Below the pieces are notes generated by a model. It was not told the origin of the DNA. It ran no database searches and worked only from the letters and a program-made list of their open reading frames with translations. From Tubulanus polymorphus (taxonomy: Eukaryota; Animalia; Nemertea), in contig NC_134028.1 of the NCBI RefSeq assembly GCF_964204645.1, positions 25,292,345-25,356,344 on the forward strand: 64,000 bases of DNA, written 5' to 3'. The position numbers were made by a program, and so were the translations under genes. Positions 1-64,000 of this stretch are shown here, one piece after another. Positions within the stretch are counted from its first letter, which is position 1. Each line of letters starts with the position of its first letter.

Positions 1-1942
1 GTGAGATATTTCACTCGAATCGCTATAATTAGGCATTAAGTTGATTTCTCTTGGGGCGAAACGTTTTTCAAGTATCTTCGATAAGCCAAAAGAAATTCTG
101 CCGTATGCAGCCACGTAAGTTCAGCTTGCTTGTGTGTGTGTGTTTGTATATAGGAGTGTAGATACTAGATCGTACCGTTCCCTTGATGAGCTATCCCATT
201 AAAATGTCCTAGCACGTCTAAGGTCGGTAGCGTAAATAATTTTAAGCGAGTTTTAAAAAGTCATTCGTCGCTCGCTCGGAGCGACGGTGACACCTGGAAT
301 CCGGTTTTCATGCTCCGACGTGTCGACTTCATACGGAATAACACAGGCTTAACGAATGATTACATTCCGTGCATAGAAGAATTAATTGAAAAATCAACGA
401 CCTTTTTTCAACTGCCAAACTTCAAATAACCTCCTGCCAATGACGTCAGTTTTGAGTTTCGGCATTTTTGCTGTGCACAGCTGCCGGGTTACGCTTTGTT
501 TTGGCATCCCTTCATGGTTTCATATTCTTTCCGATAGAAAATCGACTGGATCCAATTCAAAAGTTTTGAATGGATAGAGTTCAACTCTGAGTTGAAATAT
601 GTCCATTTTCGATCGGATTACTTGATTTGAGTCGAATCTTTATTCAAATCTGGATTAATTTCGATTCGTTTGCCAATAGTTTGCATGCTATTCTTTGTAA
701 CGAATTTTATCCAAATCCAAGGGTAATTCCCATCAAGTCAGAAAATAACCTCTTAAATTTATTCCGCTGTCTGAATATTTTCCAAAGCGCTAGCTGATCC
801 TTCGAAAAACATAAATTCATATATTCAATATTCATGAAAAGCCACTGTTTTACAATTTAAAAAATCTATAAGCGAAGTATACTAAAATGAAAAAAAATAA
901 ATAAAGGGGGCACGAAGTTTCATGTTCTCACCGGAGACGATCGCCCTTGTTTATTATTCAGCCATGGCGTTTACTGGATTCTAGTAATTAAAAACCTTTG
1001 ACGGAATCGTTTCTCGGTTCGCGTATTACGTAATACCTTATCATATGACGATAGAGTTTTTGTTGCCATGTACTTTTTCGACAAGACTGTTCCATTTAAC
1101 ATTCCATATCTAACTTACACAATACGTGATTTTACACGATAGTTTACCTCGAAAATAATATTTTGTAAATCCCTTAGACCAAGTTGCACAGTCGCGACCA
1201 TGTCCAAAATTGTATCAAATCTTTAAGCTTTTCGCAAGTTCGTACAATGGCTATCCATCTAACCTGGTCTTAAATCTATGATAAATCTAAGATTATCCCG
1301 ACTGTGCAACTTGACCCTGATTATATTTTGTTGTTTTATGTATGGCCCCAGTCCCTAGCACCGGTTGGTAAAGGCAACTATGGCGCCACGAGCAGGAAGG
1401 ACCTCAATAATGCCAATGAAAAAGAGACACTATTTCACTTGTCGAATATTTTGTTATTCTCTGCAAATAGTGATTGCATTCTCTCTCACTAATAACGATC
1501 GACGATAGCGATACCGAGTACAATATCTATTTTAAGCATTCACGTGAAGTGCTCGTTGAAACAGTCAACGTTAAGCAGTATTTATCCCTTCAGATTTCGA
1601 ATATATATTGTATATTGTACAGACAATATAGCGTAGCTGATCATATGGCAAATGTGTGTTGATTCGGTGCGTGTGGGTGACAGGGAATGCCAACGCTGTT
1701 TAAGAAATATTTCAAGCCTCACCTTTTTTTGAAAGAAACAATGTATTTGATTAGATAGTGTCGTTTGTTCAATCAATTTCTATCAAATTATTTGGTCATT
1801 GTTTTGAACTGAATTGAAAGTGTGATCCCGTATCATATTTGATACTAATACTAGCGCTCTATAATGATTACCGTTGTAATTAATACGCTATATGGGAAAA
1901 AAATTAATTGTCATTATTAGACTTCTAGTAGTAGCGGTATTA

Positions 1943-2318
<376 letters not shown>

Positions 2319-5300
2319 CCACGCTTGACAGTAAAAAATAGTTTACATTAATGCATTAATAAAAAGCTATTTTGGCCTTTATTTATTGCAAGCTTCCACT
2401 CCGACATTTTTTCCGAAATGTCATCTCAATCGTGATACAACGCGTTATCGTCTTTGGCTTCGCGGTCTGCTGCGTCAAATATTTCATCGTTAGATGTCAA
2501 TATGAAATTTATTATTTCGAAAAAATGTCATTGGAACATACATAATATATACAAATCGAAATAAAATGTTTCTAAAAGTTGTTGGTGATTTTGTAAACTA
2601 ACACGGATTTGATGTTTATAACTCTTAGCCCATTTAGAAGTTTTCTTGATTTATCGACAAGTCGTGACGTCGAGTGCTCGTGATGGCGGAGTCTCACAGG
2701 GTCGTGTTGTAAGCCCGATATGTTTCTTGTACGTATCAAACAGAGCCCGGTGGTAAAGTACACTCGTGTGCTGCCTGCCTGTTCCTAGTCAATTTCCTGC
2801 GTCACGGCGCTCGATGCAATTAGGCACGTTGACACTCATCTTCGTTTCAACGAGTCTTAGATTTCAAGCGTGTTTTAAAACATTTGACACGTTCTGCGCG
2901 TAATTGAGTGTAGTTTCAAAGTCAATATTGTCGTACCTGGTGAATATTACGTATTTCGCGCTTTTCGATCCGGAGAAGTTTTCGGATAATATCCAGGCAT
3001 CGTTATTTCGAAAGGAAATTCACTTTTCGAAGGTGTCAAATGTGAAGAGATTCACAAACAGAAACAAAAATGCAGATACGTTCACGTGAATATTCCAGAT
3101 GACTCAGTTCGAGGATTGTAGGTAGATTTCCAGTTCCAAAGTTGAGATTAAAGGAAAAACTGGGCTCATTATGATTAAGGTCTAAGGAATGAAGCCCGGT
3201 GTGCGGATAGGCAGATCAGGCGCACCGGCCATTGGTCCCGCAAATCCAGGTCTCAAGGATGCAAAGTCCCGGTGACGGTAATGTTTAAGTTTGTTTTCTG
3301 ACCTCATAATAGAAACCCATCTAAAATAGCCCGAGTGCGGATCAGTGGGTTGAGGGAGAAAGAAACCTCGGAGCTACTTACAATACACTGGAAGCCAGTT
3401 CTATTTAGTGTTCCAAGGATAATGGAATTATCTCTAAACTATGCTATAGATGGAAAATATACGCGTAAAAATGTTTTTTACAGCACATTTTTGACAAAAA
3501 CAAAAACGAATTATTTCAATTCCTTTAAATGCTAAAAGTCTTTATGGTTGGATCGCGGATTCGCAGTAGTTATTTACCGAACTAAAATTGACACAGGGAA
3601 TGGCGATGTGATTTTGTGAATAATTACTGAATGCGGCCTTTTATTCGTGTGACTGTAAACGTTCAGTTGAGAGTGCTCGTGTTTCGTGCTATACGCGAAG
3701 AGTTGAAGTATCCAATTAAGCGTGCGTTTATATTATCAAATGCACCCGACTCGAACTATTCAAGTCGAATAGAGAGCGAACGAACGAACAAGCGACAGTA
3801 AATTCATTTAGACGTATCGTTATGTTTACAGATTAGATGATTAGATTTCATATTCCAAAATATGAACCAGTCACGGAATATTTTGGAGAACTGAATTTTA
3901 TATTAGTCATTAACGCGCATCGTAGCTCATATTCCGTCTCTTCCTACACATTACCTGTACTGGAACTAATACTGAGGAAGCATTTATACGGTGTTAATGG
4001 GAAATTGGGAACCGGCTCCGCTAAGTGCGTCGGGCGAGATTCCGCGAAAATCCACGAGGTTCGCTAGTAGTTTCTCGGTCGTTTGAATAACGCTTTAGAA
4101 TAGGGATACTCGTAAAGTTCGTAGTCACACAGAGGAACACTTCTCGTGTTTCAGTGTTTCAGTGTCTCCCTGCGTCGTGCGCGTTGGGCTTAACTTCGGC
4201 TCCTGACAACTTGGCCAAAGAAAGCGGTATGGAAATCAGGAGCAGTCCCAAAATGAAATAGGTTTTAAAAAATTTCAATTCTAGATTACTCTTAATCGTA
4301 AAACGTTTCACTGAATTCCCGACAGCGGCCAATAGTCCAAACGTCGAAATAATAAGTCCAAGGAAACATTTCGAAATGTTTCTATACTTATTTTGTGATT
4401 TTATATCATCTTTACAACGCGAGTGCCCGGTCAATGTTCATCTGCTTAAGCGTTATAGCATGTTGATATTCAAAGACGGATGTTTTTAGACTCGACAGTC
4501 ATTTCTCTGGCGACCGTTGATTTGATTGAACAACTCTCATAATCTGCAATAATAGAACGTGTTCATTATACGGCCACACTCATAATTCATATTGTTTCGA
4601 CTGCGCAATCATTGCCGATGATCAAGCTTTCCAACTGAACGCTAATCAACTTATCTCCGCGGAGTTACATATTCACTAAATCTTTATCCAGTTACGACTG
4701 TGTAATGACTCTGTGATAACGCCATAAATTAATAACTCGGCCGCAGTGTTGATTTCAACGCGACCGCCAGGCTCTGTCCCGGGGGCATACAACTTCGCTA
4801 AAACTAGTTACTAAATGCGATATGTAATAATTCGCCCGGGGATTTTGCCAGTCTCGGCTCGGTTATTGGTTAGCACTGTCGGGGGACTAATGAAATTAAT
4901 TAAAAGGGTAATTTTCCAGAGCTTGTTCACGCTTCGTAATTAGGGTTAATTAGGGCGTTCTGCGATTATATCTTTATCTTTAATCGTAATCTTTTTCCAG
5001 CACCGATGCGCCGGTTTATGGTAGTTATTTTGGGTTGCCGGAACAGGCCATAAGGACTTTATCCAATTGTCAAAACTAAACTTATATTCAAACCATATTT
5101 GCATGATCTACCTATCGTCTTGCAACCTTTTGTGCCAGTTAAGAAGTAGTTAACAGATTATAAACGCACTCAAAGCTACACCAAGCTAATGTCTAACGAG
5201 ACCTAGTCATTATAAGCTATATACCTTCGATTAATTTGATTCGGCAAAAAATAGTCTGGTTAAACTACGTATATAAATTCCTGAAAGCAGCTTTTGAACC

Positions 5301-6189
5301 TCGACTATGTATCCCCCTCTTAATTCCCTAAATCATTAGATTATTATCATCATTGCTATAATCATGGGTTGCCATCATATTTCGTGCTTTATCATTGCGT
5401 GATATATATTTGTAAACTATACTGCGGTCAAAGTTACAATAAAATGAAATCCAACAGTATTTACTGATAGCGAGTTTTGGGACGCACGCCATAACAAAAC
5501 GTTGTTGAATTCAAGCGCGTATTGGCTTTTGTGTAGCTGACTAAACAATGGCACTTAATCAACCGTTCACAATAACTGAACTCACACCGGAACTGCGAAT
5601 ACGTGCACAATATATCCCTCATGAAAATTTAAATCTTTCAAGTTTTTCGAGTTCAGTTCTAACGTTTATACTGTTGTTGTATGTACATGCGATTTTTCAA
5701 GTTTTCCTGACATAAGAGCAAACTCCCACAGGCAGTTTCGATGTGCAGTGAATACGACATGAAGCTGTGTAAGTTCCCCTCGTACGTTGCGGCCAATTAG
5801 TGGACTTGTTCTATTGGTCTCAATGCAGACGACGTATGGAACACGGATCGCAGGCTCGTGTGCGTTTGGCTTAATGAAGCCCCGCACACGCGCGCTGCCC
5901 GTTCCTCTTACCGTATGGGGATATTCATGTGCAGCTTTAAAGCATCCATCCAAAATCTGGATATTCAAATGATAATTTCGAGCGCACCAGTTCCCCTGGG
6001 TGTGCTTTGAGCTTTAGCAAACTCGGGTTCGATACCCGATGAGTGCACGTATATTCACTTCTTAATAATTACATACACTTCGCTAACTTCCTGACCATGT
6101 TTTTACGCATCTGGCTGCAACGAAAAAACCCAGGAGATAAATTGTAACACAATATCGTTGATTAAATTCGTTAGTAAGTATGCACAAGT

Positions 6190-6957
6190 GGCCCACTATA
6201 TTTCCCTGCGGTATAACCTCCTCCCGTCTTGCAGTAGGGCCCAGTATATTTCCCTGCGGTATAACCCCCTCCCGCCTCGCTGTAGGGCCCAGTATATTTC
6301 CCTGCGGTATAACCCCCTCCCGCCTCGCTGTAGGGCTCAGTATATTTCCCTGCGGTATAACCCCCTCCCGCCTCGCTGTAGGGCCCAGTATATTTCCCTG
6401 CGGTATAACCCCCTCCCGCCTCGCTGTAGGGCCCAGTATATTTCCCGGCGGTATAACCCCCTCCCGCCTCGCTGTAGGGCTCAGTATATTTCCCTGCGGT
6501 ATAACCTCCTCCCGTCTTGCAGTAGGGCCCAGTATATTTCCCGGCGGTATAAACCCCTCCCGTCTTGCAGTAGGGCCCAGTATATTTCCCGGCGGTATAA
6601 ACCCCTCCCGTCTTGCAGTAGGGCCCAGTATATTTCCCTGCGGTATAAACCCCTCCCGTCTTGCAGTAGGGCCCAGTATATTTCCCGGCGGTATAAACCC
6701 CTCCCGTCTTGCAATAGGGCCCAGTATATTTCCCTGAGGTATAAACCCCTCCCGTCTTGCAGTAGGGCCCAGTATATTTCCCTGAGGTATAAACCCCTCC
6801 CGTCTTGCAGTAGGGCCCAGTATATTTCCCTGCGGTATAACCCCCTCCCGTCTTGCAGTAGGGCCCAGTATATTTCCCTGCGGTATAAACCCCTCCCGTC
6901 TTGCAGTAGGGCCCAGTATATTTCCCGGCGGTATAAACCCCTCCCGTCTTGCTGTAG
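6190..6957. repeat. 48-bp minisatellite, about 16 copies
   Basis: Unit approximately gggcccagtatatttccctgcggtataaMcccctcccgYctYgcWgta repeated head to tail. Explains the 16-aa-period ORFs in several frames. Confidence 0.97.
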
Positions 6958-7862
6958 ACAGATATTGTCCCTGTTTCTTGCTGGTAAACTGACTGGTGTG
7001 GATAATCTTCTCTGTGTGTAGCACCGATAGTTTAAACTCTTATCGTGTATGATTAGACCGGTGACGATATATCAATTATAGATTATATGAAAGCTTTCTC
7101 CCTCAGGTGTCATCGGTTTTTATTTATATTCCGATATTGCACGACGTAGGTTGTATATATCCAAAATATATATATATATTTATATTCCTGCTATATAAAG
7201 CAGTAGTGAAGTGATCCGACAAGAAATAAAGCGAGGGGCGAGGTAAGAAGTTGTTATCGGTGGAGAGGCAGTGATAGATTGTACAGGAGGGATATGGAGA
7301 AAAAAAGAAAAGAGATGAAAATGAGGGTGAATCTTGAGGAAGACGACTATCAGGTTTAGCGCAAGGAACTTTTGTTTGTCATTCTAAATGTGCGTTTTTC
7401 TGCGTTGATGACGTAGTGAACGTACGACATGCTGCCACTTGAATTAAGCACATAAAATATACATACATAAAACATTTTTTAACGGTTTTTACGGCGTCAA
7501 AAAGAGAACAAAAACTGAAGGATTAGAATAAGAAGGAGTGAGTGGTGTATGAGATAGAGAAAGAGAGAGTGCATCGATACACATGAACACATGATGATTA
7601 TCAACGCTGTGAATTTTCCGACTGAAATGACAGTCGAATTTATCGGTTTGTATCACGCTGATTGGTTTATGTCGACCGCTGAGTCGTTAGAAAAACAGAA
7701 TCATCGCTTCACGCTGAGTTTATTCGCTGACATGAGAAATCTCTTAGTTCGAATAAAATGCTCGGCATCGTAAGGTCTCGTTAACCCACTCCCCGCTGCT
7801 ATGGGCTCTCTTATCGCTGTCGCAGTGAATGAATCGTAATTTGTGACTTGCGTTTTTAGGCT

Positions 7863-8078
7863 TGTCCAATGCGCGTGACGTAGAGAAACACGGAAACAAG
7901 AAACAGAAACATGTTTTCGGGCGTTAATTCCTTGTGTCGAAACGAGAAACTCGGGAACAACATTTTCGACATCAAACATGTTTATCTGTTTACATGTTTA
8001 TGTGTTTCAGTGTTCCAGAGTTTAAGTGTTTCAGTGTTCCAGTGTTTCAGTGCTTCAGTGTTTCCGTGCGTTGGACTT
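7863..8078. mobile_element. Degenerate inverted-repeat element with internal gaaaca/tgtttc subrepeats
   Basis: Ends gtccaatgcgcg... and ...ccgtgcgttggac. The left half has gaaaca repeats and the right half tgtttcag repeats. Termini resemble those of the element at 57265-57460. Confidence 0.5.
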
Positions 8079-10773
8079 GAAGCTAGTAAACCTAGACGGA
8101 CTGAGACTGGTATACCTAAATGAAAATCTGTCAAATCAGTTCAAATTCAATCAACTTTCAAAATGGATTTTTAGACTGCTGGATCTATCAGTGTTTGGCA
8201 GTTTTCCTTGCTTGATAGTCGATTGAAGAAAAAGGTTTATTCGATTTTAATGTGTTGAAATGTACAGGAAATCGAAGCGAGGAATTAAACCGATTAACTA
8301 CTAGCGAACATAATAGGACCTTACATGCCACAGGAAGAATACTCGATTACCGCAGTCGCCTCGAAGGTCCCATCGATTTCGCGATCGTTATTCATACATG
8401 TTTTACTTACAACATTACGAAAATCTCCGATGTTTCATACGAAATCAGATGAAACCGAAGTTTGCGACTTTCATTAGAGTTTGATGAGCTATTACAAGGT
8501 TCACGACGTACAATAACATTTCGCCACGAGGTTTTTATCGAAGGATTCTATGTAATATTTCGCACTTATCGCCCAAAAAGTCTCATCGTAAATTCCGGTG
8601 CTTTTACGAGACGTGGACTGATGAATATTTAATAGGCCTGTGGGGGTGATTATCTACCAGCCGTGTTAAGGTTTCGCTGACACTAGAGAAGTCGTATTTT
8701 ATACAAATATCGTTAATAGTTCCACAGGAACCGATCAAGGTGTACAGCTGAGAAAGTCGATCACGAAGGTGTCGAGAAATCCCTGCAGAAATCCCGCCGT
8801 CCCGCGCGCCTCAGTGCATTGTTTAAACCGTCACGTGCTGCCACCTATTCCTAACGTGTTCACCCAATCTGTCACAATCGTCATCTAGTCCTAAGACCAT
8901 TTTGAAACCTAAATATTGGCGGCTTTTTCAACCGCAAAAAATTGGGTTTACGGTTTAGTCGGTCTATAGGTTAAGACAGGGTGAGCTAGGGTAGGTTATG
9001 CTTTCTAATAGAGTAGGTAAGGATAAGGCTATAAGTAGTGTATAAAAAGTAACGGTGCTAGCATTTTCGCATCTCAACTATCTTGGGTAAGGGTAATTAG
9101 AATTTTCTAAGTAGGCTACGGAGGATTCGTGCATGCGCATCGTGATGATCGACAAACTCGTCAGCGTCTCGATTTGTCATCGAAGCCGTAAGGTGGCGCC
9201 ACCTAAATTGATTTTAGGCGATCGTAAGATCAGTTCAGTAAGCGCATCAAGCGCGGAAGTGATCATACAGCCGTCCATAAGAGCTCAGTTTCTCGTCTGC
9301 AGCGGTTACAACTACGGCGCGTCATGGTATCGGTTTTTGTGGAATAAAGAATAGAGATGTCTGTCCTGAATAGCGGAGTATTTAAAAGCAAAATAACCTT
9401 GTGTTTCATCAGAGAAGAAATTCTTCGACAAAAATAATGTACTTTATCCGGCTGACACGCGGATGCACGATGTGCGCATCTGAATATCGGGTATAAAATT
9501 CAGTATCAAATACAAACATCTTACATCAGAAACTCGTTATTCGAAAATTCGATTTACTATAACGCGAATACTTGATACATTAAAGAGCTCCGAGAGTAGA
9601 TACTTAATCCTGTGCAGCCGAGATTTTACGCTGCTGAGCAGATGTCTGGTTTCTGGGTTTTTCAGATACTACAACATCTCTTCACGAACGACGAGTGTAG
9701 CTGTATCGGATAGCGTTTATATTTCTGGCGGTGGCTCGAAAGACGAATTGTTTAGTAAGGAGGATCAAAGAAGGGGGCAAACATTTGGTTTGGATTTGTT
9801 AAGTATACCTTAAGTATATGTGTTTGATTAAGTATCCCTGACACAACCACCGCACCTGCCGGGAGAGAAACAGAGGGTTTGATTTTAAAATTGGAAATCG
9901 AAGGATAGATACAGTTTGTGTGATCAGAATTTTCTGTTTATCGAAGTATGTAAATTGGAAATTTCGGCTCCGGTTTATCTAAAGAATATTCCAACCAGTC
10001 TGAAACGACAAAGACCTTGCATACATCGGCGTGTGCGCGAAGGTTTAGATGACGTACGGAAAGCGCATTTTAGTCTTTCTGCAAAAATGTCTTTTGTTGA
10101 GCAATAAACTTTTGAATTGAAATGAATCTTCATTCGTCTGTCGTTCGCTTTTTAAGCAGCTGAAAAGAACTACTGAAGTTCCATCTCTCGATTCATATTA
10201 TAACGTCTGTCATACTGTTGAGTTTATGACGACTAGAATATTCCCCTCGCTTCGCGATGCATTACGGCAGATTACTCAGTCAGTGTCTGCGGCTCGGCGC
10301 GCACTTGCACCGAGCAGAATGTCATTTTCCGCCGCATTTTACGGCAGACCTGATAAAACGACGGTACTGTAAAGACTGCGGTAGTTTCAGACTTGATAAT
10401 TGCTTGGTGTGACGCCTCGGGGTTCGCCTTATATCTGTTTTGCGGTCAGGTCTATTGATAGATCGGCCTCTTGTGATACATAGACTATCTGTACGTGTAT
10501 TTTTGTCAACACCGACTTATTAGATATGACTCGTTGCGTCATCATATTTCATCCGTATTCGCATTCTGAGCCATTTCTTCGTGTAGTAATAAATTCCAGA
10601 TTCTTCGTGACAAAAAAGTTTTCCATCTCTGAGTTCGAATAAAAATGCTACCTATGAATTTGTTGCAAACATTTAATCTCATTTTGTGTGGAAGTTTTAC
10701 AATACTTTTTGTCTTTGCAAATTCATTTAGAACTTTGCAAGTTGTGGTGAGGGGCCGGCATTAGGTTACTTCA

Positions 10774-10908
10774 GGGGCCTGTTGCACAGTCGTGACTTAA
10801 GTCCAAAAGTAGTCTTAAATCTTAAGACTGGTCTTAAGTTGTTAGATTGGCTATAGAACTAAGTTGGTCTTAGACTGGTCTTAAGTCTAAGACTATGCAA
10901 CCGGCCCC
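10774..10908. mobile_element. MITE with GGGGCC-GTTGCA terminal inverted repeats
   Basis: ggggcctgttgcacagtc ... gactatgcaaccggcccc. A diverged copy lies at about 1174-1318. Confidence 0.75.
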
Positions 10909-10994
10909 AGGAGTCTAAATAATCAGTTGATCGGTTTGAATTTGAACTACAAGTTATTTTGACCAGCGTTAGAACGCATGTGAACCACACCGCC

Positions 10995-11079
10995 AGGACC
11001 CGATCCACATGTGAGATATAGAGTTAAAAATCCGTTCATTTTCAATGAGAACTCTTGGGTACATGTAGAACTGGGTCCT
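10995..11079. mobile_element. Short MITE-like element related to 11403-11512
   Basis: aggacccgatccaca ... tgtagaactgggtcct termini and a shared internal gttcattttcaatg. Confidence 0.6.
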
Positions 11080-11402
11080 GTTGGGAACATTACGTCGTGA
11101 TTTCATGCCAAGTATCAGTATTTATAATAATGATAATGATAATTTATTTCCACAATAAATTACAACATGCCTTAAAGATATACAAAAATATACAAGTATG
11201 GGACATTTTGATATAATGCGGAGGAGATTAGATGAAGCCAACAAAGGCATATAAAAAAGTTTCTAATCCCCCACACACTGATTCGCGCAACAGACGTACA
11301 CACACAAAATACCAACACACAGCGGGCAAACTTTGTAATCGAAGCTAACATCTACTTAGGAATTCAAACGCCGTCTAACGGTATGTTAAATGTAAAAAAT
11401 CT

Positions 11403-11512
11403 GGGCCCGGTTCCACAGTTGTGAGTTAGAGTTAACTCGGAGTTAAAGTTAGTTCATTTTCAATGCTTTAACTATAGAGTCAAATTTAACTCAGGACTGC
11501 AGAACTGGGTCC
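11403..11512. mobile_element. MITE with GGGCCC-GTTCCACAG terminal inverted repeats
   Basis: gggcccggttccacag ... ctgcagaactgggtcc. Similar half-ends occur elsewhere, e.g. about 49762-49780 and 50756-50773. Confidence 0.7.
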
Positions 11513-14500
11513 TGATGTGCCTCGTAGGCCAAATCTTGGCAAATAAGTTGTCTATTGAAGTAATGGAACGATATTTAATAAAACTCACGATGAAGTAATC
11601 GTCCATGGATCTTAAAAATCTAGTATTATTTGATATTTCATCCAGACGAAATAAAAGATATATGGTTTCCTGTGTGCGCCACCCACGATCGGTGCTCAAT
11701 TTCAGCTTCTATAATAGCGAAGAAGAGTGATTATGAGTGCTGATATAATGATACACTGTGAATGGTTTAATGACACGGCTCATTGAGGCGAATCAGTGGA
11801 GGAGACTTACATTTATAGCGGCTGCGATTCTTTTATCGATCTCTCTCTCTATTTCTGTTCACATCAACGAATCTTCAATCTGTCAACGGCCTTTGACTCT
11901 AGGGCGATTATTAAACGCCTTCTGCAGATCGGGAAACCGCGCAATGAGTGGTAGAGGACTTTATCCACAATCGCCCTCAACTCGGCAGACATTATTGATG
12001 ATTCAGGCTGATCATAATCATTGTTCGAAGAAATATGTGACGGGTGATTCATGGAATTACGAAATATCTAGAGTAGTATCCTCTAAAATGCGCCGGTACC
12101 GGTCCCAACGTAACGATTAAGAAGTGATGGAGTGCGCACTTACCAGCGATCGAACCCGGGTTTTGTACGTAGAATGCGTACCGACCAATAAACCAATAGA
12201 ACTATAAGGCGCGTTCAAACTACTTTATTTGAAACGGTCTAAATTTGGCCCGTTCCAATTTATAAAGGACCGAGCGTTCACACTACGAAAAAGTCCGTCC
12301 CGAATTGTACAGTTTTATTTTTAGACCGTTCTAATTTGGATCGACCTAAAAGACCGATCCAGGCCCGTTCCAAATTCCTAAAGTGTTAAACCCGTTGTTG
12401 AGGATCTAAAATATTTTTGTAACTTAAGTTTAAACCTGATCACAAGTCAAAGTCTTTCAAGTCGTTTTACTTGATAAAATGAAAGTGGTGAAGCGAAACA
12501 TCTCGCGGGAGATTTATCAACCAATCATGAATTTAGAATCCGTTCGCGCGTCGAAATTAAGGGTCACCCCTACATCATTCACTTCTCAAAAGTGAATAAC
12601 CACAAATACACACGCACCGAAATTTTCCGTATAGGGAACCTTGATTGAAAGGGGACTCGGTTATATTGTTAACGACTCTTCTTTCAGCTCACACGAGTCG
12701 CTCCCTCTCCCTCTCTCCCTCCGCAACACTTCAGCTGATGATGCTATTACTGATACATTAGAGAAGAGCGTCGGTGATGAGAAAACTCAATAACATTTTG
12801 CCAATCATTACAGAAAGACGTGAACGACGTTTCCCACCACACATCGGGGATTGCTAGTTACTGAAATCTACTAACAGTATCAGTGAACCGAGCTCTATTA
12901 ACTGTCGGAACGTGACTAGCCGCCACTCGTCGGCTATCCGTCCATAATTTCATTCCTCTATTATAGCGCGCCTGTCGATCGAATTCGGCTGAAATAGTTT
13001 TTCAAGAAATCGAACGAGATGTCCCTTAGATTATATCATATATTCAGTTAGTTAGCTAGCTTCGAAAATATGGAAATAGAAGTCTCCGAAGAACGCGTCT
13101 AGTGAGAACATTTTGGCATTTAGATTTACGGTTTGCTATTGAGCCAGTTTCGATGTCAGTCTAACGCAAAATTGTTCTGTCATTATAAGTTGCGAACGTG
13201 TAAGAAGTTTGATTTGTAAACCTCACGAAGCATCGGGCGCCAGTAACGCAATTAGAGTCAAAATCAGTTCAGTCCTGAAGTCCGTTTCAGAAAAAACTTT
13301 AAGTTTAATTATTCATTAAAACGTATAGTAATGAGAAGTGATTCGAAATTAGTTGATTTCGTATATTTCAACTCAGGGGCCAGTTTGATGTAGATTCATT
13401 TTTTATCAATATTATTTGATTGTCCTTTGACAATTCGTCTAACGTAATTGATAAGATATACCAAAGCCTAAAAGCTGTACCAATGGGGTATATGCCATAC
13501 AAATCCCCTAGAAATATTTAGGGAGGTTCCTATCATCCTTCTTCAGTCTAAAAGGTTCATGAAATAACGAAGAATTGAAATCACTTTGAGAGTTAAAATG
13601 ATCGTGAAACTCGGTCAATTTGTTCTTAAAACTGTGACATAGCTTTCGATATGCGTAAAGATAACGACACAGTTTAACAGCATATTTTGTTACTGACTCT
13701 GGTACTGAATACTTTTTTGTTGTAATATTTGGAGTCGTATCCTTAATCTTGAAAATGTTCTCAAAAAAGAAAACAAAACTGAAGACTGTTAACTAACTAA
13801 CTTAGCGCGAAGTCGTGTCATTTCACCGCCGCCAAATCCGGATTATTCCCCTAACAGAACCGATACGTGTTGAGAATCCCGGGCGCTATTTTACCGCAGC
13901 TCTCCTTAAAGATGTAATTGCATTTTCTGTCAAATAATTTTCATCTTATCCCGTGCGATATCCAGTCCGTTATACCGAACGTCTTAACCAAGCGATTTAT
14001 TACTCTGTCGACTTGGCAGATGCTGCACCAAAACGAAGAAGTGTTATTGAATAATTGTAGTTCTTAAGTCCTGACGCGAATGTCTCCCCAATGTAACGTA
14101 CCGAAGGCGATGTAGAAAAAAATGTACAGTCTTTGTTTGCGTTTCATTTACGGTGAAGAGATTGAATGAGAGACGACAGAATTATTGAATATTAATATCT
14201 GCTGTCGTAGGGTATCTACGTCTGTTCAGGGCGAAAGATATCCACAAAATTAGAAAAAAAGATATTTTCTGTGAATAAGTACCGGGACACGCCACCAGAT
14301 GGCACAACAATACAATGTAAGAAATCCTTCGATGATTGGGGGTTTAACCACGTTTTATAGTCTATGGTTTAAGTGGTATTCGGACACAGCAATTTACGGC
14401 GAACAATATAAGGCCGTCTCAGGGCGAATAAAACAGACTCTCCGTGACCAACACCGTTTCCACGATACGTACCTTAAAGTAATTGAACAATGTTTTTTGT

Positions 14501-17500
14501 GATCGATTGAAAATTTGTATCTTTGCAAAATTATAAATTATAAATTCCACAACATAAGTCAATAACCCGATTCAGTTAAGAAATATCATTCATATCAGGG
14601 GTTGCGTATAAACGCCTGTGCCCTATTTGCATGTTAATCACAAAACGGTCGGCTCCGTACCGCTCGCTAGATTTTCATACGTTCGTAGCAGCTCTCAACG
14701 ACATCCGTTCGAGACGGCGTTCAAAGTGTTCACGAGAACCTATTTAAAATTCTCGACGTCGAATTCAGCCGTAGCGTCGCGATGACATCAATTTCCGATG
14801 ACCTCACTTTCCGTGTAGAGAAATCGCGCGTAAAATACGTTTGCTGGCTGTCTGCGCGCTTGGCTCTTAATCGTTCTGACTACTTCATGTTCTAACGGGT
14901 GAGAATGAGTTCGCATTTAATGAAGACTCCATACGTTCGATTGTGGCAATCGAGGATTCCCCTTGTGGCAAGCGAGCATCCATCAGGTGGCAATGAACGA
15001 TGCCGGATTTATTCTTACCAGATTCAGTTAAAAGCTATGATATTCGTATGATTATTATTGATAACAAATAATTTCTCAAATTATGCAAAATTTTGAATAA
15101 AAATCACGCTGATTAGTTTTCAAACTGGCAACATTTATCTTGGATACTTTTCATTAATTCTGTAAAAATTGGACTAAAGAAAATCCGATCCTGGTTCTAG
15201 AGATCAAGGGTTACCTCCACAAAAAAATTGCACCTGAATATAACTTTCCACTCAAGCGAAAAGTCTATTTTTGAGCCCAACTGAGACTCGTGGCCGGACT
15301 TTTTGTGTCTGCACTTCAAAATGCTGATAAAAATTTCTACTTTCAGAACTAGCGATTTTTCCATCATTGAATACGACAAAAAAATCGTTAATTTGATGTA
15401 GCGCATAGATATCGATTCGTTGTATTACTACGCGAGTACGAAAAGGTAAAGCGCCATATAAGGAGCTACCTGACTTATTTCCCAATGCGACCGGAAGTCA
15501 CGGTGCAGGTGAAGTGACGTTTTTTTCTGACGGATCTATCTTCCCGGTATGGAAATTATAACCGACGCGAATATTTCCGCTCGGTTGCCAGCCGGGCTGA
15601 TAACGAACGCGTGTGACATTGATTGTTATGTTCGAGTCGGCCAAGCGAGTGATACCGCATAACGCGCTTCACAGTCGAGATACCAAGCGACTTAATTTAC
15701 AGAGCCTGGAAAACTTACCGGCGCTGTATCGAGATTTTATGACCGTTTCATATCGTATTTACGGTCGTTTGCCACTGACCGCGTCAACAAATCAGTTAAT
15801 CACCAGAACATATACTCGAGATTTGTTCATCCCAGTAGAGGATGTACCCATCATTACGCTTGACCGCCGGTCAATTGGTAGTTGTTATGTGAGTCTATTC
15901 GATTCACATGGACGTGTATGTAAACGAAACGGTATAATTAACTTCTGTTGTCATGCGTTTACACTCTAGCGACCTCGATGGCTCTATCGATATCGCACGT
16001 GACCGGTATGAATCCGTTATCCGCAGTGATTAAATACATACACACAAATAAACCCAATCGAGCTCTTTTTATTTAAGATGGAGAGCCCTCTTTTAGGTAA
16101 ATACCACGCCGTGGCAGTAGAATATCAAATTGATTAAAAACGATAAAACCAACTTGATACGAATAACAAGATTAAACCGAAGTTCATTTATCAAAAATTC
16201 AAGAAAAAAAACAAAATGGACTTAAATCGCATTATCTCGTTATCTTGGTAATGTTCCAATTTGATTTGATTCCTGAATTAAGAATAATAATGATGAAGAC
16301 ATCGCGTTGTTTCAAACTCCCTCCAGTAACAACCATCAGGTGAGATCGACGACGATGTCGGACAATGAGTATTATGACGTAGTCGTAAATAAATCATTTC
16401 TCCGAACAAACCTTTTCGTTTTTGAGTGTGGAATTTTATCTTATAAATATTCAGTCATTCTGCGACATCGGCTGCAGGTTTTGCTGGGCCGTAAAGAATA
16501 AAGAATTTTTCTGAGCGAAATTAACGAACGGAGAAATATTCCATTCGTTCATTAACGGATGATGTCTTTAAAAGGTAATTGGGTCGCTGTCGGGAGGATA
16601 ATGAGTGCGTTTTGATGGACTAGACCGAAAATTGTTAGGAGTAAAGCTGACGATCATGAGATTCAAATGACATCATTACTCCGTAATAAACCTCACTTCT
16701 GTAGATTATTTGGTTGTTTCTCTTTTATTTCATTCGTTCATCCAGGGTCGGTTCCAGGGCGGTACTAGACAGTTTACGAAATAACGCAGCCTACAGAAAT
16801 AGCATATCATTATCCCAGACAAGACCAGTACCCGGGGCCCAATTAGAAAAAAACAGGATGATAAATCGGTTAAGTCTAAATCATATCTGTCGCGTTATGA
16901 ATCTGAGGGATTTTTTTAACAATAAATTCATTTCCATGATATGCATTTGTACAAGATTGCAAGTATTGATGAAAATGATGAAAATGATTAATGTACATAG
17001 ATGGCAGACCAAAATCTGAGGGATTTGTGAATTTGAAAATTGTAAAATACGTTATGGCTCTCAATATCATTTTCGTGGCAAACAAACTGTAACTTACAGA
17101 TCAAATAACGATGAATCGGTACTGGTAAACACTTCGAACGAATCTGATTGGTTGAATCAATACACATTTGCATATATTTACATAAGTGGATAGTTCCGAG
17201 GTTTATTGTGAGATGGCGTTACTATACGGTGTTTACGTGCCGTAGTGTGCGCAGCTGGAATGTTGCAGAATATGCTGAATTAAGGCGATTCAATTGCTAA
17301 CAAGCGAGCTGCTCTGAGCACTCTAAAAACCAGTCTTTTAATCTATTCCATGCGCTGAATTATCCAGTGGGGATTTCATTTTTTTAAAAATACGCTCATG
17401 TATAATGTCAAGGAATAAATTCGCATTCGATCAAAAAATACCAAAGTGTTGCTTTATCTGAATAATCATTTCACTTACGCGAAAGCCAGTGGTTTGTAAA

Positions 17501-18289
17501 TTGAAAGTTCCGCCAATTTAATCCGCATTTGATGATATTTAACATGTAATATGTACGTAAACGATACCACACAATAGTTTCAGCAGAAAAGAGAAAGTTC
17601 CTGAGTTAATCAGTCACTCATAACCCCAAGCAAAGTATATTTGGAGTACATATGATAAGTTTTCGGCTTAAAATTAAAGCCATACCCAGGCATACTGATA
17701 CAGAGTAAATTTACAGGATTCATGTAAGAATCAAACGAATTGAGAAAGTTATTGCGATTGATTGGGAACCAATTAATGCGGGATTTCTTACGTATCTTCT
17801 CGACCAAACATTTCCGTGAGTATTCCTTCGAGTTCATTTCGTGATTGCGCGTTTTGACGTTGATGTCGCCACTGTACGGTGTCGTATCGATCGGATGATA
17901 ATTGCCTCTCAGAGAGTGTCAATTCAGCGACCCTCGCATCTGAAATTCGCATTACTTCTTTCGATTAGATTTACATCGCGGCGGAACCGCGCCGGAATTG
18001 GTTTTGCTATTCGGGCACAATCCGGTCGTCAGTCGTCGCAACAAAGGTGATTTTCGTAGAGACGTCAATTTCTATCAAGAAAGGTAGAAAAATAAATGTG
18101 CTTTTATGCGCGCTAGTTATATCGGGATGGGTTGAGGAGAAGAGGGAAAAAAGTGATTTTTTCCAGCCGAACAGTTTCTATTACGTATATACGTGTGTAT
18201 CGGTAATATACATAAATATGTCTCGCAATACTACATTAATCATATGCGCGATCTACCGTCGGTCCTAGTTTTGATCCAGCCCACGCATC

Positions 18290-18513
<224 letters not shown>

Positions 18514-19228
18514 AGCAGTAATAGAATAGACCAATGAAGGGTTTGCGGCCAGGGTTTGTGCTGGTGTGGGCTTCGGCGGGAGGCAATCAAAGCCTGGAAA
18601 GCGAGGATGGCATATATTCATATTTACGATTATGCTATGAATATCTATGTTCCCTTTACATAATGTAATATATCATCGTGTAGGTGATATTCGTAAACCT
18701 TTTCTTTCGCATATTGACATAATGATTCCGAGAATCAGTTTTTTCCCCCAATTAACGCGATGCAATCAGGTTCGAATCCCATCAAACCGTCGCACAACGA
18801 ACCGATATAAGGCCGTTCTTTACCGCACGTCCTGGAAACCATGTGTAATGAGAGATACTTCTCATAATAAGACGACTGCAACAACCTTGATTGTGAAATG
18901 CTCTCGCAGCGCGTATGGAGTTGAAGTTATTATCACTAGCCTTGTACTCCGTATAGTTAACAAAACAGGTGCATAAAAATATCGCTACATGCAATTTATC
19001 AGCAAAGCGCACCGATAATTATGTACTAAACATTAATGCGCGTCGACGCTCGTAATTTGTAATTTTCGGCATTAAAGTGTCCTCTGTGGGGACGCATTAC
19101 CGAAGCGTCACGCATCTGTGCATTGAAGATAAATAACACTCCGTTCAAACGTCGTCTTATAGTGAAAGTAGCTACACACATCGCGTTCAGGTGTTACTCT
19201 TCGTATCGGACGATAGTGTGACAACAGA

Positions 19229-19505
<277 letters not shown>

Positions 19506-22500
19506 CAAATGAACCCATCGCGCACGTTACGACCGGTATTTAGTTAATCGTATTAGCAGCGGAACAGCCGGTTCACTCACACATGCAGAATCAATAATCA
19601 ACGTTAGGTTTTAAACCCTTTATGTACAAAATTTAAAAGATTGAAATCTTTTTGAAATTGGTAGTTGTTCTGAATGAAATCGAATTTTGTTTTTGTCAAA
19701 AGTTGAAATCAAAAGACGCGACGTTTTAACTCTCATTTATCCTCGTCTCGTGTATTCGCTTTTAATCTTTTAGATTGTTAAGTATTTTCAAACTTATTAT
19801 CTACTCTCTTCTATCTATTCTCTGGTTTTCTGCTACAGTATAGTTTTGAGATAACTTGATTATTCCGATTGAGATCAAAAGAAATTGAAGTTTAGAAGAC
19901 GGAGCAACTATAGTCAACTAAAGCGAACCAGATGGATCTCCACTCGCCACAAGTGGAATCCTCGATTCAATATGGACCGGCACCGGTTTATACGTACACC
20001 GAATTGAAATGAATCAAATCGATTTGATGTCACTAGCGTTTCATGCAAAAATCACAGAATTGAAAATGAAAATAAATATTTTCCTAACGAGTAATTTGCA
20101 GGTATTTACACAGCGCTCTAAACAAGCACTCGCGGCTTTGTGTAAATTCAGTTTCAAAACAATAAAATCAGCGTTTTTTGAATACGGTTTTCTAACGATA
20201 CACTCGAGTTTGACACGAAACAGTGATTTATTTACTGTTCGATCATCTAATCGGATGTGTAATCCTGGTTTATTGAATAATTCTGGTTTAGCTATTAAAA
20301 CCTGACAGCGTAGCTCGCGAAGCTCGACGGCTATTGATATATGATTTATAATCCGTCGTATAGATGGGTTTAATGCACTGAACTCACACGGCGCTATTTA
20401 GCAATAATTGGTTAACCGAGGATAAAATACTCACAAAAAGGTCCAGGCCCGTATTAAGGGGGTTCGCGTGGGGGGATTCTAACGAGCATTTTACGGAGTG
20501 AACGAAGTTGCGCCCGGTTTTCAGCCTGAATTTTGAATTTTCAAGCATGTAAATCATTTTTAACATTAACAATAAGTATTGACTAAAATCTCCTTATATA
20601 GGCTATCATCTACAAATAGAATTTGACCTTCGGTAGTTATAGAATAAGAGGCAAAAGCTGCGGGAAATTCGTCAAGTTTAATGAGTAAGGCTTCAATAAG
20701 ATCGCGGGAGGTATACAGGGAATGGCGACTACTAAATTGAGATAGAATGAGAGTACTAAGGTTATTTGGGATTGACATGAAGTTATGAAAACGAGAAAGG
20801 AAAACAACCGCCGTTTAAATTAGCGCTAAAAGCGAAACCTTGCACACCTGCACCCACTTCCGCTTCAGCGTTCAATCCCGCCGCGTTAGTTACCCACTAT
20901 ATAAATATACTGAATTCAAAAGATTAAAAACAAATTTTATTTATCAAGAATTAAATCAAAAATACACAACGTTTCACTAGAGATCATCGTCAGGAGTGAC
21001 GATGATCACTCTGATCGTCAGGTGTGACTAGTCGACTAGTGATCGAAGTCTGGGACCGTATTCACGAAACACCCGTAACCCTTAGATCTTTACGTGACAC
21101 GTAATTTACGGGCACTTCGTAAAAATACGGTCTCAGTTATTGTAGCTCTGTCTTACACAGTGTCAGCCATCTTGAAACTAGGTCCGGACTACGGCGACCG
21201 TGCTCAGTTGCGTGGTTTGCTATTTCCGGACTATAGTTCGGACTAGCTGACATCCCGTTTCACTTAGTTTGCAAATACTCGGACTTACTCCGATAACCAA
21301 TGTAGAGGATCGAGGTGCTTACTATATGGAAGGGTCAATGTTTTGAAAGCACGGATATAAAGATGATTTTGATGTTCAGCCGTGGCGGTATAGACTACGG
21401 CTTATCAAAATGGCGAAACGATATTCAACAAAATGTAACAGATGTACTTAGGTACGCGTCCCCCCCCCCCCCCCCCGAAGTCCGGAAATTCATTAATTGC
21501 ACCCGGTATATTTTTTGCTCGGCGATATTTGTGTTTGGCTAATTAATCTACTATGAAAAAAACTTGATCGATTCGATATAGAAAGCAAAGCTTTTAATAC
21601 CGAAACGCGCGTGTAAACATTACTCGAAGTCAACTCGGCTTCGATGCAGTTTCCGTTCCGGTTATTGCATACATCAATGAATCGTGTTGCAATTTACACC
21701 TCACTTCCCAGGGCAGGAATGGGTTTTCTACGCGATGGCTTATTGCTTGAGCGAGGACGGGCTGTCAGTTTGGACGTCACCGATCGCAACCCGTACCCCG
21801 TTCCTCGGTCGCCTGTGAAATTGATCTTAAAATAGTGATTAACCCTGTTATTAATTTAACTGGCAGATTTTTATCGTTTGTATTTGATGTCACTTACAAA
21901 CCCAACACGCCTGCCGCGAAACAGGGGGTTTGAAATCGAGAAACGAAGTACAGATATAAAAACACTACTCTCTCGACGTCATCATTAAAAATTCGAATAT
22001 ATAGATATTTTTCATTCTCGGAGCCGTCCTCTGCAGCGGTAACACCAATGTCCGTCGCGTTCTTATCACGCGTAGCCGGGATAAGAATGTGATTATCCGC
22101 ATAACCATCCATTTTTCAGATGAATCCTCCATGCATATCATCACCATAAAGTGTATTTATATATACACATATATAAACTAGAGCGCGCCAGTATAGCGTG
22201 GTTCAGACTGGCAGTTTATTACACTCGTCGTAAACAAGTTTCCACTCAGCTGCCAACGGCTAAGTGTCTTTTGAACCGTTCAATAATTTGTCATCGGCTC
22301 GCGAGCGGTTAATGCTGATAAAGAGAAAGAAAGCTGAAATAACGAGATAGCCTTTAACAATCGAGTCTGTGTCTATAAATCCTCTGCGGTCCACAGCCAG
22401 GTCAACGATAATATCCGGCGCACTTCTATAACAGCCGCAAAATTATTCTCTTCGATAACAGGGAAACGTGATCGCTTCAGTCGAATCGGCATTCTTTAGC

Positions 22501-25500
22501 TTTAAACTTCAAACGATCAAAAAGTGTTCAATCAGGGTTCTTTTAAGCCCTTATAATCAGTAAGATAAAGATTTTTTTTTTTAAGTGTAATTTTTTTTAC
22601 TGAAAAAGGCTGAAAAAATCTTCTTGTTAATCGGTATTCCTGAATTCAACACGCTATAAAAATGAACGTATTATCGTGACTGCCAATCAACGTGTTCGTT
22701 GCCCATTCGGTTTTTCTTTAAAGTTACTTTCTAAAAGGGCTGTTTTTATCAATACGAGCTACTGTTCCTTCGAAACAGTCCTTCATCTAATATTGATTCC
22801 GATCGTTAACTATAATATTCTATAGTTATTCGTTAATTTTGTGAAGATTTTATACGAAAATGAAATAAAACGATGTAACATAATATGATCAGTATGAGGA
22901 ACTAATAACCAACATTTCATTTCCTTATTGAATATTCTAACGAGAAATATAAGAATATCCAAAGCCAAGTTATGTCTTCACTCGTATGAAAAAAGAACAG
23001 AATGACATTTACTTTGGATGGGGCCGGTTGTGTGAAAGTTTGTTAGAATGAACCAGCGGCCAGCCATGTCAACAAACCAACCGACTGGTCGCTCAATTAC
23101 TGTCAGTCCCTTCTTTCTTCTGGGAGTAATACCGCGCGCGCTGATGTGGTTACAATATTCAACTAAATTTACGTCGAGGAAAAATATCGGCCTCCACACA
23201 GATCCCATTTGGGGTTCATCCAGTCGATTGCTGTATAGAATATCACGTCGCCTGGTGTAACTTTATTACAACCGGTATAAAGCCGACTGTTCACGCTTCC
23301 TACGATGATTACTCGATAGTGTATGCAAATTCAATCTTCTTTTATTGCAGTGAAAGAGCAGAAATTACCGAATTTACATTCACAGCTAACACAAATGAGC
23401 CGGAATGATGATTCTGTTAGTTTTATAGACACCGATTATCTCTGGTTCTTTTTATACTAGTGATGACTGTTAGAGGCGCGTGGCTGATGGGCCACAGTGC
23501 GTTACTGATGCCGTAGCTGCCGTTGCTGCGGCCGCTGCTGCTGCTAAAAGTATTCGTTTATTTTATCCCTTCCTATAAGTTGTGTTCATAAGGACTTAAA
23601 TAACTTAACACACTTTTAAACCGCTCTATCGAGTCCGAACTCGAATGAATTTTGAGATTATTCGCCTGAATTCGAGCGATTTTCATTCGAAGGTTCGTCA
23701 TTTTATCCCAACGTGTATTGCGGAACTTCGTCATCACGAATCTTGTGAGCAACCATTGAATTATTAAAATGTCACCGAAGTGTTTAAGAAATCATTAAAC
23801 TACAATCGTCCACTGACTATTTATTTACACTGATGCGTGAATATTATGAATAGTTAAAGCCGTTCTCCCTTTTTAAGTTTTGATAGTAGTTTTTGAGGTT
23901 TAAAAACAAAATCTATTTCCGAATTATCTCAAAAGACTATTCGAATCGCGATACTGAAATCTATTTCCGAGCGATGTTCGACTTTTAATCTTAAACATTA
24001 AAATTGATACGGCGAGGCTTTCGTCGAGCGGCTTAATATGAAACGTATCACGTGATCGGTTTACGGAAGCGCGAAACGCCTGACGGGAATCAGTAAGCGG
24101 AGCTGGTTCGGTGCCGTTCACTTTTCATGTTGCTATAATTAGAATTATATATGAGATGGGAAGAACAGTGGGCTACTCTCTGAGTCTGTTTCGTATACAG
24201 ATGGTTCACATCAAAACTCGCATCAAAACCAGCGTGTCTTCATGCTCCCTTTACCTCGAACTGCTGAGTGTTATTTAAATCGAATACGCGGGAATGTTCT
24301 AGTGTGCAGTCCTATTGGCGTCTATTGGGTCAAGGGCGTTCTACATAAATCGAAGGGTCGGTTTACAAATGAAAAAGATTTTTTGTTGTTTATCTCGCTT
24401 AACGTTGTTCGGATCTTAAGTTTCCAAGACTAACCCTATTCACGACGGGTCCACGCAGCCTTTGAAGTTTGGCCTGCAACTATAAGCAGCCAGCAGGACT
24501 CGAACCCGCTTTGATAAGAACGGCTCAGGGCGATCGGCCTTTACACTTTATGAAATAGTTGCGTCGCAATGTTGGGTGACCTGACCATTCCGCAAAATCC
24601 AGTTCCAGCGCGTCGCAAGGGTGATTGCCCTGAACTTAACTTCCTGCGCTACACCGTGGTCAAAATCCAGTTGCTGGATGCGCGATCCGAGCTGCAGCTC
24701 CCGAGACCAATCCAGTGACGTCGTTTGTAATAAAACGTTATATAACTCTTAGTCCGTGGTAGCATAAATGAAGCCGGAGTTTGTACTGGTTTTTTTTACA
24801 AGCATTTCCATTTGTAACATTACTCATCCAATTAACGAATACTACAACGCGATATTCGGTAGATGTATTAACGGACGAGACGCACACAGACACACGCGCC
24901 GCTTCGGGATTCCCGACATCATATTGGTTAATTATAGAGAAAATGGATTAATGCGCTTAAGTTCTATCCATATTGCTAATTTCAGCGATGCACCAGAAAA
25001 CTTTATTTTCTTTCACGCGAGATATGAAACTCGGAAATGACCTGGGATACGAGGTTTACGAGTTTACGAGTTTGCGAATGCGGTTAATCTGAAAGGGAAT
25101 TAACTCGAGTTTCGAGTTCAGACAACGTTGAGTCTACGAGTTAATTGTGAGACTGGCGGTTAGGCAGAAATGTTGGCGAAAGTTCCCTTTTTGCCTTCAA
25201 ACTAATAGAGATTCACGTTAAAATCTTTCACTTGAGACTGACAAGCATTTTGTTATATAGGCCTGAGACTTGATTTTGTTAAGGTCTACAAGAAAGATCT
25301 CCATATTCGATGTTTGAAGTAACTGCCCCTTAAGACAGTTTCTCCGCCCCTACCCCCTACCCCAACATTCAAATGTTAGGCACGGCCCTGTGTTCGTTTA
25401 AGGTAATAGGTTTTTTTTATCATTTTCCCTCCATTATAAATCACAATTATCTTCAATCGAGCTTCCATTCTATATTGACTGATGTCTTATGTCCGCTTGT

Positions 25501-28500
25501 TGCTTATCATCTTATTACAAACTTGTTTGTGTAGTCGGTGATTTCGTTTTATCGTGAACACAAAATCAAACGCATTTATCATCCGCAAACCTGATTAATT
25601 GCGCTTTTAAAAAGCATTTAAGTATTCAACGGCATTTCATTTGAGAGGCACCTAAATAGGAAAAACCTCAGGTGACAATCAACCTCACGTAAGAAACGTA
25701 AATCATTAAAACCAAACTAAACCAAAACACATACAACCAATAACAGTGATAACCTAAATCAAGAATTACAAAATTACTGAATCATTGAGATAATATTTTC
25801 ATCATCTACAACTTAATTTAACGCCCGAGTTCCACAACTGAAAAGGACATTCTTCCATTGGATTTGATTGGCTGGCTTATAGCCAGATGGTGGCGCCACC
25901 GGCTGGAGCTATGCTACCCGCCGGGAGAATACGTAACTTCATTATATATCCGTCGCATAAACGCTAATTGACAATTGTTCATTAGGAAAAACGTATAGAT
26001 AATTGTTAGAATATGCGCGATAGTATTTTGGATTTTTTGAAATATCTTTGCGAACACTGTGTCGAGGCTTACATCCTCGGAGCTTGTACCGGATAATTTC
26101 CATTTTACCAGAACGCGCTGTCGTCAATAGGTTTTATAACTCGATTAGTTAGAACTATAATTTCGCTGCTCCGGTGGTGGAAGCGATGAAATGAGTTTTG
26201 AGAGCGGTTTTTGAACATTCTGCACCAGTGATCGGCTATAATTGAAGTAGATTGTTATTGAGACTGCGCACGTCGCATACAGAGTTTCGGTGTACGGATA
26301 CCGCTGCGAGGGTCGCAGACATTAAGTAGCGACTCGACGCTAAAATACGACATAACCTCATCTGGCCCGAAGACCTGAAAATAATAGAGAACCGGTTTCC
26401 TCCTCCCGATATGGTACTAAGTCAGTGTGACCATACCAGCCGTTTGCGCAACTTTCGTCTCCGAAAGAAACGTGTTTATCATCATCTTCGCCGAAAAGGC
26501 GTTCGATCGATATTTCCTCGGAAAGAATGTGTAGGAATTTTGGTGCGTCCATCTGGTAGATGTAGCTTGGGTATAGATTGCCTATTCGAACTATCGGCGT
26601 CGCAAAAAGAATTATACTATTCTTTCAGGAAATGCATACGAAAGGAAAGCGTTGACCCATTTGAAAGATAGTAATTGAGGTTTGTTTAATGCAAGCTAGC
26701 CAAAAGTTAGCTCGAAATAAACTTGACCGTAAAGTTAGTTAAAGTGATTTTTTGGTTTGATATAAGATTACGAGATAGTTATTAAGAGATTACGAAAAAT
26801 AGTATATTCCGACTTAGCTATCTCGGAATAAACCTCGAAAATCGTTTATTTACTGAGAAAACTATAGTTTATTCTGAGTTCGCGAAATAAGCTTCGATTT
26901 TTATTTTTGTTTTACAAATATGTCCCCAGGGCGCTTCTCTGACTTTCCTTTTAATAAATCGTCTCTGCTACCGGAACTAAATGACTAAGAGGTGACTGCA
27001 CCTTTTTCAAAATTATGAATAAGTTGGCGCAGTGAAACAGGCTTGAATAATGAGACTGCATCTATTCTAAGGGTTTACGTTGAATGTTTGAACAAGCCGG
27101 TAGGAACTTATTTAAATACTGGGTGTCAAATCAGAAAAGCTTAACTAATAATCCATCAACTCTTGAAGCCTTTAATAGTCTGACAAATTTTACCCGTGTG
27201 TATTGACGGTTTCCAGAAAGAACTTTTCAAAGATAGAACAGAATTCAGCTCCACAGCCGTCAGTAAAAAAAATCCTATCTATCTACAGAAATCGGATCGG
27301 CAGTTTTGAAGATTGAAATCTCCAGAATTCGGTTATTCGGTCTTTAAGGTTTTGAATTGTATCAACGCCATAGGCCGACCTTCAGAAATACCAAATACTA
27401 GAATACCAAACACTATACTGCTACATAACACGTCTTGGGCAACTGATATTTGGTAGTTTTTGAAACGTATTTTGCGCTGACCACGCGGTGGCAAAAATGC
27501 GTCACAATCCTACAGAGGAAAGCGCGTCAATCAGTATCAAACTGCAAATCGTTACTCGTTATAAATCGTTTATTCAAAATGGCGGCCGCCATATCGAAAT
27601 TTATCCGGAGATTTATATCTCGCAAACTGTCGCATTTGAGCCATTAGCGGAGACCGCGGGCGTTCTGTCATCGGCGGCCACTGATTAAATGGAAACGAAA
27701 ACGTGTATCAATCTTAGAACTGATTAAAAATGACCCGAATGACAGTTACGGCCCGGTGTGATTAATAATGATAGGATTACTGCGATGCGGTTTGGAGCTG
27801 CGGGTTTCATATTCGACGACAAACTGATATTCGTAAAAACAAAGAGAGATAGAGAGACAGAGAGAGAAAAGCTTCCGTTTCTTCCGACCCTCGGGGATTG
27901 TTGTATGTTGTCTGCTGTCTCGGTCGGGAATTGTATCTGAGTAATAATTAACAATCTCTCAAATATATTACAATATGCAGACTCGTCTATTAGAAAGGAA
28001 TACATGCATACATATCAAGAAAATAAGATAAAATCCCGCTGTAAGAAAGAAAAAAAGCGTCTGAAATGTTTCCTTCTGCTGATGATTTATTCAAACGTCT
28101 CGACTTTATCCTTAACATTTCGGGCTCTGTTTTCTTTCACAGTGTGGGATTTAATATCGTTATTACACGGACATAGTGTTCCATCGACTGTTATACTTCA
28201 GGAAACACTAATCTGCGAACCGCTTAGGATTAACCACATCCGATTATAGCGCTAATCGAAATATCAATGGATACGGAATCAGTATAGTGCAAATTTATTC
28301 ACAATTAGCGTCAATTCTCTACATCTTCTGGACAGTCGAAACTGGTCATTTAACAGGTCATAACTTGGGGAAAATATAACGTTGATGCGACTGGTTTAGA
28401 TACATTACTCTCGAGGCGATTTTGCGCGACGATGTCTCCCGGGATTATTCGTAAGCGGAAAATATAAATGGGGTAAATATACGACTGTGTTTTGGGCCAT

Positions 28501-31500
28501 GAAACGACGCTTGCGCGTGTACACACATAGACGAGTTGACTTATATAACCTCGTCACAACACAAACACATACGACATACAACATACGACATGATGAGGCC
28601 TAGTTTAATCATCGTCTTATACGATAATCATCGAGAGACTATTAAATACTGGGTGGATTGTTGACTTGTGACTAATTAACGCAGTAACAATCTCCATACA
28701 TTTAACTGCAGTTCATCACACCGACTATCCCGCAGTAGTAGCGGGTGTGCTTTAAGAGGATAGCGGTCACGGGTCTCTGACTGGAGCCGATATAGCCAGC
28801 CGACCGTTCATTGAGCACTGTTAGTGACTTGGTAGCCGATTAGTACCCTCAGCCGGTCGAAAGGTTACTGATATAGAAGTGGGCCGGATAGCTGCGTGAG
28901 TGGCCCAGCCGCCCAGCTAGTCGCAGGAAAGCCCGAACAGCTGGTCGTCGAGGTAGGCTAGCTACGGACCGAGAAAGCCACACGACTGGTCACTGACAAG
29001 AGAGCGAATACCAGCCATAATATAGGACATCCATGAATGAATTAAAGAACGAAAGTTTATTCGGCCTTATTTCCGGAAGATATCGCTGATGGCCACACGG
29101 CTGGTTGTATATCGCGCCTGAGGGCTTCTCGTCTGCAACACACCGTGTCACGTGATACGTTTTAATTTGCATAATTCGAGACGTCGAACAGATTTTTTAC
29201 TGCGCTGAAGCTGTTTTCTTTATGCGAGTGATATGCTTTTCTAATCATCTGGAAGGAAGAAATCGCGGTTCGAAACGTTATCAGGGGTAGCCCGTTTTTC
29301 TATTTGATCATCGTTTGAGCGATGCACCGAACAGTCGACGTCGGGTGAAACACTATTTTAACGGCATTTGATGGAAAATTTACGGCTCTCTTCTCTCGGT
29401 TGTGCGAGAAAACACATTTATATCCGTGTATGAAAAACGACTGTTATAATAGACGGGACAATTCTACAATTCTATACTAATGATGTTTTCTCATTCTATG
29501 GCTTAGCGACGAATTTACGAACTGCGGATAGATATAACAAACGTACTTGCTTCTTAGTATTGCTAGTCCGGAAGATGGTTTACTCGTCCTGCGGGACCGT
29601 CGAATCTTTGTGTACCGAAACGACACAATTTCAGGAATTAATTGCAATGTTTGGTTAGGCAAACAAGCGTTGGTGATATTAGTATAAACCTCTTAGCGAA
29701 TAGGCTGACCGGCTTATCGTAGTCCGGACTGAATTTATCACGGAGAACGTCCTACCGAAACTGATACGAAATGCGCCACCGCATTAAACGGCGAAGAGCG
29801 GGCATTTTTAATCTTTCGATACCGAATTACGATTAATGGTAAATGTTTATGAATCTGTATAAGTTGATGTTTGAATATTGACGGTTACAGTCGCGCGTAC
29901 GGTACAATAAGTTCATTAATGGTTTGAGTGATTGGTTAACATATGCTCGTCTACGTTATCGTTGAATCAATGAGCATTGATAACCGGAGTCAATTAGATT
30001 TATACAGTATCGCAACTGTGATAACCGCTTCGAAAATCTGTGCTTAAGTTTCTATTACGCAAAACCGTCCGTCCAAACGTCGACCGCACATCGAGCGGAA
30101 AAGACAAGGACACGAGCAGATCGAATTCTAGAATATAATCGCCGAAAAAACTGGATGTCAAATTTGTGGAGTTTTACATGGCTTTCTCTGATCGAGTACC
30201 AGGTTCAGACTATAGGGATAGTAGTGAGTTGGATGGCCTGTTTAGCTAAGCTGACGTTACTTATAGTGAATATTCTCATGCAAAGTAAGTCTTCTTAATG
30301 TTCTTACTCAATTACCAAAAGTCTTTTTTCAATTCCATGGCGTTTATTACCAACCACACTTGAATGTGTCCCGAAATACGAATTTGTTGATATTTCATTC
30401 CTGGGAAAATTAATGAAACGCTGTTGCCGAAAATGACGTTTGAATATCAGAATAATTACTCGGATCTTTCAAATAGAAAATGGAAATTATAACTGTGTGG
30501 ACTTCTTCATTGGTGCAGAATTGTTGTGTGCATCAAACCACCATGATTATTCGGCCTTTGAATGCTTCTAGGGAATCATGAAGCGAATTCAAGCTTCAAT
30601 GCTGTTGGGAATGGAATTATTTTTCGTACCCATTTCGTGAGTTCACTCAACGATTTCATCGCGTTTGAAAATATCTATAACTTCGGCATTTCTTTTTTCC
30701 TAAAACGCCAATATCCCCGTCGTCGAAAGCCGCGTCTCGATATTCTAATGCTTTATAACCGGAATTTAAAAATGCAGTCGAAATGTAAGCAGCGATCGTT
30801 GCAGGTTTTTTGCACCTTTAGACACGTATTCGAGCATATACGATCGTGTTATAAGTGTAACGTCGATGGTTCGGTGTATGTTATGCGTAGGATTAGATAA
30901 CTTCTTTTTCAAATTATATCATATTCACCTAATCGTTAGACGGGTGTATAGAAAAGCTAATAATTAGAGAATTAGAAATTCAGAATAGTCAGACAGGACC
31001 AACTGGTTCCACGTAAACATTGACTCGGCGAATTAATCAATCGTAGCTTGGAGTGGTCTCCTAACTTATAACCTGTGAAAATGGGGGCCGCTTCACGGGA
31101 CGGCTTAACAATTTGTCAAGGTTTCATGAGTATTGTCGCATCACGACCACGCGAAATTAGACAAGATCTGTTTCTACCGGATCTGCGTTAACATTTGACG
31201 GTGTAATCCCCTAACATAAAACTGCGCAACTGGGGACCGTTTCATTGCTTAGCATTTCATTATGGTTTCATTAGTTTAGTCGCGTTATGACAAACCGAAT
31301 TTTAAGTCAGTTTGTGAAACGACCCCTAGATCTCTGGTCAATGTATTTTTAATGGATGGTCGTTATTGCATATTACATTATCACTAGAACATTCGTTATG
31401 CTTAGAAATGATGGCAATGGGTCATTGTTATTGTGGTAGTTCTATCTCCCCCAGGGGATATATTATCATAAATAGACAGGACCCAGTTACACAGTAAGTT

Positions 31501-33914
31501 GTCGGTTTCCTACAACGAACTAATATTTTTCCCTTAATCAAATTAACCTCGTAATTACAGATATATTCCAGTCTGTGGTATATTTATCAATGTTTCAGTG
31601 TTTTCGTTATCTTCGATATTGTTAACGAATTATCTGATTATGAGTTAAAACTTATCACGACGATATATCAGTATTCCTTATGCAATAGTCTGTCTTTCTT
31701 CAAACTTATATTTCTAAAATTATGCAGTTATACAATCGCATTTACACATGTAAAAAAATTTCAATTAAATTTGATTCTAGTCTCGAAGTATCTACGCATC
31801 TGAAGTCAGATGAGGTCGACACTTTTTTTGAATTGATTTTTATCCTCGCAACTGGCTCTTAAATATCGTATATATTTTTCATACAATTTGAATTATCTAC
31901 TTATTGCATTTTATGGTGAATATTTAATGTCTGAAACGCTATGAAGATGTCTATCCCCGGTGCAGGTAAGCTTTCTACACAGCGGAATAATGCATTATCT
32001 CCGACTGATGTGTAATAAACTATATTTTATCGGCTGATAGCTTTGTTGAGATATTTCTTGCAGACGCAAATATCTTAAACTGTATTCGTGTTATTATGCA
32101 ATCGTAATTCCAGACGCCGATTTTCACGAACGCAATTACGTTTGAATTTAAAATCGAAGCGATTTCTTGTATTTTCCATTTCGTCGTTCGGTCGGAAATT
32201 CGTTATTCGTTCTTTGATTTATTTTCATCGAGCACTCCTCTAACTACAACATTAAAACCCGGTTTGACTCTGCGGTAGAAATTACATGTTTATAGTTTCA
32301 CTTTCAATGTATTTTTTGACGTAATCTATTCGTCGGTCTCCGAGACTTTTTCGTCATGAGTCGGTCATTAATTCATAAAAACCTAATTGGAACGAGGGAA
32401 ATCGTACAATGAAGAAAAAACTGAAAATAACAGTCGAAACCTCGTAGCGCTCTAGTGAAACCTTAATCGTTTATGTTCGCAGATGCCCGGGGCGGTGACT
32501 GTAAAACGGTTGAAAAGGTATTTCGCAATTGAGTGTTTTTAGCTCAGCGATTGCGATTACACACACAAGATCTGTCTTACAAACAAAACCAGTATCGCGC
32601 ACAACTACACTCCACAAACACATGTACGTCGCGTTTGTTTTTACCGTAATTCGACTCTTATTGGAGAGTGGATTTACAAACTTAGAAAACTTTTTTCAAC
32701 CGGAGTCCGCGTTGTCTATTCTTTCCGGGGATGATTTTGGAATATAGTTTGCACCGCTATTGCTCTGTCGACCAGCGAAACAGTATTGATGATAGCAAAA
32801 ACCAAAACCCGTAAATACGAAATTCCATTTCATGAAATGAAACCATAACCACAAAAGTATATGACATCCTGAATTTCAATTGTAACAAACTTGATTGCAT
32901 TAAGCAATATTGTCTTTTACGTTTAGTGGACGAACAGAGGCGCTTTCCTTTTGTGTCACCTTCAAAACCTTAATAAATAACCTTATCCGCGGTGGTCCTT
33001 TGAAAGGATGTTACGTATATAATCCATATTAGCAACTGAAATGGTCATGTTGCTAATCGACTAATAGTACTAACTGCGTAGTTGCTAATTAAGTTCAAGT
33101 TTATTGTTTTCATAGAATAAACCATTGTAATATTTACGAGACAGTTTGAAGAAAGTTCGATGGACTATCGCACACACTCCCGCCTAGTAAAAACACCGAA
33201 TATAATGGCATAGAATATGCTCTATAGAAAGTGGATGTCATGAGTATTCAAAGGACAAGTAACCTCTTGAGCGCCCAAAATACGTGTTTGGACCGGGTAA
33301 AAATGAGTCGTTGAATAAGGCACTTCCCCGGAAGAGCCGAACCTTTCTACTTATATCCGTTCAATTCGCAATACCGGCAACGATACTGTGGCGAGCAAGG
33401 ATTCCGTGAGGTTCTACCAAATTAACTAGTAATTACTGAGTTTCTCAATTTAGAAATTTGGGTCCTGAATCCAGTAAAAAGCTGATCAAAATGAACTAAT
33501 GCTGACTTAAAAAACAGACCGTTTAGTTGCGCCACCTAGTGTTGTATACCAGTATCCATCCACAGTGACACATCGTAATTATCGTTAATCGACACTGTTT
33601 CTTTGAAGGTCATAGACCCCACTTAAACTATTGTCGTAACCAGAACTCATAAATACGAAAACAAAGTTTCCTAGAAGAAAAAACGTTCTATCGCTGAGTT
33701 GTACCTTCACAATAAGAGTTTTATCGACTGCACGCCTCTTAAAGGGTAACTGACACTTTTTTAAAGATAAATACAATAGTATCGGTTCTTATAGGTAAAC
33801 ATAACCGCATCTTCTCGTTCGAACTGTCGAGTATTTCTATAATAGTTGTCACAGTGTTCACCGGTAGTACTCGTGCGGCAGACATCGCTTCGTTCTGATC
33901 GGTATTGCGCGGCG

Positions 33915-33983
33915 CTCGCTCTCTCTCTCGCTCTCTCTCTCTCAGTCTCTCTCTCTCTCGCTCTCTCTCTCTCTCTCAGTCTC
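33915..33983. repeat. Imperfect (CT)n tract about 1.4 kb upstream of the nAChR start codon
   Basis: Directly visible. Confidence 0.9.
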
Positions 33984-35362
33984 TTGCTATGCTGCGCCAT
34001 TAGCGAGAATTCAGCGCCACGATTCGATTCATGTTAACACTCATTTCTATTCATAGTTTTTTTTTCTGCAGAGTTGTTTTAGCAGATACTGTATATATTG
34101 TATACATGACCGAAAACCTACATCCTACATTTCATTAAAAAAGATTACGCCCATATACGCACTAGTCGCTTGTATTAAATAGCTGACAGATCGTTACCAA
34201 CAATAAGACAGATTCCGTAATCTCCGCGCGTTGCTCTGCGCGGATTATTCGCACGAGAATCTTCGCAGGGGTCAAAATACTGTGGGTTGAATTAATCTCG
34301 AGGTTTATAATCGGCGGATTAGAAGGCGCCGTGCGATGATCCACGCTTAGGCGCATTTTAACTATCAAAAGTACCTACGACCGTTGCTGTTAATTTCACA
34401 CGTGGTCAGTCCTGCAGGGCTTGTTGCTGTCATTTATAATCCGATTAGGTTTATTGATAGATATTCGGTCGAATTTGAATCGAACTGCGATAATTAACTA
34501 TTGACAATAAAACAGCGTAAAGCAAAAGAATTGCTGTTAGTGTATTGAATATAGTAATGCAAATTCGGTGTGGCCTCAGTTATTCGTAGGGACCTACTAT
34601 TGGGGGAGCGAACTAGAGAGATATCTCCGAACTCTCGTAAACCGGGAAGTGGTGCTTCTAAACACATGGTGCTGATGGACCTAATGACCGTCGTGCGCTT
34701 CAGCAGTACCTTCTGATCAGTTCTGTACGTATCGGTAATTTTATTAATACGGATATATGATATAATATAGATTGGTCGCCGTGTGTGTGTAACCGTAAAA
34801 GACGGACTGGTCGCCGTTTGTACGCGTCGCGCTATCGTAGATTAGAACATACTTGAATATATTTGACAGTTGCCGTGTTCCCGGTTGGACCATTCTCTCT
34901 CGCGAGAATCGAAACATTTCGCCGCAATTTTTACGAGTAGATAATGAATGACGTAAAGATACATTAGCATTATTCTTATAGCCGTTCTTTTAGTCCGATG
35001 TGAATAAGTACAAGCATCACGGATTGAATCGTGAACGTAGCGCGATCTTGTGTCGGGACAATTGATATTCCCGCGTGTACCCATCTGCATTTCGGTCTGC
35101 TTCGGAAGGGGGTGTTGTGTCTGATCGCGTCTTACGTCTGGTTAGATTTATATTCGGCTGTGTTTCCTGGTTTACCTCGGGTTGGCTTTTCGACGTATGC
35201 GGTCAGATACCGGTGTAATAAATGACAATGCAACGGGATGATTCGCAGCTGCTCGTAAGACACCGCCGCGTTACACCGTCATCGTCATCGTCTGACGTGT
35301 CGGCGAAGAAAAGATGATCGCTAAAAAATCGACGTTGTTTCTAATATCGCTATCGTACAAAC

Positions 35363-35516
35363 ATGGATGTTATGAAAAAGTTAACGCTCGTCTGCGTGAT
35401 AATCGTGTGTTCGGGCGCGTGGATGTGTGGTGTCGTTTCCGGTCATAGGGACGATGAGGATACCGAACTGGAACACGAAGAAAATGTGATATCAAAACAA
35501 TCCGGTGATCACCCAG
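35363..35516 (+). CDS. nAChR alpha-type subunit, coding exon 1 (signal peptide plus acidic N-terminal extension)
   Basis: ATG at 35363 opens MDVMKKLTLVCVIIVCSGAWMCGVVSG-HRDDEDTELEHEENVISKQSGDHP, with a basic n-region, hydrophobic h-region and VSG cleavage-like site. It ends CCAG|GTTGTA in phase 1 (154 nt), which joins exon 2 in frame (G+AC=Asp). Not in the ORF track. Confidence 0.8.
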
Positions 35517-38500
35517 GTTGTACATTATTATAGTTTTACCTTATTTACGTAGATTTTAGTTTGTTTTTAACTTTTAGCTTAACAGTATCGAGACTTAAGT
35601 CTAAGAGTTAATAACCTTTGCACTTAAGTCTTTATATACTCTTTACATTTTAGTCTTTGGTCTGATATTCTTTCGACTTAAACTTTGAGACGTTAACCGT
35701 TTACACTTAAATCTATCTGTCTTATTGTGTAGGACTTAAGTCATGAGTCACACAGTCTTTAGACTGATTTAGTATTACGCTCTTTAGACTATGGCACCTA
35801 AATGAAATTCTATTTTTCAAATAATTCCGTGCTTTGAATGATTCTGACTGATGATTATTTGCGGGCCGTTATCTACAACTGTGAGTGAAATCTAACGCAA
35901 AAATAAGTCCGTTTTCAATTCTAAAAATCTAACTCAATTCTCCGGAAGTGGGGCCTGACGTTTTACCGCGCTATTATAACGTCACTCTCTAATGGGAAAA
36001 GTGGGTGTACTAAAGTAGCGGAAATGCGGTCTGGTCAGTGGCGTGCGGTTACTATGGATGTCGATAATGGAATGTCTATTTAAAATACCATTGATCACTT
36101 ATACACAAAATCTCCACGAAATGTGATGAATATTGCGCGACAATAAGGAAGAGATGGAGATAGAGCGATGCGCCACACGAGGCGATGAAAAACATAGGAT
36201 ACATATTAATCCGATTTGAGCCCTGGTTTTATAGACAGCTCGGCTTTCTGTGGCTGCGGGAGGCGGTTAATACAACGCTTTCTTGTTTAACCGTGGGAAT
36301 AACTCGCGCGCTGTATTCTTTTTAAATCTTTTGGGTTTGCTGGATTCGGGGGAACTTATCAGACGTATACAAGTTGATCAAATATTTTTGGGCTGCTCTT
36401 TTTCGTTTTGTCAACAAAAATATGCAGACAAGAATTTTAGTGCAGGAGTACGTTTAATAAGGCAGTTTGGACTTTAAAGTGCCCTTTTAGGATATGTCCT
36501 TCAAAATTTGCCTTAGGATCCGGCGCCGCTCTTAGTTCCCTTATAGATCCACCCTCTGTAGTAGCCGATCTTAAGCGGCATAAACTATTGAAGAGCTAGA
36601 TTCTGACTTCGCGATCAGATACGCATTTTTTCCATATGAGTAGTTGTTAGGAGCTGGCGTTGTGAATAGCACTTTGCGCGCTGCGGTTCGCCTAAATGAA
36701 ATATCTGTTTAACTTGGTAAATAGTTTGTTAATGACTGGCCCGCTTGCGAAGAGCCATGGCACCCGTCGGCAATAACCAATGGATTCTACAAGCCCATAT
36801 CCATTGCGGTATGATTTCAAACAAACACGGATCTCTAATTAAACCATTGGTATTCAACGACTGTCATATCGCGGATTGCATTGAAACCATGGTCGATGAT
36901 CGAATCCAAGACGCGACCATCACAAATATTATCAATTACCTATTTTGTTCTTATGGTTATTTTGTTCTCAAGGTCGCGTGTCAGAAACAAGACACTGTCT
37001 TTTTCAATTCGGAAAATAATATAACAAATGAATATTTCGATTTCCCCTGGTATATGCTCAGGATCGAGTTTTTCGCTAAGGTTTGTAGTTTGAGAATAAT
37101 TCATAAATGAAATGATTCTTACTTTCGGAGTAAAAAAAAAACTAGAACAGTCAAAATCAAATGATTTCCAATTACTAGCTCTGTATATATTCAAGTCAAA
37201 TATAACTTGATGGTGAAATGTTAACGGTTGAATCACTGAGAAGGTATTGTATTATCCGGTATTATTTTTTCACTGTTTCTATTCTCGGACTCTGATGACA
37301 GATACACAACACAATTGTACTGATCACATTTTCCCTTTAGGCGTCTTATGATAGTTCTACGATAACGAGTCCATTAATTGGTATATAAAGCTACAGCTCT
37401 GTAGAAATCTAATCAGCTATTTTCATGTCGTTCATTACGGCAATATGTAACACCGCTTCATATATGTGATCATAAAAATATGTCATTCTTAATGCGCTAG
37501 ATACTGGCATTCGGGTACACTGAACTAACCCCTGCCTCCACCTGAGTTAGCCTACACGTCACACGTGCCTTCCTTGCAACATCTCGATTAGGCGATCAAA
37601 TATGATAATATGTATAAATATATAAGATGAAATCCCACGATACGAAAAAGCAAGTCCGAGAGGTTTCTTTGCTTATATTTATTCGACGTATCGACTCAAC
37701 AGAGTGTTCCTGGATACGACTATCAGGATATAGTCGGAGCGTTCCCAGATACGACTAGCAGGATAGTCGAATGAAACATTAGTTCAAGGAAACTTTTTGG
37801 ACTCGTTTCTTTTGTACCGTTGGATTTTATCTTGGCCGTCGTAAACGTAGCTATGTTTCTGAGTGCGCCCTGATAAATGGTTTTTTCATCATTACGCATT
37901 AGCGATATACGAATCAAGTGGTTGCACGAAGGCCACGTGTTACAGAGAGCAGTCGACACATCTCTCAAATTGGCATTGTTAAACCGATAGACTCCGATCA
38001 GAAATATTGTCGAAGGACCTAGCGTTTTCGATTTCAGTGCCTTGTCGTGCACGGAGCTCCTATTCGAATAATAAGCAGCCTTCGCCATATTCGAAATGAT
38101 ATTCAACTGAAAATAATGACATCGGAGAAAGAAAAATCTTTGAATTAATTGAAATAAAAGTTCGTCCGTCCGCGAAAATAATGAACGGCGCAGTTTTGCG
38201 ATGAAACATACATGTTTGTATCCGATAGGAAAATGATTAATTGGCTTCGCTGAGTAACTTGTATTACTTGTATTACTTCTATTACTCCGGAGAAATATCG
38301 TCATATTAAAAGGTGGAGGAAATAGGCAAACATCCTGTTACATGTACATAGTTCTAGAAAATGAATTGATTAGTTAAATTCATGTATAAAGCCGCTACGT
38401 AAATAATACCATAAGAGTTAGAATTTTACGAGTAAAGATGAGACGATGATGTATTGATATCGCAGATCCATGGAACATTATAATCTATTCAATCCCCGAT

Positions 38501-40075
38501 TTAATTAATGATCATTCAGTCTTGAGTAAACAAGGCACTCATTTCATTTCCTGATATTCTGATAAAGCCGCAGTTTGCGCGAAGATTCGACCGCCGACCA
38601 AATCCTATCCGCCGCTAGAATGATACGATATCGAGAAATCCATACAGACATCCACAGCAATTCAAACGATTCAAAAATTCTAAGTTAAGAATGTATCGAG
38701 TAATATCGTGTATGGGAGCCTTGCATTTAGTACAAACTTTATACCAAAGATCATATAACTAAAAGTCTATTCGTCTATTAACATTAGTGGTTCCAATTCT
38801 TCTTAGCCCCACCGTGAATTCGTTTAAGAGACCGCGGTTCCACCTTGGAGTAATTATCCTGTCAGTATGATTAGCTGTGTTTGTAGTACTGACTGACCAC
38901 TCGACCGAACAGTTAGATTGAACAAAATAGACGCGGTTTTTAGTTCCCCGCTTCGCGCACGGACAAGTTCATGCTTAAGCAAGTTCTCGATTTAGTCAAG
39001 ATCTCGGCGTGTGCGCACACGTCACGAGAATTTTCTCGCGGAAGTCTCACCGTCTGCGCATGGGCTTTAAACTGCTAAAATTGCTCATCACCGCTTCCTA
39101 GGTAAAGCGGGAGACTGTGACGACACAATTCAACGCCTCGGAGCGTCGTCAATCTTTATTTATCGAGATGGTTCGTTCGAAAGATTGCTATTCGTCTGGG
39201 ATCGCTTTATCATAACGTAATACCTTTTTACACAAATATTCCGTATAGCATTTTGTCGTTTCCGTTAATATTCAACAGCGTTCATTATTCCAGAATATTC
39301 GTTTCCTGTCGTCTCGAATGAGAAGGAAATGGTTGATATTTTCGCCGAGATATTCACAGAAAGAATAAGTTGATCTTTTCCTGTTATAGTGTTTATTCTA
39401 CATGAAACCAGGCGCCGGTTTCTAATCAAATCTATTGTTGTTAAACAGTATTGAAGACTGCGCCCTTGTCGCAGGACCGATCGCCTCGGATTAACGCGGA
39501 CAAAATATTCAAAAGTTGTCCTACTCCAAATTAAGCGATGGCGACCCATGTTCACCACGACTGCCACGATAGATTATCATTATCATTGTTATCATTATCA
39601 TCGTTATCGTTATCATCATTATTATTATTACCATTTTTGGTGCCCTGTACATGTTTTATTAAAAAAATAACTCCAAGAAATACTAGAAGCTAGAAGCTCG
39701 TTCCACCATAAAACAACAGATATCGAAAAATGTTCTATGGTCATACGTAAAATGGGCGAAATACATCGAATTCGAAGTTAAAACCAAAGATCGCGCCTGC
39801 TTAAACGGTGTCTATCTTTTCAGGCGACCTCGTTTATTTTTGGCATCGGCGTCGCAAAGTGGCGCATTTTATATTCATTTATCGGAAAATGAACCCCGGA
39901 GAACCCTTATATATATTTCTATTGACTGGTCAAGCAATGAGATGCGTGATAGGAATGTACGCGGTTCTCATTGACCCGTTTATAACCAAAAGACAAGCCG
40001 CGAGTCGGAGAAATAGACACACCGGTTATTCCAGCAGTAACGTCTGTAACTGGACGTAGCAATCACAGTGTGCAT

Positions 40076-40207
<132 letters not shown>

Positions 40208-42369
40208 CAGAAGCTACACATAACTAACAGATGCCGAGGACCCGCGACAAGTGTTTACCCATATCTGCTTGTGCACGTTAATGACCTGTCCAGTTTGTAA
40301 TGGCGCCAGTCCTCGAGCGCTAACAATAATGATGACATCGATGCACTTAACGTTGCACGGGCTAATGACGACAGACGGACATCTTAGGATTCAGTTTTCT
40401 TTGTACTTCGAAATAATTTGGCAAATTATAAACCTGAACGTATCTGTGTTTTATCAACATCGTTGGAAGTTCGATGCCGTCATTACAGTTCCATCTCGTA
40501 GAACGTCTATTAAGGATGTTTAATGAAGAGCTATGAAAATCTAGATTAGAATTTTGGAATGTCAATAAAACTTTATCAAATGGCAACATTTCCAATGCAA
40601 ATTATCATCCGTTTTATTACACGTTGAAGCAAATTAGGAAAAACGAATTTAGTAACGTCTAGACAGGGAATTAGATTCAGCGTATAGCTCGTAATTTGTA
40701 AGAGTTGAAAATGTGTCCTTGTCCGAAAAACCGACTTATGTCAGTACAGGAGTTTATATAGAGCCATCGCACGATTAGATTTTGGCTCCTAGGACAAAAC
40801 CACACGAAATCATAATATAGTATATACATAGCCAGGAACGATAAACTAGATATACTCGGGACAGAATTTTGATTAAAAGGGATTTGTTGCGTCATTCTTT
40901 TCTTCGGACTTTTCCACAGCACGGTGACTTGGTACATGATTGATGCTTGGGCCAGTGAATTCTGATGGCGGAATTCTGGCAATCTTCAACTGTTTGCTGA
41001 AACGCACTCAATAATGATTTGTAGACGCATTCGTGTATGAAATCTGAAGTGTCTTTACTACCGTGTTACGAAGACGGTTCAATAGCTCAACCGATCATAC
41101 AGATAGAAAAATCACTACTCGCTTGCCGCAGTCATTCTGGTCTTACAACATTCTATGTACCATAGCCCGAAACATGTCAAATAAAAATGCTCCGAACGCT
41201 CCAATCTAAACCTGCAGGTGTAGTTTTCTTATCGTCTGGGACTTCAAACGTATTTGACCGAAGTATTTTAACACTTCACTGAACGCAGTAAAAAGTCCAA
41301 CCTCCGGGCAACCTTCAACGCTACTGTGGCAAGCGACGATACGATAGGTGTCGCTAGAAACGTGGTCGTCCGAGTTAAACTCTCGAGATCAATTTTCGAT
41401 GGATTTTATACCAGGCATCGAATAGGAAGGTCAATGTTTCGTAGGTTAACATGATAAGGTTTAGTGACTTTTCGTTGATCGAAAAGTCACTTATTCGTGA
41501 TGAAACTGTTTGATAGTGGAGCCATCGGATGGGGCAGATTGGCCGTCACATTTTAATCGCACTTGACGGTCAATATGATGCGTTTTGACGTCATGTATAT
41601 GACTTTTTGTATAGCTACTGAGGCTGATTTCGTACTAAACTAAACTTTGGCTGGTATTCATTAGGTCCTATAAGGTCCACTGCGGGCTATATTTTCCCAA
41701 GTTCAAATTAGTTAATTGTTTCTCTCACGATCTGATCATCAAATTGATTACAGAATGATCGCCAGTTTTTACCGCGGTCATCAAATAAAACCTACCCGCC
41801 GGGTTTAGGACGAAATAATGATTTAATCATCGTCGAGTCTTAAGTATCGTTTTAGAAAAGACCGTTATCGGTCGTCGTTATACTTTAAACCGTGGGCGCG
41901 TGATCAGTCGTGTTTGTTTGGTCGACACTAAAATCTCTCCGGGAAAGCAACTCAGAGAAAGTGCCATTAAAACTCACCAGTTTATTACTAATAACAGTAA
42001 ATTAACTAGAGGACTGAACACCGAGATCATAAATCCAGATTATGCGCAATATAAACATGCAGCGAAATAGCGAGTTCTAACCAAATTTTTATGGTTGCTT
42101 ATTTTTCTCTGAGTGTACTTGATAAAGTGTTTTCGTAACTTAAGCCGTCGTCGGGTTTTAGCGTGTAATACATTTAGCTTCGTCGCTGTCTCGTTTCATT
42201 ATGAAGACCCGGGTATTACATGTCCTAAAAAGCCGCCATTCATTTGATGCAGATTATCATAGCTAGACTTATGTATCGTTTACTTTCTGGCCATAGACTT
42301 TCTGATTCGATCAGCCTCCAGTTCGCTCCATCCTGCAGGCTAATTGATATATCGCATCCCGGATTACGT

Positions 42370-42585
42370 CTGTCTCATCTCTCTATCTCCACTCTCCTCA
42401 CACTCTACTCTCTCTCACCCTTTCTCTTCTCTCTCCCCTCTTCTATTTCTTTCCCCTCTTCCAACTCATCTATCTCTCCTCCCTCTACTCTATTCTCACT
42501 TTCTTCTCTTTCCACATTCTCCGCAATCCCCTTTCACCCCTCTTCCAGTCCTTTCTCCCAGCCCTCTCTCCTCTCTCGACTCCTC
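42370..42585. repeat. Low-complexity polypyrimidine tract
   Basis: Degenerate CT-rich run inside intron 1. Confidence 0.85.
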
Positions 42586-45500
42586 GCCATATTACAGATT
42601 TAACACATGTGACAAAACATTTGCTCAAGAGTGAGACATTGAAATAGTTGAAAGTTGCAACTACACATATCAAGGACACGGGGAGCGACGATTGTCAAAC
42701 AATTTCTATCTCGGTATATATACTTCTGATTGCGTAAAGTGTAGTAACAACATCGTAAAAACCAATAAGATTCTATCCATTCCAGTGACATTTCTGAACT
42801 ATCACTGAATGAATTATGCATTTGATCTCAATCTTATACATAAAATTTATGAACGTAGCGAATTTTACTTTATCCGGGACACGTTGCAGAGTCAAAGACC
42901 TAAGAGCAGTCGAAGCTCATTTGCTTCGATAGCCAATGGAACAACAAGACCAGTTGAAGCTCATTCGCATCTATAGCCAATTAAACAATCAATCTAAATT
43001 CATAACAAAAACAAAAACATGATCTAACAGTGGGCTACAGGCTGTATTATGTAGATTGAACAATTCTGCAAATTCTCAAACCGAATTGGAGAATTATTAT
43101 CTCAGGTAAAGTCTATACGCCGGTGTTTGGTAATTACCCGCGGTGACAGGTTTTATGTGGTGACTAGAGATGTGGAAAATTAAGATATACCGATGTTCAT
43201 CGAGCTAGTTTCACATAAGACGGCTAAATTATCTAGCGGATATAACCGTAATTAGTACGATCATTGTAGAAATGGAAATCTGATGGTATACGGAAAATTT
43301 TCGACGCGTTTTAAAGCTCCGTAAGGGGACACATTCGATTAGCAAGTTTCGATTATCGTTTCGCGAAAAGCGACGTTCAATTTCTAGGCTGCATTTAAAA
43401 CAGTCTACGATGCAGTAACGTTATACCCTGTGTGTGTGTGTGGATGATCTCTTGAAGCCGATGCGACTCAGCGAGTTTCATATCCTGCGCTATAATGCGG
43501 GCTACGTGATTTGAATTTGGAAACAGGTTGTTTAGGATTACCCCATGATTTGGGATTCGATCGATTTGTGATTAATGATTTCCCCGCTTCCGTAATGTCA
43601 AACAGTGAAACTCGACTGACAGTATCACTGACTGTTTCTAGACGCCGCGTTGTTTTCTTAGTTTCCAGTTAGCGCGAAAATGAGCTCATTTCCAACGGTT
43701 TTCGCATTCAAATTCATCACGTGGCAAGAGAGACCGGTTAAGGTTGTTCCGTGTCCGGTTATAGAGTACTCGCATTTGACGTTATTCCGAGCGATGACGT
43801 CACGCACTACGTTGACGTCATCACATTCATATTTCACGCTGAAGGTTCTGCGCTATTTGCCTGATAGACAACCGTTTTAAAAACCTCCTGAATTTCGAGA
43901 AGGCTAAAAATTCGTGCAGATTAATTATTGATGGTTCCCGTGAAAGATCTTCAGCCCATTCCCGAGGAACACCTCCACCAAATAATTGAAATATTCACCT
44001 CCATTGAAATAGTTGCCATTTTTAAATCTAAAGTAATTATGTCGATGTATTATAGAGACAAATCTTTACCATGAAAGCGCCCACAGTGTAAAACGGCTTT
44101 TCGGAAGTTTATTTGGAATAAACCTCGAAAATAAAGTTCATATGAAAACCGACTTAAGACCTCCGAATTTGTCCCAAGCTTTCGTACAAAAATTTTGTAA
44201 ATTTTTCTTGGAATTTTCCAGGAACTGAAAGCTCTTGTGTTAAAGCGAGTTCAGATGTTTAGATGTTGAAATGCAAGTAGGTGATGACGTCATAGCTCTG
44301 TCTTCAAGCGGTTTCATTAGCATTTTTGTTATACATTGATAGGTTTCAGAGAATCCGAACTAGCTCCAACTGCTTGGTCCATCGGGTGAATTGTTCAGGT
44401 CAGTCCGTTGGACTCGACCCTGAATAACAATAACATGGATGATTGGATTTGATTATCTTCACGTTAAAACTGGCGTATTTCTTGATTTGATGGCTTCTCC
44501 GAAATAGCTCCGCCGTTTTTATACGGTCGGTCACAAAATCATTTCGCTAATCAGAACCGACTAGGAGTCGTCGCATCTCGGATAGGTTATCATAAATGTA
44601 AAACCCGATCTCGGTTCGTCGATAACGTCTGCCTGAACCGACGTGTAGCGTGATTGATCGCACAATAACTAAATAAACATACGTTATATAAGAATACGAA
44701 GGATGCGATCAATCACAGCTTGAATCAATCAATCTGAAATCATGAATATTGATAGCTTTTACGTCGACGGTTGAAACAATCTCGACTTTCACTATTTTCT
44801 CGTGGTAATCTCGAAAAAAATATACATCTACAACAATATTTCAATGAGCAAGCAACCTTTCGTGCTTTCAACTTTCAATTTATGAAATTTTACCGTGTTA
44901 TTTCGTTTCATCGAGAGCTAGCAAAAAGCCCGTGGGAATGATGGGTATTTGAAGCGCGGCAAGCTTATCGATTCAACACATTTTCAGGGTTTAAGGGGTC
45001 GATTCTTATCAAGCGAACTTCGAATATCTCCCGTGATATCTCACATGCGATGGGATCTCGGGAACTCGGATAGTCTTGCCGGTGAAACCAAGGAGAATTA
45101 CTAATTTAGAGAATTGCTGGACCGCGAAGAGACCATGTCAGAGCACGGAGTAAATAAATTTGTAGTTTTAAGGTGAAGAAGAATGTGCTATAATGTTTTT
45201 TCAAAGAATCATAGTTATTGAGCGTCGTCTTGAAATTCTTCATTTATATGAAATTCAGTTATCATTTTTTGATCATGTACTTCTTGCTGATGCTTAATTA
45301 GCTTAATGGACGGAACATTAATCAGTTCATTTCACTCGTCGCCGAATACGCGAAATTTCATGCTGCTTTAGCAACATCACCGAAATATTCTTCAAACAAC
45401 GCATTTAATTAATGTATTTTTATGAAAAATCTATGCAAATCTATGCAAATATACGTAAATATGGTGGAAATCGATGTATTCATTTCAAGTGACACATAAT

Positions 45501-45710
45501 GTTAGTGTAGAAGAGAGATCTGTTCAGACGTTTTAAAGAAATGTATAGCATGATCCGGTGGATTCGACTTACTTCGATAACCGAAATTCGCACTGGCTTG
45601 CATTGGAACCCTCGTAATCTTCCAAAACAAATTTGTTTTTGTGACTTATCATATCGTAAAAATAAACCATCATTATCGATATAATTATTGTGATTATTAT
45701 CTATTTGCAG

Positions 45711-45904
45711 ACGGTATTGCGGTCTCCGAAGAGAAAAGGTTGATAAAACACTTATTAGATGATTACGAGATGGTCGGAGTGGTTGGTCGACCTGTACTCA
45801 ATACGTCGAACACGATTCGAGTAGAATTCGGTCTGGCTCTCATTCAAATACTCGATTTAGATGAAAAAAATCAAGTGCTCACTACAAACTGCTGGAGTAG
45901 ATAT
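45711..45904 (+). CDS. nAChR subunit coding exon 2 (N-terminal helix to loop D)
   Basis: tttgcag| acceptor and |gtaagt donor. Encodes DGIAVSEEKRLIKHLLDDY...GRPVLNTSNTIRVEFGLALIQILDLDEKNQVLTTNCWSRY, with typical nAChR RPV and LIQI-D-DEKNQ-L-TN-W motifs. Confidence 0.96.
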
Positions 45905-48900
45905 GTAAGTATTTCAGTCACGTTTTACGCACGTGTTGTCGATTACATTTAGGTCAAATCCATGTAATGCGGATTAAGCATTCGGGAAATGGCAAATGAC
46001 GCACGTGGAAGCTGTTTATCAAAGTTTATTAAACATGACGACACCTAATTCACAAGTCCCCGCTAATTTGTGCCTTGAGTTTATGTAGTGCACTTCCACC
46101 TTAGATTAGTGATGACGATTGTCCTTTTTAACCATTCAATCTTTTGTTCGATTGATTTGATGCTTAGTTCATGTGTCTCAACCCATCACACCTACCGGGA
46201 ACGAGTCGCAGTGTGTTCGGTTCGGAAATCGAAGTACAGATAAGTTCGAATGACCTGTCAAATTTACAACAGAAAGAAAAATGCTTTGATTGAAGCACGT
46301 TTCCGTGAAATGAATTTACCGCTCAGTTTTGTTTATTCGATGTAAAATATTGTATCCTCAGTAAATTTGGAAAAAGTTCCAGGACAGCAGGAAGTGACAA
46401 TTTCCATCGGTTAAAAACAAATTGGAGTTATTTCAGAGATCGCTTGGCGATCTTATTTTTTTTTTAGATGTTATGTCAGAAATAATCTCAAAAATATATC
46501 TTAATCACGCGTCCCCGCCAACGCTACCGTACTTTTCGGCCCGGCGATGATTGACGGATTGTTTCCAACTGTAATTCCGGATAAGACGTAGTTTACTGCG
46601 CGTTCTGTTGACGGTTACCGCGATAGAGAATTTAAAACTGACTTAACAATTACAAAAGAATGTCTTAGCGCGCAATCGTAGCGTAGAGGCAGAATCCCTG
46701 TAAGCAAATTCCTCGATCCCGAGTAACCACCGTTGAGAATTTAGTGGAATTAAATTGGTCTATTCGCTGTCATCAAGATATTCCCTTTTAATTAGATCAT
46801 TGTATTGGAAAAAATTTCACACGCGTCGTCGTTAGGCGAAGGTGTCCTTGGCTGTTTGAGTCGAGGTCCGACGGGCGGCACCTCCGAGATGTGGAAGGCG
46901 AGGATCTTATCATAATCTTATTATAATCAGGAAATACATAACTAAAAATCGAAACACGTAAACACAAAAGTTGTTTCTTGTTTCGACGTTTTTCTTGCGG
47001 CGAGCTTACAGTAGTTTACAGTCAGACTCATTATTTGCCAGTATGTCACCGCGCACAGCCGAGAGTGTCGCTTTTCAGAGGCGGGAACATATTATTAGAC
47101 GAACGACCGACTTGGTGAACATATCTTCCCTCAACACAACACCTCGACCTCTGTTAATAAACTGACAATGATGGATCGTCTGCTAAACCTTCAGCTAATG
47201 ACCTTCTCCATTTTTAAAGGAGATTACAGATTTATCTTATATCGAGGGCTGATATTACGTTGATCGTCCCGAGGAGGAGAAAGTGCTGACAGCGACGCTC
47301 ATATCAATCAATATACACTAACACAGTATGATATTGATGAATTATCGGCTATATTTCTGTCTATTTTTATCTGTTAGATATGATATAATCTCCGCCTCGT
47401 AGCGTGTAGCAGTGACCTGGTTTGGGTATATGCTGATGCAGTTTTGCTCTTGGGCAGATTAGTTATGTCCGGTGCCTGGAGGTGTAGCCGAACCGGTGGA
47501 AAGTTACGAATTTCTTCTCCTCGTTCACACTACGTTATTTAGAAAGTTCCAAGAGTTCCTATTTTGGAAGAGTCCGTTCCGCGATAGAACGGACCAATCG
47601 TTCACACTAACGAAAACCCGTTCCAAATCGGCCCTTACCATTCTTAAAGGCTGATGACAATCCCAATTTAGAAAAAGGGACCTAACCAGGTTCGTTCTAG
47701 AGTTTAGGAACGGACCATTTCTTTCTGTGTCAATAGAAACGTCGCCAGTCAGCGTCTAGATGAATCTGTGAATGCACAGCATTGATTTGGTCCATCCTAG
47801 TCCGTTCCGGCTACGGGCCAAATAAAAACGAACTAACTTGCGATAGTGCGAACATGGCCGCCCGGTTTTGCTAGAAATGTATATGTACGGTAGTAAACTA
47901 ATAGTTCTAGATGCAAAAAGATATAAACTTTGATGGCTCGAAATGTGACCACGCTAGCTGTTCTGTTGACCTTCCTCGTCGAACCCTTCTGGAACGATAC
48001 GGACAAAGATCGATACGTTATACTTTCTTGTTAGGCTGTTAGCGATAACGAATTGTTTACGAATTACAGAAAGCCGCGAATCTGTTTTTTTCTCATTCCG
48101 TATCTTTTTATTACAGCGTCGACGTTTTATTCTTTCGCTGTCGGTGTTTTCAATTTCCGGGTTCAACCTCTCGTGGGCTTTCTTTCGCATCTGTCACATT
48201 ATACTTCTAACAATGCTGTCAGAATCGAGAGAGATAAAGTCTTATTCGTCGCTGATGGTCGGAATTTTTTCCCTATTTTTCATTGTTTACGTTCAGCAGT
48301 ATAGATCGCGCAATTATGCGGATCGCCGATCCGGGAAATACAACGTATGCCCGTGTGTGTATGTGCATACCGAATTTCCTTTCGTATCGAAAACTTGAGG
48401 ACCAATCTTCGTTCGACTGTGGCAATCGAGGATTCCGCTCGTGACAAGCGAGGATCCACCATCGGGTTCTCTAAATGCGCATTCGAACAACAATGCCGCA
48501 TTTCTTCTCAGATTCATTTTGAATTTATCCATATTTCAGAATGACGAATAAAGTTCGCGCTGCATCTGAACCCTTAATTCAGTTCAATTGTGGTTTATCT
48601 TGGGACGTGATTTTCCAAATTTCTTATGTGCGTGGCTAACAATCATGATAAAAGTTCATTAAAAATTAAATAACCCTCGATTGACATGTCCTATTGTCCA
48701 CGTCATCTGGTGGGATAGCTGGTGGGCAGTTGGGTCCTCGTTTTTTCAGATTAAGTCGAAACGTTGAAATATGCAACTAGCTTAAAGAAACCTATTGCAT
48801 TTTAAACTTTATTCTTAGCGTGGGTTTTCGTACTCACAAAACCTGCCGTAACCTAATGAGAAAACTGGGATAAGCGCCCATCATATCCGTTGAGTATGCA

Positions 48901-49018
48901 TATGTTGAGTATGCAAGAAATCGGCGTGAACGGCTGCGTCTTATCAAACGAACAAAGTGAACACAATTTTACCGTTTCATTACGCTAACGTCCAGCACCG
49001 ACAGTATAAACCCTTAAG

Positions 49019-49145
<127 letters not shown>

Positions 49146-49274
49146 GTTTAGAACTCGCGTATCATTCATGCTTTCATCCCTAGCCAACACAATGTCGATT
49201 TCGTATGTAAAATGAGTTGTGTTTTGCCGATATTAATTGTATGCTCTTTTACGATGTGTGTATTTCATTTGTAG

Positions 49275-49384
49275 CACTGGATAGATATTTTACTCCAATG
49301 GAACCCTGATGATTTCGGTGGAGTGAAAGAAGTCCGCATACCTATAGATAAAGTATGGACACCTGACATCGTCCTATATAATTA
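49275..49384 (+). CDS. nAChR subunit coding exon 3 (110 nt, loop A)
   Basis: tttgtag| acceptor and |gtgagt donor. Encodes [36 protein letters not shown](Y), containing the W-P-D-I-V-L-Y-N loop A motif. Phases 0/2 fit neighbouring exons. Not in the ORF track. Confidence 0.96.
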
Positions 49385-50114
49385 GTGAGTATTCGTGAGT
49401 ATGGCAAGCAGGTGTGAATAATCTCCCAAACCCCACCCATTCTCTCGTCTCCCCGACACCCGAAACTCCTGTATCACGTTACGTGCCATGTGCAGCCAGC
49501 CACGCGTGTTTCTACACATGACGCGAGCAACCGTTTACGTCATATAATCTCTTAATCTGGCTAGAAATTCGTGATTTAGTGTTGACACGATTAACACCGA
49601 ATGTTACTTAGAAAACGAATACATCAACGATGAGTTACCGAGTGACGTATTTCGAAAATTGCGGCGAAAAAAAAACATAAATTAAATATTTTATACGCCT
49701 TCGTCCGTAAAGTGGGTTAAAACAACTGTGACTGTTATACGCGTGCACCTCCAAAACTCGTAACTGTGGAACTGGGTCCCGGTTTCTTGGTGATCAAGAA
49801 AATGAAACTCCGAACGCACTAATATGAGTGGGGCTCGGTGGGTTGATGGGATTAAAGAAATTCCAAATCTGCTCTAATAATTCCCCGATTGATGCTCTGA
49901 GTTGTGGAAAAGATGATAATGATAGCCCGACTATCAGCTTGAGGAGAAAGAAACCTCGAACCTGCCCTGAGTAACCCTCGGTGAATTGAGGGGAAAAGAA
50001 ACCTTGAGTCTGTTGATAGTACCCTCAGTCATGGTCGAGGGATGAGAAAGTAACTTTGATAAGTTATAGTCTATCGCGAATGATATTGATATGAGGATTT
50101 TAATTTGTTTGCAG

Positions 50115-50569
50115 TGCTGATGACCGTCTAGAAGAGAAACGCAAAGCCATGGCCGTTGTATCCAACGATGGATCAGTTTTATATATACCGCCAGCCATCT
50201 TCAAAAGTTCGTGCCCGATAAACACTGAACATTTCCCCTTCGATTACCAGCGATGCGACTTGAAATTCGGATCGTGGACGTACGACGGTTTCAAGTTGGA
50301 CATAGGTTTTTTCGACAGCAAAGACGAAGTGGATTTAACCGATTATATACCAAGCAACGAATGGGATGTCATATCCCATCCGGCAATTAAGAATACTAAA
50401 TATTATCCATGCTGTAAAGAACCTTATCCAGACCTGACATTTACTGTCGTCATTAAAAGGAAATCTGCTTTTTACAATTACATTCTAATACTGCCGTGTG
50501 TACTGTTATCGTCCTTGACCTTGGTGGTGTTCTGGTTGCCCCCGGAATCTCCCGCTAAAATGGTACTGG
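50115..50569 (+). CDS. nAChR subunit coding exon 4 (Cys-loop, loops B and C, M1, start of M2)
   Basis: tttgcag| acceptor and G|gtacgt donor. Contains Cys-loop CPINTEHFPFDYQRC (C-x13-C), loop B FGSWTYDG, loop C KYYPCCKEPYPD (vicinal cysteines mark an alpha subunit), M1 YILILPCVLLSSLTLVVFWLP and the linker PPESPAKMVLG. Confidence 0.98.
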
Positions 50570-51793
50570 GTACGTATTTTTTTATTTCTTTTTTTCTAGA
50601 TTACAATAACAACCTTTTTCAAATTCTGCATTACTATTAGGACTTTCAATATGTTTGAGATTTATTGCTATATTCGTCGTATACGTGACTGTTCTTGAAC
50701 TTTAACCATCCCATATAAAGGCTAATATGTCAAGAAATTAAGTATAGAAGTTCCTGGACCCAGTTCTGCAGTTGGTAGATAAAAAAAAATTATATTATGC
50801 TTTGGAGTCGATAAGGACTAGATCCTGTAAGTCAAATCAAAATAAGAATATAGGTAAAGACTGTTCATGAATTTTCGTTTTGATTTTAGCTTTCAAAGCG
50901 GTCTATGCTAATAGAGCACTTGCTTACGCTGACTCAAGAACAAACATGTTTATCCAAGATTCAATTCATCGACTTTAAGTTGATAATAAAGAATGCATTA
51001 TCACATTTCGTGGTAACCACTACATATGATTATAAAGGATCTATGGACATGTCGATAATTTTCGATCATGGATATTTGTCGACTTTTCTGACATTTGGAT
51101 TGATATTTTTGAATTTACATGGAAAACTGTTTTTGATGAATATGAGTTGCGAATGACCATTAGAAGTAAATATTTCTGATACGTCACCATGACCCCCCGT
51201 GGGGTGCTGCAAATAGGTGATAAAAATAGAACGCTAATTTAACCTGAGTTAACAGTAATTATCACTATATACATCCAGGTTGTTTATGGGACAGAGCAAA
51301 AATTCTTTAAGGCTGTGGACTATGAGATTAGATTGAATCTTGATGGATTTTTGGTTTAGTATTCATATCGATATTGTATTGTAAATTTTTGTGATTCGAT
51401 TTTCAATGTTTCACCTCGCCCGCAGCCAAAACTTCGACGTGAAAACTTGATCGCAACCGTCCTTTTCGAATCGTCGCATCATCCAACTTTGTCCCACTAA
51501 ATCACTAAATCGGAAAGGATTTCTTTGGATGATAGGAAAAATATTCCATTTTCAACTATCAAAAAAATTCTACAGAATTCAATTCATTTAACTATTAGAT
51601 TCATTTTCATGCTCCTGAATTAACCATATAATCCTATTTGGCTATTTCAACCTAGTGTTGTTATCGACGATTCCACTTGTGGCAAGTAGGGTCCACCAGT
51701 CGGCAATAGCGTGCAGTAGGACAGCAACGCTGTATTCCATCTCAGATTCAATCAAGATATATAATATGTATAATGCTCGTTTCATCGAGTAAT

Positions 51794-51995
51794 GTCCTAC
51801 TGTAACCCACGCCATCTGGTGGTATAGCTAGCTAGTATGGCTTAAGTAAGCCACGCCATCTGGCGGCCTTGAAAGAAATTTATCTTACTGTTAGCCACGC
51901 AATCTGGTGGCTTTAAGAGAAGTAGGTCCTACTAATAGCAACGCCATCAGCTTACTAGAATATCCTACTGTGAAGGACGCCATCTGGTGGAATAG
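51794..51995. repeat. Degenerate ~44-bp tandem array, each unit carrying a CGCCATCTGGTGG-like core
   Basis: Cores start at 51810, 51854, 51898, 51942 (degenerate) and 51978, with spacing 44, 44, 44 and 36. Confidence 0.85.
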
Positions 51996-52108
51996 TTGGT
52001 GGCATCGGCCGGGATTGACACAAGCTTTCGTTTGTTATCTAATAGGATATGTATCATTTTAGGCTTTCAGAGTGTTTGCGAGTATATATGATATTGTGTA
52101 ATTTTCAG

Positions 52109-52195
52109 GTATGAACATATTTGTGGCATTTTTCGTGCTGTTGCTTCTTTTAGCAGACACGACCCCGCCGGCAGCCAGGAAAATCCCGTTGATAG
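52109..52195 (+). CDS. nAChR subunit alternative exon 5a (M2 helix and M2-M3 loop)
   Basis: ttttcag| acceptor, G|gtaggg donor, 87 nt, phase 1/1. Encodes (G)MNIFVAFFVLLLLLADTTPPAARKIPLI(G). Confidence 0.92.
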
Positions 52196-52421
52196 GTAGG
52201 GGACCAGCCGGCCAACATAAACAAATTCTTCGACCCAGTGTACCCATCTATCTATCTCTCCTGGAAATCACTCCGTGGCATGTTTTACCACTGTAGCTTC
52301 CGTGATCTGTACGTGACTTCCGGAGAGGTCGCATACAGTCGCGCCATCTATATCTGACCTATATTTATATTATTATATGTATCTGAACTGAGACGACGGA
52401 CGTTGTTTTTATACATTTCAG

Positions 52422-52508
52422 GAATGAATATTTTTGTGGCCTTCTTTTTGTTACTACTTTTGTTGGCAGATGTAACTCCGCCCGCTGCGAGTAACGTACC
52501 CCGTATAG
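52422..52508 (+). CDS. nAChR subunit alternative exon 5b (duplicate M2 helix and M2-M3 loop)
   Basis: atttcag| acceptor, G|gtaaaa donor, 87 nt, phase 1/1. Encodes (G)MNIFVAFFLLLLLLADVTPPAASNVPRI(G); 23 of 29 residues are identical to exon 5a. Confidence 0.92.
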
Positions 52509-54188
52509 GTAAAATCCGGCACTTTGCATGGCTCATATCGTCCTGCAATTTTTCAACAGTCTTATATATCATTAGATCGCACCCAACGTACATATACACA
52601 TTTTCTAAAACGTGATCATTGGACGAACAATTTTGATCAATTTTTCTCAGCTACGATTGCAATTATTCCACCGACGCTTGCAAGGAATTTCGAGCCTTTA
52701 CACGCTTGAAAACTAACAATGATTAATTCCACGTTTTGTGTTCATTTAAAAAACTAACCTTTTTCAAGACAAAACCCCCCATCAGAACACCACAGGAACC
52801 GAACAACAAATGTTAATCAGATCTTCATTCTATTATACAAATTACAAATTATCATGTACGGTAGTATCACCTTTCACAATTTCCTAAACAAACATTAATC
52901 CTAAAACAACCCGGCCAAAATTCCTTGCTCGCTTATTTTCATCACATCGCTGTATAAAGAGCTTGCTTCGGGCAGCTGGCAAAGGTATAGACATCTCGAG
53001 GTTTAGATATAAGGGGCCGGATGCTGCCAACAAGATCGATGGTTATTTATGTGCAAATCTTTGCTTTTTTCAGTTTCACGATGTAAAAACTATGTATTCA
53101 CGCAGCCAATATACAGTGTAGTTCGATACGACACTAAATCATCACTATACCTTTGCCTACTTAACACGAGCCCCTGATTATTTCGGGGCTTTGTCGTCAT
53201 TTCAAAATTTTTCAATGTTGTTCCCTTTGTGATTTAAATTCTCGCATCTCAGTTGGTTAGACACATTGTTTGATAAATAGTAAAATGTAGTTCATCTCAG
53301 TCAAGCATCAAAAACATAGCATAGATATTCGATTCATTGTGCGATGCATTGTACCAATTCCTGAAAATGAACCACCTTTCTGCTTTTATTTTCATGAATT
53401 GCTATTAATATGATTTCTTGTAATAAATATGTTACCGCAAAATGTCTACGTATCTCATTTCAAATGAACGGTCGTCGGATGCAAGCACACTGTCAATTAG
53501 GAAGTAAATGCCTGGAATAGGTCTGAACGCACGGACAGTTCAACAAAACAACCATCGATTTCCAATCACATTTTACACTGTTTTGATGAAATTGGCGAAA
53601 AGAAATCTTGTTGTTTTACGTGGGTTCACAGATAATTTCTAGCACTTTGAAACTTTGCCTTCAAACGGGACCAAAACATCGAAATGATCAAGGTTTTTAG
53701 GCAGGATCGTTAACGTGTTTGAAAAAAATCCGAAGAAATTTTACAAAATGCTGGGGATTTTCTGTGATACCATCCAATGCAATAAGGTATTTATCGATTT
53801 CTTATCAGTTAAACACCTATTAGGTATATATCCCCGTTATAAAAAGAGAAATGGCACTAAACCGACCGTGCATTTGAAATGAAATGTAAATTAGTTAGAG
53901 CTTGATCAGTTGATCCAATGAAATACGTCATCGCGTCCTTTCCCAGGACGATACACATTGATCTGTTTACATTGATCTGTTCGCACATAATCTCCCTTCA
54001 TTTTGCGCACACAATTTTTAGTGTAGTATTTCATTCTAATGTGGAGTGGTTGTTGTCATCAGTTTGTTTTAGTGATACCGCGTGACTCGTAGAAGCACGT
54101 GACGTCACAATGAGTTGTAGAACTTCGTGGCTGCGAATGAGACGTAAGAATCGGAAATGAGCTCATCACGTATGACGCGATTCACCTG

Positions 54189-54265
54189 AGGCCGGTTATA
54201 TAGACTAGCCAGTTAACTGCCATTTTGCCCGGTTTTAAGTTAATACTGGTCTATATAACTGGCCC
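54189..54265. mobile_element. Very short MITE-like hairpin element
   Basis: aggccggttatatagactag ... ctggtctatataactggccc inverted termini. Confidence 0.6.
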
Positions 54266-55492
54266 GGAAGACGGTCAGTATTCGAGCAATTACAACATAA
54301 ATACTGACCGCCAGAATGTAATGATAAACTAAAGTTCGTAATCTTTAAAATTCTATCCGTCCGCTTTCAGCTCTCTTACTAAATGCACGTGTGATTTCAC
54401 TTTGAATTTAATATTATATTTATTAAAATTCAATCATATCAAATCATCATCCTGGGACCAGTTTCATTATTTCTCAGTTAGAACTTGACTCCAGATGTCA
54501 AAGCGTTGGAAGTGAACTGATTTGAATCGGCGATGGATTTGATTCAGTAAATCGCCCACTTAGAAAAGAAAATGTTTACAGTAGTCAGGAAATGTTTCCT
54601 TTAGTAAATGCCTTATTTTCGACTCCTGGAGATGACTATCAATATAGTCAACTTTATCCCAATAGTCATCTTCAGTAGTATAACCGCAGACCAATCAGAT
54701 TAGTTCCATTGGTCTGCCGTACGAGAACCGGGTTCGAACCCCGGTGAGTGCCCGTAATTTGAACACTGTTTATTCCCCGATCGTTACGAAACACCAAAAT
54801 TAGGAAACCTTTTCGGAATCGTTTTACTTTTTCAAAGTTTGGCATTTGCTGTATCATCTTCACAACACTTGCGGCGGGTTTATCAAATGGTTATCCTATG
54901 GAGTCAAAACTAACCATGGAAACTGTGTGGAACTGGAACCTTCGCTATTTATTATTCAATTGTTATTGCGTTCGTCACACGCAGCGGTCGCAGTGAGACC
55001 TTTATTGGTTCAATCGGGCCACAAACGATTTGTCAACAAATCATCCGAAATAATCCTTTCGGCCGAAACAATGATGATCATTCCTTAAAAGAGGGGAATT
55101 ACTTATTACAAATATATAAATGATTATTAAGATATATCAACTAAGAAATTATAATCCTCTAATACATATCAATTTCAATTTATAATCTATCACTGATATT
55201 AATTCTATCTGTTTTATTACATCATTCACATTATATTGTAGTATTTTTACAGTAGATTCCATTAGAAAGTCGGATCTGCCAAACACCGGAGAAATGCACA
55301 TAACCACTTAACTGAAATTGTATTTTATGGCTTTCCACGTGAAGTAGATATTCAATCAACTGAGGATATAATCGCTCAAATCGGACACATTTCCACGGTC
55401 CAAAAAGATCCGACTTCAGTAGAATTTACTGTATCGATCATGACGAATTTCACGATTGAATATCTCACAGTTTCCCTCATGTTTCCTTGCAG

Positions 55493-55611
55493 GTGCGTAC
55501 TATTGCTTAAACATGATTCTCATTACACTGTCAACGTTCTTGTCCGTTATAGTCATAAACCTATACTTCCGTGGTGATAGAAAAAACCGTGTACCAAGAT
55601 GGCTAAAACTG
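55493..55611 (+). CDS. nAChR subunit coding exon 6 (M3 and MX start)
   Basis: ccttgcag| acceptor and |gtacgt donor. Encodes (G)AYYCLNMILITLSTFLSVIVINLYFRGDRKNRVPRWLKL, the M3 helix followed by the conserved P-x-W motif. Confidence 0.96.
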
Positions 55612-55668
55612 GTACGTACCGTATTACAACAATGTATTACAAAGTATTACAGGTCATTGGGGCACCGA

Positions 55669-56007
55669 CATCCTCCCCCGGCAGGGATTCGAACCTGATG
55701 GCATCGAGATTGCCACGGCACGAAACCCTGCCATTATCGACCGTGTGCGCAGATACATGCGCAGTTCAGATGATGTGATTTTTAGCCAATCAGAAATCCC
55801 GTTTTATTTTAGCCCGGGGTTTCCCATTTATAGTTCTTCCTTGAAATTTGCCTCAACGATTATACAACGAGCAATCTGATTGGTGCCGCCAGTTTTCGTT
55901 CGGAAAGCTGCGCATGTACCTGCGCACCCGGTCTACTGATGCAGGGGTTCGTGCCGTGGCTGAGTGTAGAGATGCCATCAGGTTCGAGTCCCTGCAGAGG
56001 GAGGATG
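55669..56007. mobile_element. Non-autonomous Mutator/foldback-type element with ~100-bp TIRs and a 9-bp TSD
   Basis: Arms 55669-55766 and 55905-56007 are imperfect reverse complements (CATCCTCCC...GGGAGGATG). The direct repeat gggcaccga flanks it at 55660-55668 and 56008-56016. Confidence 0.8.
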
Positions 56008-56183
56008 GGGCACCGACGGCACGCACTAGATGGCGCACCATGTTTTATATCGTTAATATATATTGACTTACCATACGATACGCGCGCCATCTAGTGGGAT
56101 AAGCACGTGGTTGTTATTATTATTGATCGGTTTTAATTGTCGTTTCGAACTCATTATCTTCAACCTCTCATTTTGTGTCGTAG

Positions 56184-56657
56184 GTGATGGTGGATTTCCT
56201 CGCGTGTTTGATGTGTTTGCGCGGAGAAATCATTCCCGAAGAACAAAAACGTTTAGAAACTGTCAAAACCGACGGTAAAACGAAAGACAAGAAGAAAATC
56301 AAATGCCCAGAGTTAAAATATAACAAATTCCAAATGTCAGACGTCTACCGAGACGGGAATCACGCCCGCAACCACGCCGAGTCGACCTCACCGGACAAAT
56401 CTCCGATTCATCTAAGTCATTCTCTTGAATCAGACGTCAGAGAAATAAGGCGCCAAATACGAACTATTATGCACCGAATAACGGACAAAGAGGCGCAGGC
56501 CAAAGTGAATCTGGAATGGCGAATTGTGGCGCTCGTTTTAGACCGGTTGTTTTTCTTCATTTATCTAACTACGATCATTGTGTCGCTAGCGACCATATTC
56601 CCCAGAACGCAAAACATATCCGACGTCACAGAGACGACCACGCCCGGCACGTCCTGA
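56184..56657 (+). CDS. nAChR subunit final coding exon 7 (intracellular loop, MA, M4, C-terminus)
   Basis: tgtcgtag| acceptor in phase 0. Contains EWRIVALVLDRLFFFIYLTTIIVSLATIF (MA-M4 signature) and ends at TGA 56655-56657. Spliced CDS is 154+194+110+455+87+119+474=1593 nt, or 530 aa. Confidence 0.96.
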   Translation: MMVDFLACLMCLRGEIIPEEQKRLETVKTDGKTKDKKKIKCPELKYNKFQMSDVYRDGNHARNHAESTSPDKSPIHLSHSLESDVREIRRQIRTIMHRITDKEAQAKVNLEWRIVALVLDRLFFFIYLTTIIVSLATIFPRTQNISDVTETTTPGTS

Positions 56658-56828
56658 GATGAGAATCGGTCGTATACAGAGGGATACTTCGTCGACGATA
56701 AAATGCTGTTATTCCAACTAGACAATGAAAGTACAGTAGTTCTTACTACAACATAAACTCGAACTAACGCGTTCAAAACGAATATGACGAATGATAAGGT
56801 TTCTCTTGCATCAACAACGTTAGAAATA

Positions 56829-57001
56829 CAGTCAACACCCGATATACCGCCTACATCGGTGCAGAACGATTTCGGCGGTATAGAGAGTATGGCGGTATAT
56901 CGGGAGTGTTTTACTATCTATTTGTATAGAGATAAATTGAGAAAACCTGGCGGTAGGCGGGGTGGCGATATATAGGAGGGCGGTATATCAGGGGTTGACT
57001 G
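56829..57001. mobile_element. Tc1/mariner (pogo/Tigger-like) MITE
   Basis: TA|CAGTCAACACCCGATATACCGCC ... GGCGGTATATCAGGGGTTGACTG|TA, with CAGT termini and a TA target duplication. Confidence 0.85.
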
Positions 57002-57264
57002 TATAGCAATTTGAGAAAGAGGTATAGAGCGAGGGTTTTTTCATCAGAGATAACCTTACATTACCTCTGCGAAAATCAATCCCTAGCCATCTTTGCTTCC
57101 ATTTTCAATTGGAATTCTTCCTAATTTTAATTGAACGAGAGCCACGATCTTGCCAGGTTAAAATGATGTCAGTTTTGTTTTTTTGTTAGCACGAATGTTC
57201 ATAGTTTACTGGCGCCAGTTTTTATAGACAATATTCAACTCAATCGCTTATCCTGCGGAGTTAA

Positions 57265-57460
57265 GCCCAACGCCCACGGCACCGAAAAAACGTTTTTTCC
57301 TCGTGAAAAATACGTTTTCGATGGTTTTTTGTAATGCCGTGTGCGAGGGAGGCAAAACACAAAACGCCGAACTGAAAAACGTTTTTCACGAGCAAAAACG
57401 TTTTCTGAAAAACATGTTTTCTGTTTCGGCGAAACAAATATTTTGCCGTGTGCGTTGGTC
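57265..57460. mobile_element. MITE with GCCCAACGC-CACGGCA terminal inverted repeats
   Basis: gcccaacgcccacggca ... tgccgtgtgcgttggtc with internal aaaacgtttt palindromes. Related ends occur at about 4174-4193 and 5856-5873. Confidence 0.7.
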
Positions 57461-60355
57461 ACGAGAACGTTGTGTTAATAAGTATTCAATGAAAAAGCCA
57501 ATGTGTTAAGAGATTTAAACCAATGCGCTAACACTCGCCACGTGTAGTTTTTCCAATGTGACCCATTCGAATCCTGGCGTATTTCGTAATAATTTGCTAA
57601 GGATAAACTGATTTTTTACGATGAACCTATATGAACAGTATGCGTATGATTCTTCATTGGCTACTTTAATGTACTAATCGGTATCTGGCATGAGTACACG
57701 GACACAAACACACAAGACTTAAGTCATTTTTCTACACGAGTGCTTCCATTTGAATTATCATTATTTCTTATTGCGACGAGCAATAATTGCTAGAAAGTCA
57801 ACGCAAAAATCCTCAGGCTGCGTGTGTTTCGTCACCGTTGAAAATGTAGATTTCGCGAGGCCTCTTCTTGTCCTGGATCTGACAAACTGAAAATGCGCAA
57901 ATTTGATAATTCTCAAATGCCAAGATAATTCTCGTTTGTTAATCAAGTTTGATTTTTCTAGGTTTATTTTGATAAAAAGCGACAATGCTGATGATACATC
58001 TTGTTTCCACATTCTTCGGGCGGCTGGCGGCGTTTTGAAAAAAAATGCATTTTTTATAACTTGTTATCGATGAAACTTGATGGTTCTAATCAAACGAACG
58101 TCGTGATGATTCTGCTGGCATTGATATCGAACCAAGCGGCTCGCACACGCTATACAGATCCAGCGAGGCACACCGATTTCGGCGTGCGCGCGACCGGTTA
58201 CGATCGCTATTTTCTCATCTTGATTTCAAAATACGATGCAAGATGTGAAATCTGACTTTTGTAAGACTGTATTATTTAATTCTTCTCGGAGTACTCATAA
58301 TGCCGTTTGATAATTCAATCCGCGGATAACACACATTATATATAATGATATGAATTCGAACATGTTAATATATACATATGGATTATCTATATTATGACAC
58401 AGTGGTTGAAAACACTGCTTTATAAAAGAGCTGTAGATATCAACTCTGCAGACGACTTCAGACAGCGGCCGATGATAAAATCAGAAAAAGAATGATATTT
58501 AAAGTTGAAATCAAAGATCTTATATAGACACTAGACCTTCCAGAATATGATAGCCGCTCCCCGAATTCACCCATGACAATATTTTAGTATAGTGTCGTAC
58601 GGTAAAACAGTATGTTTTTATGTGGCCCTACATCAGTCAGACGCCAATATATCACTACCGTTGTTGCATTCCTTTAAAGCTTTTGTTTTTTTTTCTTAAC
58701 TAGCGAAAGCTGATTTGACCGGTTTTAATTCCGAAGCCTAAGATTTTGTTAGTCAGTTGAGTTGGTTTAAAGAAGAACTGACAAGACAAACCACCGGTGC
58801 CAGTTTTGACCTCGGATGTTAGATAATTCGAAATGAAAGAATTTCAACTTGAACTGTCACAGAAACCAGTTCCGCGGTTCTCTGGTCTCCGGACTCAAGA
58901 GTCAGATTATGACCGAGAGCTCAAAAACCGGGTCTGCGTTTTAAGTAGTTACGTAGTCAGATCACGAGGCAGTTGTCCTTTCTGGAAGCGTCGTGAAACG
59001 TGAATAATAAAATTCGAAAAAAGCATCGATTTAATTCTTCTGAAGGCTGCTGTCTGTAGTAGGTTATGAGAGGGTTATAGTAGCCCACTGAATTAGCTGC
59101 TACAAGGTGAAAATATATCCTACTATATTATCACGAATAAAATACCAAATTGTTCGTCTATTTAGATGTGTTGTATCACATTTCATGACGTTGTTTAATA
59201 TTTAAAATGAAGAAAAACGCTTTAAAGTACTCTAGATGTGATGTGCGCGCGACGCTCACAAACCTGCTTTTTATGGACAAAAATATAGATTAGAAACGAA
59301 GGCACCGACTGTATCTACGTTTTTACCACTTTCACTCACACAATATACGCACTGTGCAATCAAGGCATGACAAAATAAAGGGCAAGAGTTTTGGCCGTTA
59401 TTTTATTGCAGAAATCTATATGAATTCCCCTTTGCGCCAAATAGAACGATAATCGCGTCGCAGATTTCCGGGCAGACCTCGCACGGAGACGATTTGGCGC
59501 CGGCCAAACTGGCCCGAAACCAGACCCCAGTCACATTTGGCGCGTGCATAATTAGAGAGCGATTTCACACTAAAAATCACTAACAATGTCCTGTGATCGC
59601 GGCTTAACGATTTATTCTTCAAAATTCTAAAAAATTCTTAATGTTCGTAGTCAAACAGAATTCGGATTAATTGTGGTATAGAACCTGGTACACGTGCTTG
59701 TCGTCGGTGAGTTTTATATAGCTCTGAATCCAATGCGACGGATCTATCATTTCATACGAGGTGCATTATCTATAAGTAATTCGTATCTGATATTCCCCTC
59801 GAGGTTTCTTCTTTTCATAAATTGTTTGCTGTTATGTTTTGTGTTGATTTTTGTGTTTTGGTTTGAAATTTTAGTCTCGTGCGTGCAGAGTTATCTAATG
59901 ACAAGTTTTGTATCGTAATCGCGTTACTTGAATCTAAAGAAATTCTTGAATCGGATTTAAATCATTTCATCTTTTGTTATGTAGTTTTTTCTTTTTTACT
60001 ATGGAAAGTTAAGACTGCGATACGTGACCGGGTACAAAAATATGACGACGTCTTTATACATGTATTGCGGTTTTGATCAATAAACAAGTGTGTCAAACCT
60101 TCCCTTATTTCCTGATTGGTGTGTGGGATTTTTGAGTCAAAATGTGTTTCACTTACTGTAAAGATTCCAGGCTGAAAACTGAATTACTTTCAATTTTGTA
60201 TAACATTTAGCACCCTTGATTGACCAGTTATTGTTCCTTGGATACTGTACTGTTTATGATGGCGTTACCAAGATTTAACAAATTCCAGTTTAATTCAATG
60301 ATTGTGTGAATCTCATGGATGCATTTAATTGTATATTATATAGAGTATAGACTTA

Positions 60356-60358
<3 letters not shown>

Positions 60359-60411
<53 letters not shown>
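60359..60411. repeat. (GA)n microsatellite
   Basis: Directly visible. Confidence 0.99.
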
Positions 60412-60414
<3 letters not shown>

Positions 60415-60818
60415 GGGGTGAGGAAGAAAAGGGGATGGGATGGGGTATAAAAGATAGTAAGACAGTGAGTTAAAGTGGGTGAGATAAGGAGAGAGTGAGG
60501 CGGAGAGAGGATAGGGATATTCGATATATAGTAGCACTTTTGCAATATGTCTAATTATGATTAAGGGACATCAGTTGCACGGAGTGTGCGATGTTTCTGA
60601 GAATGGATGAAAGAGTATTAGATTGCTATGATGTCGACATCTCAACAGGAAATATTCGAGAAAAGAATTTGATGAAAAACATCGATACTATGTAACGTTC
60701 ATCCTGAAGTAACGAAGTTAAGTCATTCACTAATAGCAAGTACGCAAAACCTGAGTACGCGCCGAGTTGGTTATTGGATTATGACAAAGCTTGTAAATTT
60801 TGAGTAAAAGTGTTTGAA

Positions 60819-61010
<192 letters not shown>

Positions 61011-63758
61011 GTGAGAAGGTGTGTGAGAGAGATGGGTGAGAGGTGAGGGAGGTGGGTGAGAGGGAGAAGGGAGAGAGGGAGGTGGTAGGGGACAGGGCAG
61101 ATGCAGTGTGTGTTGGTATCTTTCAGATTACATTCTGTACGTCGTGAATCTTCTTTTTTTAGAAATAAACACGCAACATATACATATGTTTTATGTTGCT
61201 ACCAAGTGGGAATTGTACGGGTAATTTTGATTACGCTACTATTGTGTGTAAATTTGAATGTGGTCGTGATGTGATGATGGCGGTTTTATTTTCGAAAAAA
61301 AAGAGAAAAAATAAAAGAACGTATATAGAAACATCAATTGAATTTTTGTACTTGTTAGATTAATAGTTAATAGATTGTTGAGATATATTTTTATTAGTTG
61401 GCTATCGAATGTATGTTGTACACCGTCTTCATTGTTTTAATCGTTTCTGTCTTAAGGTGAAGAATGCTTTTTTAGAATGATTGTTGATGGTGTTGATTGG
61501 AAGAGTGTTAGTGAGTTTGAACCTGAGTCATTGAGACGTTTCGAGTGTTTATAAGTACGTTTCTGGAGAATCAACTTTTCCGATCGAACTAATTACAGTT
61601 TTAACCTATTTTAATGATGTGTCTGGTTTAAGTTTTCACCCAAAATTGTCTAAAATAGAACTAATTTCAACTTGAGCTGAGTCAAATTCAACCAAAAACT
61701 TTTATGGAATTGGATCTGGATCTCGGATTCTATAAGCATGTCAGATTTCATCCTGGAATCTTCGGTAGAGCGTTCAAATGGTTGAATAACCATTAAAGAA
61801 AACAAACAGTTTTATGCCTTTATCCTTTTGTTTACATCTTTTGTATACACCCAAGACAAATCTATAAACTGGTACTTGAATACGGTACTAATGGATCGTA
61901 TTATCTTTAGTCAAATTTTATAATTCATTTTACTGTAAAATAGTAAAAAGAATGGTTTTTTTTTCTTCCTGGGATATCAAGACGGGCTTATGTCGACTCA
62001 CGACCTGAGGTGGTCGGTCACAAACGGTCACAGCGACTCATCGCAGGCCGACCTGAGTCCGCCTTTAGGATATCAAAAATAGACAGTGTCTACTCAGGGT
62101 CATTTTCTTTCTTTTGTTAATCGTTTATTATCAAAATTTGTTTGGAAACTCTCTCTCTCCCTCGCTTACTATTTCGATAGATTACATATGATGGATGTTA
62201 CCGTGTTTCTGTTCATGTTTTAAGGCGCGCCGCTATCCTCACCCCTGAATTTAAGTGTTGTTAAAACTAACTTGTGCGCCTCAATGAATGTCACACACAC
62301 GCCGCAATCTATACACACGTCGCATGTCATAACTCTAAATAATACACGTTGACATTGTACAGTGTATTGAACAATAACATTGTATTATAATCATTCAATA
62401 AAAAACGGTTTCAAATTTTGAAAATATATTCGTCGAATTGGTTTTCTTTTTAATCGTAATCGACGTCGGATACGTCATCGGAAATTTGGGTTCGAATCCT
62501 GGTGGTGAACGATTCTGAACGAGTCCGGGCGCGCTTTTTCAATTCTCGGTTGTGTTTTGTGTCTGTAAGGTTCTACGTTTCAGGAACTAATTGTAACTCT
62601 TAGTCAAACTAGACCGACAAAAAGAAATGAAAAGAGGAAAAACTACATATACGAATAGACTGAGTAGTGAAAACCGGTTCATTTTCCATGACATTTGAAA
62701 TAGATTATTAGGCTGCCAAATCCAAATTATCAAACAAGTCATCGGATAGATATAAGATTTCACCGGCAGGCTACGCATTTAACCGAAAATTGATTTACTT
62801 ATGAGAAAAGTTGATTCTAATTTATTTGAAATGTAGAAGGAAATTGAAGCGCGGTTACTCAGTGCCACTAACGATCCCAGCGCGCGTACTATCGTTAAAT
62901 CATCGCTTTGCCGGTATCCAATTAGAGTTTAAAGTGTTTTCTCGAAAACAAACATATACACTTGTTCAGTTTTTGACATCTTTATCTAACTTATTTTGGA
63001 CCGTAGGATTTTGGTTGAACTTTTTCTTTGAATTGTGTTTTGAAAATGTGGAATATCAATATCGATTTCGTAGAGGAAAGTTCTGCTACCGTTCGCTGCC
63101 AATGGAGGTAAATTGTGATAATTTGAGACCTTCTTCCCTCTCTTCTTCGCCTCCTAGAAGCTTAATCAGATTTCGGGAAATAGATGGCCATAACACTTTT
63201 CGTGAAATATACTCGAAATATACTCGAAGTTTAGGTGAAGCGCAGTTAGTATCGACGGTTCATTGGTTCAAGTCATGGTGATAGCTGAGTTAATCGATCG
63301 ACTCTCATCTGACCTATCCGTCATAAAAGATTCCAAACCTATAACCTAACAAGACCTAAATCTTAAAAGAGTTCACATTTCGCCTGAAAAGAGCCGTTAC
63401 ACAGAGCATCGATATTTGCGGGCAAGATCCAATTCCACAGGTTGCGGTTAAAAGATGGCTAAAATCTGATGTTGAAAATAACGAATTTTAAGATTCGTCA
63501 AACGAAACCGAAAACTGCCTGGCCCCGCCGCTTCTACCCCCAAATTGGATAGAATTTTGGAAGACTGCAAACAAAATAATTAAATCAACTCGAAATTACA
63601 CTACGAAACATATATTTTTGAAACTATTAAACTCAATCTTAACAACATCGGTCGAGAGCATTGTACACATTTTGAAAAGTTGGATCAGTTTTTTTTTCAC
63701 GGAACAGACACAAAACCGTCGTTTTTCGCATAAAAACACAAAACATGAAGAGGACAAT

Positions 63759-63998
63759 TCATAAATAAGTACAAAATCTCTGCGAGGGATTCTTCCTCAT
63801 TCTTCTGGCTTTCATCTTTTGTAAATAGCTCATTCCAAGCTCGGACTGCATCGCTTCTTTGCGGCGATGGCCGGAGACTATCAACTCTCCGGACGGTATC
63901 ACACGCATAAATGAGTTCATTATTCCGATGTTCAGTCGGGCCGATGTTCTGATGAATTCATAGCCCCAGTCTTTCACTACGATTGACTCCTCGGCGTA
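63759..63998 (-). CDS. 3' end of a Ras-family small GTPase-like gene (RASD/Rhes/Di-Ras-like), truncated by the window edge
   Basis: Frame is open to the window end: YAEESIVVKDWGYEFIRTSARLNIGIMNSF...KMKARRMRKNPSQRFCTYL*. It shows a G5-like FIRTSAR-N-I--F (cf. F-ETSAK-N-N-V--F), a polybasic stretch and a terminal CaaX (CTYL). G1-G4 would lie outside the window. Confidence 0.65.
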   Translation of the reverse strand, partial: YAEESIVVKDWGYEFIRTSARLNIGIMNSFMRVIPSGELIVSGHRRKEAMQSELGMSYLQKMKARRMRKNPSQRFCTYL

Positions 63999-64000
63999 GG

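Follow-up and report, generated by a model that had tools for sequence, protein, structure and literature searches.

Two tandem M2 exons, probably spliced singly, in a putative anionic nicotinic subunit of the nemertean Tubulanus polymorphus

In insects, transcripts encoding the nicotinic acetylcholine receptor (nAChR) subunit alpha6 carry one of the mutually exclusive exons 8a, 8b and 8c, which cover the second transmembrane segment, TM2 or M2 (excerpts of PMC1919356, PMC2064938 and PMC6393475). The subunits AChRB, LnAChR-B and SmACC are acetylcholine-gated chloride channels (excerpts of 10.1101/2025.04.02.646353 and PMC4055736; van Nierop 2005, as cited); octopus AChRB1 was shown to be one in oocytes (10.1101/2025.04.02.646353, in part), and a Pro-Ala motif has been tied to anion selectivity (PMC4055736, in part). 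A literature search, largely of open-access main texts, returned no publication describing AChRB genes with alternative M2 exons, and the searched portions of PMC6896357, PMC13174522, PMC4055736 and 10.1101/2025.04.02.646353 carry no mention of splicing, nor, in the latter two, of M2 exon variants.

The gene described here lies in a 64,000-nt window of T. polymorphus (contig NC_134028.1, forward strand, 25,292,345 to 25,356,344), the whole stretch of DNA that was analysed, and resembles both systems. As with insect alpha6 exon 8, tandem TM2 exon duplicates, old and conserved, occur in a nicotinic alpha subunit, and the predicted isoforms differ in pore and loop residues; as in AChRB, LnAChR-B and SmACC, the protein has Pro-Ala-Lys (PAK) at -2' to 0' and the vicinal cysteines of loop C. 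The insect protein is, however, an arthropod cation-type subunit with GEK, whereas the window gene encodes a PAK subunit. We put at about 70% the probability of the following reading: the product is a nicotinic subunit of alpha type that belongs to the Pro-Ala group and likely conducts chloride, and the two intact M2 exons of the gene are likely spliced singly into subunits predicted to differ in gating and not in ion charge.

A PAK-type nicotinic gene with two M2 exons

The gene model comprises the following features:

30233..30284, + strand: candidate first (signal-peptide) exon; the sole hydrophobic ATG-to-phase-1-donor candidate upstream of exon 2 that passed the filter
45711..45904, + strand: exon 2, start of the ligand-binding domain; AG/GT ends, profile match of 104 bits
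49275..49384, + strand: exon 3; AG/GT ends, profile match
50115..50569, + strand: exon 4, constitutive; Cys-loop, loop C vicinal Cys-Cys, M1 and the Pro(-2')-Ala(-1')-Lys(0') filter (Pfam PF02931 and PF02932; translation; Lineus relative aligned to human alpha4)
52109..52195, + strand: alternative exon 5a; M2 from 4' to 20' and M2-M3 loop, with Val13', Thr21', Arg27', Lys28', Ile29' and Leu31'
52196..52421, + strand: intron between 5a and 5b, 226 nt; branch-point-like TCTGAC 69 nt 5' of the 5b acceptor
52422..52508, + strand: alternative exon 5b; Leu13', Val21', Ser27', Asn28', Val29' and Arg31'
55493..55611, + strand: exon 6, M3 (reading frame, profile)
56184..56657, + strand: coding part of exon 7; intracellular loop, M4 and stop (reading frame; Pfam PF02932)

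With PF02931 and PF02932, a YYPCC motif and a full reading frame, the product has the features of a nicotinic (Cys-loop) alpha subunit, and its Lineus relative aligns to the alpha4 and alpha7 structures. Exon 4 ends in PPESPAK, and in the alignment made through the Lineus relative PAK replaces the GEK of alpha4, as is typical of the AChRB group. The best single-domain matches are lophotrochozoan PAK subunits (Owenia, Lineus and others); without M2, the protein shows 73.5% identity with XP_064636777 of Lineus longissimus, and in a tree of AChRB-group members it is sister to Lineus with an SH-aLRT of 93, this being a quick tree without cation-type outgroup, from which two long rows were dropped and the M2 exon removed, and in which locus proteins were assembled from tblastn hits. 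The gene is thus best classed, as the initial annotation had proposed for the Pro-Ala clade, as an AChRB / LnAChR-B-type subunit closest to that of the nemertean Lineus, and its M2 is almost identical to that of Lymnaea subunit B (ABA60381). Its product is likely a chloride channel, anion selectivity being read from the motif. Since no current was obtained from homomers for two of the three AChRB genes of octopus (10.1101/2025.04.02.646353, in part), the window subunit may need partners.

Some further features of the window and of related genes were recorded. Intron 6 holds, at 55660-56050, a very high-copy repeat with inverted arms, MITE- or SINE-like (its summed depth is about 46,500, that of its surroundings about 20), and at about 6100-7040 a 48-nt minisatellite gives rise to long open frames. 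Exon 3 is single in the window, unlike in an Owenia paralog, where the segment of exon 3 is all that distinguishes the models CAH1795658.1 and CAH1795657.1 (P0008 and P0129), in the manner of exons 3a/3b of insect alpha6. Lineus isoforms (P0007, P0122-P0125) show several alternative N-termini, and the window has one candidate first exon.

Exons 5a and 5b are 87 nt each, preceded by CAG and followed by GTA, in phase 1/1 and separated by 226 nt. Our recount agrees with the initial annotation that 23 of 29 codons, the split Gly codon included, encode the same residue, and that 16 of these 23 use different synonymous codons. Insect alpha6 exon 8 is likewise 87 nt long. NG86 counts give a pS of 0.95 and a pN of 0.14 (Fisher p 4e-12), and flanking sequences are unrelated (34/100 nt match upstream, 22/100 downstream); because of these values and of the unrelated 100-nt flanks, we read the pair, in line with the earlier proposal, as an old duplication with purifying selection on both copies. 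The two exons are thus adjacent homologues of equal length and phase, with intact splice sites and constraint on both, as is characteristic of mutually exclusive exons. Exon 5b is the counterpart of the M2 exon in the Lineus RefSeq isoforms, and 5a retains 25 of the 29 residues of the Lymnaea B exon. A family profile scan of the window found neither a third M2-exon copy nor a duplicate of any other exon.

An assembly artefact or a dead duplicate, already discounted by the initial annotation, can be regarded as refuted: the exons match at just 57 of 87 nt and have unrelated flanks, the same pair is found in other genomes, and a single contig of run X1 covers 51700-53200 with both exons, differing from the window by 9 substitutions and 3 indels, all intronic. 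Note that X1 is possibly the sample behind the window's assembly, so that it rules out an error of assembly without adding independent evidence, and that the absence of substitutions in the exons (0 in 174 exonic nt versus 9 in 1327) is too slight to count. The contigs of X1-X3 show no joints at the exon edges; they are DNA-like and uninformative on expression.

Predicted consequences of the exon swap

All four splice paths (5a, 5b, both or neither) remain in frame to a single stop in exon 7, and encode, counted from exon 2, 478 residues with either exon alone, 507 with both and 449 with neither. With prime numbering placed by alignment to human alpha4, 5a and 5b differ at six positions (13' V/L, 21' T/V, 27' R/S, 28' K/N, 29' I/V and 31' L/R), only the first of which lies inside the M2 helix, the other five being at 21' and in the M2-M3 loop; Asp20' is common to both. 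Pro, Ala and Lys at -2', -1' and 0' all fall on constitutive exon 4, in a stretch where the alignment of Lineus to human alpha4 is gap-free. Position 13' is part of the hydrophobic gate between 9' and 16' (PMC10757554, in part), and the M2-M3 loop is established as the link from binding to opening (excerpts of PMC2151658 and PMC5217088).

In the mechanism that we propose, exon 4 would be joined to either 5a or 5b and then to exon 6. The swap would exchange Val and Leu at 13' in the hydrophobic gate and alter four residues of the M2-M3 loop, which couples binding to opening, with 5a adding Arg-Lys; these changes would shift open probability, agonist sensitivity or desensitisation, and mixed pentamers would give a graded version of that shift. 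Because the Pro-Ala filter sits on constitutive exon 4, exon choice likely tunes gating and not ion charge, a change of which is unlikely. Counted against this reading are the conservative nature of Val to Leu, whose effect in AChRB channels is putative, and three pairs without a 13' difference (L001, L089 and scallops).

That exon choice instead switches ion selectivity or conductance class is very unlikely. Position 13' is among those changed in the classic alpha7 cation-to-anion conversion, and the outer loop has extra basic residues, two in 5a and one in 5b; against this, the filter lies on constitutive exon 4, the residue at 13' is hydrophobic in either exon, both have Asp20', and other pairs do not conserve the basic residues. 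The earlier term "pore switching" is thus too strong, the filter being on exon 4 and Val/Leu at 13' the sole change inside the M2 helix.

Exon use in relatives and the control of exclusivity

Mutually exclusive use, as first proposed, finds support in relatives, whose M2 exon pairs are already visible as RefSeq isoforms. Alternative M2 peptides occur in 3 of the 30 protein clusters opened. Lingula has three Val and one Leu models, and XP_013418082 and XP_013418084 differ in this exon alone, as do XP_052824820 and XP_052824821 of Octopus bimaculoides, with O. sinensis likewise. Among the 15 of 26 members listed for the Octopus paralog, the 12 full-length ones comprise 7 with Val, 3 with Leu, 2 that skip the exon and none with both. 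Four scallops have RefSeq isoforms differing only in the M2 exon; in their paralog cluster, ten full-length models divide into 4 + 4 with a single exon, one with both (Argopecten XP_069122895) and one partial. Two more models in other clusters skip the exon, skipping being seen in scallops and Aplysia as well as in Octopus, and among 120 of 125 matches to a doubled-M2 query no other model had both exons. RefSeq models rest mostly on RNA-seq. An intron-free 500-aa ORF from Logan (P0299), whose contig is no longer than 2417 nt, has the Leu exon alone and is probably a transcript. Either-or use in relatives is thus supported by gene models, with both-exon and skip exceptions, and is likely for 5a and 5b in T. 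polymorphus as judged from the sequence.

The exceptions bear on the idea of leaky cassettes, in which transcripts with neither exon or with both would be frequent and would encode subunits that fail to conduct or are dominant-negative, thereby regulating receptor number. The four in-frame paths, an intron long enough to splice, the Argopecten model and the skip models of Octopus, scallops and Aplysia all fit it; single-exon models nevertheless prevail (Lingula 4/4, Octopus 10/12 among the members listed, scallop cluster 8/10), an odd change in helix number would presumably invert M3-M4, and the double model of Dimorphilus (see below) may be a gene-finder join. We regard leaky cassettes as quite unlikely.

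It is also unlikely, though worth weighing, that 5b is constitutive in practice and 5a rare or recently silenced, like silkworm alpha6 exon 8c, for which Bombyx has no cDNA (PMC1919356, in part). All five Lineus RefSeq isoforms and all three Watersipora isoforms carry the Leu exon alone, from which one copy may dominate; the second exon of the Watersipora-like L017/L061 is strongly diverged, and Arg27'-Lys28' in 5a is unusual. Against a silenced 5a stand its 25/29 match to the Lymnaea B exon, its intact splice sites and saturated synonymous sites, the retention of a Val exon in the nemertean-like P0417, and the predominance of the Val form in Lingula (3/4) and the Octopus paralog (7/12 among the members listed). 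Single use of two intact exons remains our preferred reading.

Exclusivity is, on the sequence, not guaranteed, as the products with both exons and with none stay in frame, and it is here that the initial claim needs qualification. Two passive mechanisms were considered and rejected: a steric block, since an intron of 226 nt leaves room for splicing and has its branch-like site 69 nt before the 5b acceptor, and a frame shift with nonsense decay, since the double product is in frame. For these same reasons, regulated splice-site choice would, by exclusion, be what enforces exclusivity. The sites of both exons, checked for a U2/U12 mix, are ordinary GT-AG. The best candidate of a docking-selector scan (52999-53028), which can pair with a CCGGC stretch after either donor, was not significant (7/150 shuffles, 5/25 over the whole intron, 1 of 10 tests). 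AG precedes the donor GT in 21/21 dereplicated tandem exons versus 8/52 single ones (two 90-nt exons were scored by eye), a count that represents about four lineages and not 21 independent cases, and that hints at donors under regulation. The 14-mer ATATTTGTGGCATT, present in 7/21 tandem and 0/52 single exons, is possibly an exonic element or codon bias. No conserved intron element common to the window and other lineages was found. Just upstream of 5a, at 51791-51995, there are four to five copies, diverged from one another, of a 44-nt unit, which has a 13-nt look-alike between the exons (52337-52349) and occurs also on another X1 contig.

Tandem M2 exons in other genes and their origin

A degenerate pattern for the exon start retrieved 97 metagenome loci, 96 of which contained the M2 exon (L035 was a false match) and 14 contained two copies. 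Dereplicated at 93%, these 14 represent 10 distinct genes, annelid- and bryozoan-like, with M1 and M3 exons flanking the pair in 6/10; single-copy dereplicated genes with both flanks in view numbered 8, and another 44 were not judgeable. Most pairs differ at gate residue 13' (Val/Leu). The annelid-like L024, which groups with Owenia paralog 2, agrees with the window gene in the layout of exons 2-7 and in having Val before Leu, the order also found in L049 and L095. Five bryozoan-like loci with Watersipora as best match (L016, L017, L063, L069 and L076) have Leu then Val with spacers of 63-525 nt, and L001 and L089 are Leu/Leu. Read-through ORFs with tandem copies were seen in the annelid-like P0412 and in P0417, where a Val exon is followed after about 222 nt by a Leu exon with an ADVT signature also present in 5b and Lineus; the Dimorphilus model DgyrCDS7085 fuses two M2-exon copies. 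P0417 and the Lineus-like P0491, whose contigs are of equal length, may lie on one contig. Among nemertean-like genes, then, the sequences place the duplication before the split of the window species and the P0417 lineage.

Some of these loci showed features of their own. In L024, L049 and L095, Leu exon DNA is better conserved (79-83 of 87) than Val exon DNA (71-75 of 87), and the acceptor of the second exon is conserved, as is an intron block downstream of it. On the L024/L068 contig, an AChRB paralog with a single M2 exon and Arg16' lies directly downstream of the two-exon gene. In L076, whose M2 exons are just 63 nt apart, the M1 exon is also tandemly duplicated (1903-2013 and 2064-2168), one copy ending in ESPAK and the other in ESAAK, a choice that would affect the proline at -2' in the selectivity filter.

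As to origin, 5a and 5b share 6-7 of 29 residues with an arthropod alpha7-like M2 segment, used in place of alpha6 exon 8 sequences, versus 23 of 29 with each other, so the duplication appears separate from that of insect alpha6 exon 8, as had been suggested. Orthology to the insect exons fails on both counts, the window gene being a PAK subunit and its copies closer to each other.

Whether all Val13'/Ile29' and Leu13'/Val29' exons descend from one duplication in an annelid/nemertean/brachiopod/mollusc ancestor is a more tentative matter. They would then form an undescribed, phylum-spanning gate splice switch that later gave separate Val-only or Leu-only genes in flatworms and mollusc subunit B; we find this possible, with the balance somewhat against it. 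In its favour, nemertean-like and annelid-like genes agree in order and residue pairing, the Lingula and Octopus isoform pairs have the window's Val13'/Ile29' versus Leu13'/Val29', and the Leu exons of these two share an identical one-residue deletion, which makes them one residue shorter than the window's. Residues 13' and 29' are also associated across 80 distinct peptides (23 V/I, 7 V/V, 5 L/I and 13 L/V), kin among them not being independent. Against it, bryozoan-like order is reversed, between-species DNA identity gives no orthology signal (a-a / b-b) for 5a or 5b, and in the tree the pairs are scattered over paralogs; those of Octopus and scallops sit in other paralogs than the window gene, under automatic annotation. 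Three duplications are clearly separate, those of the scallop pair, L001 and L089, in each of which the two copies have residues specific to their gene in common, the scallop pair being Val/Val with paralog-specific residues, unlike the window's Val/Leu. Mollusc subunit-B clusters, unlike the window gene, have a single M2 peptide, no alternative one being found in 13/13. The suggestion of an undescribed system holds as regards the literature searched, in which no publication was found, but not as regards RefSeq isoform lists, which show it, nor as a one-off, since it recurs in several invertebrate groups.

In the nervous systems of molluscs, worms and flatworms, inhibitory acetylcholine receptors have a central role, and they have been studied one cDNA per gene. 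If our reading is correct, one gene would give two gates, an arrangement that several phyla have either retained or evolved anew, each time with Val or Leu as the options at 13', and a parallel in an inhibitory receptor to the excitatory insect alpha6 exon 8. It would also provide a natural experiment on how channel behaviour depends on one residue of the gate and on the M2-M3 loop. Tests are feasible at present, since oocytes express an octopus member of the group.

What the first reader, a model, noticed from the sequence alone, without database searches (positions are those of the whole stretch)
52135..52504. The six 5a/5b differences hit the pore-lining 13' position and move charges in the gating loop
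Seen, numbering the Lys of PAK as 0': 13' is Val (5a) or Leu (5b) and 21' is Thr or Val. The M2-M3 loop is AARKIPLI or AASNVPRI, so 5a has two basic residues before the conserved Pro and 5b has one after it. Known: 13' faces the pore and affects gating, desensitisation and selectivity in alpha7, and the M2-M3 loop couples agonist binding to opening. Inference: splicing tunes gating, conductance or blocker sensitivity while the ACh site stays identical, and mixed pentamers could give graded properties.
Basis: partly seen in the sequence, partly recalled or inferred. Interest (0 to 1): 0.7.

Follow-up and report, generated by a model that had tools for sequence, protein, structure and literature searches.

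The report
Either-or pore exons, inhibitory acetylcholine receptor
A gene for a likely chloride-passing (inhibitory) acetylcholine receptor of an invertebrate carries two intact copies of the exon for its pore helix, likely used one at a time to tune how the channel opens, and a similar valine-or-leucine exon choice appears in database gene models of related receptors in a brachiopod, octopuses and a sea slug.

Summary
Two 87-nt exons (52109-52195, 52422-52508) differ at six residues: 13' V/L, 21' T/V, 27' R/S, 28' K/N, 29' I/V, 31' L/R. Both are under purifying selection (pS 0.94, pN 0.15) and stand in tandem in a second sample's DNA.

The gene is not alpha7-like in its pore. It has the Pro-Ala motif of chloride-type nicotinic receptors (Lymnaea, Schistosoma), in a constant exon. 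Only 13' lines the pore. The charge changes are local to this lineage.

What recurs is 13'. Database isoforms of single genes swap this exon in Lingula, Octopus, Aplysia and scallops. 13' differs in 6 of 8 pairs, and 13' with 29' in 5 of 8, which hints at one ancient exon pair rather than repeated origins.

No RNA was available for this organism, so exclusive splicing and any effect on gating are inferred. The design parallels insect alpha6 exon 8. This scan found the same switch earlier in octopus DNA. My searches found no paper on it in this clade. Verdict: new variant of a known kind, first reading partly supported.

The parts
35363..35516 (+). Candidate first exon with signal-peptide-like start; donor uncertain (35516 or 35519)
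   Evidence: Script scan for ATG, hydrophobic stretch and phase-1 GT; gives 530 or 531 aa; no homology or RNA support
45711..45904 (+). Exon 2, start of the ligand-binding domain
   Evidence: Pfam PF02931 positions 1-54
49275..49384 (+). Exon 3, ligand-binding domain
50115..50569 (+). Exon 4: Cys-loop, loop C with vicinal cysteines, M1, and M2 up to 3'
   Evidence: PF02931 98-215 and PF02932 1-29
50551..50559 (+). Pro-Ala-Lys motif (-2', -1', 0'), shared by both isoforms
   Evidence: aligns on Gly-Glu-Lys of alpha4 in the closest relative
52109..52195 (+). Exon 5a: M2 from 4' and M2-M3 loop; V13', T21', R27', K28', I29', L31'
52196..52421 (+). 226-nt intron between the alternative exons; branch-point-like CTGAC at 52354
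   Evidence: no RNA fold beyond shuffles (z -0.49)
52422..52508 (+). Exon 5b: M2 from 4' and M2-M3 loop; L13', V21', S27', N28', V29', R31'
   Evidence: shares L13', V21' and a non-Leu 31' with the Lineus exon
55493..55611 (+). Exon 6, M3
   Evidence: PF02932 61-97, leaving room in the profile for one copy of exon 5 only
56184..56657 (+). Exon 7, intracellular loop, M4, stop

Best explanation
The gene holds two intact, selected copies of the pore-helix exon, which are likely spliced one at a time to give two subunits of a likely chloride-passing acetylcholine receptor that would differ in opening and desensitisation rather than in ion charge or acetylcholine binding. Shown: the two exons, their six differences, selection on both, the shared Pro-Ala motif and binding domain, and the same exon swapped in database isoforms of relatives. 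Inferred: either-or use in this animal, chloride selectivity, and the effect on gating. The likely working parts are the Val/Leu at 13', which would change the bulk of the hydrophobic ring above the 9' gate, and 27'-31' around the conserved Pro30', which would change how tightly the binding domain drives the pore. Exclusivity is probably set by splicing factors or splice-site competition and may leak.
For: Exon anatomy and selection. Pfam has room for one copy. Eight isoform pairs from eight species are identical up- and downstream and differ only in this exon: Lingula, two Octopus, Aplysia, four scallops; these are 4 of the 30 clusters looked up. Four unnamed 500-504-aa Logan proteins on contigs of 2.1-2.6 kb carry the Leu exon joined to both neighbours, which implies spliced transcripts of a close relative of the Octopus gene. 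Tandem copies also show in gene models of Dimorphilus and Pinctada and in unnamed read-through ORFs P0344 and P0347. Pro-Ala marks chloride-type receptors (PMC4055736). 13' is pore-exposed with a 1,970-fold state-dependent change in reactivity (PMC2217151). S269 (27') and P272 (30') form the gating socket and S269L enhances gating (PMC2483337).
Against: No transcript of this organism was seen. All 5 annotated Lineus isoforms use the 5b-like exon only, so 5a may be minor or lost there. V/L at 13' is a mild change that also varies between single-exon genes. In Torpedo alpha1, S269A shifted EC50 only 2.5-fold and changing all four loop residues 266-269 had almost no effect (PMC10899235). Including both exons keeps the frame, Argopecten has an annotated both-included isoform, and several genes have skipped isoforms, so exclusivity is not strict by design. 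The 226-nt intron and flat folding score give no mechanism. RefSeq isoforms are predictions whose read support I did not see.
Confidence: 0.6

Rival explanations
1. Both exons are used, but one dominates and the two receptors behave nearly alike; the pair persists because each must encode a working pore.
For: 22 of 28 residues are identical. Lineus isoforms show one exon only. In silkworm alpha6 only exon 8b was recovered from cDNA clones (PMC1919356). Loop changes can be nearly silent (PMC10899235).
Against: 13' differs in 6 of 8 pairs against 3.1 expected (P 0.03). Both copies stayed intact through saturation of silent sites.
Confidence: 0.2
2. One reading: moved charges in the loop and the 13' change alter conductance, ion selectivity or blocker sensitivity, and mixed pentamers grade these.
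For: 5a has R27' and K28', 5b has R31'. 13' lines the blocker-protected stretch of the pore (PMC2217151) and was one of three changes that made alpha7 anionic (PMC6800317). Basic residues near the outer mouth could attract chloride (inference).
Against: Pro-Ala and D20' are shared. The charge pattern recurs in none of the other 7 pairs as such. V13'T alone did not change selectivity in alpha7. Positions 27'-31' sit at the domain interface rather than in the pore.
Confidence: 0.12
3. One form (or the skipped and doubled forms) is a poorly gating or non-assembling subunit that damps the receptor.
For: R31' replaces a Leu kept in 77 of 93 exons, and R27'K28' is unique among them. Skipped isoforms are annotated in Octopus, Aplysia and scallops.
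Against: Basic 31' occurs in rotifer and Macrostomum models with a single such exon in the protein, and Lineus has Gln there in its only annotated exon.
Confidence: 0.07
4. One exon is a dead copy or an assembly duplicate.
For: No transcript seen for this organism.
Against: Saturated silent divergence with pN 0.15, intact splice sites, and both exons on one contig of another sample.
Confidence: 0.01

Closest known systems
Insect nAChR alpha6 exons 8a/8b/8c (PMC1919356, PMC2064938, PMC12309072; passages read)
   Same: Tandem duplicated exon encoding TM2 in a nicotinic subunit, mutually exclusive use, proposed to alter channel properties, long conservation.
   Different: Alpha6 is a Gly-Glu-Lys cation-type subunit; this gene has Pro-Ala-Lys and groups with lophotrochozoan chloride-type subunits. 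Two copies here, two or three there. Insect use is shown by RT-PCR; here it is not. The recurring difference here is Val/Leu at 13'.
Chloride-type nicotinic receptors of Lymnaea (types B and F by database name) and Schistosoma SmACC-1/2 (PMC4055736, passages; van Nierop 2005 not held, seen only as cited)
   Same: Pro-Ala in place of Gly-Glu, vicinal cysteines, near-identical M2; tree rows include Lymnaea type F and Biomphalaria type B.
   Different: No alternative pore exon is described in the passages I read. The mollusc type-B-like clusters I looked up show one M2 sequence per species. The window gene lies with Lineus, annelid, Lingula and flatworm genes (SH-aLRT 87, not starred), not inside the mollusc B group.
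Octopus either-or pore exon noted earlier in this scan (e1-8669970, e1-8830959; unchecked AI notes)
   Same: Same exon, same Val/Leu choice at 13', same receptor class.
   Different: A different paralogue and phylum; the Octopus Leu exon is one codon shorter and has no charge change. Those notes read the cases as repeated origins; the 13'/29' link found here keeps a single old origin open.

Membership tests
Pro-Ala (chloride-type) nicotinic receptor subunits | Nicotinic ligand-binding and transmembrane domains | tested here: met
   PF02931 and PF02932 on exons 2, 4, 6, 7
Pro-Ala (chloride-type) nicotinic receptor subunits | Vicinal cysteines of an alpha subunit (YxCC) | tested here: met
   At 50401-50415
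Pro-Ala (chloride-type) nicotinic receptor subunits | Pro-Ala replacing Gly-Glu before M2 | tested here: met
   50551-50559; feature named as defining in PMC4055736
Pro-Ala (chloride-type) nicotinic receptor subunits | Groups with Lymnaea and Schistosoma chloride-type subunits | tested here: met
   Tree of 58 rows with the M2 exon removed, SH-aLRT 100 for the 56 ingroup rows; only two vertebrate outgroup rows and no invertebrate cation-type row, so a weak test
Pro-Ala (chloride-type) nicotinic receptor subunits | Acetylcholine-gated chloride current | not testable with these tools
   Needs expression and ion substitution
Mutually exclusive tandem duplicated exons | Adjacent homologous exons of equal phase with canonical splice sites | tested here: met
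Mutually exclusive tandem duplicated exons | Both copies under coding constraint | tested here: met
   pS 0.94, pN 0.15, simulation
Mutually exclusive tandem duplicated exons | Transcripts carry one copy or the other | tested here: inconclusive
   No RNA holder listed for this organism; met in annotated isoforms of relatives, with one both-included model in Argopecten
Mutually exclusive tandem duplicated exons | A mechanism that prevents double inclusion | tested here: inconclusive
   Frame kept on double inclusion, 226-nt intron, folding z -0.49, no outstanding inverted repeat among the 25 longest of 187
Insect alpha6 exon 8 system | Alpha6-type cation subunit with Gly-Glu-Lys | tested here: not met
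   Pro-Ala-Lys here; GEK stated for insect subunits in PMC12309072
Insect alpha6 exon 8 system | Alternative exon encodes TM2 | tested here: met
   identical exon borders are recalled, not tested
Insect alpha6 exon 8 system | Exon copies descend from the insect duplication | not tested
   No insect exon sequences were fetched

The most novel reading that the evidence does not exclude
The Val13'/Ile29' exon and the Leu13'/Val29' exon are one ancient pair, older than the split of molluscs, annelids, brachiopods and ribbon worms. It was carried through gene duplications of the chloride-type receptors, most genes later fixed one copy, and the splice choice sets fast- versus slow-desensitising inhibitory acetylcholine currents. 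Support: 13' and 29' change together in 5 of 8 pairs (null 1.3, P 0.002 before correcting for my choosing 29' after seeing the data), the Ile29' copy comes first in all 3 such pairs whose order is known, and across 96 distinct exons Leu13' goes with Val29' 19 times against Ile 7, Val13' with Val29' 3 times against Ile 45 (not independent).
Probability: 0.35. Interest if true: 0.7.

Novelty: new variant of a known kind. Interest (0 to 1): 0.5.

Why it matters
Inhibitory acetylcholine receptors are a feature of molluscs, worms and flukes, and the molecular basis of their varied kinetics is little studied. A two-state splice switch at a pore-lining position gives a natural, minimal pair for testing what 13' and the gating loop do in a chloride-type nicotinic channel, and it can be tested in Aplysia or Octopus, where neurons can be recorded. 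It also shows that the pore exon was duplicated in both cation-type (insect) and chloride-type branches. The design itself is known from insects, the function is untested, and this scan has already met it in octopus, which caps the interest.

Tried and rejected
RNA evidence: no RNA holder listed; X1-X3 cover introns and show no exon-exon joints among the rows shown, X4 hit only 35 bases. This is a blank, not evidence. No whole genome is held, so paralogues in this animal were not searched.

Exclusivity mechanism: no fold beyond shuffles, no Rfam match, no convincing docking-type inverted repeat; frame-shift decay ruled out as the mechanism.

Origin: genes with two exons need 6 changes on the tree, at least 5 on starred branches, but rows scored as single-exon rest on annotation alone, so gain and loss cannot be told apart. 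The independent-pairs test of 13' against 29' in 41 single-exon rows had only 3 pairs and no power. One Armadillidium row was dropped from the tree because its M2 region was mis-modelled; one Owenia exon fell outside the pattern used for counts.

A short PDB query did not reach alpha7 or alpha1; prime numbers for alpha1 come from L251 = 9' (PMC6800317). The role of L273 (31') in coupling is recalled; the passages shown did not cover it. Van Nierop 2005 and a recalled Aplysia paper on two chloride currents are not held (search 64). No structure or complex was predicted: a nicotinic pentamer would pass by likeness and cannot show gating.

Rejected: switch of cation/anion selectivity by splicing; assembly artefact; dead exon.

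Full report
Observation. The window holds a nicotinic receptor gene on the + strand. Exons 2 to 7 join to an open frame of 478 residues with either copy of exon 5. Exons 5a (52109-52195) and 5b (52422-52508) are 87 nt each, with AG..GT ends, the same phase and a 226-nt intron between them. Of 28 whole codons, 14 differ silently and 6 change the residue: 13' V/L, 21' T/V, 27' R/S, 28' K/N, 29' I/V, 31' L/R. The prime numbering is right: the nearest full-length relative aligns gap-free to human alpha4 across M1-M3. The 530-aa length needs a first exon at 35363-35516, which looks like a signal peptide but has an uncertain donor.

Both copies are alive as coding sequence. Silent sites are saturated (pS 0.94) while pN is 0.15. 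In simulations a copy dead since duplication kept no stop and 6 or fewer changes in at most 0.05% of 20,000 runs at total dS 0.75, and about 2% at dS 0.5, which is below the observed divergence. One contig from a second sample carries both exons with no change in either. Pfam's transmembrane model covers positions 1-29 in exon 4 and 61-97 in exon 6, leaving room for one copy. No RNA run was available.

What the gene is. It has the vicinal cysteines of an alpha subunit and Pro-Ala-Lys where cation channels have Gly-Glu-Lys. PMC4055736 (passages) names Pro-Ala as the mark of chloride-type nicotinic receptors of Lymnaea and Schistosoma. The named invertebrate hits of exon 4 are almost all from molluscs, annelids, nemerteans, brachiopods, bryozoans, flatworms and rotifers. 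The nearest row is Lineus longissimus, 73% over 410 columns with the M2 exon removed, though its place in the tree is not firmly supported. Chloride selectivity is therefore inferred. The motif lies in constant exon 4, so both isoforms share it.

The exon choice recurs. I looked up 30 clusters. Four contain annotated isoforms that differ only in this exon: Lingula, Octopus (two species), Aplysia (the type-F-like gene) and scallops (four species). In all 8 pairs the flanks are identical. Four unnamed full-length Logan proteins on contigs of 2.1-2.6 kb carry the Leu exon joined to both neighbours. Tandem copies also appear in gene models of Dimorphilus and Pinctada and in read-through ORFs P0344 (both copies in frame) and P0347 (second copy out of frame, 13' unreadable). 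The other 26 clusters gave no such pair; one of them is the all-Leu Logan cluster just named. All 5 full-length Lineus isoforms use an exon like 5b (L13', V21', Q31'), the only other L13'+V21' exon among 93, so 5b probably matches the Lineus exon.

Which differences matter. Taking 8 pairs (window, Lingula, Octopus, Aplysia, P0344, Dimorphilus, scallop, Pinctada; P0347 left out), 13' differs in 6, against 3.1 under a null weighted by column variability (P 0.03). It is Val/Leu in 5, Phe/Leu in 1 and Val/Val in the two bivalve pairs. In the window, Octopus and P0344 it is the only change from 5' to 20'. In 5 of the 6 pairs that differ at 13', the Leu copy also has Val29' and the other Ile29' (null 1.3 of 8, P 0.002; chosen after seeing the data, so nearer 0.04 if some 20 positions are counted). 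In the 3 of these with known order the Ile29' copy is upstream.

Mechanism. With alpha1 L251 as 9' (PMC6800317, passages), 13' is V255, 27' is S269 and 30' is P272. V255C is accessible in the channel and reacts 1,970-fold faster with acetylcholine present; 263 (21') is not among the nine positions listed (PMC2217151, passages). S269 and P272 form the socket for V46, and S269L enhances gating (PMC2483337, passages). Against a large effect, S269A gave only 2.5-fold and a fourfold loop substitution almost nothing (PMC10899235, passages). In alpha7, V13'T helped the switch to anions only with the added proline. I infer a change in opening and desensitisation, with ion charge and agonist binding fixed (0.6). 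How double inclusion is avoided is open: the frame survives it, the intron is not very short, and the RNA folds no better than shuffles. Argopecten has a both-included model and several genes have skipped models.

Origin. Two-exon genes are scattered over the tree, 6 changes, at least 5 forced by starred branches. That fits repeated gains or an old pair with losses; absence rests on annotation only. The 13'/29' link, the shared order, and a one-codon-shorter Leu exon in both Lingula and Octopus lean towards an old pair. Aplysia (Ile29' in both), the bivalve pairs (Val13' in both) and the powerless independent-pairs test do not support it. I give it 0.35.

Known and new. Insect alpha6 has mutually exclusive TM2 exons 8a-c, older than the insect orders (PMC1919356, PMC2064938, PMC12309072; passages). 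This works like that system but is not a member, as the subunit type differs. Searches for alternative pore exons in chloride-type or lophotrochozoan nicotinic receptors and for oocyte tests of insect 8a/8b listed no such paper; I saw listings and abstract starts only for most hits, subscription journals are missing, and I opened no supplements. PMC6896357 (passages) surveys exon structure in these receptors without a passage on it. PMC8414863 and PMC4990912 (passages) only confirm that chloride-type receptors exist in Lymnaea. Two earlier notes of this scan report the Octopus case; I had found it independently.

Verdict. Real feature, observation confirmed, interpretation partly supported. 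New variant of a known kind, interest 0.5.

Noticed in passing
window 51791-51995: Four to five copies of a roughly 44-bp repeat 110-320 bases upstream of exon 5a, with a core that resembles the reverse of the CTCF motif (resemblance recalled). It holds 4 of the 5 matches to the longer pattern in the window. Run X2 has a separate contig with tandem copies of the unit, so a minisatellite is the plain reading.
   Followed up: partly
proteins P0368 and P0369 (Ruditapes philippinarum isoforms X1 and X3): By eye the two isoforms share both ends but differ across the whole of the exon-4 equivalent (Cys-loop, loop C, M1), which suggests an alternative ligand-binding exon in a clam chloride-type receptor.
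   Followed up: no
window 52123 and 52436: The 9' gate residue is Val in both exons rather than the usual Leu; Val in 60 of 96 family exons.
   Followed up: partly
window about 55668-56070: Very high-copy element in the intron before exon 7 (summed contig depth 4,500 to 107,000 in the peak bin, many loose ends), likely a mobile repeat.
   Followed up: no
window about 6250-6950: A 48-bp tandem array, seen as a 16-residue repeat in minus-strand translations.
   Followed up: no
window 30155-30284 and 35363-35519: Possible alternative first exons with hydrophobic starts; the Lineus isoforms shown also differ at the N-terminus.
   Followed up: partly
proteins P0150, P0269, P0271, P0314, P0084, P0103: Annotated isoforms in Aplysia, Octopus and scallops skip the M2 exon altogether, giving an in-frame subunit without a pore helix.
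   Followed up: no
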